Sequence record: NC_041936.1
DNA: 64,000 nt
Direction: 5' to 3' (one strand)
From: Escherichia phage ECD7
Shown here: in pieces, positions 1 through 64,000 of the stretch
Layout of the letters: the number at the start of each line of letters is the position of its first letter
Numbering within the stretch: position 1 is the first letter of the stretch
The notes under the pieces: model-generated
The model's database searches: none
What the model was told of the DNA's origin: nothing
Seen by the model: the letters and a program-made list of their open reading frames with translations, nothing else
Made by a program: the position numbers and the translations under genes

Positions 1-1434
1 TTAAAATTTAACATTCTTAACCAGTTTCATAAAGTCTTGTGCGCGTTTGTCGTTATGCAGAATACGATACCAGTTATCTACAATATCATACAGTAACGGG
101 CTATTCTCTTTAAACTTCGCACAAACTGCTTTAATTCGTTCGTTTGCTGCCGTGAATTTTTCGTCACAGATCTTTTTAGTTTCTTCGTCCATAATCCAAC
201 GAGTACGAAGGAGTAACTTGGAAACCTCTTTATTATAATGACGACCGTACAGTCTGTCAATAAATTCTGGAACACAGCGTTCTAGTTCATCGTCATGAAA
301 CAACATAGTGATCACACCCAGATATTCGCCATACCCCAGATGATTGGTCTTAACCTTCTTAGCCAGACCAGCCAGCTTACCGCGAACAAATTCTAGCGCA
401 CATTCCAATTGTTCGTCAACGAGATATTTTTGTGTCTCGTTTCGAGTAATAATATACTTTGTTACCCCGAAGTAGTCACGCGCCGTGTGTAATGTATTTT
501 CATTATAGATCGATTGACGGCTACGGCTTTCGAATGCATCACCTACGCGGAACATGTGCAAGCCTGATAACTCGCGAATCTCTGCCGCTTTCATGTGATG
601 GCTGGTTTTATGCCAACTGTCACCAATCTTTTCCATGATATACACGTTAGGCAGCTTGGGAGTAGCTTCACGTTGTGTACGCTCGGTCTTCTCCGGCTTA
701 ACTGCTTTAGCACGCAGATCATCGGCCTCTGATACCTTAATCACGGTCATTTCAGAATCATCATAATACTGTTTGATGTACTCGAAAGTCTCCATATGTT
801 TTTCGTTTTTCTGACGGAACACCAGTACCTTTTTATTGATGCCGTATTCCTGGACCATGCCGTTAAGAGTCAGTGCACGCAGTTTCGGTTTATCGGTGTC
901 ATCAATAAGACACGTAATATCTTCTTTATGCATCCATACAAAATGCGTAATGTTATATTGACTGCTAACGAAAGCAGGGCGCAATTTACTGATTGTGTGA
1001 CGAGTACGATACAGAGTATACACCTGACCTTCTACGTCATTTGGCGAATCTTTACCCGCATTCACAAACTTATTATAGATTGCTACCGGATCATCCCACT
1101 GTCCGATCTTACCCATCTTGCTAATAATATTGCGTTGCGTCGATGAATACTCGCTCATAAATTGCGCAAGTTTACGCTCTGTTTTAATGTTGGCGATCTT
1201 TTCTTTAACCTTTTCCAACATCATTTCATTGATTTCTGCAATGCGTTTTTCGATGTTCGCTTTAGTCTCAATTGACAAGTGAACTTCTTCACGCGATGGC
1301 ATCAGGTCCAGATCACCCAACTCAAAATTAATGTAAATGGTCTGGTGCTGGCGGTTTACAGCTTCTAACCATGTTCCGCGAACATATTCATACGGGATCG
1401 GATACTGGATCTTACCCATGATTGCATATACCAC
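1..1434 (-). CDS. rIIA: rIIA, C-terminal portion (same reading frame as 1498..2109; stop TAA at 1-3)
   Basis: Translation resembles T4 RIIA central/C-terminal region; track start is GTG at 1434 but frame is open up to the TAA at 1498-1500. Confidence 0.8.
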   Translation of the reverse strand: MVYAIMGKIQYPIPYEYVRGTWLEAVNRQHQTIYINFELGDLDLMPSREEVHLSIETKANIEKRIAEINEMMLEKVKEKIANIKTERKLAQFMSEYSSTQRNIISKMGKIGQWDDPVAIYNKFVNAGKDSPNDVEGQVYTLYRTRHTISKLRPAFVSSQYNITHFVWMHKEDITCLIDDTDKPKLRALTLNGMVQEYGINKKVLVFRQKNEKHMETFEYIKQYYDDSEMTVIKVSEADDLRAKAVKPEKTERTQREATPKLPNVYIMEKIGDSWHKTSHHMKAAEIRELSGLHMFRVGDAFESRSRQSIYNENTLHTARDYFGVTKYIITRNETQKYLVDEQLECALEFVRGKLAGLAKKVKTNHLGYGEYLGVITMLFHDDELERCVPEFIDRLYGRHYNKEVSKLLLRTRWIMDEETKKICDEKFTAANERIKAVCAKFKENSPLLYDIVDNWYRILHNDKRAQDFMKLVKNVKF

Positions 1435-1497
1435 ATACGCATCATTATCGCGACCATTACAAACATAATAATTATCAAAGCTAGGGAAATAATTAAT

Positions 1498-2109
1498 TTA
1501 GATTGCGTTGATATTAGGCTTATGTTCCCCAAAATGACGCAGTACAAACTGTGCTTCTCGATGCCATGTCTGAATGTCTTTTTCTTTCACCGGAATAGTG
1601 ATTTTCAGACCATTGTCTTCATAGGTCGGATCGTCGAAAATCTGCACCATTTTCGGCATAGAGTTTTGCACAAATGCCGTAAAGCCATAAGCGCGACCAT
1701 TGTAGTAGTTTACGATTGTAAAGGTGTCGGTGTAACTATAAGCAGACTTCGCACCCAAACCAAAAGATCCGATATAATCATTAGTTTGGTCTTTTGTTGA
1801 TTCAAAGTAAACCGTAAACAATTGTTCTAATTCTTTCTTAGACGGAATACCAGTACCATAATCACGCACAGAAAAATACGGTTCGATTGCAGTTGGTAAA
1901 TGAATATCAAACGGACGATCTAAGGTTCCTGCTTCTTTGTGAGTGTCGGTAGCATTGCACGAATACTCACGGACGCAAGCACGTTCACAATATTGATAAG
2001 TGTTCTTAGAAAGCACCATAAAAGCCTTGCTACTTGCTTTCAGTGAAAAATCAACCGCACCGCTCAGGTCACTGCCAAATACTTCTTCATTATCGATATG
2101 CATTTTCAT
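1498..2109 (-). CDS. rIIA: rIIA N-terminal GHKL-ATPase-like portion, ended by in-frame TAA at 1498-1500
   Basis: 203 aa with GSFGLGAKSAYSYTDTF region resembling RIIA N-terminus; ATG at 2107-2109. Confidence 0.8.
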   Translation of the reverse strand: MKMHIDNEEVFGSDLSGAVDFSLKASSKAFMVLSKNTYQYCERACVREYSCNATDTHKEAGTLDRPFDIHLPTAIEPYFSVRDYGTGIPSKKELEQLFTVYFESTKDQTNDYIGSFGLGAKSAYSYTDTFTIVNYYNGRAYGFTAFVQNSMPKMVQIFDDPTYEDNGLKITIPVKEKDIQTWHREAQFVLRHFGEHKPNINAI

Positions 2110-2123
2110 AATATAATCCTCAC

Positions 2124-2381
2124 TTAATTAAAATCTTCTTTGTCCATCTCTGCGTAGATTACATCCCACGCCCATAAATCAATAAACGCATTATATGTCA
2201 CGGTGCAATCGTTGTCAATCACTTCTTTCGCATATTTCTTGATGTTTTCGTAGGAAACTTGCGGGTCAATTTTGTGTTTACGAAGGTGCGCATATTCATA
2301 CCTCAGACATTTCATAAACAGGTCCATCGATTTCTTTTCTCGATGACACTTGGCGATCATAAAATCAAAACTTCGACTCAT
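2124..2381 (-). CDS. hypothetical protein (rIIA.1 position)
   Basis: 85-aa minus-strand ORF between rIIA and gene 39; no recognised family. Confidence 0.45.
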   Translation of the reverse strand: MSRSFDFMIAKCHREKKSMDLFMKCLRYEYAHLRKHKIDPQVSYENIKKYAKEVIDNDCTVTYNAFIDLWAWDVIYAEMDKEDFN

Positions 2382-2391
2382 TTTCTACTCC

Positions 2392-2586
2392 TTATACATT
2401 TTCAATCACCCATTGCAGATGGGCTTCTGCGTCAACCAGTTCAGCGCGGCTTTTCTCTAAGCACTTGCTGTATTCTTTACGTTCCCAATCAGCTATTTCG
2501 TTTTTCAGGACTTCTTCATAGTAAGCAATTACGCCTTTCAGGTCTGAAACTTTACGGCTTGCCAGTTCGATGTAATGGTTACGCAT
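2392..2586 (-). CDS. hypothetical protein
   Basis: 64-aa minus-strand ORF, tightly packed. Confidence 0.4.
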   Translation of the reverse strand: MRNHYIELASRKVSDLKGVIAYYEEVLKNEIADWERKEYSKCLEKSRAELVDAEAHLQWVIENV

Positions 2587-2782
2587 TTTGATTCTCCTTT
2601 GTTACTAGATAACGAATTTGGTCTTGCATTGCGATCAGTTCCCAGCGTGCTACTTTCATCATGGAAACTGACTCTTTGAACATAATATTGGCTTTTTCCT
2701 TCTCCCCTGTCAAGTAGATTTCTGCAATTTTTTCACAAAATTTTTGAGTTTCTTCATTCTTAAATGGTTTCATATAAGTCAA
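2579..2782 (-). CDS. hypothetical protein
   Basis: 67-aa minus-strand ORF immediately downstream of an early promoter. Confidence 0.4.
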   Translation of the reverse strand: MTYMKPFKNEETQKFCEKIAEIYLTGEKEKANIMFKESVSMMKVARWELIAMQDQIRYLVTKENQNA

Positions 2783-2798
2783 CCTTTTGTTTTCGATG

Positions 2799-2836
2799 GG
2801 GATATTATGATATATCCCCTATCTGGTGTCAACAAC
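2799..2836 (-). promoter_or_regulatory. sigma70-type early promoter with GGGGATAT/ATATCCCC stem-loop around the -10
   Basis: Minus strand reads TTGACA-17nt-CATAAT; plus-strand tgtcaa at 2827-2832. Confidence 0.55.
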
Positions 2837-2839
2837 TTT

Positions 2840-3139
2840 TTAATCTTTTTTCAGTGCATCCATTACTCGCTCTGCGATCAGTTCTCGTAAGCACTGATAG
2901 CCATGATATTTGATGGCAATGTCACGCAGATCATTAACCAGTTCCCGTACTTCATGGTCTTTCAAATCGTCTCTGTATTTCGACTTAACCGTGTCTTTAG
3001 GTGGATTGCGAATAACCTGAAAACCTTGTTCTGCAATCACTGCGGCTTCTCGCTGGCGTTCATGCTGTACTGTATTTTTGATCAGGTCTACTTCCATGAA
3101 CTTTGTCATACTCATCATCATGTTATTCTTTTTGCTCAT
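2840..3139 (-). CDS. hypothetical protein
   Basis: Likely start ATG at 3137-3139 (MSKKNN...) downstream of promoter at 3170-3203; track ORF extends to 3220. Confidence 0.45.
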   Translation of the reverse strand: MSKKNNMMMSMTKFMEVDLIKNTVQHERQREAAVIAEQGFQVIRNPPKDTVKSKYRDDLKDHEVRELVNDLRDIAIKYHGYQCLRELIAERVMDALKKD

Positions 3140-3169
3140 TATTAAATCCTCATAAAAGAAAAGGGAGAC

Positions 3170-3203
3170 TCCCATTATAGAGAATCTCCCTTGTATGTCA
3201 AGT
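3170..3203 (-). promoter_or_regulatory. sigma70-type early promoter
   Basis: Minus strand TTGACA-16nt-TATAAT just after the gene 39 stop. Confidence 0.5.
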
Positions 3204-3204
3204 G

Positions 3205-5028
3205 TTATGATTGCATCCAAATTTTTCGGCGGTCTGAATCTTCGCTATAGAGCAAATCGAATAGCTCTTTATAGTTTTCCGGTAACGTGATGATTTCCAT
3301 TACAGGATCGTTGATCACGCGATGATAATCTGATTCTGTAAGAGATGCTAACCCTTTGATATATCGAATGCTATAACCTTTGATATTATCTCGGTCGTTC
3401 TCGAAATCTTCTAGGTCATAATACCATCGAACATCATCACCTTTCTTTGGTTCCGCAATGATAATAGGTGTTTTGATAAACCGGATTCGTCCATCTTCGA
3501 ACAATTCAGGCCAACGTGCAAAGAAAGAGATCAGACTAGGTTTAATAGACCCGATCCCGTCAGTATCAGCGTCGGTCATAATCGCAATATTTTTGTATTG
3601 CATAACTTCCAATGCATCAACACCAAATTGCAAGCCAGTGATCGCCATGATGTTAAAAATTTCGGCGTTCTTAACGATCTTTGCCTCCGGTTGTTCCCAC
3701 GTTGTAAGAGTTTTGCCTCGCAACGGGAAACCTCCATGTAAATCTGGATCACGTACAGAGACCAGATAGTTGATCGCGGAATCACCTTCCGTCAAAAACA
3801 GGGTAGTTTCTGCGTCAGTTCCAATAAGGTTAGCTTTAACGTGTTTTGCTACCTTAGCCCGTTTCGCTGCTTTTGCTGCCTTAGTCGCTGCCGCTTTATC
3901 TGCTGCCTCTTTGCGTGCCAGGACTACAGCAATAATAGGCATGATAATGTTTTCTTTCTTCGCAATGACTTTAGCCAGCTTTTTAAAATCAAGATCAATA
4001 TGACGCTTGATATCACCAGTTGGATTAGTCAATCGTTCTTTTGTCTGTGAATCAAAACGGAGGTTTGGCAATTCACGAACAATAAGAATACAGGTCAATC
4101 CAGACTTAACCGCCGCTTTAGTAACATCAACCTTATGTTCTTTCTTGATTCGTTTTACAATCTCTTCACAAAGATCATCTATCACGTAGTCTACGTGTGT
4201 TCCCCCGTTTTTGGTAAACAGACCATTAGCAAAGGATACTGATTTAAAACCTTCTCCCTCGACCGCAGGAACTAGGGCAAGTGAAAAGTTTTTATCTTCA
4301 ATGACAAACGGATCATCATTGTATAGTTTAGCATAATCCTTGAACTTACTAACAATACGTTTACCATTAAACTTAAACGTGATCTTAGGAAAGATTACGC
4401 TCAATGATTGCAGACGGTCATGAACAATATCTAAAACAGAGTTGTCCATCATATAACCTTCGAAGTGGTCAAAGTCTGGACAAAATGTAACCTTCGTTCC
4501 CTTCAATTTTGATGGTTTTGATGACCATGTGATATTTTCAGCACCATTTGTGCATTGAACGGTCATTTCTGTTTCACCGTCACAAGTTACACCAGTAAAC
4601 CAATCGCTAAAGAAATTTGACAACGACGACCCCACACCGTTCATCCCTTGCGTTAATCGATTTGTATCATCAAAGTTAGATCCGGCCTTTGTTCGTGTCC
4701 ATGCGGCTACAGGTTGCGGAATCTGCGTACCCTCTGGAGTAGTAACCATATGTTGAGGAATACCGCGACCATTGTCTGTTACCGTAACAATATTGTTTTG
4801 GATATCTACGCTAATCACATTGGCAAATTCAAAATTAGTGCGGATCGCCTCGTCTACAGAGTTGTCGATGATCTCATCAATGATTTTAACCAGCCCAGGA
4901 ACATATGAAATTTTTGTCCATTTACCGAACAGGAAACGTTGATGTTCTTCGTAAGTTGTTGATCCTATATACATTCCTGCACGCTTAAGGACATGTTCAC
5001 GATCAGATAAAATGCGAAACTCACTCAT
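3205..5028 (-). CDS. 39: DNA topoisomerase II large subunit, fused gp39/gp60 form (GyrB-like ATPase)
   Basis: 607 aa; strong resemblance to T4 gp39 N-terminus (ILSDxEH, GMYIGS, VPGLVK, DNGRGIP) continuing through the region that is gp60 in T4. Confidence 0.93.
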   Translation of the reverse strand: MSEFRILSDREHVLKRAGMYIGSTTYEEHQRFLFGKWTKISYVPGLVKIIDEIIDNSVDEAIRTNFEFANVISVDIQNNIVTVTDNGRGIPQHMVTTPEGTQIPQPVAAWTRTKAGSNFDDTNRLTQGMNGVGSSLSNFFSDWFTGVTCDGETEMTVQCTNGAENITWSSKPSKLKGTKVTFCPDFDHFEGYMMDNSVLDIVHDRLQSLSVIFPKITFKFNGKRIVSKFKDYAKLYNDDPFVIEDKNFSLALVPAVEGEGFKSVSFANGLFTKNGGTHVDYVIDDLCEEIVKRIKKEHKVDVTKAAVKSGLTCILIVRELPNLRFDSQTKERLTNPTGDIKRHIDLDFKKLAKVIAKKENIIMPIIAVVLARKEAADKAAATKAAKAAKRAKVAKHVKANLIGTDAETTLFLTEGDSAINYLVSVRDPDLHGGFPLRGKTLTTWEQPEAKIVKNAEIFNIMAITGLQFGVDALEVMQYKNIAIMTDADTDGIGSIKPSLISFFARWPELFEDGRIRFIKTPIIIAEPKKGDDVRWYYDLEDFENDRDNIKGYSIRYIKGLASLTESDYHRVINDPVMEIITLPENYKELFDLLYSEDSDRRKIWMQS

Positions 5029-5127
5029 TATTAAACCTCTTCATAACATAACCATAACTTACTGCAACCGCCACAAAGACGGCTGCAACAATCATATTAA
5101 AAATTGAGTGATTGTCAAGTATATGAC

Positions 5128-5301
5128 TCATGACACGCGCACATTTTTATCGTAATACCCGCCATTAATCCCGCGCGGGGCAGTTAATCCCTGTTTGCAT
5201 TCTTTACCACATTCAGGGCATTCTGCCTTTTCACGCTCGGAAATTTTGCGGATTTTCTGAAATTGACCGTGTTCTTCACAAGAATAATCATATAATGGCA
5301 T
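5128..5301 (-). CDS. FmdB-like zinc-ribbon protein
   Basis: Internal start MPLYDYSCEEHG...; CxxC...CPECG pattern; track ORF 5128..5382 overlaps dexA. Confidence 0.5.
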   Translation of the reverse strand: MPLYDYSCEEHGQFQKIRKISEREKAECPECGKECKQGLTAPRGINGGYYDKNVRVS

Positions 5302-5302
5302 A

Positions 5303-5971
5303 TTATCCCCTTTGTTTCTTAACTGAATTTGGATCTGGATTTTCTGGCAAGTCTTCCAGACCCATAGCATAACGTTGTGCATAGATTAGCATAAGAATAT
5401 CGCGAGCGCAATCATGAATTGCATCATGCGCGATAAATCCGTCTAGCGTACCCATTGGTAACGGGCATTCACACATACCACGATGCATCAATGTACGCTC
5501 AATGGCGGTGCGAACGTCTCGGATGTTCCAGAATCGCACAGGTTCAAGATTGAACGTCTCTCGTGTATTGTATGCACGGCGGATCATATCAACTAGTAAC
5601 GGAATATCAAACGCATTACCGCGTGACCACATTACGGATTTAACCGGATCTACCCCTACGGATTCACAGAATGCGTTAAAACGCGCTAAACCTTCTTTAG
5701 TTGATACTTCCGTACCATTTGTGATTAATTGCTTTCTCATGCCTTCTGAGGCGGTATTCTTCCACCATTCAACCACACCATGATCAAACACCCTTACACC
5801 TTTCTGGGAAGGAATATCAAATTTTACCAGAAAGGAATTGTCAACCAGTTCTTTAAATGTAGGTGGGTTGTGCGGATCTTCTTTAAATCCGATTGCCGCC
5901 ATATTGATCACCGCCCCATCAGGCGGATAACCTAAACTTTCAAAGTCAATCATTAAATCCACTGGAAGCAT
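5303..5971 (-). CDS. dexA: exonuclease A (DEDDh 3'-5' exonuclease)
   Basis: Start ATG 5969-5971 preceded by GGAGG; MLPVDLMIDFESLG... resembles T4 DexA; synteny. Confidence 0.85.
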   Translation of the reverse strand: MLPVDLMIDFESLGYPPDGAVINMAAIGFKEDPHNPPTFKELVDNSFLVKFDIPSQKGVRVFDHGVVEWWKNTASEGMRKQLITNGTEVSTKEGLARFNAFCESVGVDPVKSVMWSRGNAFDIPLLVDMIRRAYNTRETFNLEPVRFWNIRDVRTAIERTLMHRGMCECPLPMGTLDGFIAHDAIHDCARDILMLIYAQRYAMGLEDLPENPDPNSVKKQRG

Positions 5972-5972
5972 T

Positions 5973-6278
5973 TTAAATATCCTCCGCGATATGACGGAAC
6001 AACTCCAGATCGTTTTTATCCAGAATGAAACCGCTACAATCAATAATCCCGTTACCGTAATTATCGGTTAACAGTCGGTCCGTTGCCATGTATGCGCGTA
6101 CTTTGTTGTTAAAATTCATTACGTGTTGTGCATAGTCACAATGAATCTTTTGACGGTTCCACGCGACAATTGATTGTAGATGTATGACATTAGCCATATC
6201 ATTAATAACAACCATATCAAAAACCTCGCTTAGTGAAATGTTCTGGCATTTTATTGATACATACAGCTTGGTAGTCAC
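5973..6278 (-). CDS. hypothetical protein (dexA.1 position)
   Basis: 101-aa ORF; its 5' region is part of a local direct repeat. Confidence 0.4.
   Translation of the reverse strand: MTTKLYVSIKCQNISLSEVFDMVVINDMANVIHLQSIVAWNRQKIHCDYAQHVMNFNNKVRAYMATDRLLTDNYGNGIIDCSGFILDKNDLELFRHIAEDI
6190..6269. repeat. direct repeat copy 1 (gene end/start junction module)
   Basis: ccatatcaaaaacctcgcttagtgaaatgttctggcattttattgatacatacagctt, repeated imperfectly at 6387-6447. Confidence 0.7.
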
Positions 6279-6386
6279 GAGATTTTTTTTGACGAATTAA
6301 GAGCTACAGCCAAAAAATCCTGTAACTGTTTGTTTGTCATTTTTGGCTTACACCGCGTATCTAAACTCTTCGTTCTTCTGGCTTCA

Positions 6387-6447
6387 TTAGCCATATCAAA
6401 ACCCTCGCTTAGTGAAATATTCGATCATTTTATTGATACATTCAGCT
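6387..6447. repeat. direct repeat copy 2
   Basis: ccatatcaaaaccctcgcttagtgaaatattcgatcattttattgatacattcagctt. Confidence 0.7.
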
Positions 6448-6573
6448 TCACTGTCGCCGGATACGTTCCATCCATAATGACCCCAACTAAAACACATGGT
6501 AACAGTTCCATTGTGACGGCGTACCGTCACATCATCAAATTCTGGGATACTTCGCATAATCATAATAATTTCC

Positions 6574-7965
6574 TCAAATATAGTCTACTCGATACCGCGC
6601 ACGGGTAACACCCACATATAATAACTGCATTGCCAATTCAAAGTCAACATTGTCTGTACACATGCAAGGAGTATACAGGAACACGCGGTCTACGCTGATC
6701 CCTTGTGACTTATGAATGGTGCAAGCTGGTAATGCTTTTACATTCAAGAACATACGCTTCATCGTCCAGAATGAATCCCAATCTGGTTTAAATTTTGGAT
6801 TCTCTTTCTTCATTTCGCGATATTGTCCGGCGACCGTATTCAGATAGATAGAGAAAATGTTCTTCTGACGTTGTTCTGTCAGAATGTTGATTTCTACTAA
6901 ATCTGGTTTATCTGTAGTGATTCCGACTGCATCTAAACCTACTTTCTGATTTAGGATTTCTTTGTCTTCGTCATCATCGACGCTTTCCACTTTCAGAGTA
7001 TATCCTAAAACTGGTTGCGGATCTACCCCCGTGCAACGTAATGTAAATTCACGCGGGATGACCTCTTTAACTCGGATCATCTCACCATTGTTAAAAATAA
7101 CATTGGGAATCTTCTTCCCGCGTTCATCTCGCAGATATTCGATCAATGGTTCCTGAGTAACCAGAATTTCATCTACAATCACTGGTTCATCGGTGTTATA
7201 AACGCGCTTACGTACAATTTCATTGAGTTTTTCGACGCTCTTGTTAGTGTAGGCCAGAATACGGTTTTCTAGAAGGTCTTCCGGCGTTTTAACGGTTTCG
7301 AAATAATGCTTCATAAACTCCGGCAGAGTTGAGCTATGGAATACACCCTCGTTACCGCACTGCTTTTCGAATACCCATTTACCGTTACGGACAGCGGTCG
7401 CCACATCAATTATTGGTGCATTGGACCGTTTAATCTCTGTGAGTTCTACATTCTGGAATCTTTCATCGGTGAAGAAAGGAGAGATCGACGTTGCACCGCT
7501 CGGATCAACTGGTCGTAACTGGTACAGATCACCAACGGCAATAATAACAATTCGACCGTTGATACTCTTCATGAGAATATCAAATAGTTTCTTATCGACC
7601 ATACTCGCTTCATCAACAATGATGATCTGAACATCATCTAGCTTAGGAGTATCTTTTTGCTCAAATACTTGAGTATCTTCATAGTTGGTCGGGTTTAGTC
7701 GCAGTAGTGCATGTAAAGTAAATGCTTGACGACCTACCGCTTTACTCAAAACTTTTTTAGCCTGGTGGGTGGGCGTTGCCAAAACCACACCAGTTACACC
7801 ACGGCGGACCATTTCCTGAACAATGAATTTCATCATTGCGGTTTTACCAGTACCCGCCGCACCCCGGACAGTTGTATGCTTCTTTTGTTCAATGCGTTTC
7901 ATTAGAACATCAAAAGCATGTTTTTGCCCGTCTGTTAACATATCGAAAGTTAATACTCTGCTCAT
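6574..7965 (-). CDS. dda: Dda DNA helicase (SF1)
   Basis: 463 aa; GAAGTGKT Walker A; LTDGQKHAFD and C-terminal LLYVGVTRARY resemble T4 Dda. Confidence 0.93.
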   Translation of the reverse strand: MSRVLTFDMLTDGQKHAFDVLMKRIEQKKHTTVRGAAGTGKTAMMKFIVQEMVRRGVTGVVLATPTHQAKKVLSKAVGRQAFTLHALLRLNPTNYEDTQVFEQKDTPKLDDVQIIIVDEASMVDKKLFDILMKSINGRIVIIAVGDLYQLRPVDPSGATSISPFFTDERFQNVELTEIKRSNAPIIDVATAVRNGKWVFEKQCGNEGVFHSSTLPEFMKHYFETVKTPEDLLENRILAYTNKSVEKLNEIVRKRVYNTDEPVIVDEILVTQEPLIEYLRDERGKKIPNVIFNNGEMIRVKEVIPREFTLRCTGVDPQPVLGYTLKVESVDDDEDKEILNQKVGLDAVGITTDKPDLVEINILTEQRQKNIFSIYLNTVAGQYREMKKENPKFKPDWDSFWTMKRMFLNVKALPACTIHKSQGISVDRVFLYTPCMCTDNVDFELAMQLLYVGVTRARYRVDYI

Positions 7966-8279
7966 TATCCTAAAATCCTCACCTTGCGAACACAGATAGT
8001 ATTGAGTTCTCGCCGTACCCGTTCTTTCTCATATTCAGGAATTTTGTATTCTATACCATCCCGAACAATTTCAGAAGACCGGATTATACCAAATTTTCTT
8101 TTAGGCACAACCTTGTATTTCGGTTCACCTGCCAATAGACTCTCACAATAATCTATCTGATCACACATTGACGCTAACGCAGCATCATGGGTTTCGCAAG
8201 TTAGGACGCGACCCTTCGCGTCCACTGAGTATTGAAAGAATCCGTCTTTATCACGATAACATACAGCAAATACATGCAT
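7965..8279 (-). CDS. hypothetical protein (dda.1 position)
   Basis: 104-aa ORF, start overlaps dda stop. Confidence 0.45.
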   Translation of the reverse strand: MHVFAVCYRDKDGFFQYSVDAKGRVLTCETHDAALASMCDQIDYCESLLAGEPKYKVVPKRKFGIIRSSEIVRDGIEYKIPEYEKERVRRELNTICVRKVRILG

Positions 8280-9034
8280 TATAAACCTACCTTAGCTTTC
8301 ATCAATTCAATCCACGACGCATCAATCGGAAGCCCGTATTTCACGCGTTCTTTTTGTGCTGGCGTTAAGTTCTCATACTTAGAAAGAGATTCAATCAAAA
8401 CGCTGGTATATTTTAGCACGATTTCGGTATTGTTTGCAATAGCCTTAAGTTTTTCTTCTTTCTTGTTGATTTCGCTAAGTGCTTGCTTGAGGTCTGCAAT
8501 TTTCTGATAACGTTCTTCCATACGGAAGAGAGTATTTTTAATCGCTCGCTCGGCTGCCTCTGCTTTTTCCGGTTCGTTGTGCTTTTTGTGGCGCTCGATT
8601 GCTAATTTCTTTTCTTCGATTGCCATTTCCTGATTTTTGATGCGATTCTCGTTAAGTTCGATCCACTCGATGTACTTCGCACGTAGGGCAATTTCATCAT
8701 CAGAAAGTTTACCGTTAGTTCCTAGTTCCTGGATCTCTTTAAGAGATTCGATAGTGTGATTGCCACGGAAAGAATTATATTTCAGTTTAACCGGAATTAC
8801 ATTGCCATCAACATATCCCAGATTGCAATCAATGCGCTCTAATGAGAGTCCGTCATCACCTTCACCGAAAGCCTCACCTGAATAGGCGCAATGAGTCTGA
8901 CGGTAAATGTTACGCACAGTGACTAAGCTCATAGAGAAGTCTTTGTTGCGACGTGAAGCGCCAGCCATGATAGAGTTCAGACGGAAAACAACCAGCGCCA
9001 ATTCTTCGTTAGATTTAAAAGCAAACAGTTTCAT
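8279..9034 (-). CDS. hypothetical protein with C-terminal coiled coil (Srd-like by position only)
   Basis: 251 aa; position matches T4 srd; sequence similarity not verified. Confidence 0.4.
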   Translation of the reverse strand: MKLFAFKSNEELALVVFRLNSIMAGASRRNKDFSMSLVTVRNIYRQTHCAYSGEAFGEGDDGLSLERIDCNLGYVDGNVIPVKLKYNSFRGNHTIESLKEIQELGTNGKLSDDEIALRAKYIEWIELNENRIKNQEMAIEEKKLAIERHKKHNEPEKAEAAERAIKNTLFRMEERYQKIADLKQALSEINKKEEKLKAIANNTEIVLKYTSVLIESLSKYENLTPAQKERVKYGLPIDASWIELMKAKVGL

Positions 9035-9057
9035 AATTGATTCTCCTTAGTTGGTAT

Positions 9058-9094
9058 GTGTGTATTATTGTCTATCTGGTTTGTGCTGTCAACA
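9058..9094 (-). promoter_or_regulatory. sigma70-type early promoter
   Basis: Minus strand TTGACA then about 17 nt then AATAAT/TAATAC; followed by RBS and ATG at 9034. Confidence 0.45.
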
Positions 9095-9095
9095 C

Positions 9096-9599
9096 TTAAA
9101 TTAAAGAAAATTTGTAAATCTCTATCAGATCGCCGTTACACGCGTAAACTTCCTCGATCTCATCAAGGATCATGGTCGTCCCTGTCTTGTATATGCACTC
9201 TCGCTCATCTGCCAACATAGCATACAAAGACAGTCGAGTAGTCGGATTGTCATACTCTTTAGACACCACTCGGTCAATAGCATGTTCGTAATAATTCATG
9301 CAAGGCTTGGTAGGTTTTATTGCAATAATCTTTCCTGTTGCATAAACATCGGTTGCAAAGTCCTCTGCTGTTGATTGCAGTGGCGTAAAGCTCATAGGAC
9401 GCTCTACAACGAAAGAATCACCTACAATTAAGGTATCCAGCTTACGGCCTTCTCTTTTGCTCACACCGCGATACAAGGCTTCATGATGCACTAACCGTTC
9501 AGTCTTTTCGATCAATCCATTAAGGATCGACATATCGATATTTTCTTTAGAGTTCATCACTTCATCAATGATGTTAAGTTCTTCTGGTGTAAATTGCAT
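9096..9599 (-). CDS. ADP-ribosyltransferase (ModA/ModB-like)
   Basis: 167 aa; R (LYRG), S-T-x (QSTAE) and E-x-E (ERE) motifs in the order expected for R-S-E ARTs; T4 modA/modB position. Confidence 0.55.
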   Translation of the reverse strand: MQFTPEELNIIDEVMNSKENIDMSILNGLIEKTERLVHHEALYRGVSKREGRKLDTLIVGDSFVVERPMSFTPLQSTAEDFATDVYATGKIIAIKPTKPCMNYYEHAIDRVVSKEYDNPTTRLSLYAMLADERECIYKTGTTMILDEIEEVYACNGDLIEIYKFSLI

Positions 9600-9600
9600 A

Positions 9601-9663
9601 ATAAAAAAGCCTCCAATCTTTCGACGGGAGGCATAATAAAACCATTATAGAGTAGTGTCAACT
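9601..9663 (-). promoter_or_regulatory. early promoter plus terminator-like hairpin that sequesters the ART gene Shine-Dalgarno
   Basis: Minus: TTGACA-17-TATTAT, then GCCTCC-12nt-GGAGGC hairpin, U6, ATG at 9599. Confidence 0.5.
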
Positions 9664-9668
9664 AATTT

Positions 9669-10187
9669 TTAGTAGCCGCGTTCTTGACGGGCGAAGTTTT
9701 CAGCATTTTTCAGATAGTACAGAATAAAGAGTTCTTGAGCGTCAATACCCAGCGGGATCATCTTGGACAGAATGAAGTGGATCGCGTCCACAAATTCAAA
9801 TTTCACTTCAAGCTGATCTTCTGGTGACAGTTCAGAGAATTTACGCGCTCGCGCTTCCCCGTGGTTCTTTTTCCACATTTTCCAGATTGCGCTTGCATCT
9901 TTACCATTGGACATTCCACCCAGCGATGTGTAAAGCTCTCGTGTTTCGTCTGCGATAGCGTCATCCATCCGTTGCATCCAATCCAGCATTTCACCGCAAG
10001 TCTCTAGCTTAGTTGGGTTTGGGACCCAATCAAATTTTTCGGATAATGCAACCTGCAAACCAGTTTGCATTTCGAGCATCACCTGAAACGGATCTTTACC
10101 TTCTGCAATCGCGTGATGATATGCGGCGATAGCCGCGTTAATATCTTTTTCGTTAACCAGACCAGCACAAGAATTAAATTCTGACAT
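9669..10187 (-). CDS. 56: dCTP/dUTP pyrophosphatase gp56 (MazG-like)
   Basis: ATG at 10185-10187 with GAGGTG SD (track start is GTG at 10193); position between mod and 61. Confidence 0.65.
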   Translation of the reverse strand: MSEFNSCAGLVNEKDINAAIAAYHHAIAEGKDPFQVMLEMQTGLQVALSEKFDWVPNPTKLETCGEMLDWMQRMDDAIADETRELYTSLGGMSNGKDASAIWKMWKKNHGEARARKFSELSPEDQLEVKFEFVDAIHFILSKMIPLGIDAQELFILYYLKNAENFARQERGY

Positions 10188-10201
10188 ATTCACCTCATTA
10201 A

Positions 10202-11230
10202 TTAAAATTTACAATATTTCATAAACCGCATTTTAGCCATCAGACCTTGTACGGTGTTCTCTTTGATATATTCCATGATCTGGTCGCGTGTAGCGCCCTC
10301 GTCCTGAATCATGGCGTTAACGTCTTTAGAATGCCACGGGCAACGATCCCACAATACAATCTTTTCCCCTGCATTGATAAACTTTTCCAGTCGGTGCATT
10401 GTATCGGCTGACCGTGGTTCCGCATCAAGTACAAACACTCGCTGGTCTGGGAAAGGGATTTCATCTAATCCCAAAGTACCGCCAGTAATTGCACACCCGT
10501 TATCAATAAACAATGAATCGATCGGACCTTCTAAGAAATACACTGGCTTACTCGGATCGGCGCGTTCAAGACCATAGACCTTACTCGCCAACTCGTGAGT
10601 TTTAATCGTCATATATTTGGTCTTTCCGTAATCCTTTCTCAATGCTCGCCCCTGAATGGATTCTATCTTGTTCTCGCGGTTAAAGATAGGAATAACTAAA
10701 CGCGGTTCAGGTTGTGGATTCTTGAAAGTATCAGCCTTAATGTGATTTGCTACCTTTTGCCATTCTCTCGTGAAATAAAGAAGATCCCATTTATCGTGGG
10801 GAATGCAACGATCACTGACATACTTTATTATAGGATGATTAGCCGGAAGAGTATCTAATCTCTCGCAGAAAGGCAATGTTTGCACTTTCTTAATCTCCGG
10901 CTTTTCTACCTTTTTCAGTGGCTTGAACGTGGTGTTCTTGTGGTCGCCTTGTTCCTTCCGTCGTTCCATAAGCCATTCCCTGAATAGATCCGGCTTATAT
11001 TGTTTAAGAAATTCACCTAACGGCTGATTGTAGTTACAGTTGAAACATCCGGCTCGCAAACTATCTTTATAGGTATAGATACGGAATCGCGCCATTGTGC
11101 TATTCTTTTTGGAATCTCCGCAGATCGGACAACTTGCTACTAACGTAAATGAGTTAGTATGTAACCGCTTGAAATTTCGTTCGCCGTATAATGCTTTTTC
11201 GGCTATTTCATAATCTGCGTAGTAAATCAT
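10202..11230 (-). CDS. 61: DNA primase gp61
   Basis: 342 aa, same length as T4 gp61; N-terminal CPICGDS...CFNCNY zinc ribbon. Confidence 0.9.
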   Translation of the reverse strand: MIYYADYEIAEKALYGERNFKRLHTNSFTLVASCPICGDSKKNSTMARFRIYTYKDSLRAGCFNCNYNQPLGEFLKQYKPDLFREWLMERRKEQGDHKNTTFKPLKKVEKPEIKKVQTLPFCERLDTLPANHPIIKYVSDRCIPHDKWDLLYFTREWQKVANHIKADTFKNPQPEPRLVIPIFNRENKIESIQGRALRKDYGKTKYMTIKTHELASKVYGLERADPSKPVYFLEGPIDSLFIDNGCAITGGTLGLDEIPFPDQRVFVLDAEPRSADTMHRLEKFINAGEKIVLWDRCPWHSKDVNAMIQDEGATRDQIMEYIKENTVQGLMAKMRFMKYCKF

Positions 11231-11237
11231 AAGATCC

Positions 11238-11801
11238 TCACTGTATATTTTTACTTCTCTGCTTTCCTATCCAGATCCGTCTAACTGTTTCCGCATTAAC
11301 ATCATATATTTTTGCGATCTTTGCCGCAGATCCGGTTCCTTTTAGAGTTTTGATTTCTTCAATCTGATCTTTGGTTAATTTAGCCCAATGGTGTGCATCA
11401 CCATAACACGAACTCAGACCGTGTGTCAATGCATGAATCTGATTTTCTGATTGTGTAACCCATTCAAGATTATATAGGTCATGGTTTCTTTTGTTTCCAT
11501 CGATATGATTAACAAACGGCAAATTGTTTACGTTTGGTATAAACGCTTCTGCTTTTGCTCTGTGTATGTATATCGATAGAGATTTAACCCTAGACCCTGA
11601 ACTAGTTTTATTACCGTAAGGATCTCTGATTCTTGCTACGGCGTATCCACCGCTTCTTCCGGCTACAGATTCTCTATAAATCTTTCCTGTTTTCTTGTTT
11701 CTAATGCGTCCATATGAGCTAACCTCGTAGCCTGGCATTTCGACGCCCATATAAACAAGGTCTTTCCATTCTTCTGGATGTTCATCACAATACCGTTTCA
11801 T
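11238..11801 (-). CDS. free-standing HNH homing endonuclease (AP2/NUMOD-like N-terminus, C-terminal HTH)
   Basis: HIDGNKRNHDLYNLEWVTQSEN HNH motif; inserted between 61 and 56. Confidence 0.8.
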   Translation of the reverse strand: MKRYCDEHPEEWKDLVYMGVEMPGYEVSSYGRIRNKKTGKIYRESVAGRSGGYAVARIRDPYGNKTSSGSRVKSLSIYIHRAKAEAFIPNVNNLPFVNHIDGNKRNHDLYNLEWVTQSENQIHALTHGLSSCYGDAHHWAKLTKDQIEEIKTLKGTGSAAKIAKIYDVNAETVRRIWIGKQRSKNIQ

Positions 11802-11816
11802 GATGTTATTAACCTC

Positions 11817-12020
11817 TTATAGCTCAAATTTCATGAAAGTTCCTACACTTTCATTTTCATTCTCTCCGTTCTCATCTAAGCCAAATTTGTAGACACTACC
11901 ATCTGGCGATGTGTAAGAGAATACACGAAAACGGCCTACCGGGTCAAGTTCTGTAAATTCATATTCTTTTCCGGCTTCAAAAAGTGCATATGTGCTTTTA
12001 AGACATTTCATCGTAATCAT
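11817..12020 (-). CDS. hypothetical protein
   Basis: 67-aa ORF, ATG at 12018-12020. Confidence 0.4.
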   Translation of the reverse strand: MITMKCLKSTYALFEAGKEYEFTELDPVGRFRVFSYTSPDGSVYKFGLDENGENENESVGTFMKFEL

Positions 12021-12340
12021 TTAAGCGCCACCGATAACAGAATGAGAACTACACCAACATACATTGTGATCTCGGATAACTTTTCTGTTTTTGTTTTGTG
12101 TCCAGATAATCCGAAAACAACAACACCGATAATAGCGGACAGCAAGCCAACGATAAACATGATGATACTAAGCACCGTCTTTCTCCTTTTTGCGTTTTTC
12201 TTTACCCGCTACACTAGGTCCACGATTGGTAATAGATCCGCTCGTTTCACCTGCTGCAATCTTCTCAGGATTGCCGCCAGCATCGCCAGCGGTCATATCT
12301 TCTTTGAGTTTATTTTCTTCAACAAACTGTTTAAAGCCAA

Positions 12341-12718
12341 TCATAGAATAATCTCTTTCAGTAAGTCAACAATCTGGTCTTTTGTCAGTTTATCCTGATT
12401 CTCTACAATCTTGATAACACAAGCGTTAACATCTTTTCGAGTCACGCGGGAGATCGTTTTAATACGATGAAACGGTTCGTAGAAATATACTGCTTCATTA
12501 TAGAGAGCGGATACTTTACGACGCATTTGATCTTTATCTGACAAGAAAACAAGTGCTGTTTTATGACCTTCTACACCCGCCACGTTATATAGTTCAGCAA
12601 CACCCCAGCGACCTTCCGGTTCAATCATTCCGGCGTGTTTACCGTCGATAAAAATAAGAATATCTCCGTTGAATGCGGTTTTGAATGCTACATCTTCCGG
12701 CGTAATCATATTTTTCAT
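12341..12718 (-). CDS. hypothetical protein (61.x region)
   Basis: 125-aa ORF. Confidence 0.45.
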   Translation of the reverse strand: MKNMITPEDVAFKTAFNGDILIFIDGKHAGMIEPEGRWGVAELYNVAGVEGHKTALVFLSDKDQMRRKVSALYNEAVYFYEPFHRIKTISRVTRKDVNACVIKIVENQDKLTKDQIVDLLKEIIL

Positions 12719-12748
12719 AATATAGTCTCCTTAGAGTTTCATTATAGA

Positions 12749-13384
12749 TTAATCGAATGTAGAAAGCAAATGTTTTGTTTCTTTCAGTTGTCGTTCAAGA
12801 TTTTTGCGTTTCTCTTTAAGTTGCATTTTAGCATTATTTCTCTCTCTTGTAACCTCTTTATCAATGCTCTTATTCCAGTTATCAATATCAGAATAAGTTG
12901 GCATACCCAATTCTAGACCTAATGCGGTTGGATGCAGGGTAACAGTCCATAAACCGCTAATCTTCTTAAATAGGTCGGGGTGTAGTGTACTATCTACATC
13001 TTCCGGTGTCAACTCTTTTTCTTCTTTCAGTGGTGGGATCTCGTCATATGGTTCCAGTGCATTTACTTTAATATCAGATACCTCATCAAAGAATCCGCGT
13101 ACATCCGCAGGAAATACACAAGCAATTTCCCAACCGTGATCACGAAGAGAAGTAATATTTTTCACTCCCCCGCCATGTGTGATGATTGATGTGACATTGC
13201 CATCAAGGTCCACCGAATTTACGAGAAATGGCTTATCGTCTGTCAGATCATTATAAAACTGTGCTTCGGCTGTAGTCATCTCCAGAAACAGATCTCGGAT
13301 CGGACGACCATCAGGTGCGTTACCTTCCTTGAGAGTATAAAAGCGACTTACGATCCATTTTGGCGGTAAAGTATTAGCGATCAT
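12749..13384 (-). CDS. hypothetical protein (61.x region)
   Basis: 211-aa ORF. Confidence 0.45.
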   Translation of the reverse strand: MIANTLPPKWIVSRFYTLKEGNAPDGRPIRDLFLEMTTAEAQFYNDLTDDKPFLVNSVDLDGNVTSIITHGGGVKNITSLRDHGWEIACVFPADVRGFFDEVSDIKVNALEPYDEIPPLKEEKELTPEDVDSTLHPDLFKKISGLWTVTLHPTALGLELGMPTYSDIDNWNKSIDKEVTRERNNAKMQLKEKRKNLERQLKETKHLLSTFD

Positions 13385-13434
13385 GTTATATCTCCTATCA
13401 AATCATTCACCAGCGCCCCGCAGGGCGCATTTTA

Positions 13435-14847
13435 TTAGAAAGTCATGTTATTTGCTAGCTCGTCGAGTTTTTCTCGTTTCTCGGCTTGCTGTGCGCTTTG
13501 TGGTTTAACTTGTGCATTCTCCTGATCTGCGATCTGGTTTGGTACTTCATACCAACGCTGATTGCCTTTTTTTACACCAACGTTAAATCGTGAATAATAG
13601 TTCTTGTCACCGTAACGAGACTTGATCTGCTTCATGAGTTGAACGCCCATTTTAGCCAGGTCTTCGGTTTCGATAACACCCAACATAAAATCGGCTGTAG
13701 CCGGAAGACCTGCTGATTCAGCGGTATCACTCATGTTAAGGTCGGAAGCATCCCAACCCGCGCGGGTAGTCTGTGCCGCAGTCCAACCAACAACATCCCA
13801 CTTAACAAAAAATCCTCGCAGTTCTTCCGCAATCGCCTTAACTAGTGTGTAACTATTTTCAGAGTATACACGCAAGCGAGACGATGCGCAAATCCCCAGA
13901 TAGTCAACAATCACAACATCAGGTTTAAACTGTTTCTTGAGTCGCAATTCATTCATTAACGCCTCAAAGTGATTGGAGTTCGCGCCACCAGTCGGATACT
14001 GCTTGATCATCAATTTTCCAACCGGACGATCTCCGATCTTCTTATTCTTAACACGCTTCATACGTGCGGAATATTCCGCAAAAGAAACATTACCATTATC
14101 CAATTCATCTAATGTAATGTCAAGCAAGTTTGCGTCGATACGTTTGGCTACGACATGCTCTGCCATCTCCATTGAGATATACAATACATCATAACCGCAT
14201 TCCATATAATCCGCAGCAAGAGAACACAATCCAAGCGATTTACCAACATTTACACCAGCAAGCAACACATTTAGCGTTTTTCTTTCCGCCCCTCCTTTCG
14301 TGATTTTATTCAACATCGGCAGCTTAAACGGGATCTTATTCGCTTTAGTCTGATATAGCAAGAATCGTTTTTCAAAGTCATTAAACCAGTCATGACCTAC
14401 ATCAGAATCAAACGTAATGGATAGTGCTTCCTGCATGATCTCAGGAATAGCTCCCTCACTCGGCAATTTCTTATTCTGTTTCTCTTTTGGTAGTTGTGCG
14501 TTCGCCTGAATCTCTAGCGCCCGTGACATTGCATTATACATGGCACGGTCACGAATAAATTTTTCGGTTTCCTTCATTAACCAATCAAGGTCTTCCGGTG
14601 TATTCTCCAGCGAATCGAGAAGAGTTTTAGCCCCTTCATATGTTGTCTGATTGCCTCTCTCCTTGTCCAAAGCAATCTGTAATGCAGTTGGCGTAGGAAT
14701 ATTGGAATATTCGTCTACGTGCTTTTTAATCAGCTTATAAATCAGTTTTTCTTCGTCTTCGGTGAAGTAGTCCGCTTTAAGGTGAGGCCATACATTCGTA
14801 AAGAATGCGCCATTGTAAATCAACTGTGAAAAGATAGTTTTAATCAT
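13435..14847 (-). CDS. 41: replicative DNA helicase gp41 (DnaB-like)
   Basis: 470 aa; long stretches resemble T4 gp41 (NVLLAGVNVGKSLGLCSLAADY, YISMEMAE, KQIKSRYGDKN). Confidence 0.95.
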   Translation of the reverse strand: MIKTIFSQLIYNGAFFTNVWPHLKADYFTEDEEKLIYKLIKKHVDEYSNIPTPTALQIALDKERGNQTTYEGAKTLLDSLENTPEDLDWLMKETEKFIRDRAMYNAMSRALEIQANAQLPKEKQNKKLPSEGAIPEIMQEALSITFDSDVGHDWFNDFEKRFLLYQTKANKIPFKLPMLNKITKGGAERKTLNVLLAGVNVGKSLGLCSLAADYMECGYDVLYISMEMAEHVVAKRIDANLLDITLDELDNGNVSFAEYSARMKRVKNKKIGDRPVGKLMIKQYPTGGANSNHFEALMNELRLKKQFKPDVVIVDYLGICASSRLRVYSENSYTLVKAIAEELRGFFVKWDVVGWTAAQTTRAGWDASDLNMSDTAESAGLPATADFMLGVIETEDLAKMGVQLMKQIKSRYGDKNYYSRFNVGVKKGNQRWYEVPNQIADQENAQVKPQSAQQAEKREKLDELANNMTF

Positions 14848-15161
14848 ACATAGCCCCCAACTACACGCATAACAAAGGTCTTGAGTTTATACCAGAAAGT
14901 TTCTTTTTTCAACTTTTCTTCTGCTTCTTTGATCTGCGCGGTTAACGCCTTAATGACGTGTGGATATACCACATCACGATCTGACGGCGTGGAGTAGTCG
15001 ACCACAATACCTTTAGTGTCTGGATCGTATTCAACATTATGAATATAGACAATATGATGTTCTCCCTCTTCATCAACAATTATCAGTTCCTGGATAACTG
15101 TCTTCATTGCTTCTTGAATCAAGCTGTGTGCTTCTTCTAAACTTGTTGGTTTCTTATCCAT
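14844..15161 (-). CDS. gp40-like protein (assigned by position)
   Basis: 105-aa ORF between uvsX and 41 with hydrophobic C-terminus. Confidence 0.4.
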   Translation of the reverse strand: MDKKPTSLEEAHSLIQEAMKTVIQELIIVDEEGEHHIVYIHNVEYDPDTKGIVVDYSTPSDRDVVYPHVIKALTAQIKEAEEKLKKETFWYKLKTFVMRVVGGYV

Positions 15162-15182
15162 AATATAATCCTCTCTAGATAT

Positions 15183-15206
15183 GAAAAAGGGGCACGTAGC
15201 CCCTTT
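15183..15206 (-). terminator. intrinsic terminator-like hairpin after uvsX
   Basis: Minus: AGGGGC-uacgu-GCCCCU followed by UUUUU. Confidence 0.5.
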
Positions 15207-15216
15207 ACTACCATTG

Positions 15217-16287
15217 TTATGCTAACATATCTTCGATTTCTTTGTCAACTGCTTCGTCGCTGATCACTTGCCCCAGCTTATAATGATCGTTGATTGCTTC
15301 GTTAAACTTATCGTTTGTCAGAAGTGGTTTCCAGAACTCAATGCTATTGGTTTCTTTAGCACGGAACTTGCGTTCTTCGGTTTCCATCTCTCCGGTCTCA
15401 GTATTCAGGATTGAACGAGAATACCAGCCGTTTGACGGTTTCACTACCCAACCTAACTCTACAGCCAACTCCAGCAAACCGGAATAAGGATCGATGCCAC
15501 CGCTAAATGTTACGCTAATCGGGAACTTAGATTTTTCTTTAACGGTTCGTGATTTTTCCGCATTCAGGATAAAATCATAACCAGTAATTTCGGTTCCTTC
15601 TTTCTGCTGACGACGACCAATAATGAAAACTTCATTGGCTGAATACATCGCGCCCGTACCGCCGGACATAACGGTCTTACTAAACATTTCTTGCGTTTCG
15701 TAAGTGTGGTTAATAGCGATGCACGGGATATCATTCATAGTCAGATACGGTGTAACCATACGGAACAAGCCTTTAAGTGCTTTAGCTCGCGTCATATCCT
15801 GTGCGGATTTCTCATTAATCGCGTCTTCAACTTCTTTTTTACTTGCTAAGTTACCGATTGAGTCAATAAAGATGATCACTTTATCTTCACGGGTAATTTG
15901 CTCAAGCTGGTTCATGATTTCAAATTTAAGTTCTTCGATGTTCTTGATTGGAACATGCACCACGCGATCAGGATCTACACCCATAGATTCAAGATAAGCG
16001 GGTGTAATACCGAACTCAGAATCAAAGAACAAACACGCCGCATCAGGATTCTGTTTCATGTATGCACTAACACAAGTTAATCCCATGTTTGATTTAAAGT
16101 GCTTAGACGGACCAGCAAAGAAAATCAGACCAGATTGAAAGCCCTTTTTAAGATCACCTGAAAACGCAATATTCAGCATCGGGATCTTAGTGCGAGTATT
16201 TGTTTTTTCGTTAAAGAAGCTGGATTTAGACAGTACCGCAGTAGTTTTCAGGGTAGAGTTCTTTTTCAGTTTTTCCAGTACAGACAT
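15217..16287 (-). CDS. uvsX: UvsX recombinase (RecA-like)
   Basis: 356 aa; TKIPMLNIAFSG, GPSKHFKSN, CIAINHTYETQEMFSKTVM resemble T4 UvsX. Confidence 0.95.
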   Translation of the reverse strand: MSVLEKLKKNSTLKTTAVLSKSSFFNEKTNTRTKIPMLNIAFSGDLKKGFQSGLIFFAGPSKHFKSNMGLTCVSAYMKQNPDAACLFFDSEFGITPAYLESMGVDPDRVVHVPIKNIEELKFEIMNQLEQITREDKVIIFIDSIGNLASKKEVEDAINEKSAQDMTRAKALKGLFRMVTPYLTMNDIPCIAINHTYETQEMFSKTVMSGGTGAMYSANEVFIIGRRQQKEGTEITGYDFILNAEKSRTVKEKSKFPISVTFSGGIDPYSGLLELAVELGWVVKPSNGWYSRSILNTETGEMETEERKFRAKETNSIEFWKPLLTNDKFNEAINDHYKLGQVISDEAVDKEIEDMLA

Positions 16288-16298
16288 TATTAATACCT

Positions 16299-16526
16299 CT
16301 ATTCAGTTAATCCGTAATACTTTAATTGCTTCATTGTTATTCGATCTTTGTAGTGCTCTTGAATTAACTTTTTCATCGCATCAACATCGATCGTCACAAA
16401 TACTTCGTTGCTGTGATTTCCGTGAACTTTCTTGAAATGCTCTATGCCTTCCTCACGTTCGCGTTTAATCTTTTCAATGTCTCTCATAGTATATTTCTCA
16501 CGTTGGCGGGTATCGTCACCCAACAC
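16299..16526 (-). CDS. hypothetical protein
   Basis: 75-aa ORF occupying the slot where T4 has beta-gt/42/imm. Confidence 0.4.
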   Translation of the reverse strand: MLGDDTRQREKYTMRDIEKIKREREEGIEHFKKVHGNHSNEVFVTIDVDAMKKLIQEHYKDRITMKQLKYYGLTE

Positions 16527-16548
16527 CCGCCATTATACACACTCGATC

Positions 16549-18025
16549 TTAAATGTCAAACAGGTCCGTAAGCGATGCCACCTTTTCATATTGCAGCTTT
16601 GCAGCCGTGGTAATGTTCTCCAGTGGTTTGACGAAAGTCTTATTAAACAACAAAGGCCAGTCTAACCACTTCAACACTTCTGATTCAATTTCTGGCGGAA
16701 TACGAGTACCAGACAACCAACCAAAACAGATTTCTCCAAACGGATTTCGATCTTTAAGCGGTACAATCATAACCTTCTCGCCTTCACGAATCGGATCTAG
16801 TCCGAATTTTCGAGCATTACGATTATAACACAATACACTCTTAACCGCATACGGACAACCCTTAATCGGATACCCGTTTGAATCGCTGTATTTCTGTAGG
16901 TTGTTTGCAGATGATACCGCAGCAACCTCAAGATAATCAAGTTTTCTAAACTCTTGCTCAAAAATACCGTAGTATTCCTGTAGCGATTCTTCCCCTTCCT
17001 GCAACATACGGCGAATACATTCTTTCAGTGATTTCTGACATGCTTTAGGGGTGGAGCTACGTTGCGTTTCCAAGCCCATGATTTTTAGCTTAGGTTCAGC
17101 AAAGCGCGTTCCTTCCATATCCCAAACATTAAGAGCATAACGCTTTTTACCAGTCCAGAATCCACCGATACCCGCAGATTTCAACGGAGGACCAGCAATT
17201 GCCTCACGGTCCATAAACATCAAGTGCTCATAGTTATTCATGTACTCGCATAACTCGCGATATCCCTTGTCGATAATAGGTTCCATTCGATGTTTACCGA
17301 AATTATCAAGGAAGTCAACAAGTTTTTCGGTATCGTCGAAACGGTCTTCCCCGCCAACCTTATCAACAACATTGTTAACCAGCACATAAACGGAGTCAGT
17401 ATCACAATAACGAACATATGCAAAATCAGTTGTTCCGCAAAGCTCGTTTAAGTATTCGTTAATCTTACGCTCAATCCACTGAATTGCAAGCTGACCAAAC
17501 AGTGTGATCGCACTAGCGTTACGGAGATCATAAAAACGGAATTTAGGATTCCCCAACGCACCATAAAGGGAGTTGATCAAAACTTTACGAGAAAGCTGGT
17601 TTGTATTGCACAAGATCGACTCGTCTTTACATTCTTCCAGCAATTTCTCTAAGGCATCTTTACTTAATTCAGAAAGCATCGATTTAAACGCTTCGTCAAA
17701 GTCGTGACGCACTTCAACGCTATAGCTAATGGTTCCCCCATAAACATGATTTTCATCGTGTAGAATCGCTTTACATAGTTCAGCATTGCGATCACATGCC
17801 AGCATCATATTTTTGTACTGCTTACGCTGATCAAATACCTTTTTAATCTCAATAGGTACGATACCATGAATATCTTTTCGATACATCCACCCGTTAGGCG
17901 AGCAAGAATACTCATCACTCGGACGTGGTGCAGTTTTATTGATATATTCGTGCATCGGTGCAGCATCAAAAGATCCAGCGATTGTTTCAGGCGAAATATT
18001 AACCTGACGGATGATTGATGGATAC
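16549..18025 (-). CDS. 43: DNA polymerase gp43, exon 2 (motif A YPS onward; palm/thumb)
   Basis: Frame open from 18025 (YPSIIRQVNISPET...); LINSLYGALGN, YCDTDS, KKRY motifs; stop at 16549-16551. Confidence 0.9.
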
Positions 18026-18165
18026 CATTATGTTCAGCGCGGTTCGCTACTCCCGCGCCCGTTCTCTTGCGAACTGCTACATGTCACCATGTAGATCAGA
18101 CTATATCACATTCTCATAGAGAATCCTGCCATTTCGAATCGCTTGATTCTACTCTACTCGGTTCG

Positions 18166-18990
18166 TTACCCTTTCGATAGTCGTTGAACAACTGCATCTT
18201 TAAGCTCATTTTGATCAAACGGTGTTCTCTTACAGTACCCGCTATAATTCTTGGCAAAAGGTTTCTTCTTACCAAAGATCTCTTTTCCTGAATTATGTGC
18301 TTCAACAAGAAAATTCACCATTTCATCAAATGTGAAACTTGTAAATTTAGCATAAGTTTCATTACGTTTTGACATTATTTTACTCATAACTTCCGGTCGT
18401 TTAGACGCTGAATTTTCGCGCTTCTCGCCAGCATTAAATGATACTAACTCACCGGAAACATATCTAGGATCATCACAACTAACTCTAAACCGATTTCCTT
18501 CCTTATCCTTAACGATAACAGTATTCTTTAGCTTTTCTGCCATAGAATCAAGACCTTTTCGTATAGTGTCCTCATCAGCCCCGAAATATTTCTTTCCGCT
18601 CATATCGGTTCTGGCTTTTCCGGTCTTGTTTTCGGATATTTTCAGTCTAACTTCCTCTCGCTTGGCTGGGTTATTGTCTCCAGCGAATGCATCTTTGGTT
18701 AACGCCTTCACTTTATCGTCATAAGATCCTCTAGAGATGAAAGCATATGCTCTCTTGCATTCACCGTTATTGAATATTAAGCACAATAACCGATGCGCCT
18801 CGACGTGGTCTTCAAACTTAAGCCTAACAAGATTCCATTTATCTAACCGATATTCAGGGAACATTGACTTCGGGCATATATGATGCACCTCGGAATATTC
18901 TTCACCCTGATACGGATTAGACACCAGTTTAATGTAGTCGTTTAATGCTTCCTCGTTATGTATTTCGTACTTTCTTAAAATGTCTTTCAT
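18166..18990 (-). CDS. intron-encoded HNH homing endonuclease
   Basis: HNH motif EVHHICPKSMFPEYRLDKWNLVRL...HVEAH; ATG at 18988-18990 preceded by GGAGG. Confidence 0.8.
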   Translation of the reverse strand: MKDILRKYEIHNEEALNDYIKLVSNPYQGEEYSEVHHICPKSMFPEYRLDKWNLVRLKFEDHVEAHRLLCLIFNNGECKRAYAFISRGSYDDKVKALTKDAFAGDNNPAKREEVRLKISENKTGKARTDMSGKKYFGADEDTIRKGLDSMAEKLKNTVIVKDKEGNRFRVSCDDPRYVSGELVSFNAGEKRENSASKRPEVMSKIMSKRNETYAKFTSFTFDEMVNFLVEAHNSGKEIFGKKKPFAKNYSGYCKRTPFDQNELKDAVVQRLSKG

Positions 18991-19035
18991 CTCGCGCCTC
19001 CAATGTATATCAATATTTATATACATTATAAGACA
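18991..19035 (-). promoter_or_regulatory. T4-type late promoter (TATAAATA) and RBS for the intron endonuclease
   Basis: Minus strand TATAAATA (plus 19024-19031) about 33 nt upstream of the HEG ATG. Confidence 0.5.
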
Positions 19036-19139
19036 CGTTAGCTCAAAATGCAACTGCTGCTGATTGTCTCCTTAGAGATTTCCCAGCAATTAAGCAGGTT
19101 ATTCGATCACTGTCACCAGTGAAAGCCCCATATCAGTTT

Positions 19140-20341
19140 AGGGAAGTAAGGTCAAAGCTCATCATCCAACGATAAGCATTAGGTACTGGCTCTTTTACGA
19201 ATGCGCCAGGATAAGTCTGCTTAGGCTGTATCTTGTTCTCTGGTACTACTTTACCCTCAGCTTTCAGAGATCCGAAGATAATAGCATCCCATACTTTCAT
19301 CGGGTTATAAACATGGTTAAATTTAATCTTTGCATAGAAACATAGACTATACACCAGATCGATAAATCCACGCTTTTTATCAATCGCCAGCACACGATCA
19401 ACGTCGCCGATGTTATAATCGATGTAAAGTTGATGATTGTCATCACGCAATTTCTTTAACGGACCATCATAATCAACCTTACCGATTCCTGTCTCATATT
19501 CAGCAACATAATCTAACGCATATGTTGGTTGAGTCGTAAAGCTAAATTTCTTGTACAGGTCAATATAATCAAGGCTTTCGATCCCCATGATCGTAAATGC
19601 TTCACGCTCGTTGCCAAAATCATCCTGTGAGATTCTGGATTTAATCTTACCGCACGGGCTTAGACGGTTAGCGGTTCTACTTCCGAACTTATTACTGATA
19701 CGTTTAATGATATATGGAATATCGAATGTTTCTGTGTTCCAGCCAGTGAAACCAACGGGTCGGTTTTCCTCAAAGAATCGGATGTATTCTAACAGCAATT
19801 CATCTTCTGTGTCATAGACGTTATAAACAACGCGCTCTACAATATCAGGTCGAAGAATAGACTTGCTTGCTTCCCAGATTTCACCGTTTTTTCCTTTCAA
19901 ATCAAATACAAAGAAACGATCATGTACGGAATCATAATGCGTAATTGCATCTATAGGATATTTCGCTTCTTCTGGTTTAGGAAATTCTGGGGCAGTGACC
20001 TCAATATCAACCCATGCTACACGGATTTTATTTCGGTCATATCGAATCTCTCCTTTATACGTATCGGACAGATAGGAGATGATAAAATCATCCATCCCTA
20101 GTGCCTCTTGCCCCATCTCCCCCATCTTTTTACGCCATTTGTTGGCCTCGTTCATAGATGGGAATTTTTTAGCAATGCAAGGCTTGCCGTAGATATCTTT
20201 ATAATTCGTAACCATACCAGGCGCGGCATGATGAAATAAAGTTGGCGTATATTCAACGTAACGCTCTTGTTCTTGTCCAGCATCATCAATATAACGCTCG
20301 TAGATCTTATCACCCACTCGCTCACATGACAGAAAATACAT
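19140..20341 (-). CDS. 43: DNA polymerase gp43, exon 1 (N-terminal and 3'-5' exonuclease domains to motif A)
   Basis: ATG 20339-20341 with AAGGAG SD; ERYIDDAGQ, FDIPYI, ends FDLTSL at splice site. Confidence 0.9.
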
Positions 20342-20364
20342 AATATAAACTCCTTCACTTACGA

Positions 20365-20405
20365 AAGACACTCATTATAGGGGAATCGACTTAGTTTGTC
20401 AATAC
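20365..20405 (-). promoter_or_regulatory. sigma70-type early promoter upstream of gene 43
   Basis: Minus: TTGACA-17nt-TATAAT, with GGGG/CCCC inverted repeat flanking the -35. Confidence 0.5.
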
Positions 20406-20423
20406 CCCTATCCCATCAGTATC

Positions 20424-20786
20424 TTAGCGTCCGATCTGATATTTCTCGATCAGCGTCCACTCTTCTTTCTGTTTGAAAGACAGTACACGGAAATTATTAA
20501 CTTCGGTAGTTTCAAAATCATTATCAATCAGGGTACACAGATTCCACTGCGCCAGAAGTTTTGCAATGTTATTACGGCGTAATTCATCTTCCCACGTCAT
20601 TTTAACACTACGACCATCTAATTTCAACAACTCCTTGAAATGAACGATGTAATAGCGCCCTTTCTTCTGGAGAATATGACAAGACTGATACAGTGTCTTG
20701 TCTCGATTGTTGGCAATGCCGCAGCGGGTTAAAGTTTCCTTAATTTTAAGGAAGTTTTCAGGACTAATCAAATTAATTTCAATCAT
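20424..20786 (-). CDS. regA: translational repressor RegA
   Basis: 120 aa; LYQSCHILQKKG.YYIVHFKE nearly identical to T4 RegA. Confidence 0.93.
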   Translation of the reverse strand: MIEINLISPENFLKIKETLTRCGIANNRDKTLYQSCHILQKKGRYYIVHFKELLKLDGRSVKMTWEDELRRNNIAKLLAQWNLCTLIDNDFETTEVNNFRVLSFKQKEEWTLIEKYQIGR

Positions 20787-20787
20787 T

Positions 20788-21366
20788 TTACCACCTTTCT
20801 ATAATCTTTTTAAGTCGTTTCCTTTCTGTCTGATTCTTAGTAACACCCGCCAAAAGTTCATCGGTCGCATACGGTTTAATGTGCTTCAATAACTTGTCCA
20901 TATATCCCTTTTCATTAGCCAAATCGAGATAAAACCGGGCGTCATCCATATTTACACAATATGCTTTCGCCACTGCCATTAAAACCAATTTTTGGTCCAA
21001 TTCTTCTGTTAGTTTAGCCCATTTACCGTATCGTTTCCCCTTAGAAATACTCTGTAAGAGATAATCAAAATGCATTTGATCTGGGAGGCCATGACCGATT
21101 AAATTCATCACATACGCGCTATATAGGCAATCTGCGTGCTGGGAAAGAGCGGTGTTAATCCATCTCTGGTTATATGCAGAATTGTTTCCCACATTAACGC
21201 GCTGTTTATCTAAGGTGATATGATCCATCAGAGCAAATAATGCATTGTCGGTTTTCTCGGTGAATGTGTCAGCTAATTCAGACACCTTTTCCCAATCACG
21301 AGAGCGCCATGCAATTTCATGCTCGTTTAATTGTGTATCATCTTCACCGAAAAATTGACCTAACAT
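20788..21366 (-). CDS. 62: clamp loader small subunit gp62
   Basis: 192 aa; QLNEH.VAW, KRYGKWAKL resemble T4 gp62. Confidence 0.85.
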   Translation of the reverse strand: MLGQFFGEDDTQLNEHEIAWRSRDWEKVSELADTFTEKTDNALFALMDHITLDKQRVNVGNNSAYNQRWINTALSQHADCLYSAYVMNLIGHGLPDQMHFDYLLQSISKGKRYGKWAKLTEELDQKLVLMAVAKAYCVNMDDARFYLDLANEKGYMDKLLKHIKPYATDELLAGVTKNQTERKRLKKIIERW

Positions 21367-22340
21367 TATACGAACTCCAATTCAACCATTAATTGCATTA
21401 ACAAAAAGACAATGTGAATCTCTTTATCAGCCGCGTGCGCAAACATCTGATTATTTTCACCGATAATCTCAGTGAGACGAATAATAGAAGCTGGCTTAAC
21501 TTGAGTATACAACTCATTATAAAGTTTCTTGACAAATTGAGCGTATGTATTGGTATAGCGTGGCGCGAGTTTACGCACATTAGCAAACTGTTTAGTTTTA
21601 AGTGCTTCCACCACATCGGTTACTTCGGTATTGCTACTTTCGATAACCATGCTCAATACGCCAGCATCAATTTTACCATGTTTAGCGTAGCGGTCCAAAA
21701 GTTTCATTACGCGTCGGAAGTCTGGGAAGTTCTGCTTAACCAATTCCGCTAATACGCGCATTTCTTCTACTGGTACACCTTCTTTATCAAGAATTGCTTT
21801 ACACCGGACGATCATTTCTTTCATCATGCGAAGCTGATCATCTTTAGTCGGAGATCCAAACGTGATGGGGTCAAAACGAGATCGTAACGCTGGGATAATA
21901 CCTTCTAGATCGTTTGCTGTGATAATGAATGTTACATTGTTTGAGTATGCCTCAGAGAAACTACGCAAGTGTCTTTGAGCATCAGCTAGCCCCGCTCGGT
22001 CATACTCATCGATAATAACAACTTTGCCTTTTTCTCGTTTTTCTTCATCGAGTGATACACTCTGCGCAAAGCGTGTAATCTCATCTCGGATAAAATCAAT
22101 CTTACAATCTGCACCGTTAACAAACAGATAATCAACACCCACATCTTCGCAAAGCGCCTTAGCAACGGTTGTTTTACCAGTACCCGGCGATGGGCTATGC
22201 AGAATCATTGAAGGGATTCGGCCTTGCTTAACAATCTGCGCGAAGATCTTTTTATCTGCTTCCGGCAGAATACATTCAGAAATTGATTTCGGACGGTATT
22301 TCTGTTCCCACTGAAACTCATTTTCATTAACACTCAGCAT
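21366..22340 (-). CDS. 44: clamp loader large subunit gp44 (AAA+)
   Basis: ATG at 22338-22340; EQKYRP, SPGTGKTT Walker A; synteny. Confidence 0.92.
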   Translation of the reverse strand: MLSVNENEFQWEQKYRPKSISECILPEADKKIFAQIVKQGRIPSMILHSPSPGTGKTTVAKALCEDVGVDYLFVNGADCKIDFIRDEITRFAQSVSLDEEKREKGKVVIIDEYDRAGLADAQRHLRSFSEAYSNNVTFIITANDLEGIIPALRSRFDPITFGSPTKDDQLRMMKEMIVRCKAILDKEGVPVEEMRVLAELVKQNFPDFRRVMKLLDRYAKHGKIDAGVLSMVIESSNTEVTDVVEALKTKQFANVRKLAPRYTNTYAQFVKKLYNELYTQVKPASIIRLTEIIGENNQMFAHAADKEIHIVFLLMQLMVELEFV

Positions 22341-22365
22341 ATAATCACCTCTCACAAATTACATC

Positions 22366-22393
22366 ATTAAAACGGGGAGTATTTATACTCCCC
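22366..22393 (-). promoter_or_regulatory. stem-loop with TATAAATA in the loop between genes 45 and 44
   Basis: GGGGAGTA-TAAA-TACTCCCC perfect inverted repeat; possible late promoter or attenuator. Confidence 0.35.
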
Positions 22394-22405
22394 ACAAACA
22401 TTATA

Positions 22406-23092
22406 TTAGTCGGTGTAGCTGGAGTCAAGGTCACACGCGATCATATAAGATACGGTTTCACTTGCCAGCCATACAGCCTTACGGCGAGTGAAGCTCAGTT
22501 TGTAATCGCCGAAGTCAGTAGCAACCAGTTTCATGTTATCTTTACGAATAAAGAAATGGAAGTCTGCGGTTCCGGTATATTCGCCCATATCAAGACAAAA
22601 CATCTCATTAGGATTATTTTTGTCAATCTCTTCCCAACCTTTGATCATCAGACGACCATCAATCGGAAGAAATTCAAGGCGATCCACTTTAAGCTGATTG
22701 CTCATTTTCATAAGCTGTTTCAGATCGTCGTTGCTCAGTTCGTAATCTACATCGCTTGCAGGTGGAGTAACTCGGCCTTTCGGTGATACGATAGCAGCAG
22801 CACTAGCACCAGGGTAATTAATTTTCAGACGATCATTAGACACACGAATGTTACCAGTGCGGTCATCAACCGTAATATCTGCTTCATCGCCTACCAGATT
22901 CAGAATACCCAGGAAAGAGTTAAGATCATAGATCCCGATTTCGTGTTCCAGTTCTTGATTCAGAGTCGCTTCACCATATACAACGTTTGTCATGTTTTTG
23001 GTGATTAGGACGTTTCCTTTTTTCAGGATGATACCTGGGTTAATAGCGGAAAAGTTTTTCAGGGTAGCAATGGTTTCTTTAGTCAGTTTCAT
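22406..23092 (-). CDS. 45: sliding clamp gp45
   Basis: ATG 23090-23092; MKLTKETIATLKNFSAINPGI resembles T4 gp45 N-terminus. Confidence 0.9.
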   Translation of the reverse strand: MKLTKETIATLKNFSAINPGIILKKGNVLITKNMTNVVYGEATLNQELEHEIGIYDLNSFLGILNLVGDEADITVDDRTGNIRVSNDRLKINYPGASAAAIVSPKGRVTPPASDVDYELSNDDLKQLMKMSNQLKVDRLEFLPIDGRLMIKGWEEIDKNNPNEMFCLDMGEYTGTADFHFFIRKDNMKLVATDFGDYKLSFTRRKAVWLASETVSYMIACDLDSSYTD

Positions 23093-23122
23093 CAAATCAC
23101 CTTTATCATGTTAATCAATTAA

Positions 23123-23521
23123 TTACGGGTTTACTGCGTGTTCGTTACGAATCTTGAGCATTTTGTTTTGGAAGTTTTCCGCAGCTTGCTCATCAATAGC
23201 ATGAGTATACTTAAATCCAATGTATGCTGTCAAGTATTGTTGCAGAGCATAGACAGTAACAGGATTCTTTGCGGTCTTCTTGCCTTCGAGATATATCAGA
23301 TCACCACGAACATCAAACGCAAGTTTACGACGAATCACATTATCAACAAACTCATCAACAACAAAATGCCAAATGTTGCTATCGGTTCCAATATCAAAAT
23401 TAATCACACAGCCTTGTTTGACATAATCAAACGGTATCGGGAATAGTTTATAGTCAAGTTCGATAAACATTAATTGTTCTTTTAAGCTCATACGTTTCAT
23501 TCTATCACTTCCCATCAGCAA
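23123..23521 (-). CDS. hypothetical protein (rpbA position)
   Basis: 132-aa ORF immediately upstream of 45; assignment by position only. Confidence 0.35.
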   Translation of the reverse strand: MLMGSDRMKRMSLKEQLMFIELDYKLFPIPFDYVKQGCVINFDIGTDSNIWHFVVDEFVDNVIRRKLAFDVRGDLIYLEGKKTAKNPVTVYALQQYLTAYIGFKYTHAIDEQAAENFQNKMLKIRNEHAVNP

Positions 23522-23897
23522 TTGCGATCAGACGAGTTACTACTACGCTAGCGGCTTCAATCAGCAGTTCATCAGTGTCAATCTGATAACCCTTTTCGAG
23601 AATATCTTTACCTCGAATAGTTTTAGCGCCTTTAGCAATTGAATCATCGTAATACTTGCGCATTGCAGCGATCCATTCTTTTTGCACCATATCATCAATA
23701 TGCGCGTACAGTTCAAAGCGTGCTTGCTGCGGGATAACCTTCATTTTAGCTTTCTCGCTTTCTGGCATTTGTAGTACCCACGCTTTACGGATCTTGTTCA
23801 TTGCTCGGTCAAATTCGAGACTGGTTTTCTTGTTCTGAATGTCTGCTACAGTAATTTTAGCCAGGTTTGCGGAAGTAGTCATAATATTAATCTCCAA
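23505..23897 (-). CDS. hypothetical protein
   Basis: 130-aa ORF. Confidence 0.4.
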   Translation of the reverse strand: MEINIMTTSANLAKITVADIQNKKTSLEFDRAMNKIRKAWVLQMPESEKAKMKVIPQQARFELYAHIDDMVQKEWIAAMRKYYDDSIAKGAKTIRGKDILEKGYQIDTDELLIEAASVVVTRLIAIADGK

Positions 23898-23912
23898 AAT
23901 AAAATCAGTATA

Positions 23913-24143
23913 TCACGTTCTAAAGTTTGTTGCAACCCCAGCATCAGGGTAATCAAGTTTATCAAAGTTTGGGACCAGCATAAACTCATGATGACGACAA
24001 GACAACATTTTTGTTATGTCTTCATCGCTGTATATGCTGTTTTTCATATCCCCCATACTAACTACATATTCTTCACCGGAATATAGATTGATTAAGGTAT
24101 ACAATTCTAACTCCGGCTGCGTTACTCTGTCAAATGTTAACAT
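23913..24143 (-). CDS. hypothetical protein
   Basis: 76-aa ORF. Confidence 0.4.
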   Translation of the reverse strand: MLTFDRVTQPELELYTLINLYSGEEYVVSMGDMKNSIYSDEDITKMLSCRHHEFMLVPNFDKLDYPDAGVATNFRT

Positions 24144-25812
24144 TCATTTCAGTGAATCGCCCACGTTTAACCATCTTGAGATGACGGCTAAAATCATCAG
24201 GGTTATGGTCACGATGGCTGATAATATACACGTTATCATCTAACTTGTCAATGATGGAATCAAGTGCTTTTACGCCTTGAACGTCCGTAGCCCCATCATA
24301 AATTTCGTCGAGTACCAACAAAGAAATGTTAGTATCAGATACTTTACCAGCAACATCACGCCATGTAAAGAGCATCGCAAGGTCAATACGTGCTTTTTCG
24401 CCTTGACTGAATGATGTATACGAAAACGATTCACGCCCCCGTGATTTGATTGTTTCGTTAAACTCTTCATCTAGCGTAAAGATATAATCCGCTTCCATGA
24501 TATCAAGATAATATGCAATCCGATCATTGAAATATGGAATATATTTCTTGACGATAGACGCCTTAACACCGGAATCCTTCAACATTTCTGTTACAAATCC
24601 ACGGTGATATTTTTCAAGAACTAGCTTTGATTTTTCATTAGTAATCTCTACCAGTTCGTGTTCCAGTTTAGCAAGTTCTTCGGAATTGTCAACCCTTTCT
24701 TTTTGTAATTCCTGAATTGCTTTCTGGATCTGTTTAGCACGACCTACAGATGCCGTTAAATTCGCTCGCTGCGACTCTATAGCGCGTTTAATTTCCAAGA
24801 CCTTAGTTTGTGCTGCCTGGAAAGAATTGGCTTTCTCTGCGTATTCTACGCGTTTCTCGTCAATCAGAGACAGTTTATGTTCTGCTTGTGCTTTTTGTTC
24901 GCGTACAGCCTGATCATTACCCTGAATGATCGGTTGTGTGCACGTAGGACAGATCCCGCCTTTCTCGTGCATATGGATAACACGGTCAAAGTTCTGGATC
25001 TGCGCACCAATCTGTGCGATAGCAGTATTAATTTTAGCCAATGCTGCGCTAGGATCTTCCGGCATAACAACAGCCAATAGCTCATCGGTCAAGCGCGTTT
25101 CTTCGGCTTTAAACGCTTTAGCTGATTCTACTTCTTTCTCGTACATATTCTGCAAACGCTGTAGATTCTCGGCACTCGCCTTGCTAGCGTCTTCTATGTA
25201 CTTTTTATGAGTGTTGATTTGTTGCTGAACGTGATTAGCTTTCATTTCCTGCATTTGGATATTCTGGGTAATCTCGCGCACATACGCTTTATTCAGTTTA
25301 TCCATTTCGCCTAGCGTAGCAATATCAAGCAAATCCTCGACCAGTTTACGGCGACCCGCTGCCGGAAGACTCATAAACGGAACATAACCAGCCGTGCCTA
25401 AAACAACGATCTGTTTGAAGCTGGCTAGATTCATGCCTATGATACCTTCAAAATATTCCTGAAAGTCTTTGGTGCTTGCGCTCTCGTCGATCTTTTGACC
25501 GTCGCGATGCACTTCGAATACTTCCGGCTTTTGACCACGTTTGATATAAAACTCTTTCCCGTCCAGTTCAAACCAGACTTCGACTAACAGTTTCTTTTTG
25601 TTTACGCTGTTAATCAATTGGCCTTTCTTGATACTACGAAACGGTTTACCGAACAACACAAAGCAAAGCGCCTCAATCATGGTCGATTTACCAGCACCGT
25701 TAACACCAGTGATTAGTGTCTTTTTGAATCCGTCTAGCTGAATCTCAACAGGTTCAGCACCCACGCTCATTATATTTTGATAGCGCAAGGTTTTAAAATT
25801 TAACTTTGCCAT
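24130..25812 (-). CDS. 46: recombination endonuclease subunit gp46 (SbcC/Rad50-like ATPase)
   Basis: ATG 25810-25812; LITGVNGAGKST Walker A, long coiled coil, C-terminal signature region. Confidence 0.93.
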   Translation of the reverse strand: MAKLNFKTLRYQNIMSVGAEPVEIQLDGFKKTLITGVNGAGKSTMIEALCFVLFGKPFRSIKKGQLINSVNKKKLLVEVWFELDGKEFYIKRGQKPEVFEVHRDGQKIDESASTKDFQEYFEGIIGMNLASFKQIVVLGTAGYVPFMSLPAAGRRKLVEDLLDIATLGEMDKLNKAYVREITQNIQMQEMKANHVQQQINTHKKYIEDASKASAENLQRLQNMYEKEVESAKAFKAEETRLTDELLAVVMPEDPSAALAKINTAIAQIGAQIQNFDRVIHMHEKGGICPTCTQPIIQGNDQAVREQKAQAEHKLSLIDEKRVEYAEKANSFQAAQTKVLEIKRAIESQRANLTASVGRAKQIQKAIQELQKERVDNSEELAKLEHELVEITNEKSKLVLEKYHRGFVTEMLKDSGVKASIVKKYIPYFNDRIAYYLDIMEADYIFTLDEEFNETIKSRGRESFSYTSFSQGEKARIDLAMLFTWRDVAGKVSDTNISLLVLDEIYDGATDVQGVKALDSIIDKLDDNVYIISHRDHNPDDFSRHLKMVKRGRFTEMNVNI

Positions 25813-26056
25813 TAATCCACTCCGCAATCACACATTCCATAATATTAAATGCTAACACATCTTCATCAATGTTGTAAACACTTGCCGCCTTCACTTTAAC
25901 TAGTGTGTCTCTGCGATCTGGCAACATGATCACATAATCCAGTGTCGCCGGATCATATGTCATAAAGGGGTCAATATAAACCCCTTTATTCAATGCCAGA
26001 TATTCGCGAAGACCTTCTATAACCCTGTGTCTAAGGTAGGTCATCGATAGAATCAT
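25793..26056 (-). CDS. hypothetical protein
   Basis: 87-aa ORF between 46 and 47. Confidence 0.4.
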   Translation of the reverse strand: MILSMTYLRHRVIEGLREYLALNKGVYIDPFMTYDPATLDYVIMLPDRRDTLVKVKAASVYNIDEDVLAFNIMECVIAEWINGKVKF

Positions 26057-26649
26057 TTTAGTTTATGTTCCTCTAAAAATTCTTCAATTTCACCTTGCAG
26101 GTCTTCCGCTTGTTGTTCCAGAATATCACGAAATTCACCTACAGTCAAGCGGTAATCACACTTCACCAGTCGATGTGGGAGAATATACCCTTTATACATC
26201 GTCTCTGACGCTTCCAGGAATACCCCACTATGCATGACAGAGATCCAACCTGTTAACGTCAATGGAGTATTCGGAAAATAATACTTGCTGGATTGTTTCC
26301 ACTGTACGAAAGCACCATATACAATCGGATTATATTCACCAACCACACTCTTAATAATGGATTCTACTTTGTCTTTTACAAAGTCGCCAATGTCCATAGT
26401 TACCATCAAATCCTGTGGGTGAATCACTTTAAGGTAACGACGATAACCGTCATCATACCACATCTTAACCACTGGCTGACCCCACATTTTAGCAATACTC
26501 GCTTTCAGATAGCCATAGATCGGATTCTTGCAATGTGATTGTTTTAGTGTGTATGTGTGCACCAATTTAATAAAATGTTCCATTACCAACAAATCAGAAT
26601 CAGCCGCGACCATAGTCGTATTCATAATATGTTCCTCGTTCAATCTCAT
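26053..26649 (-). CDS. hypothetical protein
   Basis: 198-aa ORF between 46 and 47. Confidence 0.45.
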   Translation of the reverse strand: MRLNEEHIMNTTMVAADSDLLVMEHFIKLVHTYTLKQSHCKNPIYGYLKASIAKMWGQPVVKMWYDDGYRRYLKVIHPQDLMVTMDIGDFVKDKVESIIKSVVGEYNPIVYGAFVQWKQSSKYYFPNTPLTLTGWISVMHSGVFLEASETMYKGYILPHRLVKCDYRLTVGEFRDILEQQAEDLQGEIEEFLEEHKLK

Positions 26650-26917
26650 ATTGTTTCAGGTCTTCTAAAAGTTCATCCACTGCTTGTTTCAGTACATGAC
26701 GCAGCGTAAAGTAATAGCTTTCATCAAATTCTATTTCCGCGCGAGGAATAGAGCGAATCTTACACTTAACAGTAGTATCGGTGAGTCGCTTTTCGACCAT
26801 CATCCGAACTTCTTCATGCTCTTTGGAATACCATACATCAACGGAGATCCCCTTACGTCGAGCAAACATAGGCAATGCTGCATTAAATTCCATTACTTTT
26901 TGTGCAAGTGTTTTCAT
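26600..26917 (-). CDS. hypothetical protein
   Basis: 105-aa ORF. Confidence 0.4.
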   Translation of the reverse strand: MKTLAQKVMEFNAALPMFARRKGISVDVWYSKEHEEVRMMVEKRLTDTTVKCKIRSIPRAEIEFDESYYFTLRHVLKQAVDELLEDLKQYEIERGTYYEYDYGRG

Positions 26918-27165
26918 CGTACAGACTCCATAGATCCACGCGCAATAACATTCTGGGTAATATCAGCAACCTTACGGGATACGATGTTTGTTAGCCCCTC
27001 TTTGGTGATATTTTCACGATCAAATGGGATTTCGTCATGAGTCCACAAACCATAGTTAGACCGAAATGATAGCATATACTGACCATCTCGCACAACCTCA
27101 AATACATGGATCTTAGTGAATTTCGATAAACCTTCGTTGATTTCTTTCAGTGCATTAGTAATCAT
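26914..27165 (-). CDS. hypothetical protein
   Basis: ATG at 27163-27165 with GGAGG SD (track start is TTG at 27177). Confidence 0.4.
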   Translation of the reverse strand: MITNALKEINEGLSKFTKIHVFEVVRDGQYMLSFRSNYGLWTHDEIPFDRENITKEGLTNIVSRKVADITQNVIARGSMESVR

Positions 27166-27189
27166 AACAACCTCCAATCAATTTTTTTA

Positions 27190-27222
27190 GAGAGTATAAC
27201 GGGGATTTCTCCCCGCGTCAAC
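27190..27222 (-). promoter_or_regulatory. sigma70-type early promoter with CGGGGA/TCCCCG stem-loop in spacer
   Basis: Minus: TTGACG-17nt-TATACT. Confidence 0.5.
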
Positions 27223-28247
27223 TAACTTTTTGCGCTATTTACTTCGGCTAAAAGTTCATCAGAAATACGCTTGACCGCCGCAAGTTCTTCCGGTTCTAGG
27301 TTTTGTTCTTCCAGATATTCATAGACCATCTGAATAGTGCTTTTAACTTCAATAACACCTGTTTCCTGTGATGCGCTACTCTCCAGCTTATGGACCACTT
27401 TTAGCTTGTGTACAACGGCCTCTAACGCGCTTTCTAACTTAGTTAACCCATTATCAGCGACCGTTGCGATAAGACGCACACTAAGCCCTTTAAAGCGTTC
27501 TACATCGATTTTATCATCTGACGGGTAAGTGATACGCACATGATAAGTTTTGTCATTCTGGATAAACTCTTTTTTGTGTGTATCGGTATCGAATACCCAA
27601 AACCCACGCGGATCGTTTTCGTCACCCGCCGTTAGTGTGTATGGTGTACCGATATACGTTACATTACCGCCATCGCTGATAGTATGAAAGTGACCAGAAA
27701 ACACTTCACGGTATTTCTTGAGGAAGTCCGCGCTATAACCTTCGGATTTTAGCCCTTTATAGAAATAGTAACCAGACAGTTCCCAATGGCCTACACAATA
27801 TTCGCTGAATGAGTTTTGAATAAACTCTAAAATCTCTGATTTATTGTCATCACAAAACCACGGGAACAGATCAAATGATACACCATCAAAGGTGACTGTT
27901 TCCGGTTTATCAATAACCTTAATGCAATCATACTGGCTTAACACTTCACGCGGTGCGTTAGGCTGGATCTTGTTTCGTTTAAACATATCATGATTCCCGA
28001 CCGTGATATAACAAGTAATTCCAGCCTCTTCCAGTAATGGGATGACCTTAGTACGGTTAAATTTCATGGTTTCATGGGTAATTGCTTTTCGGCAATCAAA
28101 CCAATCCCCTGTTTGAATCCATGTCTTAATATTATGCTCTTTGGAGTATTCAACCGCTTTCTTGATGGTATCAAGAATATACTCATGCACCCACGGATCA
28201 TCGCCACCGATACCAGTATGCAGATCACCTAAAAGCAAAATTTTCAT
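27222..28247 (-). CDS. 47: recombination nuclease subunit gp47 (SbcD/Mre11-like phosphoesterase)
   Basis: MKILLLGDLH, GNHDM metallophosphatase motifs; 341 aa. Confidence 0.93.
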   Translation of the reverse strand: MKILLLGDLHTGIGGDDPWVHEYILDTIKKAVEYSKEHNIKTWIQTGDWFDCRKAITHETMKFNRTKVIPLLEEAGITCYITVGNHDMFKRNKIQPNAPREVLSQYDCIKVIDKPETVTFDGVSFDLFPWFCDDNKSEILEFIQNSFSEYCVGHWELSGYYFYKGLKSEGYSADFLKKYREVFSGHFHTISDGGNVTYIGTPYTLTAGDENDPRGFWVFDTDTHKKEFIQNDKTYHVRITYPSDDKIDVERFKGLSVRLIATVADNGLTKLESALEAVVHKLKVVHKLESSASQETGVIEVKSTIQMVYEYLEEQNLEPEELAAVKRISDELLAEVNSAKS

Positions 28248-28289
28248 AGTCTCTTCCTCTCTTCGTTTTCGATGCTCTCACTATATCAC

Positions 28290-28316
28290 AGAAAAATAAA
28301 AAGGGAAACCCCCTTT
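28290..28316 (-). terminator. weak intrinsic terminator-like hairpin upstream of gene 47
   Basis: Minus: AAAGGG-loop-CCCUUU followed by U-rich run. Confidence 0.35.
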
Positions 28317-28338
28317 CAGAGTCTCCCTTATAAAGCCA

Positions 28339-28626
28339 TTACAGCATACTTAATACCGTTTGCCGTGTACTAATCCACATAGCAGAAAGCAGTTCTGGCG
28401 TGTGTGGCTGTTTGTAGATATCACGTAACTTTCCGATAGCGTAGATATACGCATCACGATTATCATCGATGATAGCTTGTTCAGCCCACCGCTTAAGGCG
28501 TGCAATCTCTCGCGAGTTCTTACGCAAGATCTTTTCCGCTTTCTTAGCGGCTTTAGCCTCTAGTTCTGCTTGTACTTTGTCTACTTCATTCACTGCAATC
28601 TGGTCATGCTGTTCATTGCAAGTCAT
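28339..28626 (-). CDS. hypothetical protein
   Basis: 95-aa ORF in the slot where T4 has alpha-gt. Confidence 0.4.
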   Translation of the reverse strand: MTCNEQHDQIAVNEVDKVQAELEAKAAKKAEKILRKNSREIARLKRWAEQAIIDDNRDAYIYAIGKLRDIYKQPHTPELLSAMWISTRQTVLSML

Positions 28627-28627
28627 A

Positions 28628-28861
28628 TTATTTTACCTCTGGGATATAATCAATTATTAAAGAAAATTCATCTTCTGATACATTATAGCTATGTGAGATT
28701 GTACCCGTAAAGACCTCAAGATCCGGTGATTTGATATTGCACGGATCGATAATCACCGGAACGCCGCAATCTCTCAAAAATAATTTGGCGAAATACGGCA
28801 CAAGGTCAGTTTCAAACTCTGCTTCTTCCAGCAAACGGGAAATGTTAATTTTCAATCTCAT
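28628..28861 (-). CDS. hypothetical protein
   Basis: 77-aa ORF. Confidence 0.4.
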
Positions 28862-29378
28862 AAAATTGGTCCAGGCTAGGCAATTCCTCGGTCAATACAT
28901 CTTCAACCTTTGGCGCTTTCGGTTTATTGACCGATTCCTCGTAGTTGTTGATTTTATCGTAAATGTCCTGTATGAATGCCTCATCAGCAATCTGGCACAT
29001 ATCAGCGTCGCGTTCGTCATATACATGATGCACAAAATATTTGTATTTTGCGGCTGTCGCTGTTCTCTCTTTTTTAATGCGCTGTACAAAAGCATTAAAG
29101 CACGCTTGCGTGATGTAAGCATGAGGATTTTTATACTTTGTCTCGTCAAAATTAATCAAACCCTTGACCGCCGCTTCGATTCCGTCGTCGATCATTTCTT
29201 CGCGCCATGTTTGACTATAACCAGAAAAGTTAAAACGACGTGATAGATTTTTGGAGATTTGCATAATTGCTAGGCCGATTTGATCGCTCATTGGAACTTG
29301 CCGACCTTCTGCTGCAATTTGTTGTTTCCAACGGCAAATTTCTTCGTAAAGCTCTTTATTGTTTACATAATCAGACAC
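28845..29378 (-). CDS. 55: late-transcription sigma factor gp55
   Basis: [36 protein letters not shown] essentially identical to T4 gp55; GTG start with GAGGGT SD. Confidence 0.92.
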
Positions 29379-29418
29379 TTCGCACCCTCGCTATTATTTA
29401 GGAAATAACCCTTTCGGG

Positions 29419-30888
29419 CTATTCCCCATTGCCATTATACTTTCTTTGCTTAGTTATCCACACTCTAACCATCTCTACAGATTCGCCGTCAGACGGATCA
29501 AGAGTTTTTCCTTTTTTCTTCATGCGGTACTTAAATCCGTTAAATCTTGCATTCTCTTGCTCGTTAAAGTCGAACATCTTTTTAAATGATTTTCGCCCTT
29601 TACGCTCACCACATTCTAGCGGAATCATTCGGTCTGTTATTACATTGGCATTAGGTAGAAACGTTTTTAGATAATCAACCAACGCCCAATCAGGAACATA
29701 TAGATTAACATTCTCCTTGCTCTCGTTGTCTCTCAGGTTACAACGCAAACATAATTGAAATGCTGGTTCCAGATAATCAGACACATGACGCGCTTTCAAA
29801 AACTCGTTTGTCGGGAGATCACAACTATTAGCAAGACCTTTTAAAATATCAATCTCCCATCGTTGAGGGTTAAAGCTGAACATCACAGCAACATTTTTAT
29901 GATGAATGTAAGAGTTAAGACCATAAGATCCGTAAGGTATCCGCTCACCAATACCATTTGTGCACGATTCACGGTCCCGATTCACGGTATAAATGAAGTC
30001 ATCACCACATTCATTTTTAACCATATCAACAAGACGTTCAAAGGTATTGTTTGTTTCTGACTGGTGACGCGACCATCGTTCGGAGTCCGTCATAAGGATG
30101 ATGTTAACTCTATCTGTATTTTTATACTCTTTGAAATATAGTCTGGATTCTAGCGCACTCGGAACAAAATCGCAATTTGCATAGTATCGTAGATACTTCC
30201 CGCTATATGTATCAAAGAGATTTGCACATGCTATCGTAACCTTTTTAAAGTCTCCCCACGTACCGTGTTTGTTATCGTTCAAGAAAACAATTTTCGACCC
30301 ATTCTTCCGGTGTCCTTCGTTATGTTTTACCATAACGTTGATTTTCTTCTCTAATAACGCCTCATAAAGCCCTCTAAGAGAAGAATCGATCATATCAGTA
30401 CCATCCTTTGCACTTTCTATCTTTTCTTTGATAGCGGCCTTCTCAGAGTCTTTTAGAACTAAGTTCTGTAGGCATTCCGATTCGTCGGCGATTGGTTCGC
30501 AATGCTTCGTGATAAGTTCAAGATTAGACTTAAACGGATACTCATTAAATTCAACCAGTTGAGGAACTTCATCAATGTAAAGAGCATAATCACCAAACAT
30601 TTTTGAACGTTCCATATTAGATAACGCTGTATGTGTAATGAATATCACATCAGCACCATCTTTAACTGATTGCATTATCGACGCTTGCACTGTCTTAAGG
30701 CTTCTTAGTCTTGTGCTATCAATCAAGACAGCACGACCGCCCATTCTTTTAAACTTATTGTAAGATTGTTCACTTAAAACACGAGATGGCGAAGCAATAA
30801 CCGCTTTTTCTTTTGTCTCTAGGACGTGGGAAAGTATAGCATCAGTTTTCCCCGCCGCTGGCAATGCGATTAATGTTTCAATCTTCAT
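29419..30888 (-). CDS. P-loop NTPase with SF2 helicase-like N-terminal domain, unknown function
   Basis: 489 aa; Walker A LPAAGKT, motif Ia-like SPSRVLSEQ, Walker B YIDEV; no recognisable helicase domain 2. Confidence 0.55.
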   Translation of the reverse strand: MKIETLIALPAAGKTDAILSHVLETKEKAVIASPSRVLSEQSYNKFKRMGGRAVLIDSTRLRSLKTVQASIMQSVKDGADVIFITHTALSNMERSKMFGDYALYIDEVPQLVEFNEYPFKSNLELITKHCEPIADESECLQNLVLKDSEKAAIKEKIESAKDGTDMIDSSLRGLYEALLEKKINVMVKHNEGHRKNGSKIVFLNDNKHGTWGDFKKVTIACANLFDTYSGKYLRYYANCDFVPSALESRLYFKEYKNTDRVNIILMTDSERWSRHQSETNNTFERLVDMVKNECGDDFIYTVNRDRESCTNGIGERIPYGSYGLNSYIHHKNVAVMFSFNPQRWEIDILKGLANSCDLPTNEFLKARHVSDYLEPAFQLCLRCNLRDNESKENVNLYVPDWALVDYLKTFLPNANVITDRMIPLECGERKGRKSFKKMFDFNEQENARFNGFKYRMKKKGKTLDPSDGESVEMVRVWITKQRKYNGNGE

Positions 30889-31193
30889 TAGAAACCCTTA
30901 CGTCGTGCTTTCTGGCATTTCTTGATCATTTTATCAGAAATTTCGCGCTTAGGTGCAATCTCTTTCACACCGAAAGCACTAATGCCAAATTCAGAGAGAA
31001 TATATTCAACCAACAATTCACGCACACGCGCTTTACCGATATTCACGCCGTTATTTTTCAGATATGTCTGGCCTTCGACTTGCATCAGATCTAAATCTGC
31101 GTCGGTAATATTGATTTCTTCCATGCGCCCAAATCGAGAATAAACCATGTGTGCGATTGCATTGTGTACTAACATAATATATTCCTCACTCAA
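30888..31193 (-). CDS. hypothetical protein, translationally coupled to the P-loop NTPase
   Basis: 101 aa; stop overlaps the downstream ATG; basic C-terminus. Confidence 0.45.
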   Translation of the reverse strand: MSEEYIMLVHNAIAHMVYSRFGRMEEINITDADLDLMQVEGQTYLKNNGVNIGKARVRELLVEYILSEFGISAFGVKEIAPKREISDKMIKKCQKARRKGF

Positions 31194-31200
31194 GAATTAC

Positions 31201-31359
31201 TTAATGATACTTACTTTACCAGATCCATGACAATGAGCGCAACACCCATCACCACGCAATCCTGTTCCGTTACAGTGTTTACACTTCTTCAACGGTAAAG
31301 CCATTATAGCAAATAAAGCAATAATGAACACCGAAACTAAATTCTCAATAATCATAAAT
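31201..31359 (-). CDS. small membrane-anchored Cys-rich peptide (52 aa)
   Basis: MIIENLVSVFIIALF...CKHCNGTG...CCAHCHGSG; below the ORF-track length cutoff, hand-translated. Confidence 0.3.
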
Positions 31360-31614
31360 CGCCCTCAGTTCTTTATAGCCTCCAATGTGCTCGTTGTCAA
31401 TGAATATCTGGGGGTATACAAACCGGAGGCTCTTTGAGTTTAGCCTCCCCGCCAGTTCTTCAATCATATCACGGTCGGGAATAATGTCAACCCCGACCTG
31501 CTTGAATACTGGTTTAAGTGTATACGGAATACCCAGATCATCCAGTAGCTTCATTGCACTAATACAACCATAACAATGATAAGCCTCTTTCGGTATACCG
31601 TATATCTCGATCAT
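31345..31614 (-). CDS. nrdH: glutaredoxin-like protein NrdH
   Basis: 89 aa; CYGC redox motif; position near nrdG/nrdD. Confidence 0.7.
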   Translation of the reverse strand: MIEIYGIPKEAYHCYGCISAMKLLDDLGIPYTLKPVFKQVGVDIIPDRDMIEELAGRLNSKSLRFVYPQIFIDNEHIGGYKELRAIYDY

Positions 31615-32093
31615 TTCTCAGCCTTTAATCTTTCTAGTTCTTCTTCCAGTTCCTTAATGCGCTTCTCGCGTTCAATATCACGTTGGATCTTAGTGGCGAA
31701 TACTCGTTTAAACTGATTATAGTCATCAATTTTAAATACTTCCTCTTCACCGTATCGACGTACAGAAACTTCGTAGTTGTTGAAAAATTGTTCCAACATT
31801 GCATCAGTGGTCAGTTCTGCCGATACCACTTTAAAATGACGTTCTTCTGATTGCAAAAACCAGTTGTGCGCGTATTCCCGTACATCATCAACATTGCGGC
31901 AGGTGTATACCGTGCCATCAATTTCAATCGCAGAAACATAATCAACATCCGATGCATGGTGATCAAATGCGATAACTTTAAATGGACGGTCGCCTATAAA
32001 CTCTGCTATTGCATCATTTGCAACGCTAAAGTTTGCAAAATCTTCTCTCGTTTTCTTATCTTTCCACTGATAGGTCACGCCAGCAACAAACAT
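31611..32093 (-). CDS. paralog-family protein (one copy of ~90-aa repeated domain)
   Basis: ATG 32091-32093; GVTYQWKD...IEIDG...ERHFKVV domain pattern. Confidence 0.55.
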   Translation of the reverse strand: MFVAGVTYQWKDKKTREDFANFSVANDAIAEFIGDRPFKVIAFDHHASDVDYVSAIEIDGTVYTCRNVDDVREYAHNWFLQSEERHFKVVSAELTTDAMLEQFFNNYEVSVRRYGEEEVFKIDDYNQFKRVFATKIQRDIEREKRIKELEEELERLKAEK

Positions 32094-32094
32094 A

Positions 32095-32919
32095 TTACCA
32101 TCCTCGCTCTTTACCAATCAAAAATTCAACTTCACGACGTTTAATGTCTTCTTGAAGGTCTTTAATCTTCTGTCGATCTTGCATGATTTCATCCATCTTG
32201 TCAAGTGCCGCAATGAAATCATCGAAACGTTCAAAGGTTTTACCTTCATTTGCTTCGCCAAATTTAACCATTGTCAGGCCGTAACGACTACTAAACAGAC
32301 GTTTCAACTGTCCAACGATCTTAGAATCAGTGGTTATAACTTCCAATTCTTCTACTTCACGAAAGAATTTTCTATCAGAATCAATAAACCAGCTAGTTCC
32401 TTTATGGTCTCTATCTTCGGTTGCGCTCATTAGAGTATGGTCTTTACCATCAATTTCAATTACATCAATTTGCCCACATGGACTAACATTTTTAACAGTA
32501 AAAGGTCTATAATTTATTGCTCGTGCAATAACATAATTAAGGTTAGATACGTTTTCAGCATAATGGCAGAAGTCGGTCATAGCATTCGCATCTTTCCAAG
32601 TATAAGTTTTACCAACTTCCCATTTCTGGGGAACTTCTTCAACTTCACGAAAGAATTTTCTATCGAATGGACTAAAGAAATATGTTGCCGTCCAAATGTC
32701 TTTTCCTGTAGCAGTTTTCGCCGTATGATAAACACCGTCTAGCTCTATTGCATCAATCCAACCGTTACCCTCGATCTCGATGATGGTAAATGGCTTGTCA
32801 CCAATAGCTGCACTGATATCGCTGTTAAGTGGAGAAAGAACACCTTCTCCGTTAGTAATAAACTCAGTTTTAGCGTTTTCGTCTTTCCAGGTGTAAGTTT
32901 TACCAATTTCCCATTTCAT
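32095..32919 (-). CDS. paralog-family protein (two tandem copies of the domain)
   Basis: WEIGKTYTWKD...IELDGVYHT...DRKFFREVEE repeated twice within 274 aa. Confidence 0.6.
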   Translation of the reverse strand: MKWEIGKTYTWKDENAKTEFITNGEGVLSPLNSDISAAIGDKPFTIIEIEGNGWIDAIELDGVYHTAKTATGKDIWTATYFFSPFDRKFFREVEEVPQKWEVGKTYTWKDANAMTDFCHYAENVSNLNYVIARAINYRPFTVKNVSPCGQIDVIEIDGKDHTLMSATEDRDHKGTSWFIDSDRKFFREVEELEVITTDSKIVGQLKRLFSSRYGLTMVKFGEANEGKTFERFDDFIAALDKMDEIMQDRQKIKDLQEDIKRREVEFLIGKERGW

Positions 32920-32931
32920 AATATATTCCCC

Positions 32932-33417
32932 TTAACCGATTTTATCAAGTTCGTTTAATGCTTTCTCTGCTTCCTGTATAGCTTGCACCCTTTCCGGCAT
33001 TTTGTCAAGAAAATCTTTCAACTCTTCAAAACTGGAGATATGACGCAAGGCGTTAGCACCGATAGCCGCATGTGATTTACATTCAAAGCGGATTTTATAA
33101 TTATCCATCGCCAACTTGAGAAGATCTATTAGATCATATTCATGACCAGGCAATAAAACTTCTTTGAAGCACGCTCGGTCGCCATCGGAAAACCATATAT
33201 TATCACCAACATCGATAGAACTAATATAATCCCCTTCGTGATTATAGATTGAACGTACATTACCCCAACGGTCTACAGTAGCGACAGTAAATGGTTTATC
33301 TAGATATGTAAACACACCATCAATATTAGGTTTTTGTTTGTAACGCCAACAATCACGCAAAATGCGCTTTTCGTCCTCACCAACCAACTTATATGTCTTC
33401 CCTTCTTCCCATTTCAT
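32932..33417 (-). CDS. paralog-family protein
   Basis: MKWEEGKTYK...; probable ATG at 33415-33417. Confidence 0.55.
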   Translation of the reverse strand: MKWEEGKTYKLVGEDEKRILRDCWRYKQKPNIDGVFTYLDKPFTVATVDRWGNVRSIYNHEGDYISSIDVGDNIWFSDGDRACFKEVLLPGHEYDLIDLLKLAMDNYKIRFECKSHAAIGANALRHISSFEELKDFLDKMPERVQAIQEAEKALNELDKIG

Positions 33418-33456
33418 AATATCATCTCTCATTTTTGATACGTGATTCTAATTGGA

Positions 33457-33948
33457 TCATACGGTCGCGCGTTTGCTTGTATTCGCGGATAGCACCGATT
33501 CGGCTAGGCATACCATCCAGTACGCTCTTAATCCTTCTAGGGTAGTGATTTTAGCAATGCTATTATGTAACCCCATCTTATCGGTCAACTGAATGTCGTA
33601 GGCTTCCATAAGCAGACCCAGACGTTCTAAAGTTAGGTCTTCTTCTTTTTCTTCCGATTCTGGAATCTTAGGTTCAATAGTAACTTCGGTAAAGAAACGA
33701 CGCTCACCCGACCAAAACCACACGCCGGAACAACCAATAGGGGATTCTTTTAACGTCATAGAGTCGTAACCACTGCCGATAATAGTAATTTCTCTAACAT
33801 CACCATCATCGTCAAGGTCTTCTACCCTAAACGGGCGACCAGCCAACAAGTCAACAATACATCTGTTAATAGACGACGAAAATTTAGTCAGTTCGGCTTT
33901 CGACGCTTCGCATTCAATCTTGTAAGTTTTACCAACTTCCCATTCCAT
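33457..33948 (-). CDS. paralog-family protein
   Basis: MEWEVGKTYK... with GAGGTG SD; ATG 33946-33948. Confidence 0.55.
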   Translation of the reverse strand: MEWEVGKTYKIECEASKAELTKFSSSINRCIVDLLAGRPFRVEDLDDDGDVREITIIGSGYDSMTLKESPIGCSGVWFWSGERRFFTEVTIEPKIPESEEKEEDLTLERLGLLMEAYDIQLTDKMGLHNSIAKITTLEGLRAYWMVCLAESVLSANTSKRATV

Positions 33949-33958
33949 AATAATCACC

Positions 33959-34462
33959 TCAAATAATTTTCACTGGAATACTATTAACAATCTTGTATTG
34001 TACTTGATTGTCAGACCCCCGCCACGGCTTCTTCGTTGGCATATCTTTAATATAACGCCCATCGATGAACATGTCAACTGATTCTACAATTTTTCTTTGC
34101 TCATCATTCAATTGGTCAAGGGTATAACCGGACCATAGCCAAATATCTTTATTTGGCATCCATGATTTTACTTCATCGATGATCCGCTGTACACCCTTTA
34201 AATTGCGTTTATACAGTGGATCGCCACCTAAGAATGTTAGCCCCTGAATAAAATCAGGTCTAAGCAGATCCAGAATCAATCCCATTGTATCATCGGTGAA
34301 TGGTTCCCCGTTCTTAGGATTGAGTAGGCTAGCATTAAAGCAACCATCACATGCGTGTGAACATCCGGTAACGTAAAGGGAGACTCTCACTCCCTCACCG
34401 TTAACCATATCACAATCTTTAATATCGGCATAGCGTAGTTTGCCGTATGTATCAGAACTCAT
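33959..34462 (-). CDS. nrdG: anaerobic ribonucleotide reductase activating protein NrdG (radical SAM)
   Basis: CSHACDGC (CxxxCxxC) cluster; ATG at 34460-34462. Confidence 0.85.
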   Translation of the reverse strand: MSSDTYGKLRYADIKDCDMVNGEGVRVSLYVTGCSHACDGCFNASLLNPKNGEPFTDDTMGLILDLLRPDFIQGLTFLGGDPLYKRNLKGVQRIIDEVKSWMPNKDIWLWSGYTLDQLNDEQRKIVESVDMFIDGRYIKDMPTKKPWRGSDNQVQYKIVNSIPVKII

Positions 34463-34604
34463 ATTCAATTACCCCGAACTCGTTTACAATCTGCGCTTTA
34501 TAGTAACCACCGCGAGATGCTAATAGATAAGCTGGGCTTAGGTATTCGTATTCACGGATTTCTACTTGTGCGTTTTCAGTTTCCCAAATCAGTAAAGTCC
34601 ACAT
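34452..34604 (-). CDS. hypothetical small protein
   Basis: Internal ATG (MWTLLIWE...) after AGGAGA; track ORF 34452..34679 runs through the promoter. Confidence 0.3.
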   Translation of the reverse strand: MWTLLIWETENAQVEIREYEYLSPAYLLASRGGYYKAQIVNEFGVIEYEF

Positions 34605-34639
34605 ATTTGATTCTCCTGTAAAGTTGTATCTCGTCTTGA

Positions 34640-34676
34640 TGAATATAGTATAGGGGATCTCGCGATCCCCGTCAAG
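34640..34676 (-). promoter_or_regulatory. sigma70-type early promoter with 18-nt palindrome in spacer
   Basis: Minus: TTGACG-GGGATCGCGAGATCCCC-TATACT. Confidence 0.55.
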
Positions 34677-34679
34677 CAT

Positions 34680-35228
34680 TTATTTTAAATTTTTTCGAAT
34701 GTATTCAGACCATTCCTTCCCTGTCATTTCGGACCCGTTCTGGAAACTGAAATATTCATACGGCATCGAGTCAAGATAAAACAGGATCATACATCGCGCC
34801 ATATAATACCAATCACGATTAAAGTAAACTACGTTATCACCAGTACCATCAACCCCTTTATCATAACCATCGCGGGTACGGGCGACCCATTGAATAGTAT
34901 CATTTTTCTCGCGGATCGTAACAGGTTCCCAATATCCAGCACATCCAGCATGACCACACAAACAAGTCAGGAAATATTGACCTTTTGCTTTGTTGTCATC
35001 CCATTCACGATGGATTGGTTCGATCTCGTGAAACAGTGCTAAGCAATCATGATTATGCAACACTGGCTTACCATCAATCAATGCATGGAATGTATACAAA
35101 CGACCAGTAGACAAATAGCTATCCTCACGCTCAACCAGTTCAATAGCAATCTTTTTAGCTCGTTCTTTGTGTCGTTGTGCTTTACGCTTACGGTTTAATG
35201 ATTTCATATTCACCTCACACATTATCAA
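34680..35228 (-). CDS. hypothetical protein
   Basis: 182-aa ORF between nrdD and nrdG. Confidence 0.45.
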   Translation of the reverse strand: MIMCEVNMKSLNRKRKAQRHKERAKKIAIELVEREDSYLSTGRLYTFHALIDGKPVLHNHDCLALFHEIEPIHREWDDNKAKGQYFLTCLCGHAGCAGYWEPVTIREKNDTIQWVARTRDGYDKGVDGTGDNVVYFNRDWYYMARCMILFYLDSMPYEYFSFQNGSEMTGKEWSEYIRKNLK

Positions 35229-35770
35229 AGGTCGCGATATAGTACATTATGAAAATGAGAACTTGCATTACCAATATTGTAGATAATAAATTCTTCATCC
35301 GGCGCTTGCGCTACAAATTGAGTATGAGCAACCGCCACAACCTTAAAAATACGATCCGTGATCTTGTGTTTAATTTCGGCTCCTACTTCCATAGGAACAT
35401 ATTCATGTGTTTCTGTTTCAGTCGCAAAACAGCCATCTTCTTCATAAGCACGAACAAATCGATCGCAATCAGTACGCTTAACAAATTCAAGAGTATACAA
35501 TTCTCGTGAATTGTCGGTATAGACTAATACAGAATTATTCTGATAGCGAATCACATACAGGTTATTATCATCGTCAATTACGCAAAAGCTACGGATTTGT
35601 GTTCCTTCGCCTTTACTCCAGCAGATATTAACCACAGTTCCTCTAATAAAAAAACTTTCCTTTAAATTAAAACTAGCCAATGTGCTAGCGTGCATTTTAA
35701 CAACAACACCATCGCCAATTTCCAGTTTACGAAGTTTAACTTCTTTGCTCAGTACACAAAACATCATCAT
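35225..35770 (-). CDS. hypothetical protein
   Basis: 181-aa ORF. Confidence 0.45.
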   Translation of the reverse strand: MMMFCVLSKEVKLRKLEIGDGVVVKMHASTLASFNLKESFFIRGTVVNICWSKGEGTQIRSFCVIDDDNNLYVIRYQNNSVLVYTDNSRELYTLEFVKRTDCDRFVRAYEEDGCFATETETHEYVPMEVGAEIKHKITDRIFKVVAVAHTQFVAQAPDEEFIIYNIGNASSHFHNVLYRDL

Positions 35771-35789
35771 GTTGTCCTCTCGTTGTTTT

Positions 35790-35828
35790 CGATGTGAGCA
35801 TTATACATTAGCTAATCATGTTGTCAAC
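35790..35828 (-). promoter_or_regulatory. sigma70-type early promoter
   Basis: Minus: TTGACA-16nt-TATAAT directly after the nrdD terminator. Confidence 0.55.
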
Positions 35829-35835
35829 ACCCCAA

Positions 35836-35864
35836 AACGAAAAAGCCGACCCTTTCGGATCGGC
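35836..35864 (-). terminator. intrinsic terminator after nrdD
   Basis: Minus: GCCGAUCC-gaaag-GGUCGGC then UUUUUCGUUUU. Confidence 0.65.
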
Positions 35865-35870
35865 TGAAAT

Positions 35871-37733
35871 TTACATGTGCTTAACGCGGTTTACCATCTC
35901 GGAGTGTTTCCCGTGATTAAATGGACGCAGATCAACAGATCCAAGATATCCACTAACGCGACGGATAACATTCATCTTTTCCAGATTGTCATTGCCGCAA
36001 TCAGGACAAACAAAACCAGACTCGGTCGCTCTCATTTCCTTATTAGATCCGCATACATGACATACATCAGAAGGAGTATTAACACCGAAGTAGTGCAATT
36101 TATCCATTGCATAGTCTACTACAGTTTCAAGACCTTTCAGGTTGTTTTTCATGTCTGGGAACTCAACATAAGAGATCATGCCACCGGACGCCAGCCAGTG
36201 ATAATCTTTCTCAAAGTCGATTTTCTCAAATGGTGTGACTTTCCGGTCTACGTCAAGGTGGAATGAGTTGGTGTACCAGTCTTTATCGGTAGCACCCTTA
36301 ACAATACCAAATTGCTCTCTGTCCAGTCGATTAAATCGATAGCAAAGGCTCTCGGCTGGCGTACCGTAAAGACTAAACCCAAGTCCGGTTTCATCCTTCC
36401 ATTTTTCAGTATAATGACGCAAGATCTTAAGAATATGTTTACCGTATCGCTGCGCATCTTCCGAATCAAACGGATGAACACCAAACAGGACGCTCAATAC
36501 CTCATGTAAACCAATATATCCAAGAGAGATACTAGCGCGACCATCTTTCAGAACTTCCAAAATTTCATCGTTTTGATGAATACGGAAAAATGCACCTTCG
36601 GTATACAGCACCGGAGCAACATTGGCTTTAGCACCTTTTAAAGCGTCTACGCGACTCATGAGAGCATCAAAGCAAATAGGCAGACGATTAGCTAGCTCTT
36701 GTTCGAATAGCTCAATTCTGCGCATTACAGACGCTTTACCAGCACGACGCGCGGCAATAAGAGCAATACGCGGAAGATTCAGAGTCACAACACCCAAGTT
36801 ATTGCGTCCGTCTAATACTTCCTCGCCTTTCTCATTATGCCACACACCCAGGAAGCTACGACAACCCATCGGGCTAACCGGAACACTAGATCCAGTGATA
36901 CTACGGTTATTCTTCGCAGAGATATAATCAGGGTAAAGACGCTTACTAGAACATTCCAATGCAAGTTGCTTAATGTCGTAGTTCGGATCTTCCGGTTTAA
37001 GGTTTAATCCTTCTTCTAAGAACATCACCAGCTTAGGAAACACCGGAGTGATACCATCTTTACCTAAACCTTTAGTTCGAACGTTCAGGATCGCTTTCTG
37101 AATCAGTTTTTCTTCCCAGCTAGTACCCATACCAAAGGTTAAAGTCACAAAAGGCGTTTGACCGTTGGTGGAGAACAAAGTGTTGATTTCATATTCCAAC
37201 GCTTGATACCCGTCTAAAGTTTCTTTTTCTGTCTTCTCTTGTGCATAGAGAGTATCAGCTTTGATTCCGTAGGTTTCGGCATCAGCAAGGTGTTTATGAT
37301 ATGTTTTCTCAACATACGGTGCTAACACCTGATCGATGTTTGCGATTGTGGTCCCGCCATATTGATGACTTGCCACCTGTGCGATAATTTGAGCGGTTAC
37401 AGCACAAGCAACGCCGATCGATTTCGGACTTTCGATTTGTGCGCTACCCAATTTAAAACCATTCTCTAACATGTCTTTGAGATTAACAAGACAGCAGTTA
37501 GTAAACGGCATAGCGGGTGCATAATCCATATCATGATAATGAATATCACCGTCTACATGCGCTTTATAGATGTGCTCAGGTAACACGGTTTTAGCAATCT
37601 GTTTAGACACAGCACCAGCAATCAGATCTCGACGTGTCGGGAATGTTCGCGCGTCTTTGTTCGCGTTCTCTTTGCTTACTTCGTTTTCTTTACCCGTTGC
37701 GATCTCTGTAATGTCTTTGATTAGTTTTTCCAT
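35871..37733 (-). CDS. nrdD: anaerobic ribonucleoside-triphosphate reductase NrdD (glycyl radical enzyme), uninterrupted
   Basis: 620 aa; C-terminal Cys cluster CHVCG...CPDCG and glycyl-radical region; no intron. Confidence 0.93.
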   Translation of the reverse strand: MEKLIKDITEIATGKENEVSKENANKDARTFPTRRDLIAGAVSKQIAKTVLPEHIYKAHVDGDIHYHDMDYAPAMPFTNCCLVNLKDMLENGFKLGSAQIESPKSIGVACAVTAQIIAQVASHQYGGTTIANIDQVLAPYVEKTYHKHLADAETYGIKADTLYAQEKTEKETLDGYQALEYEINTLFSTNGQTPFVTLTFGMGTSWEEKLIQKAILNVRTKGLGKDGITPVFPKLVMFLEEGLNLKPEDPNYDIKQLALECSSKRLYPDYISAKNNRSITGSSVPVSPMGCRSFLGVWHNEKGEEVLDGRNNLGVVTLNLPRIALIAARRAGKASVMRRIELFEQELANRLPICFDALMSRVDALKGAKANVAPVLYTEGAFFRIHQNDEILEVLKDGRASISLGYIGLHEVLSVLFGVHPFDSEDAQRYGKHILKILRHYTEKWKDETGLGFSLYGTPAESLCYRFNRLDREQFGIVKGATDKDWYTNSFHLDVDRKVTPFEKIDFEKDYHWLASGGMISYVEFPDMKNNLKGLETVVDYAMDKLHYFGVNTPSDVCHVCGSNKEMRATESGFVCPDCGNDNLEKMNVIRRVSGYLGSVDLRPFNHGKHSEMVNRVKHM

Positions 37734-37777
37734 TGTATCACCTATGAAAAAGCGGGATTTCTCCCGCTCGTTGATAG

Positions 37778-38272
37778 TTATTTTACCAGTTCTGCTAATT
37801 CTTTTTCCGCCGCTTCCAGTTCAGCTTTCAGTTGTTTGATCTCTTGTCGCTTCTTATTAGCGGCTTCCTGCTTACTATTTCGGATAACCTGATCTAGATA
37901 CAACTCCCAATCCTGAATATTTTTGATAATGTAACCGTCAACATTAATTGGTCGGAGATTCAGTACAGCTTCCAGTTTAGTTGGAAAAACTTTAATTGCT
38001 GGGGTGAAGTATTCATATTCGTTATCTTCAAACCAATAACCTAGACTTGCATTATCAATACGAAGACGAAGTTCAAGATCAAGGTCTTTATCTTCGGTGT
38101 ATAGGTCTTTTACACACCCCATAGAATTAACAACAACTTTAAAACGAATTTTATCTACACCACCAAACACATCAGTAAGGATACCAGCAATTGAGCTATT
38201 AGCGCAAGATTGGTCGCTGAATGCGTCAAGGTTTTCTTTAGTTACAGTATACCAAACATCTTGTACCCACAT
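37778..38272 (-). CDS. hypothetical protein
   Basis: 164-aa ORF with C-terminal coiled coil. Confidence 0.45.
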   Translation of the reverse strand: MWVQDVWYTVTKENLDAFSDQSCANSSIAGILTDVFGGVDKIRFKVVVNSMGCVKDLYTEDKDLDLELRLRIDNASLGYWFEDNEYEYFTPAIKVFPTKLEAVLNLRPINVDGYIIKNIQDWELYLDQVIRNSKQEAANKKRQEIKQLKAELEAAEKELAELVK

Positions 38273-38294
38273 AATATAATCCTCTCGTTGTTAA

Positions 38295-38331
38295 GTGGGA
38301 GTATTATAGCATACTCCCTTTGCACGTCAAG
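38295..38331 (-). promoter_or_regulatory. sigma70-type early promoter with GGGAGTAT/ATACTCCC stem-loop over the -10
   Basis: Minus: TTGACG-about 16nt-TATAAT; -35 overlaps the stop of 38327..39505. Confidence 0.5.
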
Positions 38332-39505
38332 CACTAACTTTTTTCTTTACTGCTTTCACCTTCTGGCGAATTGCTCGAATCTCTTCGATCTCTTTTTCAG
38401 TATCTTTAACAATTTCTTTGCGATTCTGAATATCTTTATCGAGATTATCATCAAGTTTAGGCAGCATGTCAATCAAGAACTTTTTAAGGTCTTTCAGGTT
38501 TCGGATAACAGCACCTTCACCCATTACCGCCACACCAACACCATCCGGCAGATCACCAAACAGCTTAACCAGTTCAGACAGATGATCATGATCTTCTAGT
38601 GCTTCTTCCGGTTCAGATGGCAGTTCAACAAAGTTATAACGTTCATCATTGCTGATCAAGTGATACCACCAAACCCCGAAAGATTTCGGTGTATATTCTA
38701 CACCATCAATTTCAACCGCGTCAACACTTCCATAATCATCTACTTTAGTTACCTTAAATCCTTGTCCCAGCTTTTGAACAATTTCAACAACATTACTTGA
38801 TACAGTTTCAGCGGTAAACCAATATGGCAAATTATGCTGATTTGGCTTGTAGCGTTCACCTACTTTAAATCTCTGACCAGCCGCTTGCATAGAATGAAAT
38901 TGTTGTTTCGTGATTTCCGCGAAGTATTCAAATTCGCCATCATCAAACACACAAGCCCATTGATCACAAAAACGATCTGCCTTAACAGTTTCACCTTTCG
39001 CGGTGATCATGGTAGCTGATCCGTGCAATTCTTCTTCAACTAAAAAGCCATATTCGGCAAAATCAACAAGTTTCATGGCTTCTTTATGCTCTGGGTCATG
39101 CTCTCCCCAGAATCGCTTAAATTCTTGCAAACCTTCTGGGGTAAACGAATAACATTTACCTTTTTCAAAGTAAGTCGGCATTGCATCCTCTTTCTTGTTC
39201 ATCGCTTCGTATGCCTCTTTTGAGATGCGTTTAAAGTATTTACGCTCATTGTGCATAATCATAGTAGCCCAATAATCAACAATATCATTAGCGGAATAAA
39301 CTACATCTCCAGCTTCAATAGTAATAACATGACCGTGGTCATCTTTTTCTAATACTTTAAAGCCCTTTTCGACGATTTCAGCAACCCGAATATGACCACG
39401 GCGCGAAGCATCGGTCAGAATAATTGAATAGCGAGAAAAGTCTAGAAACTCATCTTTACCGCCTTCACGGAATGCATAGTAATGACCTTCAAAGAATTTA
39501 GCCAT
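38327..39505 (-). CDS. paralog-family protein (three tandem copies of the ~90-aa domain)
   Basis: FEGHYYAFREG...GFKVLEKD...ERKYFKRI, then two further repeats. Confidence 0.6.
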   Translation of the reverse strand: MAKFFEGHYYAFREGGKDEFLDFSRYSIILTDASRRGHIRVAEIVEKGFKVLEKDDHGHVITIEAGDVVYSANDIVDYWATMIMHNERKYFKRISKEAYEAMNKKEDAMPTYFEKGKCYSFTPEGLQEFKRFWGEHDPEHKEAMKLVDFAEYGFLVEEELHGSATMITAKGETVKADRFCDQWACVFDDGEFEYFAEITKQQFHSMQAAGQRFKVGERYKPNQHNLPYWFTAETVSSNVVEIVQKLGQGFKVTKVDDYGSVDAVEIDGVEYTPKSFGVWWYHLISNDERYNFVELPSEPEEALEDHDHLSELVKLFGDLPDGVGVAVMGEGAVIRNLKDLKKFLIDMLPKLDDNLDKDIQNRKEIVKDTEKEIEEIRAIRQKVKAVKKKVSA

Positions 39506-39524
39506 AATATAATCCTCTCGTTGT

Positions 39525-39566
39525 TTAGATTGTAGTATCTTACTACTCCCGTTTCATCATGTCAAG
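39525..39566 (-). promoter_or_regulatory. sigma70-type early promoter (PeSL-like)
   Basis: Minus: TTGACA-17nt-TAAGAT. Confidence 0.5.
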
Positions 39567-40146
39567 CGTTAAATGACTTTTGGATCTCTTTCAGTTCAGC
39601 TACTTTATCGGCGCTATATTTTGCTTGATGTTCCATGCGCTTAATCTCACCTTTGATATAGGTTTCTAGCTTAGGTTTATTCTCAATCAGAAAATCTTTC
39701 AAGTCATCGGCATTTTTAAAGTATAGCTGATTATCAAAGCTAAAATCTTCCAGCGTCAATGATACCAAAGAAGACTTCGCAAACAAGTTAATCAGATCTT
39801 CCAGCGATTCTTCTTTCTTAACTGGTTTCATTTCTTCAAACTGCTTTTTAGTGATGCGTTTAAAGTATTTGCGCTCGCTTGCATCAATCATGATTGACGC
39901 GCCCTCATAATCATGAGTTTCTACCAAATACACTTTACCCATAACATTAACCGTAAGAACTTTAAAGCCCCTGTGAAGCACACCATACAGGAACTTGTTA
40001 TGTTGTGGATAGCGTTTAACAAATTCCTCTACGGACTCAGCATTACGGAAAGTGTAATAACGACCTCGTTCAAAAACAGCATCATTTGAAGACTTAGCCG
40101 GATACAATTTATACGTTTTCTGTACCATAATATAATCCTCTATCAT
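39562..40146 (-). CDS. paralog-family protein
   Basis: ...GFKVLTVNVMGKVYLVE...ERKYFKRITKKQFEEM. Confidence 0.55.
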   Translation of the reverse strand: MIEDYIMVQKTYKLYPAKSSNDAVFERGRYYTFRNAESVEEFVKRYPQHNKFLYGVLHRGFKVLTVNVMGKVYLVETHDYEGASIMIDASERKYFKRITKKQFEEMKPVKKEESLEDLINLFAKSSLVSLTLEDFSFDNQLYFKNADDLKDFLIENKPKLETYIKGEIKRMEHQAKYSADKVAELKEIQKSFNA

Positions 40147-40415
40147 GTCACTAATTGAACAGCACGAAACAGAATGCGGTCACACGGAAGCAGCATAAAT
40201 TCCCAACGCGGATCAAAATCTTTAGCGGTGTATGTTTTCCCATCAACAGAGATTTCACTTACATAACCAATAGGTGACACTTTAAGAACAGTAAATCCAT
40301 TTTTGATTGCTTCGTAGGTATCTTTCAGACCTTCGTAGTCGTCCTCTAAGAAGTCTTTACGTGCTTGCTCAGATTTAAAAACATAGGCAACACCAGCTTT
40401 AAACATCTTACGCAT
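40143..40415 (-). CDS. paralog-family protein
   Basis: Internal ATG (MRKMFKAGVAY...) after AGGAGAATCAA; ...ISVDGKTYTAKDF...DRILFRAV. Confidence 0.5.
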   Translation of the reverse strand: MRKMFKAGVAYVFKSEQARKDFLEDDYEGLKDTYEAIKNGFTVLKVSPIGYVSEISVDGKTYTAKDFDPRWEFMLLPCDRILFRAVQLVT

Positions 40416-40439
40416 TGTTGATTCTCCTTCTTGATTAGA

Positions 40440-40476
40440 TGGGAGCATTTTACTACTCCCATTTCTTATTGTCAAC
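40440..40476 (-). promoter_or_regulatory. sigma70-type early promoter (PeSL-like)
   Basis: Minus: TTGACA-17nt-TAAAAT. Confidence 0.5.
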
Positions 40477-40478
40477 TA

Positions 40479-40952
40479 CTATCTTAATCTTTGTATGAAT
40501 TGTTTCTTATACTTCTTCGTGATCTCTTCTCGTGTATCAGCGTCGCAGTAATCGAAACCTTCTGCGTCCATAATATCAACCATCTCCGCGCGTGTCAAGC
40601 GTGAAAATCGTTTTACTTTATCAACAGCATATTGAGGATGTAAATGATTGTTGGTGTAGTCTCCTTTGATGTAATTAACATAGTTTGTAGCCCAAACAAC
40701 GAAATCAGCACCTAAAGCACCAACACCAAACCGTTTAAAGTCTCCGGTCAACGATCCTTCTAGGCGGTTGCAACACGAATGAAGCAATCCCCTTACGCGG
40801 CCTTGCCCTTTACCATCTAGATCGTGGTCGTGGTCAAGATGGTTTTTGCTCATATCCTCAAAAAGTGGCAATTGACAAAGGGGGCAAATGCCCCCCTGTT
40901 TTTCGAATAGTTCTTGTTTGTACTCTTTAGCACTCTTAGCAGTCAGTAACAT
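40479..40952 (-). CDS. 49: endonuclease VII gp49 (Holliday junction resolvase)
   Basis: CPLCQ...NHLDHDHDLDG...GRVRGLL resembles T4 endo VII. Confidence 0.88.
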   Translation of the reverse strand: MLLTAKSAKEYKQELFEKQGGICPLCQLPLFEDMSKNHLDHDHDLDGKGQGRVRGLLHSCCNRLEGSLTGDFKRFGVGALGADFVVWATNYVNYIKGDYTNNHLHPQYAVDKVKRFSRLTRAEMVDIMDAEGFDYCDADTREEITKKYKKQFIQRLR

Positions 40953-40976
40953 AAATTCACCCTCCAAAGAAGGTAT

Positions 40977-41258
40977 TTAACCATTAATCTTGTTTTTGAC
41001 TACAAAGGATCGGAACTCATCAAAGCCACCGATATAATCACCATCATAGAAAATCTGCGGCATGGTGGCAATAACTTCTACCCCTGCGCGATCCTGAATG
41101 TCGGCAATGATAGAATCAATCTTTACAGGGCGACCGTTTTCGTCCACACCATCATTGACAGGAATATAGATGTAAGGGATCTTACGCGATTCACAAAGGC
41201 GCTTTGCATTCTGGCAATACTTACAGTTGTAACCTTCAAAACCAAAAATTTCTACCAT
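40977..41258 (-). CDS. nrdC: thioredoxin/glutaredoxin NrdC
   Basis: ATG 41256-41258; CKYC redox motif; MPQIFYDGDYIGGFDEF resembles T4 NrdC. Confidence 0.8.
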   Translation of the reverse strand: MVEIFGFEGYNCKYCQNAKRLCESRKIPYIYIPVNDGVDENGRPVKIDSIIADIQDRAGVEVIATMPQIFYDGDYIGGFDEFRSFVVKNKING

Positions 41259-41266
41259 GTTGTACC

Positions 41267-42079
41267 TCAATCTACGTTAGTTACATAAACTTCTTGTGTA
41301 TCAGAAGACTTACCACCTGAACGATCTAGGCAATAGGTCTTATTCAACAGGACGCAGTTTAAATCATTCCGCTTGATAAAGTCAAGGAGATGATCATTTA
41401 CCTTTCCCTTATGATGTGTGACATTACTGATACCAAACCGAAAACCACGCTCCATAATAGATTCTACCCACTGATAGAATTTAATCTCTTCCTCGTCACT
41501 CCAGAACTTATTATATTCCGCAGAAGTGATAAGGTACGGCGGGTCCAAATAAACGAAATCACCTGGCAAGATCTCGATCTCGTCATAACGACCAGAAGTA
41601 AAACTGATTCGACCGTCTTTGTTTTCTTCCTTAAAATTCAGGACACGCTCTACCGCGTTTTCGTTAAAAGTCCGGCGACCAAAATTAGCATTAAATTCGC
41701 CCTTCCGGTTATGGCGGTTAATGTTGCTAAAACTGTGCTGAATCAGAACAAACAGAGATAGCGGATCTGGATTCTCATTATACTTCTTACGGAATGCCAT
41801 GTAAGCATCTTTATCATCACGAGACAAATCATTTTCGGCAATAATCCGCTTGATCGTAGAAACCGGATCAGGACACTCGTCAATCGCTTTGTACGCTTCA
41901 ATTAAGCGGTGATCATAGTCATTAGCCAGCACATCCCCTTCGACGTACAGAGACACGCTCAAGCCGCCACAAAAGGCATCAACAAAGCGGTTATAGTGCT
42001 TAGGGAAATACTTACTAACACCTGGCAATAGCTTTTCCTTATTGCCAGTATAGGGAATTAAACCTAATGCTTTCTTCAT
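41267..42079 (-). CDS. dam: DNA adenine methyltransferase Dam
   Basis: FCGGLSV (SAM-binding) and DPPY catalytic motif; 270 aa. Confidence 0.85.
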   Translation of the reverse strand: MKKALGLIPYTGNKEKLLPGVSKYFPKHYNRFVDAFCGGLSVSLYVEGDVLANDYDHRLIEAYKAIDECPDPVSTIKRIIAENDLSRDDKDAYMAFRKKYNENPDPLSLFVLIQHSFSNINRHNRKGEFNANFGRRTFNENAVERVLNFKEENKDGRISFTSGRYDEIEILPGDFVYLDPPYLITSAEYNKFWSDEEEIKFYQWVESIMERGFRFGISNVTHHKGKVNDHLLDFIKRNDLNCVLLNKTYCLDRSGGKSSDTQEVYVTNVD

Positions 42080-42510
42080 TATCCCTTCCTCAAATAAGTT
42101 CTCTCAAGCTCTACCAGTTCGAAAAATTCTTGCCAATCACACGGAAAATTGCAGTTTCCAAAATGGTCTTCGTTATAGAGTTCTTGACCGGATGGCAACT
42201 TAATATCTGTTACGCTGTAGTATCCGCAACAATCGCAATCACCCTCTGTATATTCTGTTTTGGTAGGAATATCCATCATTGCCAGATACAAAGGTACATC
42301 GTCTTGCTCAAAGTTCATGTAACCTTCATGGTCAAACGAGACAAAGTTATCATCACCACCGAAAGGGATATAATGGTCATAATCGGTTATAGGTTGACCG
42401 TGTAATTCCCATTCTACAATTTTAACATTACCACTAAACTTTATACCCATAATTTCAACAAGAAAATGAGTATCGTCAATGTAAATCTTACTAGGGGTTG
42501 GATAAACCAT
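42079..42510 (-). CDS. hypothetical protein
   Basis: 143-aa ORF. Confidence 0.4.
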   Translation of the reverse strand: MVYPTPSKIYIDDTHFLVEIMGIKFSGNVKIVEWELHGQPITDYDHYIPFGGDDNFVSFDHEGYMNFEQDDVPLYLAMMDIPTKTEYTEGDCDCCGYYSVTDIKLPSGQELYNEDHFGNCNFPCDWQEFFELVELERTYLRKG

Positions 42511-42520
42511 TATATAATCC

Positions 42521-42817
42521 TCATATCTCAGAGAATAGAATCTCTGTTAGCTTCACTGACTGCTCTCTGAATGTTAGCGTATACTCGAAAGGAAAGTCAA
42601 CACCCAACTTCAAAAGAGAATAGCCTACCGCCTCTTTATGCTTATCGGTTAGGGCGATCCTAACCAATTCCCGTTGAATCTCTTTAGGCGGTGAATGGAT
42701 AGTAACACGGGTATCATGTAATGTCCAGTCACCATTTCGAATTAAGATTAACGGTTTATCATCATTGAAGATCACCGACCCCTTTCCGGTCGGTGAATGT
42801 TTTATATTAATCATCAA
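42521..42817 (-). CDS. hypothetical protein
   Basis: 98-aa ORF. Confidence 0.4.
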   Translation of the reverse strand: MMINIKHSPTGKGSVIFNDDKPLILIRNGDWTLHDTRVTIHSPPKEIQRELVRIALTDKHKEAVGYSLLKLGVDFPFEYTLTFREQSVKLTEILFSEI

Positions 42818-43028
42818 ATTCTAAGAAATATTCTGGAACGATATAACCGTTAAAGTCATTGCACTTATAAAAATGTGGTGCATTTAATGCTGGATGAGCA
42901 TTAGTAAAGAGTTTACCCTCTAGAAACAGAATGTAATTAATCGGTCTAATACCGACAGAATCAGGGTCTAAACCTTTTTCTTTCAGTTCAGCCAGCGTTA
43001 AAACTCGTCCAGATCGTAACTTAGCCAT
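42807..43028 (-). CDS. hypothetical protein
   Basis: 73-aa ORF. Confidence 0.35.
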   Translation of the reverse strand: MAKLRSGRVLTLAELKEKGLDPDSVGIRPINYILFLEGKLFTNAHPALNAPHFYKCNDFNGYIVPEYFLEFDD

Positions 43029-43314
43029 GATTTACCCCCAATTCATCAAGATTATGTCGCAGCATTTCAGAGTATTTTTCTACTTCCTTAATCTTAGTGT
43101 GGATATCCACGATCTCATCCACACTATCAGAAATTTTAATGGCATTCGCGAGCGTGCTTTTACCCGCTTTCACAGTCTCTTTCATTTCAACCAACATGTC
43201 CGCGTGTTTCAATAGTAATTCTTCACGTCGAACATAAGCGACGGTCAAAGCCTCATCAGCGATTTCTAAAGCATTTTCAGCGACACCAACAACCATTTTA
43301 CGAGTAGACAGCAT
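43021..43314 (-). CDS. hypothetical protein
   Basis: 97-aa ORF. Confidence 0.4.
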   Translation of the reverse strand: MLSTRKMVVGVAENALEIADEALTVAYVRREELLLKHADMLVEMKETVKAGKSTLANAIKISDSVDEIVDIHTKIKEVEKYSEMLRHNLDELGVNHG

Positions 43315-43328
43315 AAATTCACCTCACA

Positions 43329-43673
43329 TTATTTCACATTAACGCCGTCATCAATCCAGCCGACGCTATTTGGTTTAACAGTTTTACCATAGGATGCATA
43401 CTTAATCAAGCATGGTTTAACATCATTATCAAATCTTCCTAAACGTACCCCAAGATCAGGAATATCCATGTAGGCGGCTTTATATCCCCATGTGCCATAT
43501 TCAGAATCAATCTCAACCGGACGGCCTTTAAAAGCATACACTACACCGTGACGGTCAACGATAACATAGCAATAACCAGCCGGAAGATACACAGTTTCGC
43601 CGTAAACTTTAACTGGAGTAGCAGAAGAGATAAACATAATATAATCCTCACATCGTTCATTTGATGCGGTCAT
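43329..43673 (-). CDS. hypothetical protein
   Basis: 114-aa ORF. Confidence 0.4.
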   Translation of the reverse strand: MTASNERCEDYIMFISSATPVKVYGETVYLPAGYCYVIVDRHGVVYAFKGRPVEIDSEYGTWGYKAAYMDIPDLGVRLGRFDNDVKPCLIKYASYGKTVKPNSVGWIDDGVNVK

Positions 43674-43701
43674 TATATGATAACCGCATTTTCATGTCAA
43701 C
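43666..43701 (-). promoter_or_regulatory. sigma70-type early promoter
   Basis: Minus: TTGACA-17nt-TATAAT with GCGGT/ACCGC inverted repeat. Confidence 0.5.
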
Positions 43702-43708
43702 AGTTTTT

Positions 43709-44083
43709 TTAAAAATCTTCGTCCGGTTTATATCGACCGTCATCGACTGGTTTTGGACTGAATCCTTTATGCGTGCGCGGCTTCGCTTCCGGTTTACCAG
43801 CAATCATCAAACCAAAACATTTCATCCCCTTATAACACATAACAATATCAACCACGGTCCACGTTATAGGCCATAAGATTGCAGCAATACAAAATGCTCC
43901 TGTATCGACCTCTTTGGTGTCCTTGTCGAATCTGGCATACAAGCAGAATACTAGATACGAGATCATTGCACCAGTAACCCAGATATAAAGTACATTAACA
44001 ATATCTTGTGTTGTCAAATTGTCCTCCTTACATGTCTTGCAGTGCATAAAAGCATTTTTCTTCGTAGTCATAGAAAATGTCAA
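43709..44083 (-). CDS. hypothetical membrane protein
   Basis: 124 aa with hydrophobic segments. Confidence 0.4.
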   Translation of the reverse strand: MTFSMTTKKNAFMHCKTCKEDNLTTQDIVNVLYIWVTGAMISYLVFCLYARFDKDTKEVDTGAFCIAAILWPITWTVVDIVMCYKGMKCFGLMIAGKPEAKPRTHKGFSPKPVDDGRYKPDEDF

Positions 44084-44306
44084 AGTATGCTTTTTCTACA
44101 TACTCGCCATTGATCCAAGCGGCAGTAACAATCAGAGTGGTCCAGTTAGATCCGCTCTCAACGGTAAAGGTTTTAATACCCAGCTTCGCTGCCAAGTCGA
44201 ACGCAAACCGGACGCAACCACGGCAGGAAGTGATATTGGAAGTTTTGATTTTAAAGCCACCGCGAGTTTTAGAAATTTCTACTTTAGCGAAAGACAGGTT
44301 GCTCAT
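44028..44306 (-). CDS. hypothetical protein
   Basis: 92-aa ORF. Confidence 0.4.
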   Translation of the reverse strand: MSNLSFAKVEISKTRGGFKIKTSNITSCRGCVRFAFDLAAKLGIKTFTVESGSNWTTLIVTAAWINGEYVEKAYFDIFYDYEEKCFYALQDM

Positions 44307-44347
44307 TTTGATTCTCCTTAAGAAAGTGTGTTTCGTTTTGATGTGTG

Positions 44348-44378
44348 TAGTATAGGGGATACGTGATCCCCTGTCAAC
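44348..44378 (-). promoter_or_regulatory. sigma70-type early promoter (PeSL-like)
   Basis: Minus: TTGACA-GGGGATCACGTATCCCC-TATACT. Confidence 0.55.
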
Positions 44379-44385
44379 AACTTTT

Positions 44386-44715
44386 TTATGATTTTAGTGA
44401 ATTAACCACTACATCAAAATGATGGACAGAGCACACCTTACGAAACACATATTCATCGTGTTTCGGGATCTCCCCTAACCTCTCTATTTCGCTCGCCATA
44501 ACGATAAACTGTTTATCTGGTGCATATGCCTTGTATGCTTCAACAACGCACGGAAAACGCGTTTTAGAGAGTTCTGGATAGTTTTCTGAATCCAGAAGGA
44601 CAATGAATACTCTGTTACATTGATTGTAGAATCCTGTTTTTGATTTCATCAAGTTTTCTTCTATGTTCAAGTCGCGCAATCTTCTTTTCATGATTTCGTT
44701 GGTTCTTGTCTTCAC
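44386..44715 (-). CDS. hypothetical protein
   Basis: 109-aa ORF. Confidence 0.4.
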   Translation of the reverse strand: MKTRTNEIMKRRLRDLNIEENLMKSKTGFYNQCNRVFIVLLDSENYPELSKTRFPCVVEAYKAYAPDKQFIVMASEIERLGEIPKHDEYVFRKVCSVHHFDVVVNSLKS

Positions 44716-44956
44716 AGTTTACCCACTCAACAAGATCTTTACCTAACTCGAAAGCCCATTCTCGGTCTTGCTTTACGTTTTGTAGGTATGGACTTTCTGA
44801 CACTCTACGAAGTGATGTTGTCGTAACAAGAATGATCCCAGAAATGGTCGGATGTTCCTTTCCATATACAATAGGACGCGAGTCACGTTCAATACCCTGT
44901 AAGAAGGTGTATCCTGAATCACTTAGGATCATATACATTTTCATTTCATCCATCAC
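44615..44956 (-). CDS. hypothetical protein
   Basis: 113-aa ORF. Confidence 0.4.
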   Translation of the reverse strand: MMDEMKMYMILSDSGYTFLQGIERDSRPIVYGKEHPTISGIILVTTTSLRRVSESPYLQNVKQDREWAFELGKDLVEWVNCEDKNQRNHEKKIARLEHRRKLDEIKNRILQSM

Positions 44957-45210
44957 AGTTTCCTCAACCAGTTATTAAAGCGAGTAAACCATGATGCTTT
45001 TCGTGCTTCTTTTACTTTATGTGCACGTAAACCACTGAAACACCATTCATAATCATCACTGAAACATGATTCAACAGGAACACCCGCATTTCGTAGTTCT
45101 CTGGTCTTTATCATGAATCCTTGACATAAGGGGCGACCTTCAACAATAATAGGAAGTTTAACTTTTTCCATGAAAGTATACCCAGCACGGTCAATAATTT
45201 CAATTTTCAT
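44953..45210 (-). CDS. hypothetical protein
   Basis: 85-aa ORF. Confidence 0.4.
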   Translation of the reverse strand: MKIEIIDRAGYTFMEKVKLPIIVEGRPLCQGFMIKTRELRNAGVPVESCFSDDYEWCFSGLRAHKVKEARKASWFTRFNNWLRKL

Positions 45211-45454
45211 TTACATTATCTCCATAGATCTTTCCAGCAATATCAATTTCACCAGCGCGAACATCTAGGATAAGATGCGGTAGGTGTATGCAGTTTTCCC
45301 ACCCTACGCGCTTCATTTCTTCTACGGTAACGTAAGCCCATCCGTTCGCTGTAATAAAGTCTACTTCAACCTTGAGAGGAAAGAAAGACTTTTCTATGTC
45401 TTCGAATCCGACAATATGTTTTGTTGTTGAATATGGAATATATCCGGTGATCAT
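45200..45454 (-). CDS. hypothetical protein
   Basis: 84-aa ORF. Confidence 0.4.
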   Translation of the reverse strand: MITGYIPYSTTKHIVGFEDIEKSFFPLKVEVDFITANGWAYVTVEEMKRVGWENCIHLPHLILDVRAGEIDIAGKIYGDNVNEN

Positions 45455-45885
45455 TTTGTGATCTCCTTATACTCAACACACCATAAGCGGGTAGCCCATG
45501 ATAAACGCTCATAACGCTGGCAGAAATCGGACCATAGATATTGTGCACCGTTCGGCATAGTTGAAATATGCGTTTTCTCTCCAACTTTCACGAAAGAAGT
45601 ATTCGATTTTGTGATCTCGACCGGAGTATACCCGAAAGCGGGTTCCAAGCCAACATCTGAACTAAATGCCAATTTAACAGAATTTGTTTTTCTGACCGCT
45701 GTCCGGTTTCCTTCTGGGTATAGCACAGCAGGTTTAGCGCCTAAGCGGATAAACTCAGTGTTTTTAATAAACAGAATATCATGATAACCGTCATATTCTG
45801 ACACTTCCATAGTAACAGGAAAATCGACATGTGCTAAACCCGGTAGATCTCGCATATCATGAAAGGTCGCCATCAACTTTTTCAT
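45451..45885 (-). CDS. hypothetical protein (shares ~55-aa domain with 45896..46141)
   Basis: VEITKSNTSFVKVGEKTHISTM...LSWATRLW vs IVITKSNMSFVEVGEHTHITTM...LSWAIDVW. Confidence 0.45.
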   Translation of the reverse strand: MKKLMATFHDMRDLPGLAHVDFPVTMEVSEYDGYHDILFIKNTEFIRLGAKPAVLYPEGNRTAVRKTNSVKLAFSSDVGLEPAFGYTPVEITKSNTSFVKVGEKTHISTMPNGAQYLWSDFCQRYERLSWATRLWCVEYKEITK

Positions 45886-45895
45886 TCTATATTCC

Positions 45896-46141
45896 TCACT
45901 CTTCTGTAATTACTTCATATTCAATTTTCCATACATCAATCGCCCAGCTTAAAAGCTCGTACGATTTACAGAAAGATGACCAAATATACTGTTTTCCGTA
46001 CATCGTTGTTATGTGTGTATGCTCGCCAACTTCAACGAAAGACATATTTGACTTTGTGATAACTATAGGAATGCAACCGAAAGGAGGCGGTATTACTGAT
46101 TCGTTGGTCTTCATTCTATATTCCTCACTCTTCGGTTTCAT
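45896..46141 (-). CDS. hypothetical protein (paralog of C-terminal domain of 45451..45885)
   Basis: See adjacent gene. Confidence 0.45.
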   Translation of the reverse strand: MKPKSEEYRMKTNESVIPPPFGCIPIVITKSNMSFVEVGEHTHITTMYGKQYIWSSFCKSYELLSWAIDVWKIEYEVITEE

Positions 46142-46361
46142 TTCTTTTATATGGTACTATAACCGGATTAATACAGCAAGCACCAATTACGTTATGAGCA
46201 CCACAATTTAAGCATTTATAATCATGGAACTTATTAAGGAATCGCCCGAACTCATAACCTACTAGCGCCGCGTGTACTTGAGTCTCGATCTCATCCATAT
46301 CAGCCAATGTTTTAACCTTCATAATATAATCCTCAAATACTGGTTTTGCGAAGATGGTCAT
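46125..46361 (-). CDS. hypothetical protein
   Basis: 78-aa ORF with Cys pairs. Confidence 0.4.
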   Translation of the reverse strand: MTIFAKPVFEDYIMKVKTLADMDEIETQVHAALVGYEFGRFLNKFHDYKCLNCGAHNVIGACCINPVIVPYKRNETEE

Positions 46362-46623
46362 TACATGCTTTTAATGCATCAGTTGCTGTGTCATAACGAG
46401 TATTATCATAGCACCAATAACCATCTGTCAACTGATAAATTAATCCATCCTTTTTAGCTTCGATGAAAGATAACTCTTTGAAAGTTTCTACTTTCTTTGC
46501 TGATACTCCACGGTCACGGCGCTTATAGAGTTTAGCTAAAATGCGTTCAGCTTGTTCCTCTTTATCACCAGACAGATCCCAAATAATGTTGCGGATATGT
46601 TTGATTAATTGTTCAGTGGTCAT
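46333..46623 (-). CDS. hypothetical protein
   Basis: 96-aa ORF. Confidence 0.4.
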   Translation of the reverse strand: MTTEQLIKHIRNIIWDLSGDKEEQAERILAKLYKRRDRGVSAKKVETFKELSFIEAKKDGLIYQLTDGYWCYDNTRYDTATDALKACNDHLRKTSI

Positions 46624-46649
46624 CTTTGATTCTCCTTAGTTGGTATGTG

Positions 46650-46681
46650 TGCATTATAGCATTGTGATTATCTTTGTCAAC
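46650..46681 (-). promoter_or_regulatory. sigma70-type early promoter (PeSL-like)
   Basis: Minus: TTGACA-17nt-TATAAT then conserved UTR and AAGGAG. Confidence 0.55.
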
Positions 46682-46684
46682 ACC

Positions 46685-46717
46685 CAAAAACAAAAAAGGC
46701 TATCCCGAAGGATAGCC
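46685..46717 (-). terminator. intrinsic terminator after the glycine-rich gene
   Basis: Minus: GGCUAUCC-uucg-GGAUAGCC then UUUUUUGUUUUU. Confidence 0.65.
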
Positions 46718-46724
46718 CATAAAA

Positions 46725-47501
46725 TTACACGCGAGCGCCGTAGATCGTGCCTACTTTATCCCAGCGAGGGGCATTACCAGTAACAGCCTTACCAGCAGCA
46801 CCACCGTTATATTCTGTACCGTTACCTTGAGTATTACATCTTCCTCCAGCAGCACCGACGTCACCACCAGCACCACCTGTATATGCACTAAGAGACCCCT
46901 CACCAACAGATCCTTTACCCGGAGCGGAAATAGTGCCGGCGGTTGCACCAGCACTCATATTAGAGGAAGACCCACCAGCACCAAATGGACGACCGCCGCC
47001 ACCGCCAAAGGATAGTTTACCCCTGTTACCACCGCCACCGCCACCGCCGCCACCAGCGATTGCACCGTTATTCGTAATTCGTAGACGTGTACCGATAGCG
47101 TTATTGATTGCGTTTCCACCAGCAGCGCCAGCAGCGTTACTACCACCATTACCCCCACGTCCGTAGACAGTCACACCGGCGTTAATGATCAATGTTACAT
47201 ATTCGTTTGTTAACGAGCTAGGGAAGTCAAGACAAGGAACGCCAGTAGATTGGGAAACAATATTACCAGTGATAGTAATTACTACAGGAGTAGATCCTTG
47301 TGCTTTCATCCAGTTAATAAGAGTGTCTTTATTGTAAGAGTTACTAGCACCAATGCTATAATGAATCTCTTTAGAGCGTCCGACCATTGCCGACATATAC
47401 GCCGGACGACCTAAGCGTACAGCTTGCATTGCGGCGCTCATCCACCGTTGACCAGTCTCGGACACCGCAGATGATCCTACCCATCCAGAAGATATTGCCA
47501 T
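46725..47501 (-). CDS. glycine-rich protein of unknown function
   Basis: 258 aa; structured N-terminus then GGNGG/GGGGGGGGG runs; unusually GC-rich for this genome. Confidence 0.55.
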   Translation of the reverse strand: MAISSGWVGSSAVSETGQRWMSAAMQAVRLGRPAYMSAMVGRSKEIHYSIGASNSYNKDTLINWMKAQGSTPVVITITGNIVSQSTGVPCLDFPSSLTNEYVTLIINAGVTVYGRGGNGGSNAAGAAGGNAINNAIGTRLRITNNGAIAGGGGGGGGGNRGKLSFGGGGGRPFGAGGSSSNMSAGATAGTISAPGKGSVGEGSLSAYTGGAGGDVGAAGGRCNTQGNGTEYNGGAAGKAVTGNAPRWDKVGTIYGARV

Positions 47502-47515
47502 AAAATTTCCTCACA

Positions 47516-47537
47516 AGAAAAGCCCCAATTAAGGGGC
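47516..47537 (-). terminator. terminator-like hairpin upstream of the glycine-rich gene
   Basis: Minus: GCCCC-uuaauu-GGGGC then UUUUC. Confidence 0.35.
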
Positions 47538-47555
47538 ATTGATTGATAATATTAC

Positions 47556-47777
47556 TTAGATGACCTCTGCTTCACCATCCAGGAAGAAAGACCATGTTTT
47601 GTTAGGATAGCGAAGCGCCCATGATTCAGCAGTTTTAACACCAGATTCGAACAATTGACGACTGGTTACTTTAGCCATACCATCTTCGATGGCAACGTTT
47701 TCAATAATCATCGGGTAATTAGCGCCACGCATGAAACCGAAACCAGCGGAAGATTTGATAATTTTAACAGTTGCCAT
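47556..47777 (-). CDS. hypothetical protein
   Basis: 73-aa ORF. Confidence 0.4.
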   Translation of the reverse strand: MATVKIIKSSAGFGFMRGANYPMIIENVAIEDGMAKVTSRQLFESGVKTAESWALRYPNKTWSFFLDGEAEVI

Positions 47778-47817
47778 TTTTTGATTCTCCTAGAAAGTGT
47801 ATCTCGTTTCGATGTGT

Positions 47818-47849
47818 GCATTATGCAATAACACCGGATCGCTGTCAAC
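47818..47849 (-). promoter_or_regulatory. sigma70-type early promoter (PeSL-like)
   Basis: Minus: TTGACA-17nt-CATAAT. Confidence 0.55.
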
Positions 47850-47866
47850 ACTTTCTAAGAAAAATT

Positions 47867-48151
47867 TTAAATTAATCGAATATAGCCCAGAATTTCAGCA
47901 CTTTTAGCCAGGTCTAAAACTTCCCATTCAAGGTCGCCGTAGTCATAATTTGCAACCATCAACTGACCATTTTTCATGCAGCAATCATGAGAGAAAATTT
48001 GCCCCGCATAAACTACGATAGTGATAAACTTTCCTGATTCTGGCGGTGTGGAAGACAAAGCGACCATATGACCATTCAGCTTAGTCACCAGTGATGGAAC
48101 AATAAAATTCGGGCTTACCTTAATACCGTTAAATTCGTTTGTGTCTTTCAT
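47867..48151 (-). CDS. hypothetical protein
   Basis: 94-aa ORF. Confidence 0.4.
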   Translation of the reverse strand: MKDTNEFNGIKVSPNFIVPSLVTKLNGHMVALSSTPPESGKFITIVVYAGQIFSHDCCMKNGQLMVANYDYGDLEWEVLDLAKSAEILGYIRLI

Positions 48152-48498
48152 GCCAGACCTCGCAAAACACTAATAGCATAATCATGCTGGTTATTCATAA
48201 TATCAATTGCATTGTGATAACGAGCTAAACCATCAAGGATAAATTCTTGTTTATCCTGTTTCAGTTTGGTATCACGCGCAGCCATAAGAGCATCGAGAAC
48301 AGGTCCAAAGTGATTATCTAATTCATCTTCGGTTGCAATGTTTCCTATTGCCTCGTCGATCCGTGATTCTAATGCTTGCTTTTCGTTGATCACTTGCTGG
48401 GTATATTCCAACACATCAAGAATATCGCGGGTAACGTCGCCATGATAAGGTATTCCCGCATGAAGGTGATCAATTAGTCGTTGAATGTCAATGTTCAT
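48148..48498 (-). CDS. hypothetical protein
   Basis: 116-aa ORF. Confidence 0.4.
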   Translation of the reverse strand: MNIDIQRLIDHLHAGIPYHGDVTRDILDVLEYTQQVINEKQALESRIDEAIGNIATEDELDNHFGPVLDALMAARDTKLKQDKQEFILDGLARYHNAIDIMNNQHDYAISVLRGLA

Positions 48499-48833
48499 TT
48501 GTAACCCTCCTCTGAAAGCACATCCCAGATCGTTGCGTCAAGATGCATTAAATTCCACATAATAGAATCATAACTACCGAAGCCAGAAGTAAAAATTACA
48601 TCACACTGGCGATAAGTCTTATGAAAATCGGTAGCGGTCTCTGCATCAATAGGCATATCGTCACCGGAAAGCACCAGACATTTAAGAATCATAACTCTGT
48701 TAGCCGTTGGCGCTTGCTTAGTCTTTTCAGCATATTTTTCGATGATCCGTTTTGCCTTTTCTTCTTTGATACGTCCAGACCAAATCCGGTTTCGGTATTG
48801 ATTCATAATAATTTCAATCACATCATTTTGCAT
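48495..48833 (-). CDS. hypothetical protein
   Basis: 112-aa ORF. Confidence 0.4.
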   Translation of the reverse strand: MQNDVIEIIMNQYRNRIWSGRIKEEKAKRIIEKYAEKTKQAPTANRVMILKCLVLSGDDMPIDAETATDFHKTYRQCDVIFTSGFGSYDSIMWNLMHLDATIWDVLSEEGYK

Positions 48834-49032
48834 TCTTCACGGTCTCCATAATTGTTTTGTAAGCCAGTTTAAGATGATCACCGAAAAACTTTGCGGTGTT
48901 ACCCTTCGGATCGCGGAGCATGGTTTCTACGATCTCATCGTCAGTAACAATTTCTCCCTTCTTTGCTGCATGTTCTACCATATACTTCAAAGTTTCTTCG
49001 GAGGCAAGTGCTGCGGCTACTGGATTAATCAT
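48823..49032 (-). CDS. hypothetical protein
   Basis: 69-aa ORF after AAGGAG. Confidence 0.4.
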   Translation of the reverse strand: MINPVAAALASEETLKYMVEHAAKKGEIVTDDEIVETMLRDPKGNTAKFFGDHLKLAYKTIMETVKNAK

Positions 49033-49059
49033 TTTGGTTCTCCTTTGTTGTCGATGTGT

Positions 49060-49091
49060 GCATTATGCTATACCCTATTCCGGTTGTCAAC
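49060..49091 (-). promoter_or_regulatory. sigma70-type early promoter (PeSL-like)
   Basis: Minus: TTGACA-17nt-CATAAT. Confidence 0.55.
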
Positions 49092-49099
49092 ACCTAAAA

Positions 49100-49125
49100 A
49101 CGAAAAAGCCACCCTTTCGGATGGC
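49100..49125 (-). terminator. intrinsic terminator
   Basis: Minus: GCCAUCC-gaaag-GGUGGC then UUUUUCGUUUUU. Confidence 0.65.
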
Positions 49126-49359
49126 TTTTGATTATATTTTATTCACGTCCATTTGTATAGTAGTGTTTGAATCGACCTTTGCTAAACTCGTTAAACATAG
49201 TAACCAATTTACCATCCCTTTCCAATGATAACCCTTCCTCGTCTTAGATGGGTCTTCCGATTCGGCAGTAATTGAACACGCGAAAGTATGAGGAAGCCAA
49301 ATGGTTGTGTTAATGCTAGTATTCTTTTACTTCTGGTATGTATCCCAATGTGACTAACA

Positions 49360-49758
49360 TTAAGCCAATCGAGTGAGTTTATAAATTGTTTTAAAGCATA
49401 GAGCTTTGATATCGTCTAAAACGCTCTGTAACGAGCTATCAACATCATTATAAATCTCACTAGCCATTTGCGTTAACTCTTGCAAATAGGCAATTTCGCT
49501 CATCTCCTTGCGGACGACCAACGTTGGCTGATAACGACCAGTGATCCCAATATTGGTTTCAGTGAAATCATCAACCAATTCTTGCATTTCAAGATAGAAC
49601 TCTTCTAGAGCCTTATGTTTTGCATAAGATCCAGGACCAGTTACCCCAAAATGCGCAGAATGCATATAAGTAACACTCATCAGACATTCACCGATAAAGC
49701 GGTCAACTTTATTAGCTTTCCCCTCTTCGGACGTCTTTCGAAAATCACTGAATTTCAT
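49360..49758 (-). CDS. hypothetical protein
   Basis: Internal ATG 49756-49758 (MKFSDFRK...) with GGAGAA SD. Confidence 0.45.
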   Translation of the reverse strand: MKFSDFRKTSEEGKANKVDRFIGECLMSVTYMHSAHFGVTGPGSYAKHKALEEFYLEMQELVDDFTETNIGITGRYQPTLVVRKEMSEIAYLQELTQMASEIYNDVDSSLQSVLDDIKALCFKTIYKLTRLA

Positions 49759-50047
49759 GTTCTCGATTCTCCATATTATGCAACATAACAAACTGTTGTG
49801 CGGCATATTCCCCCATAATAAAACACTGCTTAGAATCCATACATTTACTACGAGCATACATCTTCATAATATGGGCATGAAATTTCTGGCTGGTTTCAAT
49901 GGAAGGAGATATTTTGTTTACATATACTATCATTGCACCGTCGAAATAATCAGTAAAGTCACCAGTTGGATCATATTGATCAGCACTGACACTTCCGACC
50001 GCAGTCAAGCATATTGCCGCTGTTAGAGTTTTACGAATAAATGACAT
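49745..50047 (-). CDS. secreted protein with N-terminal signal peptide
   Basis: MSFIRKTLTAAICLTAVGSVSA signal-like N-terminus; late promoter and SD-sequestering hairpin upstream. Confidence 0.5.
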   Translation of the reverse strand: MSFIRKTLTAAICLTAVGSVSADQYDPTGDFTDYFDGAMIVYVNKISPSIETSQKFHAHIMKMYARSKCMDSKQCFIMGEYAAQQFVMLHNMENREHEIQ

Positions 50048-50051
50048 AAGT

Positions 50052-50095
50052 CATTCCCCCAGATTAAAAATATTCAGTTATATTTATAATCTGGG
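50052..50095 (-). promoter_or_regulatory. late promoter TATAAATA within a 10-bp stem hairpin that pairs with the SD
   Basis: Minus: CCCCAGATTATAAATA...TAATCTGGGGG then ATG; arrangement resembles the T4 soc/e regulatory logic. Confidence 0.55.
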
Positions 50096-50115
50096 GCTTT
50101 ATTTATGATTAACTC

Positions 50116-50712
50116 TTATTTGGTAGTACCGTCAATAAAATGTTTACGGCACACAGAGACATATTTATCCTCTGCACCAACTTCTATTTGAGCACCATCG
50201 CGAATAACATTACCCTCTTTATCTACACGAAGGACCATTGTTGCTTTCTTGCCACAATGACAAATACCCTTCATTTCGACCAGTTTATCAGCAAATGCCA
50301 TTAATGCCGCAGATCCTTCAAATAGATTGCCCTGAAAGTCGGTGCGAAGGCCATAGCACAGTACAGGGATATTTGCATCATCGACAAGCGCACACAAGCC
50401 TAAAACATGCTCTTTAGTCATAAATTGGGCTTCATCTACAAATACAGCATCAGGACGCCATCGATCCGGTCTACGCTTACCTAACGATTCACGATAAACC
50501 AAATCGAAAAGATCATCCGATTTAGTGAAGGTGATCGCTGGAGCACTTAGACCAATTCGGGAAACAACTTCACTTTCTGAATCTCGATTATCAATCGCTG
50601 GCTTAAGAATTAATACTCGCATATCACGTTCGGTATAGTTATAAGCACTTTGTAACAGAGAAGTTGATTTGCCAGCGTTCATAGATGCATAGTAGAAATA
50701 TAGTTGCGCCAT
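50116..50712 (-). CDS. tk: thymidine kinase
   Basis: YFYYASMNAGKST Walker A, Zn-ribbon CxxC...CxxH at C-terminus; 198 aa. Confidence 0.9.
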   Translation of the reverse strand: MAQLYFYYASMNAGKSTSLLQSAYNYTERDMRVLILKPAIDNRDSESEVVSRIGLSAPAITFTKSDDLFDLVYRESLGKRRPDRWRPDAVFVDEAQFMTKEHVLGLCALVDDANIPVLCYGLRTDFQGNLFEGSAALMAFADKLVEMKGICHCGKKATMVLRVDKEGNVIRDGAQIEVGAEDKYVSVCRKHFIDGTTK

Positions 50713-51005
50713 TAATTAATCTCCAAAAATCCAGCAAGACCTAAACCGATATAAGTCCAGATACAAAGGAAAAAGAAGCAAACACCCATAGCAAAGATAA
50801 ATCCGCGTAGTGTCTTTGGATAACCTACCCAATATTCCCGACCATCTTCTAACCGGATCAACTTATTGCCTTGCGAGTCCATATCAACTACAACATGTTT
50901 ATTTCGAGATTGCAATAGATATTGTTTTACAATCTCTACACCCGCCATAATAACAATAACGAAAATAAAAGTCCACACAACAAGATTAATGATAGTCTCA
51001 AGCAT
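50712..51005 (-). CDS. hypothetical membrane protein (two predicted TM helices)
   Basis: 97 aa, hydrophobic N- and C-terminal segments. Confidence 0.45.
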   Translation of the reverse strand: MLETIINLVVWTFIFVIVIMAGVEIVKQYLLQSRNKHVVVDMDSQGNKLIRLEDGREYWVGYPKTLRGFIFAMGVCFFFLCIWTYIGLGLAGFLEIN

Positions 51006-51240
51006 TTTCTATCACCTCCACCCAATCAGGTGTTTCCTGAAAGACTCCTTCACCTTCATGATGGTCGCAACCTTTATTGCTGCAATACATCCACCAATCC
51101 CACATTCCCCACGGTAAACGCTGCATATCGTCGTTACAGCAAGTGAAGATGATAGGCCAACCACATCTACCACAACGGCAGTTTTCCTTCATGTGTGCGG
51201 TATTAGGCTTCTTCATAGATGACTCCAATATAATCGACAT
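50998..51240 (-). CDS. Cys-rich small protein
   Basis: CRCGRCGW...CCND...CSNKGCDHHEGEG. Confidence 0.4.
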   Translation of the reverse strand: MSIILESSMKKPNTAHMKENCRCGRCGWPIIFTCCNDDMQRLPWGMWDWWMYCSNKGCDHHEGEGVFQETPDWVEVIENA

Positions 51241-51407
51241 TTACATTTAGGGCAATGCGGTTCTTTAATATAATACCCGTCTGTCTTTGGAACACTAACA
51301 GGAGCGGTTTTTATATTGTATTCAGTGAAACAACGAAAACAAGTTACGTTTTCTACAGACTGACGTTTCACCCAATCACCGGAATATAGATCATTTTTAT
51401 TTGTCAT
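51213..51407 (-). CDS. zinc-ribbon-like small protein
   Basis: CFRCF...CPKCKC; probable internal ATG at 51405-51407. Confidence 0.4.
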   Translation of the reverse strand: MTNKNDLYSGDWVKRQSVENVTCFRCFTEYNIKTAPVSVPKTDGYYIKEPHCPKCKCRLYWSHL

Positions 51408-51852
51408 ATTCAACCACCACAATGTTAATGTCTGGAGTAGCAATATTAATGATCTCTTCTACACATTCCCACTCAAGGCCACCGATACCGCAACCGATTT
51501 TAGGAATATAGAAAGGCTGTATAGCACCCTCAAAAACATCATTGAGAGACTCAAATCCTTTCAGGATAGCACCATATTCAGCATTTGGACCCGGTCGGAA
51601 TTTGGTATAGAGATTCACCCCGCACCAGTTATAACCATTAACTTGATGCGTCCAGACACTAAACCCACCCAGCTTTTCGACCTTACCGCGAGAAGTTTGC
51701 TTGTCAATCTCTAACGCTTGCGGGAACTCTTTCGCGATCTTCGCAGCAATACCAGCGCCCATAGTATGAAAACAATTACAACCATGAATTAAATGACCGT
51801 TTCCTTGTTTAAACAGGGCGATGAGATCGCCCTTTACAGTATCAATAATCAT
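51397..51852 (-). CDS. macro-domain protein (ADP-ribose binding/processing)
   Basis: GDLIAL...LIHGCNCFHTMGAGIAAKIAKEFP and later IGCGIGGL resemble the macro-domain ligand-binding loops. Confidence 0.65.
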   Translation of the reverse strand: MIIDTVKGDLIALFKQGNGHLIHGCNCFHTMGAGIAAKIAKEFPQALEIDKQTSRGKVEKLGGFSVWTHQVNGYNWCGVNLYTKFRPGPNAEYGAILKGFESLNDVFEGAIQPFYIPKIGCGIGGLEWECVEEIINIATPDINIVVVEYDK

Positions 51853-51867
51853 AATATAAACCTCTCA

Positions 51868-52227
51868 TTAGTCACGGGAAGACAACCCAGCCATAAAACG
51901 GCTTAACAGTGTGTCGCGATAAGCAAAGCATAATTGCTTATCAGGAGCAGTATCACACAAGTTGCGTTTTGTTTTAGCAAAGCTGGCAATACTCAGATCC
52001 CATGCTCGATTTTTTCGTTTTTCGTCTCGACCTTGTTTGTATGCTTCATCAAGTTCGAGCGCGATAAAATCACTACACATGTTATCATCATCACAGAAAG
52101 TTTTAATGATCTTTTTGTTGATCTCAAATCCTTTGTATTCAAACTTTGGATAAGGGCGCTCATTACTAGCAAGCGCACCAGCAGAGAACATCATAGCAAT
52201 CATAGCAATTATTGTCAACTTTTTCAT
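51868..52227 (-). CDS. secreted/periplasmic Cys-containing protein
   Basis: Signal peptide MKKLTIIAMIAMMFSAGALA; four Cys in mature part. Confidence 0.5.
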   Translation of the reverse strand: MKKLTIIAMIAMMFSAGALASNERPYPKFEYKGFEINKKIIKTFCDDDNMCSDFIALELDEAYKQGRDEKRKNRAWDLSIASFAKTKRNLCDTAPDKQLCFAYRDTLLSRFMAGLSSRD

Positions 52228-52234
52228 ATATTCC

Positions 52235-52825
52235 TCAATAGCGTTTAGTCTTAAGAATGCCTTTACTCTTTAGATGGTTAGCCTTTTTTAGTACGTCATC
52301 AGCATAACCTAATCCGGCTTTATAGTTCCATCCAGCATTGTAAGAAGCTAGCGCGAGTCTGATATTACCGTTTCGAATATCCAGCCAGTATGCTAACTCA
52401 TCCATCGCGTAGAATGCAGAAACCTCGCGATTCATGATAAAGTTGATAGTCTGGCGATCACTCATTTTAACACCGCGCTTTGCATTTTTCGCTTTCACCG
52501 TTTTAAGGTAATTTTGAAATAATCCATAAGCATGATGATTTTTCTTTGGTGCTAAGTTTGCACCCGCGCTTGATTCTTGCCATGCGATACCCGCCAGGAT
52601 GTGACCTAAACCCTTTCCGTTATAGCGAATATTCGGATGGTACTTTTTCAACTTACCGCTTTTCTCAAATTGCTCGCCGTATTGATAGGCGAAATGTAAA
52701 TTATCTAGTTGGTGTGCTGTAAAGTTGTCTATCGGCGCTTTTTTGATCGGTGCGCTAGTCGATGCGTGTGTAGCACCAACGGCTAGTGACAGACTCAATA
52801 CTATCGCTTTTAGAACTTTTAACAT
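52235..52825 (-). CDS. lytic transglycosylase (SLT domain) with Sec signal peptide
   Basis: Signal peptide MLKVLKAIVLSLSLAVGATHA; SLT motifs AWQESS, YGLFQ, ASYNAGW. Confidence 0.75.
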   Translation of the reverse strand: MLKVLKAIVLSLSLAVGATHASTSAPIKKAPIDNFTAHQLDNLHFAYQYGEQFEKSGKLKKYHPNIRYNGKGLGHILAGIAWQESSAGANLAPKKNHHAYGLFQNYLKTVKAKNAKRGVKMSDRQTINFIMNREVSAFYAMDELAYWLDIRNGNIRLALASYNAGWNYKAGLGYADDVLKKANHLKSKGILKTKRY

Positions 52826-52859
52826 TAATTTCTCCTGTTTGGCTTAACTTTCTGATTTC

Positions 52860-52890
52860 ATAATATAGCCCTATCACCAGAAAGTCAAGC
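52860..52890 (-). promoter_or_regulatory. sigma70-type early promoter driving the SLT operon
   Basis: Minus: TTGACT-17nt-TATTAT then CAGGAGAAATTA-ATG. Confidence 0.55.
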
Positions 52891-52911
52891 ATTATTTTTA
52901 ACCAATTTCCA

Positions 52912-53334
52912 TTATTGGTCTACCTTCAAAACAACCGCCGACATTTTACCCGCCAGTCGTTTTGGATTCTCTATAATCATTCGGCAGCATAGACCGTGAT
53001 ATGGCTTACCCTCTTCGATTAGATCTACTGTCATCCCGATCCACATGTTACCATCAGTAATTTCTAATCGATTAGGTCGGTTTTCCATTTTCAGGAAGTC
53101 GAAGATCTCCGGCAAACGAGTTTCTATCTTATTGAATAGTTCCATTGTCTTATGTTCATCGATATGACGATCGGTTAGACGGTCGATCATATGCGGACTA
53201 AAGCGAATGAAAATATACTCGCCGTAACCATCATTCAAGCACTTTTCTTTGATCTGCGCATTGGTTTTGCGCATTTCGGTTTCGAAGAATCTACGCAGCT
53301 TACTACGGCGAACATGTACGTTAATTGTTTCCAT
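52912..53334 (-). CDS. regB: RegB site-specific endoribonuclease
   Basis: VHVRRSKLRRFFE, RLEITDGNMWIGMTV, CRMIIENPKRLAGK resemble T4 RegB; ATG 53332-53334. Confidence 0.85.
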   Translation of the reverse strand: METINVHVRRSKLRRFFETEMRKTNAQIKEKCLNDGYGEYIFIRFSPHMIDRLTDRHIDEHKTMELFNKIETRLPEIFDFLKMENRPNRLEITDGNMWIGMTVDLIEEGKPYHGLCCRMIIENPKRLAGKMSAVVLKVDQ

Positions 53335-53338
53335 TTTA

Positions 53339-53674
53339 TTATCCTTTCTTAAACAAATTGCGAATCCAGTATACAAACGGGATCTCTTTAAACTTGAATT
53401 TCTCTATAGTTAATTCTTTAGTAGCAAGATGAATACCATAAGCATCATGTGTCACGATATGCCATTTTCTATAGTCCAAATGTGAACAACCGTCTGGATC
53501 TAGGTTAATAAGAGTTTCTCGCTCACTAGGATTATTTTTCCACAATTTTGTAATAGGATCGCACATAATTCGACCTAGCGTACCATGAATAATCTCACAA
53601 CGGTAAAGTTTTCCAGCAGTGAGATAGGCGCACCCGTCATAGTCGGTATAAACAAACACTTCTTTAACACTCAT
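53339..53674 (-). CDS. small paralog-family protein (GC[SA]HL..W motif)
   Basis: Internal ATG with GGAGTA SD; ...DPDGCSHLDYRKWHIV. Confidence 0.45.
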   Translation of the reverse strand: MSVKEVFVYTDYDGCAYLTAGKLYRCEIIHGTLGRIMCDPITKLWKNNPSERETLINLDPDGCSHLDYRKWHIVTHDAYGIHLATKELTIEKFKFKEIPFVYWIRNLFKKG

Positions 53675-53696
53675 TTTAATACTCCTTTGTTTCGAT

Positions 53697-53732
53697 GGGG
53701 GTATATTACTACCCCCGTTTTGTTGTGTCAAC
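53697..53732 (-). promoter_or_regulatory. sigma70-type early promoter (PeSL-like, GGGGGTA stem-loop)
   Basis: Minus: TTGACA-17nt-TAATAT. Confidence 0.55.
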
Positions 53733-53992
53733 TACTTTTTCAAGATTTTTTTAATTGCGTTCCAAAGACCTTTATTCTCAGGTTGTTTTGGTTCTTCGAT
53801 CAGTGTCCATGTTCGACCGTCTAAGTGTGCACAATTTTTAAGACAAATAAAAATCTGGTGTCCATTATCATCACGGATATAACCACTATTCGCAAATCTT
53901 TCATGTGGTGTATATTCATACAGTGTATTTGGTGTAATATACTTGCGGTTACTATAAGGTGTCATTACATATTTCATGGTACTAACTCCCAT
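53732..53992 (-). CDS. small paralog-family protein
   Basis: ...CLKNCAHLDGRTWTLIEEP. Confidence 0.45.
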   Translation of the reverse strand: MGVSTMKYVMTPYSNRKYITPNTLYEYTPHERFANSGYIRDDNGHQIFICLKNCAHLDGRTWTLIEEPKQPENKGLWNAIKKILKK

Positions 53993-54168
53993 TTATCACC
54001 GCGAAGATGAGAACATCCACCATCAAGAAGGATCGTAATACGAAACCCCGCATCATCTTCAATATACCCGATTGTCGGTGGATTTTCGTCGTCTCGTGCC
54101 GGGGTAAAATCATACATCTTTCCCGGTGTGATATCATTGCCTTTATTGCTATTGGTATAAACTTGCAT
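53974..54168 (-). CDS. small paralog-family protein
   Basis: ...LLDGGCSHLRGDKWELVP. Confidence 0.45.
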   Translation of the reverse strand: MQVYTNSNKGNDITPGKMYDFTPARDDENPPTIGYIEDDAGFRITILLDGGCSHLRGDKWELVP

Positions 54169-54189
54169 TTTCTTAATCTCCTATATTAA

Positions 54190-54888
54190 CTAACCACGGG
54201 TATAGTGTTCCAGAACAACTGTCAGATGAATATATTCTAATAGATCTTTCCAAAAGTCAACATCTGGTTCTTCCGGCATACCGTTTTTCTTTGCCTCTTC
54301 ACGCGCGAGTTTAACACGCTCGTAGAGGTCTTTCAATTCTTCCCGCACATTATCAAATGTTCTTTCTCCTAACTTACACGCTAAAATCGAAGAACGTCGT
54401 GCGAGCGGGAATTGTAGATCACCTGTCTGGTAGATTTCAAGTAGCTGATAACCAACACGCAGAGCATGAGAAAGATCTTTCCAGTTACTGAAATACTTTT
54501 CCGATTTGGCTACCTGTTTCTTGAGATAACCAGACAAACCCCACATACCAACATGATAGAATTTATCGCGATGTGTTCGGATGTATTCCCATTCTCTGGA
54601 GGATTCGATCAACATGTTACTAGGCGCGTGCACCATGTCAATAGCGCCGATATCGCCTTTACATGCCAGATTGATAAACCGTTTTAGACTGAACATATTA
54701 ACGTCAATATCGTCTTTGGTGTTCTTGATCCCTTGACCGCTAGTGCTTTGATCATAGTGTTCTTTCATCGATCCTAAGATAATTTCTTTCGCAGTCGGAA
54801 CAAAGATACCACGATAATCTTTATCTGAATTTTCAGTATCAAGGCCGTATAAGTGAGATCCGAAGACCATTTTAACCATTGTATGCAT
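54190..54888 (-). CDS. Pol-beta superfamily nucleotidyltransferase, unknown substrate
   Basis: FGSHLYGLDTENSDKDY fits the G[GS]x9-13DxD NTase motif; 232 aa. Confidence 0.6.
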   Translation of the reverse strand: MHTMVKMVFGSHLYGLDTENSDKDYRGIFVPTAKEIILGSMKEHYDQSTSGQGIKNTKDDIDVNMFSLKRFINLACKGDIGAIDMVHAPSNMLIESSREWEYIRTHRDKFYHVGMWGLSGYLKKQVAKSEKYFSNWKDLSHALRVGYQLLEIYQTGDLQFPLARRSSILACKLGERTFDNVREELKDLYERVKLAREEAKKNGMPEEPDVDFWKDLLEYIHLTVVLEHYTRG

Positions 54889-54933
54889 AATTAAACCCTC
54901 AGTTGATTAAGAGATTGCATCATATCATCATAA

Positions 54934-54963
54934 AACGAAAAAGCCAACCCTTTTCGGATTGGC
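54934..54963 (-). terminator. intrinsic terminator after the GrcA-like gene
   Basis: Minus: GCCAAUCC-gaaaag-GGUUGGC then UUUUUCGUUUU. Confidence 0.6.
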
Positions 54964-54974
54964 TTGATGAAAAA

Positions 54975-55391
54975 TTAGAGAGATTCGGTAAAGGTACGCG
55001 CGATAACGTCACGCTGCTGGTCTGGAGTCAGACTATTGAAGCGCACTGCGTAACCAGAAACGCGAATTGTAAGCTGCGGGTACTTCTCAGGATGTTCAAC
55101 AGCGTCCAGCAACATTTCTCGTAACAATACGTTAACATTCAAATGCTGACCACCTTCGACAACCGGAGCACCATTATCTACAATGACAGGACGGAAGCTA
55201 GTTGTGTGCAGTGCCAGCGAATCGACGTCTTCTGCGGTGATCACATGGTCTTCTGCGAAAGTTTTACTAACAATTACTTTAGCGCCGATCAGTGCTTTCG
55301 GTTCGGATACCAGAATCATAGGCGCGAAGTGTCCACCAATAATAGTACCTTTATGCTCACCTTTCATGATTTGAATTGCTTTAAATTCCAT
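54975..55391 (-). CDS. autonomous glycyl radical cofactor (GrcA/YfiD-like)
   Basis: C-terminal [12 protein letters not shown]...[34 protein letters not shown] nearly identical to enterobacterial GrcA. Confidence 0.85.
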
Positions 55392-55526
55392 AATTCACCT
55401 CTTATAGATCAGGACGTTCGTCATTAATTTTACCAACCAAAACACCATAGAGTTTATCAGGTTGGATTTTACGATTCTTTTTAATTGTAGCACGAAATCG
55501 ACGAGCTACGCTATCTTTATTTTTCA

Positions 55527-56012
55527 TTAGTTGATACCTAAGCCAATGAAAATAGGTTGGTCTTCTACACTACCCCTTCCAACACTAAATCGATTTACTT
55601 CTAAAAACTGCAATACGCTGTCAGTAAATCCGCGCATGGTAGTATCTAGGATAAAAATTGTTTTGTCAAGACTACGACCTCGCCAAGTGATCGGATTCAG
55701 GAAAGTTCGGATAGACGTACAATCTACATTTGAAATATTTACATTTTCACCGCGACCGCGATCTCGGATCGTTTTGGCATGTTCCCGCGTCGTTGAAACG
55801 ATAAAGACACTATAGCCTTTTCTAGTATAATGGTCATATAACTTGATTGTAGCGTCTGTATGCCCTGTCTGACGTCCTAAATTGATTGAGACGATGGAAT
55901 CTAGGTCATCAGCAAAATTGCGTCGCTTACGGCGTTCTATGATGCCATTTACGGCAGAAATACACGCAGCATAAATCAAATCTTTACTTTCTAATTTTAC
56001 ATCAATATTCAT
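55527..56012 (-). CDS. hypothetical protein
   Basis: 161-aa ORF preceded by a 9-bp stem 5'UTR hairpin (56030-56060). Confidence 0.45.
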   Translation of the reverse strand: MNIDVKLESKDLIYAACISAVNGIIERRKRRNFADDLDSIVSINLGRQTGHTDATIKLYDHYTRKGYSVFIVSTTREHAKTIRDRGRGENVNISNVDCTSIRTFLNPITWRGRSLDKTIFILDTTMRGFTDSVLQFLEVNRFSVGRGSVEDQPIFIGLGIN

Positions 56013-56074
56013 GGTAAAGTCTCCAGTGAACGGGGAGAGATCCTTAGATTGTCTCCCCGTTGATGGTTAATATT

Positions 56075-56464
56075 TTATTTTGGATCTGGGTATTTGCTGT
56101 GTGGTAGCTGAAAATGAACACCGTCTTTAAACGATACCCAATCCCCACCCCATTCAACAGAAACACCCAATTCTCGACCAGCTTGTTTAAATGCATCCGC
56201 GATCATGCGGTAGTATTTCATGTTCCATGTATCCTTATCTTTCGGATACGCTACAACGTCAACCGCTAAACCGTGAAGATGACGAGATTTCATAGTCTTA
56301 GATTTACCTTCCGCAACATATTTCTTTTGCGTTTCTAGACTACGTACACCTTCCGTAATACCAAAATCGACCGGAGTCAGTTCTAATGCACGATGAACGA
56401 CTTTTACCAGATCAGGATGCACACCAACAAGCCGATCTTTGCTTCTTTGAGATAATTTAAACAT
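56075..56464 (-). CDS. endolysin, L-alanyl-D-glutamate peptidase (peptidase M15-like)
   Basis: SRHLHGLAVDV and DGVHFQL zinc-ligand motifs; 129 aa; occupies the T4 e (lysozyme) neighbourhood. Confidence 0.8.
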   Translation of the reverse strand: MFKLSQRSKDRLVGVHPDLVKVVHRALELTPVDFGITEGVRSLETQKKYVAEGKSKTMKSRHLHGLAVDVVAYPKDKDTWNMKYYRMIADAFKQAGRELGVSVEWGGDWVSFKDGVHFQLPHSKYPDPK

Positions 56465-56493
56465 TATTCACCCCCCTTTGTGAGTGATAATAT

Positions 56494-56685
56494 TTAGATT
56501 CCGGCGATCCTGCATATAGTTCTTGTATTAGCACCAATCAGGATCGCATTAACGACAACCATTCCCCAATCAACCCACTGATTATTATAAATGCTAAACC
56601 CGTTTGCAAGACCAAATACAAGCATTCCGGTACACATACTCAGAGCAATAATCAACATCACGGTAAAACCAAATGCAAATCTCAT
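56494..56685 (-). CDS. small hydrophobic membrane protein
   Basis: 63 aa, mostly hydrophobic. Confidence 0.4.
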   Translation of the reverse strand: MRFAFGFTVMLIIALSMCTGMLVFGLANGFSIYNNQWVDWGMVVVNAILIGANTRTICRIAGI

Positions 56686-56686
56686 A

Positions 56687-56953
56687 TTATTTTCCTTTTC
56701 TCTGTTTACGTTTATAAAAGTAATACATTACCTCATCGCGTCCGGTGATCCAACATGCTAGGGCGGTAAACAGGTTTACAATTCCCAACACACCTACGGA
56801 TGCGGCGCTGTCAACAGACATAGGAACAGTAAAGGCCATAGCTAACATAGCAACGCCACAAATGACATTAAGCACCATTATAATAAGACCGAAGAAAACC
56901 ATTGTCAATCCTCCCAAATAAGAAAACCAACAATCACGCCAGTGATAAGACAT
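56687..56953 (-). CDS. small hydrophobic membrane protein
   Basis: 88 aa, two hydrophobic helices. Confidence 0.4.
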   Translation of the reverse strand: MSYHWRDCWFSYLGGLTMVFFGLIIMVLNVICGVAMLAMAFTVPMSVDSAASVGVLGIVNLFTALACWITGRDEVMYYFYKRKQRKGK

Positions 56954-57096
56954 GATGCGCCGCTAATAAGACAACCCGCGCCAAGTGATTCCCACCAGAT
57001 CAGAGAAGCGACAATAACACAGAATCCCCATACTACCGCAATCACAACATAGGCAAGGGTCGCCCAAAACATATATTTGTTCATAATAAATCCCAT
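56905..57096 (-). CDS. small hydrophobic membrane protein
   Basis: 63 aa. Confidence 0.35.
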   Translation of the reverse strand: MGFIMNKYMFWATLAYVVIAVVWGFCVIVASLIWWESLGAGCLISGASCLITGVIVGFLIWED

Positions 57097-57476
57097 TCAC
57101 CAAACAAATAAGAAAAAAGCCATATCAACAGAAACGAGGCAATTGATCCGGCAAGCAAAATGATATTAGAGAATCCGCCGTCTATCCAGCGACAAAACAG
57201 AATACGCCAGTATAGAAGCATAAACCCAGTACAAAGCATACTATAAGCAACCATAGAAAGCCCTCCAGTGAGCTAATTTAGTGCGGGTAGTACATTACCC
57301 TACCCGTATTGTTAATCATCGCAGAGCTTCTTCTAGCGCGATCCCAAACCATCCACAAACAACGCCCATACAGACAGCTACAAGAAGATTCATTCTCTCT
57401 TTAGGAATCATTGCAATCATAACAACAACCATACAGAAAGCCATTACCATTGAAGTTAACATTTGTTCAACCATTA

Positions 57477-57815
57477 TCACACCTTTAAAGTCATAGACGC
57501 ATAAACATTAATGCCAGTCCAGTTAGGATCGCAATTATACTCAACATCCCACAAATAAAGCGGTTTAGATGTATCAGCCAAGTTTTTAAAATCTTCTACC
57601 CACATTTCAAGGCTATATGATGGATAAACTAGGCTATCATATCCGCCGTAACGTTGGCCTACTGGTCGGTCAGTAAAAACTACCTCAAGATCCGGTAATT
57701 CTTTTTCAAGGATAACCGCCAGCGCATAAATCAGACGGTCTTCCTTGTTACGCTGCCGAAGGACCGTTGTCAGTTGGGTTTTCTGGTTCACTAGCAAGCA
57801 CCTCCACATTTTCAC
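57477..57815 (-). CDS. hypothetical protein
   Basis: 112-aa ORF. Confidence 0.4.
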   Translation of the reverse strand: MKMWRCLLVNQKTQLTTVLRQRNKEDRLIYALAVILEKELPDLEVVFTDRPVGQRYGGYDSLVYPSYSLEMWVEDFKNLADTSKPLYLWDVEYNCDPNWTGINVYASMTLKV

Positions 57816-58068
57816 AGAATGAAATTTTCACAGACACAATTTTACCATAAGTGAAGAATGAATATACATTATCGAGATATTCAACGTCACCTACAATCAC
57901 ATCAAACTGCGGATCAGCAACTGCCGCAACATATTCTACCAGTTCATCAAGAGAATGCAACTTAATTTCATCAATTCGGCTGTATTTGGTTGCATCTTTA
58001 ATTTTAAAACCACGTTCTTTCAGCTTGTCAATCAGAATTTCACGCGGAGTTTCAAACAGTTTGCTCAT
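57748..58068 (-). CDS. hypothetical protein
   Basis: 106-aa ORF. Confidence 0.4.
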   Translation of the reverse strand: MSKLFETPREILIDKLKERGFKIKDATKYSRIDEIKLHSLDELVEYVAAVADPQFDVIVGDVEYLDNVYSFFTYGKIVSVKISFCENVEVLASEPENPTDNGPSAA

Positions 58069-58089
58069 AATATAATCCTCACATTAAAT

Positions 58090-58290
58090 CTAAAATTTGT
58101 TAACGACGAATTGCATAATTAGACTAATCACAAACATTGCAAACCAAGTATAAATGCAACAGATAAAAGCTACATACAATTCAATCTGGTCAGAGAATAC
58201 ACCGGGTAAAAGCATTAGCAAAATAACAACAGTAAAGACGCTAGCGATACCCGCAACAAAACCAATATCATTTTTACTAATCGTCATCAA
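58090..58290 (-). CDS. small hydrophobic membrane protein
   Basis: 66 aa. Confidence 0.4.
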   Translation of the reverse strand: MMTISKNDIGFVAGIASVFTVVILLMLLPGVFSDQIELYVAFICCIYTWFAMFVISLIMQFVVNKF

Positions 58291-58496
58291 GTCACCGTTT
58301 TGTAAAGAAACACAATAAAATCCAAGACAAGAAAGACAGTGTAAATGATCATCGTCAAGACAGTAAACACTGTCAAATTTTCATCGTTAGTTAATTCATA
58401 GTCGCCCATCCATACAATAACAAGATATAGCATTGAAAGAATGGAAGCACCTACGAAGTTAAAAAACATATTCTTGAGCGTCATATTAACAACCAT
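58287..58496 (-). CDS. small hydrophobic membrane protein
   Basis: 69 aa. Confidence 0.4.
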   Translation of the reverse strand: MVVNMTLKNMFFNFVGASILSMLYLVIVWMGDYELTNDENLTVFTVLTMIIYTVFLVLDFIVFLYKTVT

Positions 58497-58668
58497 CGCG
58501 GCTTAAGTCAACAACAATTGCATACAGCATAATGAATATGCTAGCAGATCCGAGAATCAATGCACCCTCACATTTTGAAACTCGCTCATCAAAATGTAAC
58601 ATTATCCATCCGAGGATGTTAAAGGCGCAGACCGCGCCTATGTTCGCTAACCAATTAATCTTTTTCAT
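58486..58668 (-). CDS. small hydrophobic membrane protein
   Basis: 60 aa. Confidence 0.35.
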   Translation of the reverse strand: MKKINWLANIGAVCAFNILGWIMLHFDERVSKCEGALILGSASIFIMLYAIVVDLSRDGC

Positions 58669-58676
58669 AATATACC

Positions 58677-59003
58677 TTAGAAAGAAACAGTTTTCAAGAA
58701 ATCCAGATTTTTAGTACCGAAAACAGAAAAGTAGTGTTTTCCTTTTTCGGTTTTAGAGAAAGCGATTGTCTTCTCTACATGGTGACGGAAGCCAGACAGA
58801 CGATCACCCAGGTCAAGGCGGCAAGCGTAAGTAGTGCCGTTTTCGAAAGTAACCTCGATTTGAGTTTTGTCATATTCGCTTTCATAGGCTTTTGCTGCCG
58901 CGTCCTGTGCTTTACGCTCGAAGTCTTCGAAGTGGAATACTTCGTTTGCGTTAGCGAATACAGAAGATTCAGAGAAGATAACTTTAACAGATACTGGTTT
59001 CAT
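58677..59003 (-). CDS. hypothetical protein
   Basis: 108-aa ORF after AAGGAG. Confidence 0.45.
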   Translation of the reverse strand: MKPVSVKVIFSESSVFANANEVFHFEDFERKAQDAAAKAYESEYDKTQIEVTFENGTTYACRLDLGDRLSGFRHHVEKTIAFSKTEKGKHYFSVFGTKNLDFLKTVSF

Positions 59004-59044
59004 TTTGATACTCCTTAGTAGTTCGTGTTTCGTTTCGATGGGTG

Positions 59045-59076
59045 TATTATGCTATACACCCTCTCTCGTGTCAACA
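59045..59076 (-). promoter_or_regulatory. sigma70-type early promoter (PeSL-like)
   Basis: Minus: TTGACA-17nt-CATAAT then conserved CATCGAAACGAAACAC UTR. Confidence 0.55.
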
Positions 59077-59083
59077 ACTTTTT

Positions 59084-59272
59084 TTAGTCTTTTTTCAAAA
59101 TTTTTAAGGCAGTTTCTACAGCACCTTTCCAACCCTCCCACATAATGGACATAGTAATGAAGTTAAAGCACCCGCAGGAATCAACCTTTTTAGAGATAAA
59201 CCATTCAACAAATCCTTCGCTCATACCATGCTCTTTAGCGGATTCGCGTAATTGTTCAATTTGGTCTTCCAT
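59084..59272 (-). CDS. hypothetical protein
   Basis: 62-aa ORF. Confidence 0.35.
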   Translation of the reverse strand: MEDQIEQLRESAKEHGMSEGFVEWFISKKVDSCGCFNFITMSIMWEGWKGAVETALKILKKD

Positions 59273-59281
59273 AGTATCACC

Positions 59282-59482
59282 TCAACACTTAACGTTATTC
59301 AAACGATTTTGAAAGTACATATAGCAAGCATAATTTTGCTTTGGTTGTACCGTATCAGATAGACACGCTTTTGCAGCCTCGCGGTCCGATGGATCTACAC
59401 CCTCAGCTTTAAGTAATGCTAAAATCTGGTTATAGCGTACTCTTAGCTGTACTAATGGTTTCTCTCCCACAAAACCCTCCAA
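59282..59482 (-). CDS. hypothetical protein
   Basis: 66-aa ORF. Confidence 0.35.
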   Translation of the reverse strand: MEGFVGEKPLVQLRVRYNQILALLKAEGVDPSDREAAKACLSDTVQPKQNYACYMYFQNRLNNVKC

Positions 59483-59710
59483 TTAAAGTTGTTCTGCAAT
59501 GTATGCGGTGCATTTGCGGAGTTTAGCCATAGCACCACCTTTCATGTCGCTTGCGCCTACAATGTTCATGATCTCTAAGCGATCAGCCGGATTCAGTCTA
59601 GTAGCCCAGATCTGGTTAGCCAGTTCCATTTTACCCATCTGCGGTTCCATCTCAAACATTTCACGCTCAAAGTCGATAATTTCTTTTGCTGCGTCTTTAA
59701 AGTTAATCAT
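59483..59710 (-). CDS. hypothetical protein
   Basis: 75-aa ORF. Confidence 0.4.
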   Translation of the reverse strand: MINFKDAAKEIIDFEREMFEMEPQMGKMELANQIWATRLNPADRLEIMNIVGASDMKGGAMAKLRKCTAYIAEQL

Positions 59711-59737
59711 TTTGGTCCTCCCGTTTCGTTGATGGTT

Positions 59738-59769
59738 GTATTGTAGGGGAGTTATCCTCCCCTGTCAAC
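59738..59769 (-). promoter_or_regulatory. sigma70-type early promoter (PeSL-like)
   Basis: Minus: TTGACA-GGGGAGGATAACTCCCC-TACAAT. Confidence 0.5.
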
Positions 59770-59776
59770 ACTTTTA

Positions 59777-59962
59777 TCAGAAATATGCAATATAGTTTGC
59801 CAGTCCTACAGAGTCATCATTCGGCATTGCTTTTACCGCCAGTTCAAACCCTGCTTCAACTTTCTGTTTAGCGGATTCTTCGTTATAACCCCAGATGACC
59901 AGAATAGCTACTACGTTTTCTTTGCTTACTGCTTTCAGTGCTTTAGTGATGCGACGTGCCAT
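59777..59962 (-). CDS. hypothetical protein
   Basis: 61-aa ORF. Confidence 0.35.
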   Translation of the reverse strand: MARRITKALKAVSKENVVAILVIWGYNEESAKQKVEAGFELAVKAMPNDDSVGLANYIAYF

Positions 59963-60006
59963 AATTTGATTCTCCGTTTAAGAAAGTGTGTTTCGTTTCG
60001 ATGGGT

Positions 60007-60038
60007 GTATTATGCTATAGGCGTGATCTGGTGTCAAC
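60007..60038 (-). promoter_or_regulatory. sigma70-type early promoter (PeSL-like)
   Basis: Minus: TTGACA-17nt-CATAAT. Confidence 0.55.
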
Positions 60039-60060
60039 AACTTTTTTAAAAATTTTAGGC

Positions 60061-60087
60061 AATAAAAAAGCCACTCCGAAGAGTGGC
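60061..60087 (-). terminator. intrinsic terminator
   Basis: Minus: GCCACUC-uucg-GAGUGGC then UUUUUUAUU. Confidence 0.7.
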
Positions 60088-60237
60088 TTATAGGGAAGGT
60101 AGCGAATCTTCCTTGTCTCCAACCTGCTAGCGGCCTAGCAAGTGAATGCTTTAGCGTACCGGATCACCCCATACGCTGTAATAAATGCGGCTAGGTGACG
60201 TCCAAATCATTCTAACCGCGCTGTCTTTAGTTCACTA
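60088..60237 (-). ncRNA. candidate small structured RNA (late promoter to terminator, no ORF)
   Basis: TATAAATA at plus 60239-60246 (minus strand), about 150 nt with several 6-bp hairpins, longest ORF 14 codons, ends at terminator 60061-60087. Confidence 0.4.
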
Positions 60238-60456
60238 TTATTTATATCGCTTTCTCTCGCGACGTTTTTGATCTTCTTCCTTGATAGAGTTAAACGCATC
60301 AAAAAGACACATGACACTGATAATGAACATAACCGTATTTTCTACGATATCCCACGGCTTCGCATCAGTACAGATCCCCCAAACGGTAAGAAATGCAAAT
60401 AGTGCAGAAGAGATCACAAGCATGATACTTGCTAAGATATAAAAAGTCATTTTCAT
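60238..60456 (-). CDS. small hydrophobic membrane protein
   Basis: 72 aa. Confidence 0.4.
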   Translation of the reverse strand: MKMTFYILASIMLVISSALFAFLTVWGICTDAKPWDIVENTVMFIISVMCLFDAFNSIKEEDQKRRERKRYK

Positions 60457-60647
60457 GGTTTTACCTCAATTCTTCGATATTCATCACACATCCACGCAGT
60501 AAGCAAGAATCCCAGCACATAAGCAACAAAATACGTTAATGCTTCTTCTGGTTTCGTGCTATGTATCATCAGTAAACCAGCGAGAACGGTCTTAACAATT
60601 ACATTTAAAATAATTAGCCACGCAAATAATTTCATCGTTTGCCCCAT
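60453..60647 (-). CDS. small hydrophobic membrane protein
   Basis: 64 aa. Confidence 0.4.
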   Translation of the reverse strand: MGQTMKLFAWLIILNVIVKTVLAGLLMIHSTKPEEALTYFVAYVLGFLLTAWMCDEYRRIEVKP

Positions 60648-60871
60648 TTCGGTCGAGTCTTTTCAAACTTATACATTACGTAACAATCTCGAATCATCCA
60701 CGTAACAAGAGCACCAGTCAACACAGACAACACACAGAAGAAGTAAAACGGTCCGGTTGCATTATCAACATGAGCAAGCCATGTAAAGAAAACACATGCT
60801 AAGAATGTAAAGAACATCATAAAACACAAGAAAGCAAAATATTTTATGCTACTCATAGCGCCACCATACAA
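60632..60871 (-). CDS. small hydrophobic membrane protein
   Basis: 79 aa. Confidence 0.4.
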   Translation of the reverse strand: MYGGAMSSIKYFAFLCFMMFFTFLACVFFTWLAHVDNATGPFYFFCVLSVLTGALVTWMIRDCYVMYKFEKTRPKWGKR

Positions 60872-60959
60872 CAGATCATAAGAAAACCCAACGCAATAAG
60901 AATTGCATCAAATTTAGTGAACTCCGGTCCACCTATCAACATCATTCGTTCCTGTTCAT

Positions 60960-61202
60960 TCATAGATCACAGAGCCATCTGAAAGCACCACATAAAGCGA
61001 GCAGAATACTAGGTATAAACGAGACTAAAACAAGTTGGCAAAAATCATCTAAGGTAACACCGGAATAGCTACCTACTGTAACAACACCGATCATCAGACA
61101 CAGAAAGAAAACAAATGCAATCAGAAACAAAGTATTGCTAAACAGTTTAGTGATCATTAGACACCCCACGACGATCAATTTCAAAAACTTTTTTATCATC
61201 AA
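60960..61202 (-). CDS. small hydrophobic membrane protein
   Basis: 80 aa. Confidence 0.4.
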   Translation of the reverse strand: MMIKKFLKLIVVGCLMITKLFSNTLFLIAFVFFLCLMIGVVTVGSYSGVTLDDFCQLVLVSFIPSILLALCGAFRWLCDL

Positions 61203-61350
61203 CGAAGCATGTCACAACTGCCTCGTTGACTTCCGCAAATTGTTGTGTTACCCACTTAAGGTCAGAGCGAAACAATGTTCTATTAATAACAAATGTTTTA
61301 CCGCTCTTATCCTTACCCATAAATTTTGCTTTAACCATATCCAATTCCAT
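61147..61350 (-). CDS. hypothetical protein
   Basis: 67-aa ORF. Confidence 0.35.
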   Translation of the reverse strand: MELDMVKAKFMGKDKSGKTFVINRTLFRSDLKWVTQQFAEVNEAVVTCFVDDKKVFEIDRRGVSNDH

Positions 61351-61368
61351 ATTATCACCTTATTTGCT

Positions 61369-61527
61369 AATCGCTAAACCCAATCCGAAGAGAGCACCCG
61401 ATGCTACAGTATACACGAAAGTTTCAAAGGCAGTAAAGATATCTAAGCCACCAGCTAACAGAGTTGCAGTAAACAGAGTACCAGCTACGAACATAAAAGT
61501 TTTACCGATAAATTTCATCTTGATTCT
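61369..61527 (-). CDS. small hydrophobic membrane protein (52 aa)
   Basis: Hand-translated MKFIGKTFMFVAGTLFTATLLAGGLDIF...; below track cutoff. Confidence 0.3.
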
Positions 61528-61543
61528 CCTTTCGTTTGTTTGT

Positions 61544-61579
61544 GGGGGTATCTTACTACCCCCGTTTCATGTTGTCAAC
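61544..61579 (-). promoter_or_regulatory. sigma70-type early promoter (PeSL-like, GGGGGTA stem-loop)
   Basis: Minus: TTGACA-17nt-TAAGAT. Confidence 0.55.
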
Positions 61580-61584
61580 TGTTT

Positions 61585-62028
61585 TTAAGAAAATTTTACT
61601 TCGTCTACAATGTCTTTCATGACATTGATTTCCATTCCGGTCAGAACACGTTGGAACATGTGCTGAACATACGCTTTCAGGTATTCATTTGACGGCTTGC
61701 TATCAAAAGTCTTTTTAGTGTAGTAGTCATCACCGAAAGCTACTGTAATTACATTTTCGTCGTCATTCCAAGCGATATAAGCAAATTTGCCGTTATCCCA
61801 GAAGCGAGCACTAATTGCTACTTTTGTTGAATCGAATCCTAATTCGCTGTGAGATTCAAGAACTACTTGCGTGCCAGTTTCTTTATGAATGTAGTAGCGG
61901 GATACTAAGTCAAAGTTACGGGTGTAGTGACATTCGAATTTATCTTTAAACATCATCATTTTGATTCTCCTAAGTGTGTTTCGTTTCGATATGTGTATTA
62001 TTCTATAGTCGTTTATGGTTGTCAACAC
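61585..62028 (-). CDS. hypothetical protein
   Basis: 147-aa ORF upstream of the Acb1-like gene. Confidence 0.45.
   Translation of the reverse strand: MLTTINDYRIIHISKRNTLRRIKMMMFKDKFECHYTRNFDLVSRYYIHKETGTQVVLESHSELGFDSTKVAISARFWDNGKFAYIAWNDDENVITVAFGDDYYTKKTFDSKPSNEYLKAYVQHMFQRVLTGMEINVMKDIVDEVKFS
61995..62026 (-). promoter_or_regulatory. sigma70-type early promoter (PeSL-like)
   Basis: Minus: TTGACA-17nt-AATAAT. Confidence 0.5.
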
Positions 62029-62029
62029 C

Positions 62030-62061
62030 TAAAAACAAAAAACCCCGAAAAATTTTCGGGG
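62030..62061 (-). terminator. intrinsic terminator
   Basis: Minus: CCCCGAAAA-u-UUUUCGGGG then UUUUUUGUUUUU. Confidence 0.7.
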
Positions 62062-62068
62062 TATAAAA

Positions 62069-62533
62069 TTACAGTTTGGTCGTCCACTCCAGGTCTAGAT
62101 CTTCGACATACTCATGAGATCGGACAATCTCTAAATCGAACTCTAGGTCAGTGCCAAATTTACGCGCACCAACATCATAAGAAAGCGTGATATGCGGTAC
62201 ATATTCAGGATAATCCCACGTCGCACCTAAAGCAGTGCCGATATCGTGTCTGAATTGCATGTAGTCGCTTTCAAATGCCAACACAAGCGCATTAGTACCG
62301 GATTGAGTTTCAAACACTTTCAGATGACACAGAGAGCCTAAAAACTTTTCACCCTCTTCCGGGATAAACGGAACATAGACACGAGAATATAAGATAGTGC
62401 TATGCAGTTTATCACGAGGAACAGCATTAGGCAGATCGTAGAACTCCTGCAATTTTTCAATGCGGTCTAGTGTATCCTCAGTGAATTTAACCGCAGCATA
62501 TGTACCTTTAACGGATTCTCGAAACGGGGTCAT
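62069..62533 (-). CDS. 2H phosphoesterase-family protein, Acb1 (gene 57B)-like candidate
   Basis: Two H-x-T-x motifs (KLHSTILY, VPHITLSY); sits next to 57A and gene 1 as T4 57B does; ATG 62531-62533. Confidence 0.55.
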   Translation of the reverse strand: MTPFRESVKGTYAAVKFTEDTLDRIEKLQEFYDLPNAVPRDKLHSTILYSRVYVPFIPEEGEKFLGSLCHLKVFETQSGTNALVLAFESDYMQFRHDIGTALGATWDYPEYVPHITLSYDVGARKFGTDLEFDLEIVRSHEYVEDLDLEWTTKL

Positions 62534-62535
62534 AA

Positions 62536-62802
62536 TCAAGCCTCCGTGATCAGTTCTACTTCCTCTTTATCGTCTTCCGCTGCTTCGTCTTTAGGGAGAA
62601 GTGCTTTCACTTCTTCGACAATCGCATCAAGGGAAACAGTGCCGTTTTCGTCTGGCTGAATACCCAGAATGCGTACCAGTTCCATCAATACACGCTCACG
62701 ATCTTTCAGTTGGCCTTCTAAGAATGCGGCCTTTTCTTGAGTGTCAAACAGACGTACTTTCAGGACATTAATCATTTGTTCATGCTGATTGGACATATTC
62801 AC
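62536..62802 (-). CDS. 57A: tail fiber assembly chaperone gp57A-like
   Basis: 88 aa coiled-coil, LKVRLFDTQEKAAFLEGQL resembles T4 gp57A; synteny. Confidence 0.6.
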   Translation of the reverse strand: MNMSNQHEQMINVLKVRLFDTQEKAAFLEGQLKDRERVLMELVRILGIQPDENGTVSLDAIVEEVKALLPKDEAAEDDKEEVELITEA

Positions 62803-62829
62803 ATCTCCTACTTGTTGATAACTTTTTTA

Positions 62830-63486
62830 TTAAATGTTCGCGAGAATCGCGCTTTCAAATTCTTCTAATGTACCATTATTTATGATAATGGTTTCACCGT
62901 CAATAGGCAAAATTCCTTTTTCGGTGGAGTGAGTCGATACAATACCAGTATCACGATGAATATGCAACACCTTAGCACCCATAGAACGCATGAGAGCAAT
63001 TTCAATAGGCTGACGCACATCAACCACTACAAAATACCCTTCTTCATTTTTGCGCTTCATAAACTCATTCACGAAGAGATTACACCAATAAAGCGGATTG
63101 ATCAAGTTAACCATTATATCAGTACCGAGAGTGGTTAACATGAGACGAATAGACCAGACGTTATTATGTTTTTCGCCAATCTCATTAACGACCTTGTAAA
63201 TCTCAGCCAGACGATCACAAGTAAAGGAACTACCGCCATACTTCGAATCTAACATAAGCAGACACTGAATAAACCACTTATGCGCGGTATAGGTATCAAT
63301 ACCTAGATCGGCTTCTCTGTCACGCCCTAACCCGTCAAAGTCAAGATAAGTCAGACCTAAGTCTGGTTGACATTCGCATAAGATTTCTTTGATCGGTGCT
63401 GCCAGTTGATAACTGTGTCCATCAATGATTAACGCGGCAGTGTCTTTTCCTACTCGCTTTTTACCACAAAGTGCAATCAATTTCAT
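62830..63486 (-). CDS. 1: deoxynucleoside monophosphate kinase gp1
   Basis: MKLIALCGKKRVGKDT P-loop, LGTD, VVDVRQ resemble T4 gp1. Confidence 0.88.
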   Translation of the reverse strand: MKLIALCGKKRVGKDTAALIIDGHSYQLAAPIKEILCECQPDLGLTYLDFDGLGRDREADLGIDTYTAHKWFIQCLLMLDSKYGGSSFTCDRLAEIYKVVNEIGEKHNNVWSIRLMLTTLGTDIMVNLINPLYWCNLFVNEFMKRKNEEGYFVVVDVRQPIEIALMRSMGAKVLHIHRDTGIVSTHSTEKGILPIDGETIIINNGTLEEFESAILANI

Positions 63487-63501
63487 TATATAAGCCTCTT
63501 A

Positions 63502-64000
63502 TTACTTTCTAAAAGCAGGGTGCATAGCTTTAATACCTTCCACCCGCTGACGATCCGCCGCCTGAATTGCTGGGCGAGGAACGATCAGTTGACCATCACG
63601 TTCAATGCTCATTGTTTTAAATGGAAGAATTGCAGTACACACCAGAGATTCATGCATATCATCAGTGTATGTTAACTCAAGTTCCCCCAATTGTGAACAC
63701 CAACAACCATAAAAGTTAAAGGTGCAAACAATGTTACGGCGTTCATTGTCCATCATGTGAACTTGAACGGCTTCCGGCATTGAATCCTTCCACGCTGTGG
63801 AGTTACCGTTATTGTAGTCTACTATAGAAAGCATCCATGTGTAAAGGTTTAGATAGCTTTCCAAATGCTCATCAACGATAAACCGGACTACCAACGGGTC
63901 AAACTCCACATGACTAGACGGATAATCAGCAACCGCCAAACCATATTGACCAGCAACTTGCTTAGTCGGTGGAATGGTTATAGCAGGAAGTGTAACACAT
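63502..64000 (-). CDS. gp3-like protein (by position), 5' end beyond window
   Basis: Frame stays open to position 64000; track start at 63939 is a TTG, so the true start lies outside the window. Confidence 0.4.
   Translation of the reverse strand, partial: CVTLPAITIPPTKQVAGQYGLAVADYPSSHVEFDPLVVRFIVDEHLESYLNLYTWMLSIVDYNNGNSTAWKDSMPEAVQVHMMDNERRNIVCTFNFYGCWCSQLGELELTYTDDMHESLVCTAILPFKTMSIERDGQLIVPRPAIQAADRQRVEGIKAMHPAFRK

Follow-up and report, generated by a model that had tools for sequence, protein, structure and literature searches.

A displaced gene 38 in the early region of an RB49-like phage genome encodes a long-tail-fiber tip adhesin

Introduction

In most T-even-like phages, host range is determined chiefly by the protein gp38, which is also targeted in the engineering of therapeutic phages; its correct annotation therefore matters. 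Several close relatives of the phage considered here still carry the label 'hypothetical protein' or 'assembly catalyst' for this protein. GRM-mediated swapping of modules in gp38 was reportedly described by Tetart in 1998. Such swapping of gp38 modules has also been treated more recently (Trojet et al., 2011; PMC3157838). In Salmonella phage S16, a gp38 monomer caps the gp37 trimer (PMC6851490; PMC12032242). The N-terminus of S16 gp38 is a three-helix bundle that docks through three conserved apex tryptophans held in gp37 pockets (PMC6851490). It is followed by a short linker and a five-ring beta-helix, two turns of which extend as a three-layer sandwich of ten polyglycine-II (PGII) helices built from Gly-rich motifs, and the hypervariable segments (HVS) between these motifs are the distal receptor-binding loops (PMC6851490; PMC12032242). 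In RB49, the fibers use certain O-antigens and OmpA, spontaneous host-range mutants carry gp38 E230K or E230K together with Y231S, and specificity can change by a single HVS substitution (PMC9569957). For the Tequatrovirus Bas45, dependence on OmpA was proven by complementation (PMC8594841).

The place of g38 in the genome varies among RB49-like phages. The displacement of g38 in RB49 has been published, with a PhD thesis as the citation (Trojet et al., 2011; PMC3157838), and a 2025 study found gp38 away from the holin gene in two of five Krischvirus isolates, FL37 and FL38 (PMC12032242). In the literature, ORF251w/dc5 is said to occupy the place of g38 in RB49. The early regions of RB49 and phi1 are the setting of the PeSL (promoter-early stem-loop) recombination model (Arbiol et al., 2010; Comeau et al., 2014; PMC2839356; PMC4122927); g38 is not mentioned by Arbiol et al. 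(2010).

Results

Identity of the ORF as gene 38

The window, by which we mean the whole 64-kb stretch of DNA analyzed, contains an ATG-start ORF of 258 codons on the minus strand (Table 1; coordinates include the stop codon). The encoded protein matches the Pfam family GP38 (PF05268) over the entire profile (1-218/218; E=8.5e-73, 245.2 bits against a cut-off of 25), and its residues 1-40 match the entire Gp38_N profile (PF21721; 1-40/40; E=3.9e-18, 65.6 bits, cut-off 25). It also matches PHROG 2056, 'tail fiber protein; host specificity' (E=5e-99). Residues 1-256 align co-linearly with residues 1-247 of the S16 gp38 chain in the PDB (6F45_D; E=4.6e-52), and a second solved gp38 structure, 9v85, is matched at E=7e-35. 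A tblastn search of annotated phage genomes returned 795 records with a gp38 match, the best of which (RB49, JSE, phi1, ELT3 and KFS-EC) are 96-98% identical over the full 258 residues; within the 64-kb window, tblastn found no second copy. The surrounding 6 kb is 96-97% identical in DNA sequence to the genomes of the same phages; thus, the window belongs to a Krischvirus genome (RB49-like, Straboviridae). The gp38 encoded here is an allelic variant of RB49 gp38 and not a new gene: it shares with the RB49, JSE and phi1 proteins (AAL15128.2 and orthologues) not only its sequence but also the locus between the ORF080c and ORF078c homologues, the two flanking hairpins and the early promoter downstream. 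An earlier reading of the DNA by sequence alone (the sequence-only reading) had noted that Gly-rich modules occur in phage adhesins and had suggested a search for homologues; the search yields a confident match to a known family, an outcome which that reading had named as its own refutation, and the protein is the gp38 long-tail-fiber adhesin.

Table 1. Features at and around g38 (positions are those of the window).
Feature	Position	Strand	Basis or remark
g38, gp38 long-tail-fiber tip adhesin, 258 aa	46725..47501	-	Pfam, PHROG, PDB, RB49/JSE/phi1 identity
Gp38_N gp37-attachment module, codons 1-40	47382..47501	-	PF21721; apex aromatics W7, W20, Y35
Gly-rich motifs and hypervariable segments (predicted PGII-sandwich receptor-binding domain), codons 114-237	46791..47162	-	Gly runs, 6F45_D alignment
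g38 cassette, ~0.9 kb, without counterpart in the KMB43 empty site	46659..47555	-	occupied/empty site alignment
5' hairpin GCCCC-TTAATT-GGGGC + UUUUCUU, weak terminator-like	47522..47537	-	-11.2 kcal/mol, z -2.7
Strong intrinsic terminator GGGCTATCC-TTCG-GGATAGCC + U6GU5 tail	46687..46718 (hairpin 46718-46697)	-	-15.3 kcal/mol, z -5.1
Shine-Dalgarno GAGGAA, 5 nt 5' of ATG	47507..47512	-	sequence
Early sigma-70 promoter TTGACA-N16-TATAAT, 12/12 with TG, drives ORF078c homologue	46653..46680	-	sequence, leader motif ATAATGCACACAT
Early promoter TTGACA-N17-CATAAT, 11/12, drives 73-aa ORF080c homologue	47820..47848	-	annotated in GEC-3S
ORF080c homologue, 73 aa	47556-47777		
Nearest T4-type late promoter core TATAAATA	50081..50088	-	upstream of rI, 2.6 kb upstream of g38

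Base composition of g38

Glycine makes up 22.9% of the protein, rising from 9% over residues 1-110 to 33% over residues 111-258. Ten Gly runs lie between residues 116 and 234, among them GG-N-GG (116-120), G9 (150-158) and G5 (166-170). The glycine-rich protein with poly-Gly runs that the sequence-only reading had described is thus present, and the high local GC content that it had noted is real: the gene has a GC content of 0.505 and its C-terminal half one of 0.55, against 0.404 for the window, and the C-terminal half is the 444-nt stretch of highest GC in all 64 kb (99.98th percentile). The excess is due to Gly and Ala codons only and is not a compositional anomaly. The values at the three codon positions are 0.56/0.62/0.34 (GC3 0.341), compared with means of 0.51/0.34/0.375 for the 74 minus-strand ORFs of the window, and the GC content predicted from the amino acid composition of gp38 and the codon usage of the window is 0.517, compared with 0.506 observed. 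A foreign source of the DNA was considered as an origin of the high GC content and rejected, since GC3 lies below the window mean and amino acid composition explains the GC content. Both GC3 and codon usage are typical for the phage.

Domain layout of gp38

The sequence-only reading had placed a structured N-terminus of about 100 residues before the Gly-rich part. The broad division stands, but the boundary does not: the attachment domain spans about residues 1-40 and is followed by a beta-helix that would carry the Gly-rich sandwich. By analogy with S16, residues ~1-40 would form the helical module that docks on gp37. The remainder is predicted to be a beta-helix with two long protruding loops, in which the Gly-rich motifs would pack into a three-layer PGII sandwich, a fold suggested by 47% domain identity to 6F45_D; the hypervariable loops between the Gly motifs would touch the receptor. 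One gp38 would sit at the end of each long tail fiber, on the gp37 trimer, and set which bacteria the phage can adsorb to.

Several details of the alignment with S16 agree with this layout. The G9 run aligns with PGII helix 3 of S16 (S16 residues 151-158), and the motifs GRPFGAGG, GGAAGKAV and the C-terminal W..VG.IYG are conserved with S16 (GRPxGAGG, GGAAGxAV and WxxVGxIxG, respectively). The three-part layout of S16 gp38 (Dunne et al., 2018), with attachment helices, beta-helix and PGII sandwich, is predicted for the window protein as well, whereas identity is only 38-49% per segment and the hypervariable loops differ. The apex residues W7 and W20 are kept. The third is a tyrosine, Y35, in the window gp38 and in five aligned gp38s of displaced-type Krischvirus phages, compared with a tryptophan in S16 (W36), in Tequatrovirus and in KMB43. 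Since Y35 is still aromatic, docking on gp37 is probably kept, and the tyrosine may mean that it differs in detail from docking in S16.

Mosaic structure and predicted receptor

Compared segment by segment, the two ends of gp38 have different relatives. Residues 1-42 are 100% identical to those of GEC-3S, 011D4 and Makalu_003, 95-98% identical to those of RB49 and JSE, and 61% identical to those of Tequatrovirus. Residues 111-245, by contrast, group by allele and not by genus: the window is 96% identical to the Tequatrovirus PaulHMueller (Bas45), GEC-3S is 95% identical to the Tequatrovirus KFS-EC3, and the window and GEC-3S are only 73% identical to each other. The beta-helix part of the Bas45 protein is likewise 96% identical to the window, unlike the N-terminal 42 residues (61%) and the last 13 residues (77%). 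In DNA, the window and Bas45 are 62% identical over codons 1-42 and about 86% identical over codons 43-258, and identity falls to the random level of 44-51% in both flanks, which are unrelated; the gene order of Bas45 is the canonical g36-g37-g38-t, as opposed to the displaced g38 of the window. Judged by these identities, gp38 is a mosaic of a genus-bound N-terminal module and a receptor domain exchanged with Tequatrovirus. This mosaic is a case of GRM-mediated module swapping, here between genes at different genomic positions.

Nine substitutions separate the window gp38 from that of RB49 (S4K, S5A, A108S, K162R, S164V, S183G, A184S, T190S and D214N), and in residues 111-258, all substitutions relative to RB49 and JSE sit between the Gly runs, that is, in the hypervariable segments. 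The receptor-domain differences from Bas45 are A135G, S164I, N181H, A184S and D214N. Both E230 and Y231, the residues altered in the RB49 host-range mutants, are present in the window gp38. Given the 96% identity between its receptor domain and that of OmpA-dependent Bas45, OmpA is most likely the protein receptor of this allele, an assignment that goes back to one experimentally typed phage. RB49 uses OmpA too, and by analogy with RB49, some O-antigens may possibly serve as additional receptors.

Genomic position of g38

In the window, g38 does not lie directly 3' of gene 37 in the late tail-fiber operon, and no large ORF adjoins it. The early-gene setting ascribed to it by the sequence-only reading is confirmed: the region is hyperplastic, the neighbors are small early-region ORFs with near-consensus sigma-70 promoters, and the same position is on record for RB49. 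The exception bears on where the gene lies and not on the family of its product. In RB49, g38 is found between the rI/tk cluster and dam/nrdC, where small ORFs without known function surround it; on the RB49 record g38 spans ~45.4-46.1 kb, compared with ~151.7-155.6 kb for g37-t; the order of the RB49 tail-fiber operon is g34-g35-g36-g37-ORF251w/dc5-t. The gene occupies this early-region locus in JSE, GEC-3S, 011D4 and Makalu_003 as well.

Krischvirus phages of the canonical type, FL04 and KMB43, have the order g36-g37-g38-ORF251w-t. Their gp38 is T2/T6-like and 56% identical to the window gp38, and their g37-end/g38 module has 89-95% nucleotide identity to many Tequatrovirus phages. For KMB43, the g37 C-terminus and g38 (segment coordinates 2900-4995) are 89-95% identical to, for instance, WilhelmHis/Bas35 and PYps15T, which indicates a fairly recent exchange of the g37 end and g38 between genera. 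ORF251w/dc5 is a small ORF between g37 and the holin gene (segment coordinates 26700-26939 in RB49, 5057-5296 in FL04 and 5055-5294 in KMB43). It was considered as a remnant of g38 and rejected on the grounds that it neither resembles gp38 nor matches any Pfam family, and that it co-exists with g38 in FL04 and KMB43. Since it lies downstream of g38 in these canonical-type phages, ORF251w/dc5 is not a replacement for g38.

Hairpins, promoters and proposed expression

The sequence-only reading was correct in describing g38 as a unit insulated by hairpins, with a terminator-like hairpin upstream and a strong terminator downstream (Table 1). The 5' hairpin, which separates the ORF080c homologue from g38, closes a 6-nt loop with a 5-bp GC stem, and its U tract is interrupted. 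The 3' terminator has a 9-bp stem and a UUCG tetraloop ahead of its U-rich tail. For RB49, TransTerm gave scores of 90 for the 5' hairpin and 100 for the 3' terminator (Nolan et al., 2006), and both hairpins, together with the promoters, are annotated in the GEC-3S record.

The g38 cassette lacks its own promoter. The closest one upstream is the early sigma-70 promoter of the ORF080c homologue, 0.3 kb away. On the g38 strand, neither TATAAATA nor AATAAATA occurs between positions 47502 and 50080; in RB49-type late promoters, A or T is accepted at position -13 (PMC1524935). The late promoter upstream of rI corresponds to RB49 Pl:48756; up to 64.5 kb of its record, RB49 has no other predicted late promoter (Nolan et al., 2006, supplement). 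Between the 5' hairpin and the ATG, the gap is 20 nt and therefore too short to hold a promoter, and RB49 is without MotA or a middle-mode system. From the combination of no late promoter nearby, no room for a promoter, an early sigma-70 promoter as the nearest one and no middle mode, we infer that transcription started at upstream promoters reads through the weak 5' hairpin into g38. The early source would be the sigma-70 promoter of the ORF080c homologue and the late source the rI promoter; a late transcript from rI would have to cross two predicted terminators, including one after rI.-1. Transcription would end at the strong terminator 3' of g38. The g38 Shine-Dalgarno sequence contains no GGAG, and escape from the early-mRNA endonuclease RegB was considered on this account; the absence is uninformative, as 18 of 33 other RB49 early-region genes share it, and the idea was rejected.

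In the window as a whole, TATAAATA occurs 78 times with at most one mismatch, compared with 126 +/- 12 times in shuffled sequences (at least 78 in 100 of 100 shuffles). This scarcity of late-promoter-like octamers may mean that spurious late promoters are selected against in the early region, or it may simply be an oligonucleotide bias.

The g38 cassette and the empty site of KMB43

At the early-region site of KMB43, g38 is missing: after the stop codon of the ORF080c homologue come ttg-TTGACA-N16-TATAAT and the ORF078c homologue. When the occupied and the empty site are aligned, the two are homologous up to and including the stop codon (47558-47556) and again from the -10 box (46658-46653) onward. 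These break points delimit a cassette, ~47555-46659, that consists of 18 nt, the 5' hairpin, the Shine-Dalgarno sequence GAGGAA, g38, and the strong terminator with its U tract; the 5' hairpin is thus absent from the empty site. In the empty-site promoter of KMB43 (segment ~5065-5090, minus strand), the spacer between -35 and -10 is a palindrome, CGGGGA-GAAA-TCCCCG, which forms an embedded stem-loop; the spacer of the occupied-site promoter is unrelated to it.

A break point of the cassette lies inside or beside early promoter hexamers. Such a position is what the PeSL recombination model would predict and is compatible with a rearrangement, in either direction, by recombination between such elements. 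The promoter of the ORF078c homologue and the strong terminator together are a PeSL-type element, and this feature of PeSL cassette edges is found on the 3' side (hairpin 46718-46697 and TTGACA-N16-TATAAT at 46680-46653) of a segment absent in KMB43. As in the PeSL cassettes of RB49 and phi1, a stem-loop and a near-perfect sigma-70 promoter flank a segment that some close relatives have and others lack, and a leader motif, ATAATGCACACAT, is repeated at successive promoters. The g38 cassette differs in two respects: the published passengers are mostly small ORFs of unknown function, whereas the passenger here is a virion gene that is essential, and no promoter is attached to the 5' hairpin of g38. 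A hairpin is also found between g37 and g38 at canonical loci; thus, gene and 5' hairpin may have moved together.

Neighboring sequences

The 13-nt ATAATGCACACAT, which comprises a -10 box and the transcript start, occurs exactly at three successive early promoters, all on the minus strand (46645-46657, 47812-47824 and 49054-49066). With at most two mismatches, it is found 12 times in the window, against 2.96 expected; the motif belongs to the PeSL promoter family of RB49 and phi1. Just downstream of g38, two adjacent ORFs on the minus strand (45451-45885 and 45896-46141; 144 and 81 aa) are paralogous (E=2e-26; 58% identical across 65 aa). The genes present at 45451-46141 vary among RB49, JSE and GEC-3S, so that this stretch is a small hyperplastic patch. 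A Pfam scan of the two small ORFs flanking g38 gave nothing beyond a sub-threshold match of the ORF078c homologue (96 aa, 46333-46623, minus strand) to Csm6_6H, the Csm6 6H domain (E=0.009; 16.5 bits, cut-off 27.6), which is probably noise. Every 1-kb bin of the window has a negative GC skew (-0.06 to -0.24), and the minus strand carries all 14 ORFs of at least 300 aa; both features are expected of the leftward early/middle arm in a T4-type genome.

Discussion

We hold it to be highly probable that the ORF is gene 38, the displaced adhesin of an RB49-like Krischvirus phage of the T4 type, with the layout, receptor and expression route proposed above. No observation speaks against the identification; the receptor and the route and timing of expression are the less certain parts. 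The GenBank product name in RB49 and JSE, 'distal long tail fiber assembly catalyst', would instead make gp38 a tail-fiber assembly chaperone that acts, like the T4 protein of the same number and historical name, at the distal end of gp37 and stays outside the virion. T4 gp38 is such a chaperone and not a virion adhesin, but it is unrelated in sequence to the window gp38 (BLASTP E=7.6), and a remark in the T4 RefSeq record calls the T2-type 'gp38' an unrelated adhesin; since T4 gp38 is unrelated, the label on the RB49 and JSE records is a historical misnomer. With the adhesin family and the S16 adhesin structure matched at full length, and with the RB49 host-range mutations falling in gp38 (PMC9569957), a chaperone can for practical purposes be dismissed. 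As little credence can be given to a Gly-rich secreted toxin or a bacteriocin-like protein, the latter a class mentioned by the sequence-only reading, or to a spurious ORF in a GC-rich repeat. Either could be read from glycine richness alone or from a short ACCGCCGCC-type repeat within the poly-Gly run, recorded in one GenBank entry. The full-length homology to a solved adhesin structure, the strong conservation with substitutions limited to hypervariable segments, and the phage-typical codon use and GC3 speak against both, and the alternative-frame ORFs over g38 on both strands are by-products of its runs of Gly and Pro codons.

Expression leaves more room for a different reading, namely that g38 is an autonomous unit with its own non-canonical promoter, late or other, within the ORF080c homologue or the 55-nt spacer that follows it. 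Hairpins stand on both sides of the unit, late expression is expected of a structural gene, and late promoters of the RB49 type show some degeneracy in their tolerance of A or T at -13 (PMC1524935). On the g38 strand from 47502 to 50080, however, the one-mismatch search finds a lone match, TATGAATA at 48192-48199, which lies within a coding region; the HMM search by Nolan et al. gave no late promoter there in RB49; and the gap between the hairpin and the ATG leaves too little space. A dedicated promoter is thus distinctly improbable, and read-through from the upstream promoters is the preferred route.

Published work already covers the family and fold of gp38, its function in RB49-like phages and the displaced position of its gene, and what is added here is small: the boundaries of the cassette as given by an empty site, its lack of a dedicated promoter, a genus-specific N-terminal module with Trp replaced by Tyr that is combined with cross-genus receptor domains, and OmpA as the likely receptor. 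The interest that remains lies in when, and from which promoter, a virion adhesin encoded in the early region is expressed. One scenario, rather unlikely as a whole and put forward tentatively, is that g38 is a self-contained, promoter-less cassette that either entered a PeSL junction of the early region or is able to drop out of it, that sigma-70 transcription leads to early synthesis of gp38 before that of the fiber shaft, and that FL04 and KMB43 imported a complete T-even g37-end/g38 module and cleanly lost the cassette. If this were true, the expression and exchange of the host-range module would be uncoupled from the late g34-g37 operon.

Follow-up and report, generated by a model that had tools for sequence, protein, structure and literature searches.

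A candidate translational gate ahead of the antiholin gene rI of Escherichia phage ECD7, with a T4-type late promoter inside a hairpin

The DNA analysed here is a stretch of 64,000 nucleotides of Escherichia phage ECD7 (NC_041936.1), designated the window in the following. Its minus strand carries the consecutive genes tk, rI, and rI.-1, and the 68-nt spacer between tk and rI holds the inverted repeat CCCCAGATTA/TAATCTGGGG. In the direction of transcription, the features of the region are:

53703..53731, minus strand: sigma-70/early-type promoter TTGACA-17-TAATAT, about 3.65 kb upstream
50116..50712, minus strand: tk (thymidine kinase; Pfam TK, 9.6e-52), stop codon TAA at 50118-50116
50087..50096, minus strand: CCCCAGATTA, 5' arm of the basal stem, carried solely by RNA begun upstream (early read-through)
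50081..50088, minus strand: T4-type late promoter TATAAATA, positions -13 to -6
50074..50079, minus strand: apical loop AACUGA of 6 nt, which holds the predicted late start G50075
50068..50073, minus strand: 3' side of the upper stem, AUAUUU, pairing with AAAUAU of the promoter (50085-50080) and variable among relatives
50057..50066, minus strand: 3' arm of the basal stem, TAATCTGGGG, including four of the five Shine-Dalgarno guanines
50056..50060, minus strand: Shine-Dalgarno (SD) sequence GGGGG, with 8 nt between its last G and the AUG
50039..50056, minus strand: second local hairpin, GAAUGAC-UUAU-GUCAUUU, with the A and U of the AUG in its loop
49745..50047, minus strand: rI (antiholin, lysis-inhibition regulator; 100 aa), start codon ATG at 50047-50045
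49360..49758, minus strand: rI.-1 (DUF5856; Pfam DUF5856, 3e-21; phrog_858, 1e-43; RB49 annotation)
49104..49129, minus strand: intrinsic terminator of the rI/rI.-1 unit, an 11-bp stem followed by a T run (scan)

As judged from its sequence, the open reading frame (ORF) behind the hairpin is the antiholin gene rI of an RB49-like phage (Krischvirus). Its product matches the Pfam family PF24205 (Antiholin) with 1.6e-23 and 82.8 bits (cut-off 27) and the PHROG family phrog_1246 (lysis inhibition) with 3.7e-26, it aligns with RI of T4 over the full length (BLASTP; 26% identity over 95 aa), and the antiholin chains 6psk and 6psh of the PDB are matched weakly (E ~0.01). In RB49, which shares 97.8% DNA identity, the same ORF is annotated as rI. 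The gene upstream of rI is annotated as tk in RB49 and its relatives, and the order tk-rI-rI.-1 is the conserved context in RB49-like Krischvirus, from which rI.1 is absent. The first 14 nt of rI.-1 coincide with the end of rI, which makes rI.-1 the last gene of the unit. Inspected by eye, the N-terminus of the rI product consists of MSFIRK, a hydrophobic core of 14 residues, and VSA-DQ and represents a putative signal peptide, whose VSA-DQ junction aligns at most two residues from the cleavage site of T4 RI, which is cleaved after Ala24 (PMC8385771). An earlier note on this DNA had described the gene product as a small secreted protein; the observation is real, but the antiholin RI, which is evident from the Pfam and PHROG matches and the alignment with T4 RI, had not been recognised. 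This identity matters because a late promoter of the tk/rI-operon region is already known in T4 and predicted in RB49. The window does not include the holin gene, and the literature searched yielded no phenotype data on lysis inhibition in RB49.

A check of the sequence located the arms, the late promoter, and GGGGG on the minus strand where they had been proposed to lie. The stem of 10 bp described in the earlier note is present, but this description is too short, as the helix extends to arms of 17 nt (50096-50080 and 50073-50057), in which 16 of the 17 positions form pairs, and the tenth basal pair (A50087-U50066) is polymorphic among relatives. The 17-nt-arm repeat is the longest inverted repeat within the window. 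The leader RNA has a minimum free energy of -27.2 kcal/mol, compared with -11.8 +/- 2.6 kcal/mol for dinucleotide shuffles (z = -5.9; none of 200 as good), and the best 50-nt segment at the hairpin ranks 22 of 25,582. Searches of the window with Rfam (gathering thresholds) and ARAGORN yielded no family and no tRNA, respectively.

The promoter motif TATAAATA (50088-50081) shares 2 nt with the end of the 10-nt 5' arm. When the late +1 is placed at the sixth nucleotide after TATAAATA, according to the position rule of Nolan et al. 2006 (PMC1524935), transcription is predicted to start at G50075, within the apical loop. The late promoter Pl:48756, one of only 17 predicted in RB49 by a hidden Markov model, lies at exactly the same spot. 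In T4, a late promoter is known between tk and the rI operon (PMC2962797), a late promoter occupies the corresponding position in T4, RB69, RB43, Miro, PG7, VP8, 4S, and Rgz1, and TATAAATA is located before the rI operon in eight genera besides this one. T4-like phages in general have a late promoter in front of the rI operon; the SD-sequestering hairpin around it appears to be specific to Krischvirus. As a word, TATAAATA occurs four times in the window, compared with 5.6 +/- 2.2 times in shuffled sequences; its significance therefore derives from position and conservation rather than from its count, and enrichment was dropped as an argument. The octamer CATAAATA (50107-50100) was considered as a second late promoter and rejected, as it is poorly conserved and its RNA would keep most of the 5' arm. 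Desplats et al. 2002 reportedly studied transcription in RB49 and mapped 5' ends. The literature searched yielded no 5' ends and no RNA or protein timing for Krischvirus, the PhageExpressionAtlas paper mentions neither RB49 nor Krischvirus, and a review of lysis inhibition is silent on rI promoters.

Past the hairpin, the gene strand continues with GAAUGACU, which contains no U tract (two U in the 8 nt past the stem), and a sense-strand terminator between tk and rI was called neither by our scan nor by TransTerm in RB49; a sense-strand intrinsic terminator was accordingly rejected for lack of a U tract. Since tk and rI lie on the same strand and no terminator follows tk, rI is probably present on read-through RNA, and an early transcript across tk-rI is thus expected to exist. 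Its likely source is the promoter at 53703..53731, which is the counterpart of the predicted early promoter Pe:52389 of RB49. In that phage, the early promoter predicted next is located past rI.-1; none is predicted between tk and rI, and the only one of tk lies upstream. The terminator behind rI.-1 corresponds to the RB49 TransTerm site 47750-47767, labelled 'ORF084c<--rI'. In all leaders, the tk stop codon and the stem are separated by at least 13 nt, so that a ribosome terminating on tk should not melt the stem. A further terminator predicted by TransTerm in RB49, between vs and tk.4, could reduce the early RNA that arrives at tk-rI, and processing of the 17-bp helix by RNase III or otherwise could alter the outcome. 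Control by RegB was rejected because the leader lacks GGAG; the SD of T4 rI is GGAGG.

Folding predictions were compared for the two RNAs expected at this locus. On the long read-through RNA, the SD is predicted to be paired with a probability of 0.98 (unpaired 0.02), whereas on an RNA beginning at 50075, from which the 5' arm is gone, the predicted probability of an unpaired SD is 0.30. Opening of the ribosome site is predicted to cost about 26 kcal/mol (26.0) on the long RNA and 9.2 kcal/mol on the late RNA. The same computation gives 16.4 kcal/mol (long) versus 4.7 and 2.3 kcal/mol (late) for gene e of T4, so the difference between the long and the late state is larger for the rI leader. 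Among the 85 minus-strand gene starts in the window, that of rI is the costliest to open (26.3 kcal/mol versus a median of 6.9 kcal/mol). The small hairpin at the AUG (50056-50039) is predicted to remain on the late RNA, whose ribosome site would still be moderately structured, and the "on" state may therefore be only partial. The proposal of the earlier note that the SD is hidden on read-through RNA and exposed on late RNA agrees with all in silico tests, that is, predicted pairing, opening cost, covariation, and the lack of a called terminator between tk and the ORF on this strand.

For the comparison with relatives, 13 distinct leaders were available, whose rI proteins are as little as 74% identical. 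Every leader retains the stem, TATAAATA, GGGGG, and the surroundings of the AUG, TATAAATA and GGGGG without any change, while the upstream spacer and the loop adjacent to the promoter diverge. Within the basal stem, a 9-bp core is invariant save for compensated changes in one diverged leader, L026, in which adjacent pairs show a G-C to A-U and an A-U to G-C swap, and also a C-G pair changed to U·G. Conservation is partial for the upper-stem pairs (28-45 to 33-40) and complete for the six tested pairs of the AUG hairpin (59-74 to 64-69). Across the 13 leaders, 92.6% of the cells are paired, compared with 35-52% when the partners are slid, and the number of pairs changed on both sides was equalled in one of 500 shuffles; the covariation stems from L026, the remaining stems being identical. 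In JK32 and L026, G·U pairs occur, and as two such pairs would turn into A·C mismatches if the opposite strand were transcribed, the RNA in rI sense is the structured molecule. A scan of metagenomes with the pattern TATAAATA-N14-26-GGGGGAATGAC gave 74 matches, including three true relatives, all RB49-like, and added no stem diversity; IMG/VR yielded no relatives either by protein or by leader DNA pattern.

We interpret the rI leader as a two-state translational gate of the type known from T4 gene e, soc, and I-TevI, a reading to which we assign a probability of about 0.7. Early in infection, RNA polymerase coming from the promoter upstream of tk would read through the 68-nt spacer, and the resulting RNA would contain both arms of the 16-17-bp hairpin. 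As the 3' arm buries the GGGGG SD, ribosomes would be unable to start on rI. Once replication is on, gp55-directed polymerase would initiate at TATAAATA in the 5' half of the hairpin, with a start at about G50075 that presumably lies in the apical loop, and the late RNA would lack the 5' arm and present an A/U-rich leader of 28 nt with an accessible SD, access to which would be tempered by the small residual AUG hairpin. Translation would thus differ between the long and the late RNA, RI is predicted to be strictly late in this phage, and the protein would be exported via its signal peptide and be ready when the late holin T appears. Promoter-in-hairpin control of rI would be a fresh example of a known T4 mechanism rather than a new mechanism.

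Among the alternatives, we considered that the helix serves mainly mRNA stability or processing, either as a stabiliser of the tk 3' end or as an RNase III or RNase E site splitting tk from rI. A near-perfect 17-bp helix between two cistrons does resemble phage intercistronic processing hairpins, and few local structures of the window are more stable; however, features specific to processing were not found, Rfam gave no match, and such a role explains neither why the arms overlap the late promoter and the SD so exactly nor why the predicted +1 falls in the loop, a geometry shared with T4 e, I-TevI, and the HNH gene described below. We therefore regard processing as an unlikely main function; the two roles are compatible with each other.

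Even less probable, in our view, is an intrinsic terminator for antisense transcription on the plus strand with an incidental effect on rI. On that strand, the same helix is followed by the T-rich sequence CTTTATTTAT, the A-rich tract that precedes the 5' arm, equivalent to a U tract in antisense, is fairly conserved, and the Krischvirus records of TB34, G2494, G37-3, and G5211 annotate a 'terminator' here, that of TB34 on the strand opposite to the genes. The plus strand of the window, however, holds no gene and no [AT]ATAAATA in 64 kb, and the relaxed motif NTAAATA occurs on it three times in 64 kb and not within 10 kb upstream. Furthermore, a plus-strand terminator was called neither by TransTerm in RB49 nor by our scan, which made no call on either strand, the G·U pairs of JK32 and L026 become A·C mismatches in an antisense RNA, and the coincidence of the 3' arm with the SD as well as the invariant TATAAATA within the helix would be left unexplained. 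If the translational gate is the correct reading, it corrects these database labels of the hairpin as a terminator of the non-coding strand.

The inverted repeat might also act as DNA, either by binding a dimeric regulator (operator) or by forming a cruciform that modulates the late promoter, comparable to the autorepression of I-TevI at its late promoter. The late promoter does lie inside a palindrome, and for intron endonucleases, T4 late promoters with overlapping operators are known (PMC2988022), yet half-sites that lie 30 bp from each other around a variable centre would be an atypical operator, no candidate for a binding protein is apparent, and the compensatory changes preserve pairing rather than sequence, with G·U wobbles being meaningless in duplex DNA, so that we consider this reading highly improbable. 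A chance fold of an AT-rich spacer with a fortuitous TATAAATA, for which one could cite the lack of enrichment of this word and about nine other perfect 10-bp inverted repeats in the 64 kb, is scarcely credible in view of the z-score of -5.9, the longest inverted repeat, the top position among 85 opening costs, the conservation of arms, promoter, and SD amid diverging flanks together with compensatory changes, and the homologous late promoter in many genera.

Among the closest counterparts of the proposed gate is gene e of T4, whose hairpin reportedly reduces lysozyme synthesis about 100-fold (PMC3014915). As proposed for the rI leader, the gene is lysis-related and carried on long early transcripts, the SD pairs with an upstream segment overlapping TATAAATA (PMC3014915), and late transcription starts downstream of the 5' arm. 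Gene e encodes, however, an endolysin and has two late promoters, whereas rI of Krischvirus encodes an antiholin and has one; the rI leader has a longer predicted helix with the putative start in the apical loop and, unlike that of e, a predicted residual AUG hairpin on the late RNA. RB49 is listed among the phages without an apparent gene e (PMC3014915). The same class comprises T4 soc, gene 49, I-TevI/II/III, segB, and mobE of Aeh1 (PMC2988022, PMC3014915), and rI is not among the hairpin-controlled genes listed in these two reviews. The logic shared with these genes is that of a late protein encoded on early or middle polycistronic RNA, whose inhibitory helix is truncated when transcription starts at a late promoter. 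The leaders of the class lack sequence similarity, and each of them therefore looks like an independent invention.

The rI operon of T4 (rI.1-rI-rI.-1) resembles the Krischvirus locus in its orthologous genes and in the late promoter right after tk, and its early promoter 3.3 kb upstream (PMC2962797) is at a distance similar to the approximately 3.65 kb found here. In T4 and RB69, however, rI.1 is located between promoter and rI, the promoter is free of a hairpin, and the ribosome site of rI.1 is open, which implies that the hairpin is not needed for rI function in general. T4 rI has instead a small local hairpin at SD and AUG just past the rI.1 stop codon, and analogues of the AUG hairpin with different sequences are found at the rI start in T4, VP8, and 4S. 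In a time-resolved omics study of T4, rI was classified as 'middle-RNA_late-Protein', like soc, and rI.1 as 'early-RNA_late-Protein', like e; RI thus acts as a late protein despite its earlier RNA. In RB43, Miro, PG7, VP8, and Serratia 4S, TATAAATA is located directly before the rI operon, an arrangement that would also limit expression to the late phase. In these phages, the entire hairpin, with a T run behind it, precedes TATAAATA and therefore blocks transcription, whereas in Krischvirus the hairpin encloses the promoter and has the SD in its 3' arm, so that translation would be blocked.

RI is both the sensor and the effector of lysis inhibition, which is, to our knowledge, the oldest known case of virus-virus signalling. 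As the RI and RI.1 proteins of T4 are late despite early or middle RNA, the timing of RI is a general question. It is conceivable, albeit rather doubtful at present, that late-only synthesis of the antiholin is a selected trait across T4-like phages that has been realised in no fewer than three ways unrelated to each other: through a terminator with a late promoter in RB43, Slopekvirus, Karamvirus, and others, through a local hairpin at SD and AUG after rI.1 in T4, VP8, and 4S, and through the proposed promoter-in-hairpin riboregulator in Krischvirus, which lacks rI.1. If this notion is correct, premature RI is counter-selected, the timing of RI versus holin T is part of the lysis-inhibition clock, and the rI leader offers a handle for testing this clock. 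The leader is a concrete, mutable element that should make RI late-only in RB49-like phages, and the short list of promoter-in-hairpin genes would gain a predicted member that is neither endonuclease nor structural protein.

By its sequence features, a second instance of the promoter-in-hairpin device in the window is the HNH homing-endonuclease gene at 18990, within gene 43, which has TATAAATA in the putative 5' arm of a hairpin that pairs GGAGG and the third-highest opening cost among the 85 gene starts.

All genes around the tk-rI site lie on the minus strand. The product of the 100-aa ORF behind tk, which the earlier note had described only as a small secreted protein, is by sequence the antiholin RI: it matches Pfam PF24205 ('T4-like virus antiholin family', 1.6e-23), PHROG 1246 ('lysis inhibition', 3.7e-26) and chains 6psk and 6psh of the crystallised T4 antiholin, and it is 26% identical to T4 RI over the full length. 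Its N-terminus (MSFIRK, a hydrophobic core and VSA|DQ) is alignable to the T4 RI signal peptide, which is cleaved after Ala24 (PMC8385771). Locus DNA identity is 97.8% to RB49 and up to 99.5% to other Krischvirus isolates, and the annotation in these relatives reads tk, rI, rI.-1. The elements of the locus, read from the sequence unless stated otherwise, are:

53731-53703, minus: early-type promoter TTGACA-17-TAATAT (scan), counterpart of RB49 Pe:52389
50712-50116, minus: tk (thymidine kinase; Pfam TK, 9.6e-52)
50118-50116, minus: tk stop codon TAA
50096-50087, minus: hairpin 5' arm as first described
50088-50081, minus: late promoter motif TATAAATA
50066-50057, minus: hairpin 3' arm as first described
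50060-50056, minus: rI Shine-Dalgarno (SD) sequence GGGGG
50056-50039, minus: second, weaker hairpin GAAUGAC/GUCAUUU, its loop holding A and U of the rI start codon AUG (RNA folding)
50047-50045, minus: rI start codon ATG
next gene, minus, 14-nt overlap with rI: rI.-1 (DUF5856; Pfam/PHROG profile matches)
49129-49104, minus: terminator after rI.-1 (scan)

The tk-rI spacer comprises 68 nt and reads GAGTTAATCATAAATAAAG-CCCCAGATTA-TAAATATAACTGAATATTTT-TAATCTGGGG-GAATGACTT-ATG on the transcribed strand. Both arms, the promoter motif, GGGGG and ATG named in the earlier note were found in place; its 10-bp stem is real but was understated in length, as the full helix has arms of 17 nt (50096-50080 / 50073-50057), one mismatched position and a loop of 6 nt; no inverted repeat elsewhere in the 64-kb window is as long. 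T4-type late promoters span positions -13 to -6 (PMC1524935), a rule by which the late +1 is predicted to fall within the apical loop, on its fifth base, G50075. On read-through RNA started upstream, the computed probability that the SD is unpaired is 0.02 and opening of the ribosome site costs 26 kcal/mol; RNA begun at 50073-50076 contains none of the 5' arm, and the corresponding values are about 0.3 and 9.2 kcal/mol. The residual 9 kcal/mol comes, by folding, from the small AUG hairpin, and as this persists on late RNA, late rI translation is predicted to reach a moderate level, below the maximum. For T4 gene e, the opening cost computed in this way was 16.4 kcal/mol on read-through RNA, and 4.7 and 2.3 kcal/mol on the two late RNAs; the T4 e hairpin is reported to cut lysozyme synthesis about 100-fold (PMC3014915). 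The proposal that the SD is hidden on read-through RNA and freer on late RNA is thus supported in silico, and we consider it likely (probability about 0.7) that the leader acts as a translational gate on rI. A possible function of the helix in RNA stability or processing would be compatible with such a gate.

Two further elements lie in the leader. A second late-promoter-like word, CATAAATA (50107-50100, minus), precedes the main TATAAATA by 19 nt, an arrangement reminiscent of the tandem late promoters of T4 e; its conservation is partial (xTAAATA in about half of the leaders), and RNA begun there would retain the greater part of the 5' arm. A mini-ORF of 7 codons (AUG ACU UAU GUC AUU UAU UCG UAA; 50054-50031, minus), which is invariant, begins 1 nt past the SD, overlaps the rI start out of frame and is probably too near the SD for use. 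Phage Skers (L011, MW748999; positions 120-140) has a 13-nt deletion corresponding to 50049-50037, which is either natural or due to faulty assembly. Lost with it are the usual AUG and the small hairpin's 3' half, and the upstream out-of-frame AUG (50054-50052, 1 nt past GGGGG) is joined to the rI frame, giving the N-terminus MTRKTL...

In T4, rI.1, rI and rI.-1 form an operon served by two promoters, a late one located between tk and rI.1 and an early one 3.3 kb upstream (PMC2962797), and TATAAATA directly follows tk. For RB49, only 17 late promoters were predicted (Nolan et al. 2006; PMC1524935); one of these, Pl:48756 (48714-48756, minus), is exactly the tk-rI spacer, and the nearest predicted early promoter upstream is Pe:52389, the next one lying downstream of rI.-1. 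No terminator was called on the gene strand between tk and rI in the window or in RB49, and the sequence after the helix, GAAUGACU, has no U tract, so that tk mRNA should continue into rI; a ribosome terminating at tk should leave the helix closed.

At this locus, the 57 Krischvirus genomes of GenBank are at least 96% identical except JK32 (92.9%). In an alignment of seven, the 9-bp core CCCCAGATT/AATCTGGGG is invariant and the tenth pair polymorphic (U, A or C at 50066). Metagenomic relatives found by RI protein search (74-84% identity) all keep tk, the hairpin with TATAAATA, GGGGG and the AUG context, with diverged pre-stem spacer and loop. A metagenome pattern scan for more leaders returned only three further copies, all RB49-like, and a search of IMG/VR none. 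The most diverged relative, L026, carries two adjacent compensatory swaps (AGA to AAG in the 5' arm, TCT to CTT in the 3' arm) and one C-G to U·G change. Across 13 aligned sequences, 92.6% of cells are paired versus 35-52% with partners slid by 1-3 columns, and three pairs changed on both sides (equalled in 1 of 500 shuffles), the informative covariation being limited to one lineage. Since the G·U pairs of L026 and JK32 are A·C mismatches on the opposite strand, the structured molecule is indicated to be the rI-sense RNA.

This bears on whether the hairpin is an antisense, plus-strand terminator, as some GenBank records annotate a terminator here (in TB34 on the non-coding strand) and the plus-strand tail after the helix is T-rich; however, the wobble pairs do not fit the antisense RNA, and the window has neither genes nor [AT]ATAAATA on the plus strand. 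A DNA-level operator is unlikely, as pairing rather than sequence is conserved. A chance coincidence of hairpin and promoter is disfavoured by all leader, inverted-repeat, opening-cost and conservation statistics. The 96-nt leader has a minimum free energy of -27.2 kcal/mol versus -11.8 +/- 2.6 kcal/mol for dinucleotide shuffles (z = -5.9), and among the 25,582 windows of 50 nt on both strands, its best one stands at rank 22. Measured as the free energy to unpair -15 to +13 around the start codon, the rI start is the costliest to open among 85 minus-strand gene starts (26.3 kcal/mol; median 6.9, mean 8.2 +/- 4.1). TATAAATA is not enriched as a word (4 copies, all minus, versus 5.6 +/- 2.2 expected on both strands), so the weight rests on position and conservation; late-promoter-like words are strongly skewed to the coding minus strand (4/4 TATAAATA, 14/17 NTAAATA). 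Neither tRNA genes nor Rfam families were found across the 64 kb.

TATAAATA also directly precedes the rI operon in T4, RB69, RB43, Miro, PG7, VP8, Serratia 4S and Rgz1, with a layout that varies by lineage. In RB43, Miro, PG7, VP8 and 4S, a terminator hairpin with a T run precedes the promoter, and by this sequence arrangement early transcription is blocked. T4 and RB69 have neither a terminator nor a helix around the promoter; the first gene behind the promoter is rI.1, whose ribosome site is open, and a small SD/AUG hairpin on rI lies right behind the rI.1 stop. Krischvirus lacks rI.1, and its promoter is enclosed in a helix in which the SD forms the 3' arm. In the rI.1-bearing phages, the small hairpin pairs the SD directly behind the rI.1 stop, which suggests translational coupling. 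Time-resolved omics of T4 classed rI as 'middle-RNA_late-Protein', with soc, and rI.1 as 'early-RNA_late-Protein', with e (PMC9697503 supplements); RI therefore behaves as a late protein though its RNA is earlier. The small hairpin, always with A and U of the start codon of rI in the loop, is found again in several genera with differing sequences, changes at +4, +6 and +7 being compensatory, and is absent from RB43, Miro, PG7 and Acj61. Besides that of the window, its versions in the comparison sequences are:

T4 (L003), ~1210-1185: GAGGCC/GGCCUU
VP8 (L005), ~887-907: GAGGGAC/GUCCCUU
4S (L006), ~875-895: GAGGGCC/GGUCCUU

Control by an inhibitory helix that an internal late promoter truncates has been established or proposed for the T4 genes e, soc, 49, I-TevI/II/III and segB, as well as for mobE of Aeh1; rI is not among the genes so listed (PMC3014915, PMC2988022), and gene e is given as missing from RB49 (PMC3014915). 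The mechanism is textbook and the late promoter was already predicted in RB49, so the locus joins a known class; the combination of late promoter and SD sequestration at an antiholin gene appears undescribed in the searchable literature.

A second late-promoter-in-hairpin of the window precedes an HNH homing endonuclease gene inserted in gene 43:

18166-20371, minus: split gene 43 (DNA polymerase) region (sequence)

The N-terminal fragment (20341-19133) stops near motif A and is followed by the HNH ORF (18990-18166; phrog_12434, 5.7e-131) and the C-terminal polymerase part (17955-16549). In the HNH leader (~19030-18995, minus), TATAAATA lies in the 5' arm of a hairpin pairing GGAGG (AAUGUAUAUAAAUAUUGAUAUACAUU-GGAGG), extended pairing covers the SD, and the start site has the third-highest opening cost of the 85. 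Of the 62 phage records with a match, only about 10 extend over the insert, JSE matching just half of it; the insert has no Rfam intron match.

The second-highest opening cost (21.8 kcal/mol) belongs to the ATG at 3175, the putative start of a 111-aa ORF within a strong hairpin (3146-3195, minus). The start codon chosen may be wrong, and the hairpin may be the RB49 TransTerm terminator after gene 60plus39 (RB49 3163-3190), if the window-RB49 offset is assumed. Between genes 45 (sliding clamp) and 44 (clamp loader), the gap (22355-22406, minus) reads GGGGAG-TATAAATA-CTCCCC-GTTTT, a terminator-like hairpin whose loop itself is the late-promoter motif. At 60238-60246, TATAAATA overlaps the stop of a 72-aa membrane ORF (60456-60238); the following ORF-free ~270 nt include the 50-nt segment with the most stable fold in the window (60066-60115, -24.3 kcal/mol), which by offset matches the terminator predicted in RB49 at 58720-58737, with early promoter Pe:58699 behind it.

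Follow-up and report, generated by a model that had tools for sequence, protein, structure and literature searches.

Why would a large virulent phage remodel the wall of its host long before lysis, and why should the gene next to the presumed wall-cutting enzyme encode a protein that looks exported and yet bears the name of a cytoplasmic factor (valyl-tRNA synthetase modifier)? We explore these questions at the vs.1-vs-tk.4 locus of Escherichia phage ECD7 (sequence record NC_041936.1; all positions refer to the window, i.e. the whole analysed stretch of 64,000 nucleotides). The source of the window is an RB49-like Krischvirus, and its DNA is 98-99% identical to the deposited RB49, GEC-3S and MIZ6 genomes, in which vs.1, vs and tk.4 are already annotated. 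We consider it probable that this early block combines two unrelated functions, a periplasmic Vs.1-Vs pair and a cytoplasmic anti-defence protein (Tk.4). The gene identities, the conservation of folds and motifs, the signal-like N-termini, the invariant cysteines, the synteny and the coupling stem from the present analysis; for the T4 orthologues, the literature supplied the time at which their mRNAs appear (early), the phenotype against DarTG2 and the fitness measurements.

An earlier note on this DNA had described an early operon of three genes, and the corresponding open reading frames were all found where it had placed them, on the minus strand: vs.1 (52235..52825; 196 aa), coding for a predicted exported lytic transglycosylase of SLT fold (Glu84, GLFQ 101-104, SYNAG 161-165); vs (51868..52227; 119 aa), coding for a predicted exported protein that relatives' annotation calls "valyl-tRNA synthetase modifier"; and tk.4 (51397..51852; 151 aa), an AdfM orthologue coding for a free-standing macrodomain of the DarG/TARG1 class in which the catalytic Lys84 is kept. 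The regB endoribonuclease gene (52912..53376, minus strand; Pfam REGB_T4, 2.3e-48) lies immediately upstream of vs.1. Downstream of the macro gene the Pfam matches and the ORF list returned, as noted, two small Cys-rich ORFs with zinc-binding domains (about 51213-51443, or to 51407, Pfam Phage_zn_bind_2, 1.8e-23; and 50998 to about 51216/51240, Pfam Phage_zn_bind, 8.8e-34; both also by RB49 annotation), a 97-aa membrane ORF with two TM segments (50712..51005; ORF list, hydropathy, PHROG 16027) and the thymidine kinase gene tk (50116..50712; Pfam TK, 9.6e-52), all on the minus strand. The gene of the periplasmic antiholin, rI, is situated just downstream of tk. The order (regB > vs.1 > vs > tk.4 > small ORFs > tk) is that of the T4-family early region. 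What had been presented as a new operon is hence not newly seen: vs.1, vs and tk.4 are RB49-type copies of catalogued T4-family early genes, annotated long since, and both the SLT similarity of the vs.1 orthologues (RB49 included; 2003/2006) and the A1pp/macro similarity of tk.4 (2006) have been published. The claimed early expression agrees with the T4 orthologues, whose mRNAs are all early (vs.1, vs and tk.4 being classed as early RNA, middle protein). No terminator separates regB from vs.1 (the intrinsic terminator scan found none between the two genes), and the only strong ones predicted are those at about 54965-54941 and 49129-49104. The three genes, as neighbours of unrelated function, form part of a longer early transcription unit and not a single functional operon. 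A PeSL-type stem-loop that would end transcription ahead of vs.1 was considered as well and set aside, the scan being empty there.

The promoter that had been proposed to drive the block (TTGACT-17-TATTAT) was recovered by the promoter scan at 52888..52860 on the minus strand (10/12 matches), as a sigma70/RB49-type early promoter-like site with an A/T-rich tract (AAAAATAAT) upstream, from which transcription would start near 52853. As 38 promoter-like sites were counted in the region, where shuffled sequence gave 24.9 +/- 4.8, a hexamer match by itself is weak evidence; this site, however, gains support from its intergenic position (within the 86-bp regB-vs.1 spacer), from the A/T-rich upstream tract and from a layout that agrees with published RB49 early promoters (G at -33, A-rich -40 to -44). 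Its sigma70-like boxes, taken with the upstream tract, place it in the RB49-type class, and it is identical in RB49. The block would thus be transcribed from host-type early promoters that include this one, and probably also by read-through from upstream. A further promoter-like site (TTGACA-17-TATGAT, 52190..52218, minus strand; 11/12 matches in the scan, TG upstream of the second hexamer) sits within the codons of the Vs signal peptide. It may have arisen by chance; were it functional, tk.4 and the genes beyond it would be expressed without vs. In the leader, the GGAG Shine-Dalgarno of vs.1 (52832..52835, minus strand), with A-rich sequence after it, is a possible target of RegB cleavage and partially matches the RegB consensus GG*AGRAYARAA (PMC3014915). 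That RegB control through GGAG is conserved was rejected, GAGG taking its place in T4 and in most relatives. As for the stable, often G/C-rich stem-loop that accompanies this promoter class in PeSL cassettes, the only inverted repeat picked out by eye upstream (ACCAAT...ATTGGT), neither folded nor scored, is weak (6 bp, A/T-rich).

The third protein is, as had been claimed, a macrodomain (Pfam Macro, 6.1e-07, 29.8 bits against a cut-off of 22), with the motif HGCNCFHTMGAGIAAKI at residues 23-39. Its best PDB match is the Mycobacterium tuberculosis DarG macrodomain (5m3i, 2.2e-08), followed by human TARG1 (7e-07), and it matches the DarG profiles of PADLOC (6.8e-16) and NCBIfam (NF048014; 1.5e-14, over profile positions 2-141 of 338 only). 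Tk.4 fails the DarG equivalog cut-off (54 bits vs 250) because the C-terminal, DarT-binding half of DarG is missing; by these profile matches it is not the antitoxin DarG itself but a macrodomain that stands alone. T83-K84 in Tk.4 lines up with the T-K pair in 5m3i and in TARG1 alike, which puts K84 at the position of the catalytic lysine (K84 in TARG1, K80 in DarG). Tk.4 is 44% identical to the syntenic T4 Tk.4, whose gene was named AdfM in 2025 as an anti-DarTG2 factor: the T4 tk.4 knockout was sensitised to DarTG2, and tk.4 was the single genome-wide hit under this system.

These observations bear on the view put forward by the earlier note, namely that the locus is one functional early operon: Vs.1 would act in the exclusion of superinfecting phages or in the timing of lysis, and the macrodomain would take off the ADP-ribose that the phage's own Alt/Mod-type transferase attaches. 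We regard this view as very unlikely. While the promoter and the gene order are real, and rI is found just downstream of tk (and directly after the vs.1-vs cluster in Acinetobacter phages), tk.4 and vs.1-vs part company freely in evolution (Acinetobacter phages hold vs.1-vs without tk.4, and Muldoon has no tk.4), and rI insertions in T4 brought no LB-vs-M9 fitness change in the dataset in which those of vs and vs.1 did. The ADP-ribosyltransferase with which the macrodomain had been paired (ORF 9096-9599) holds by its PHROG match (RNA polymerase ADP-ribosylase, 1e-20) but has no Pfam match. The pairing itself gives way to the anti-defence alternative, which is preferred over erasure of the phage's own ADP-ribosylation on account of the DarG-like class of the domain and the anti-DarTG2 genetics of T4. 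The RB49-type Tk.4 is therefore best read as a DarT2 counter-defence (AdfM), which would remove ADP-ribose from thymidines of phage DNA modified by host DarT2 toxins, and this reading helps to predict the hosts that RB49-type therapeutic phages can overcome.

The first protein of the block matches SLT (Pfam PF01464; family-1 lytic transglycosylases, GH23) over residues 76-167, its score of 25.6 bits (E 9.6e-06) exceeding the gathering threshold of 21.3. Two of the three motifs that had been assigned to it are present as described (WQESS with E84, and GLFQ at 101-104), and the third, given as AYNAGW, actually reads SYNAGW (161-166). The catalytic glutamate thus lies in E84-S85, the GLxQ and xYNxG motifs are represented by G101-L-F-Q104 and S161-Y-N-A-G165, and E84, G101, S161, Y162 and G165 are invariant among the homologues aligned (23-25). 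The AF2 model is confident (pLDDT dropping to 51-64 over residues 1-30) and predicts a goose-type-lysozyme-like helical fold. A plain sequence search with Vs.1 against PDB gave no match; its structural neighbours include the g-type lysozyme (crystallised with PliG) and Tse3 (with Tsi3). Pfam, the motifs and the signal rule described below together support the claim of a predicted exported SLT-type muramidase that is separate from the cytoplasmic M15 endolysin, itself confirmed at 56075-56464 (Pfam Peptidase_M15_4, 2.8e-12; PHROG endolysin, 1.4e-67).

The gene vs.1 is conserved across >2000 large virulent phage genomes and is kept whether the endolysin is a T4-type lysozyme or an M15 peptidase. 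This retention, together with the muramidase fold, the intact catalytic glutamate, the predicted signal peptide and the Felixounavirus homologues that are annotated as "putative lysin" near spanin genes, would suit an auxiliary, holin-independent lysis enzyme, i.e. a secreted second endolysin that weakens the wall in advance and hastens the final lysis. Such a role appears unlikely, as the T4 mRNA is early and not late, the gene is non-essential, all phages that bear Vs.1 have a separate canonical endolysin, and the literature reports no lysis phenotype for vs.1.

Signal peptides were called by a home-made rule on n-, h- and c-regions (positive n-region, hydrophobic h-region of 10-15 residues, small-x-small cleavage site), which is crude and not a trained predictor; RI, the antiholin of T4 type, served as its positive control. 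Vs.1 carries a predicted Sec signal peptide at 52763..52825 (minus strand; MLKVLKAIVLSLSLAVGATHA then STS) that divides into MLKVLK/AIVLSLSLAVGA/THA, and Vs one at 52168..52227 (minus strand; MKKLTIIAMIAMMFSAGALA then SNE) that divides into MKK/LTIIAMIAMMFSAG/ALA, both with cleavage before S. The rule is passed by 24 of the 25 Vs.1 family members (the one failure looks N-terminally truncated and has no signal-like N-terminus) and by 44/45 of the Vs family, three members having a lipobox (L-S/L-G-C) instead. As a background, only 11/128 minus-strand and 0/51 plus-strand ORFs of the window pass; RI, known to be secreted, is flagged by the rule too. The N-terminus of Vs is disordered in the AF2 model. 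We infer from these N-termini that both Vs.1 and Vs are exported. The GenBank depositor of Acinetobacter phage Berthold independently noted a "putative periplasmic secretion signal" in its Vs homologue.

The second protein had been recognised as a secreted cysteine protein, which agrees with its exactly four cysteines (45, 51, 91 and 100) and with its predicted export (signal rule); what had been missed is its identity as Vs, the "valyl-tRNA synthetase modifier". The assignment comes from a full-length match to PHROG 1256 (1.8e-33) and from the precomputed PF26829 that the homologues carry, these two being the only profiles by which it is recognised (scans of Pfam, NCBIfam and PADLOC gave no match). 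The family is tiny: a set of 1.84 billion proteins contains just 28 representatives at 50% identity, none with a second domain; an exhaustive profile search found no domain fusions, the lone 513-aa match consisting of seven weak, low-complexity-like stretches. Across 45 sequences C45, C51, G66, C91, C100 and G114 are invariant. Mature Vs is predicted to be a four-helix bundle, and probably carries two disulfides once exported.

This picture is difficult to reconcile with the name. By the received reading, Vs is the cytoplasmic tau factor that binds host valyl-tRNA synthetase (ValRS), its N-terminus being non-exporting or its pool exported in part, and its adjacency to vs.1 is coincidental. In the classical work T4 vs+ reportedly stabilised a thermolabile ValRS in vivo, and the tau peptide is said to have measured ~10 kDa. 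The annotation is carried by T4, RB49, many relatives and PHROG 1256, and T4 lacking vs shows a plating defect that is specific to minimal medium, a condition under which the supply of amino acids counts (so interpreted by the authors of the screen). We nevertheless find the cytoplasmic reading doubtful. The signal-like N-terminus is kept in character, not in sequence, in 44/45 members, and the three lipoboxes are hard to square with the cytoplasm; the helical protein of ~95 aa holds four invariant cysteines; vs always lies directly downstream of the gene of a predicted exported enzyme, and is often translationally coupled to it; and full-length His-tagged T4 Vs was insoluble in E. coli. Moreover, the size of ~10-11 kDa suits a processed (exported) form, T4 Vs having predicted masses of 11.0 kDa (mature) and 13.1 kDa (precursor), and the original T4 sequence record lists the gene only as "ORF 60.9", which indicates that the name vs was attached to the ORF later. 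A literature search found no mention of a signal peptide of Vs or of periplasmic Vs. As a tentative alternative, we propose that Vs is an exported, disulfide-bonded periplasmic protein that forms, with Vs.1, a two-gene cell-wall module of the Straboviridae. If this were true, the minimal-medium defect of T4 vs would reflect envelope biology and not tRNA charging, and the assignment of the ORF to the tau factor would be wrong or incomplete.

The pairing is seen in gene order: vs is directly downstream of vs.1 in every vs-bearing locus examined (T4, Gelderlandvirus, Jiaodavirus, Karamvirus, Muldoonvirus, Lasallevirus, Lazarusvirus and Bragavirus), also where regB and tk.4 are missing, and the stop and start codons of the two genes overlap (ATAATG) in five of eight loci. 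Within Acinetobacter phages, vs.1-vs belongs to a series of genes for predicted secreted proteins, rI being the last. Tulanevirus, Slopekvirus, Emmerichvirinae, Ackermannviridae and Felixounavirus have Vs.1 but no Vs, from which it follows that Vs is not needed for Vs.1 function; a strict requirement was thus rejected.

T4 HIDEN-SEQ data (LB vs M9) show the mean reads of vs insertions falling from 26.6 to 5.0 (log2FC -2.19, q=0) and those of vs.1 from 22.6 to 11.9 (log2FC -0.87, p=0.0055), the latter change being non-significant after correction (q=0.155). Already in LB the reads of both genes are ~ten-fold below those of their neighbours (tk.4 290, regB 179, vs.3 652). Insertions in T4 vs.1 could owe their lower fitness to polarity on the coupled vs, and not to a common function. 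The earlier suggestion that the secreted neighbour is a partner or an inhibitor keeps its first half, given the adjacency, the stop/start overlap and the common fitness behaviour, whereas its second half is disfavoured by the T4 insertion fitness. If Vs kept Vs.1 in check in the periplasm, as an inhibitor or immunity protein (cf. PliG and Ivy, or Tsi3 for Tse3), its loss would be harmful by leaving Vs.1 unrestrained; this reading accords with the strongest depletion of vs insertions in M9, with two adjacent and coupled genes whose products are both predicted to be exported, and with the inhibitors that were crystallised on structural neighbours of Vs.1 (g-type lysozyme-PliG and Tse3-Tsi3). We give it little credence, since in T4 disrupting vs.1 costs as much fitness as disrupting vs.

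As we envisage the Vs.1-Vs module, with the muralytic chemistry of Vs.1, the purpose of wall cutting and a physical or functional link between the two proteins all put forward as inferences, Vs.1 would be exported through Sec, lose a signal peptide of ~21 residues and act as a small, soluble, family-1-like lytic transglycosylase, which, with Glu84 as acid catalyst, would cleave MurNAc-GlcNAc bonds in the sacculus of the host ahead of lysis, working from the periplasm. Vs would be its accessory partner or modulator, not its antidote, and the two would bring a modest fitness gain, larger in nutrient-poor cells.

Finding three already catalogued accessory genes of the T4 family once more, in an RB49-like phage, adds little by itself. 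The residual interest lies in the clash between the exported look of Vs and its name, along with the likely periplasmic Vs.1-Vs module: an early, exported-type transglycosylase common to >2000 large virulent phages shares a T4 fitness phenotype with a neighbour that textbooks place in the cytoplasm. Settling the conflict would either correct a long-standing annotation or reveal an odd protein of dual location, and would also raise the question of wall remodelling with which we began.

Compared with known systems, Tk.4 shares with T4 Tk.4/AdfM and the DarG macrodomain the Macro fold, the G-x-G-I-A and G-x-G-x-G-G-L-[DE]-W loops and the lysine in T-K; like DarG and unlike TARG1, it has a glycine where TARG1 has Asp125, and it is a free-standing domain (151 aa) as opposed to the two-domain DarG. 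T4 Vs.1 (ORF 61.4; PHROG 600) is the orthologue of the RB49-type Vs.1 (53% identity over 158 residues) and likewise has a signal-like N-terminus, the E-S, G-x-F-Q and S-Y-N-x-G motifs and a place between regB and vs; the RB49-type protein differs by ~13 additional linker residues after the signal peptide, and its gene by an 86-bp spacing from regB with a promoter of its own (7 bp in T4). T4 Vs (ORF 60.9; PF26829; PHROG 1256) is an orthologue by position and profile (27% identity, E 4e-08), equal in length and with a signal-like N-terminus and four cysteines in register, although very diverged in sequence; the cytoplasmic function given to it conflicts with the export features common to the whole family. 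With the bacterial family-1 lytic transglycosylases (the catalytic domains of Slt70, P. aeruginosa Slt, MltF, MltC and MltE, and the specialised EtgA) Vs.1 shares ~15-20% identity; unlike them it is a soluble phage protein, made early and no lipoprotein, which consists of one minimal domain (~175 residues when mature) and bears an N-terminal helix motif peculiar to its family (F-x3-Q-x-DNL-x-YAY-x-YGEQ). Vs has no sequence or fold likeness that we could find to the known transglycosylase partners and inhibitors (EscI, PliG, Ivy, Tsi3). The likeness to the EscI-EtgA activator pair and to the inhibitors PliG, Ivy and Tsi3 is one of concept, that of a small periplasmic protein beside an enzyme of lysozyme fold, and several proteins of this group have been crystallised together with enzymes that neighbour Vs.1 in structure.

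A 4-kb query around the three minus-strand genes vs.1 (52235-52825), vs (51868-52227) and tk.4 (51397-51852) matched 57 phage records at 90-99% identity, headed by MIZ6, GEC-3S and RB49 (Krischvirus, Straboviridae). The RB49 RefSeq record names the ORFs vs.1, vs ("valyl tRNA synthetase modifier") and tk.4 ("phosphatase; A1pp motif") and places them between regB and tk, and the order in T4 is identical (regB-vs.1-vs-tk.4-tk.3-tk.2-tk.1-tk-rI), the window products sharing 53% (Vs.1, E 1e-55), 27% (Vs, E 4e-08) and 44% (Tk.4, E 1e-44) identity with their T4 counterparts. The earlier note had described an early operon for an SLT-domain lytic transglycosylase, a secreted four-cysteine protein and a macro-domain protein; its ORFs, lengths and cysteines were recovered in the window sequence, as were the two Cys-rich ORFs, the membrane ORF and tk that it placed downstream, and all quoted motifs were present save for a single slip (AYNAGW, which reads SYNAGW). 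The present analysis establishes the gene identities, motifs, folds and synteny. Since the genes, their domain similarities and the function of tk.4 are already in the literature and GenBank annotation, we regard the finding as ordinary.

The promoter scan placed the proposed TTGACT-17-TATTAT promoter at 52888..52860 (10/12 matches). The region is rich in promoter-like sites (38 against 24.9 expected), and the hexamers by themselves are therefore little proof; the candidate is supported by its position in the 86-bp regB-vs.1 spacer, the A/T-rich tract upstream of it and its agreement with the layout described for RB49 early promoters (sigma70-like, with a G at -33 and an A-rich region from -40 to -44). 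RB49 is described as being without a recognised middle-promoter system, and the T4 orthologues of the three genes have early mRNAs and proteins classed as middle. Because zero terminators were detected in the regB-vs.1 interval and strong terminator-like hairpins were found only at 54965-54941 and 49129-49104, the three genes form part of an early unit that extends beyond them and has internal promoters, and that the second of these terminators (minus strand) probably ends. The hairpin at 54965-54941 (minus strand, G/C-rich, followed by a T-run) overlaps a promoter-like TTGGCT-17-TATGAT within 54919-54965, a terminator-promoter arrangement of the PeSL style described for RB49/phi1. A near-consensus, TG-extended site (TTGACA-17-TATGAT, 11/12 matches, 52190-52218, minus strand) falls within the codons for the predicted Vs signal peptide and, if active, would allow tk.4 and the downstream genes to be transcribed without vs. 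Upstream of regB lie three tandem small ORFs (53339-54168, minus strand; 130, 86 and 64 aa), paralogues with 29-36% identity and a common pattern (Y-x-T-P...G-Y-I-x-D-D-x-G...C-S-H-L-D-G-x-x-W-x-L); they had no Pfam match, and PHROG, scanned with the 130-aa ORF alone, returned one family without an assigned function.

Vs.1 matched Pfam SLT over threshold and gave a confident AF2 model (pLDDT 86.8), and alignments of 23-25 homologues showed Glu84 (WQESS), Gly101 (GLFQ) and Ser161-Tyr162-x-x-Gly165 to be invariant. A 2006 publication already noted the SLT similarity of vs.1, RB49 included, and credited it to the T4 genome review. The N-terminus starts with a basic n-region, continues with a hydrophobic stretch and reaches a predicted cleavage site at THA|S; of 25 family members, 24 passed our home-made n/h/c-region rule for Sec signal peptides (which passes the RI antiholin control and only 11 of 128 minus-strand ORFs of the window). 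The search for homologues gave 2084 phage records, among them Ackermannviridae and Felixounavirus, whose Vi01 and dune copies also bear signal-like N-termini. Such an enzyme might alternatively be an auxiliary lysis enzyme; the window does contain, as the earlier note had it, a separate M15 endolysin, and T4 does not require vs.1 for growth on LB plates.

The 119-aa Vs matched PHROG 1256 (its homologues carry PF26829), and an exhaustive profile search yielded only 28 representatives, which, save for one dubious match, are all of ~77-135 aa and single-domain. Across 45 sequences the four cysteines, Gly66 and Gly114 are invariant, while the first ~20 residues vary in sequence yet remain signal-like in 44, a lipobox (LSGC or LLGC) replacing the plain signal in three Karamvirus-type members. 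The AF2 model folds residues 28-117 into a four-helix bundle and leaves residues 1-27 below pLDDT 50; the predicted mature size is 11.6 kDa in the window and 11.0 kDa in T4 (vs at 4387-4734 of the compared locus L002). [quoted passage not shown] An independent GenBank remark by the depositor of Berthold assigns its homologue and neighbours a "putative periplasmic secretion signal", and the original T4 record of 1986 names the gene only "ORF 60.9". The literature searched made no mention of the clash between these features and the name.

Every vs-bearing locus examined (T4, Melville, KP179, VPA32, Muldoon, Acj61, Berthold and PM2) has vs directly downstream of vs.1, with a stop/start overlap (ATAATG) in five of eight phages and, in the window, a 7-nt gap, the SD lying over the stop codon. 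In Acinetobacter phages regB and tk.4 are gone from this locus but the pair remains, followed by two further predicted secreted ORFs and then rI. The dependence is one-way: vs.1 stands without vs in Tulanevirus, Slopekvirus, Emmerichvirinae, Ackermannviridae and Felixounavirus. In Proteus phage PM2 (L015:1204-1747) the match to vs.1 is split in two (the annotated ORF has only 99 aa), reflecting either a frameshifted gene or a sequencing error; vs and a third secreted gene are intact, which would make PM2 the sole case seen of vs lacking an intact vs.1. This third predicted secreted protein (~130-146 aa, with a conserved W-E-K-L-P-G-Y-P-like motif after its N-terminal signal) follows vs in Gelderlandvirus, Jiaodavirus, Karamvirus, Bragavirus and Acinetobacter phages (in the compared loci, L003:2824-3225, L004:2830-3255, L005:2740-3132, L007:2737-3156, L008:2830-3255 and L015:2080-2520), and is found neither in T4 nor in the window. 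The window encodes an rI antiholin orthologue with its own signal peptide just 3' of tk (49745-50047, minus strand; Pfam Antiholin 1.6e-23), and the position of rI directly after the secreted cluster in Acinetobacter phages hints at a common periplasmic theme.

Fitness data for T4 come from the supplement of the 2025 HIDEN-SEQ preprint (Extended Data Table 6, sheet S8; LB versus M9), the text of which treats vs only, not vs.1. Mean insertion reads fell from 26.6 in LB to 5.0 in M9 for vs (log2FC -2.19, q=0) and from 22.6 to 11.9 for vs.1 (log2FC -0.87, p=0.0055, q=0.155), and rose for regB (log2FC +1.17, p=0.049). Already in LB liquid, reads in both genes were about ten-fold under those of neighbouring non-essential genes (tk.4 290, regB 179, vs.3 652). 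The adjacency of the genes could also be read as Vs inhibiting Vs.1; the low vs.1 reads alongside those of vs speak against a simple enzyme-plus-antidote pair, and are what either a shared pathway or a polar effect of vs.1 insertions on vs would give.

As the most likely mechanism, we propose that early transcription from host-type promoters would supply the periplasm with two proteins and the cytoplasm with one enzyme. Exported Vs.1 would cut glycan strands of the sacculus via Glu84, and exported Vs, once oxidised to a disulfide-stapled helical bundle, may modulate or assist it; the benefit of the pair to the phage would be clearest when the medium is poor. The timing, the DarTG2 phenotype and the fitness data were shown in T4; we infer the export, the chemistry and the Vs.1-Vs link with its purpose.

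The earlier note offered superinfection exclusion, cell-wall remodelling or lysis timing as possible roles of the enzyme and took the macro domain, together with a "ModA-like" ART, to point to ADP-ribosylation writer/eraser functions; this exclusion-and-eraser reading is a further rival. The ART-like ORF exists (9096-9599, minus strand), has no Pfam match and aligns with the C-terminal part of the long profile PHROG 832 ("RNA polymerase ADP-ribosylase", 1e-20); nothing was found to link it with tk.4, which among the compared loci is gained and lost independently of vs.1-vs. Tk.4 itself matched Pfam Macro over threshold, and would strip the ADP-ribose that DarT2 puts on thymidines of phage DNA. 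In the 2025 preprint tk.4 alone among T4 genes was depleted in the presence of DarTG2, a result confirmed by knockout, and was named AdfM. The best solved relative is the DarG macrodomain of M. tuberculosis (5m3i, 2.2e-08), followed by human TARG1, and the alignment matches up the catalytic lysine of the T-K motif (K84) as well as the GxGxGGL[DE]W loop; as the DarG profiles (NCBIfam 1.5e-14, PADLOC 6.8e-16) cover the macrodomain half only, Tk.4 is a stand-alone macrodomain and not a DarG antitoxin.
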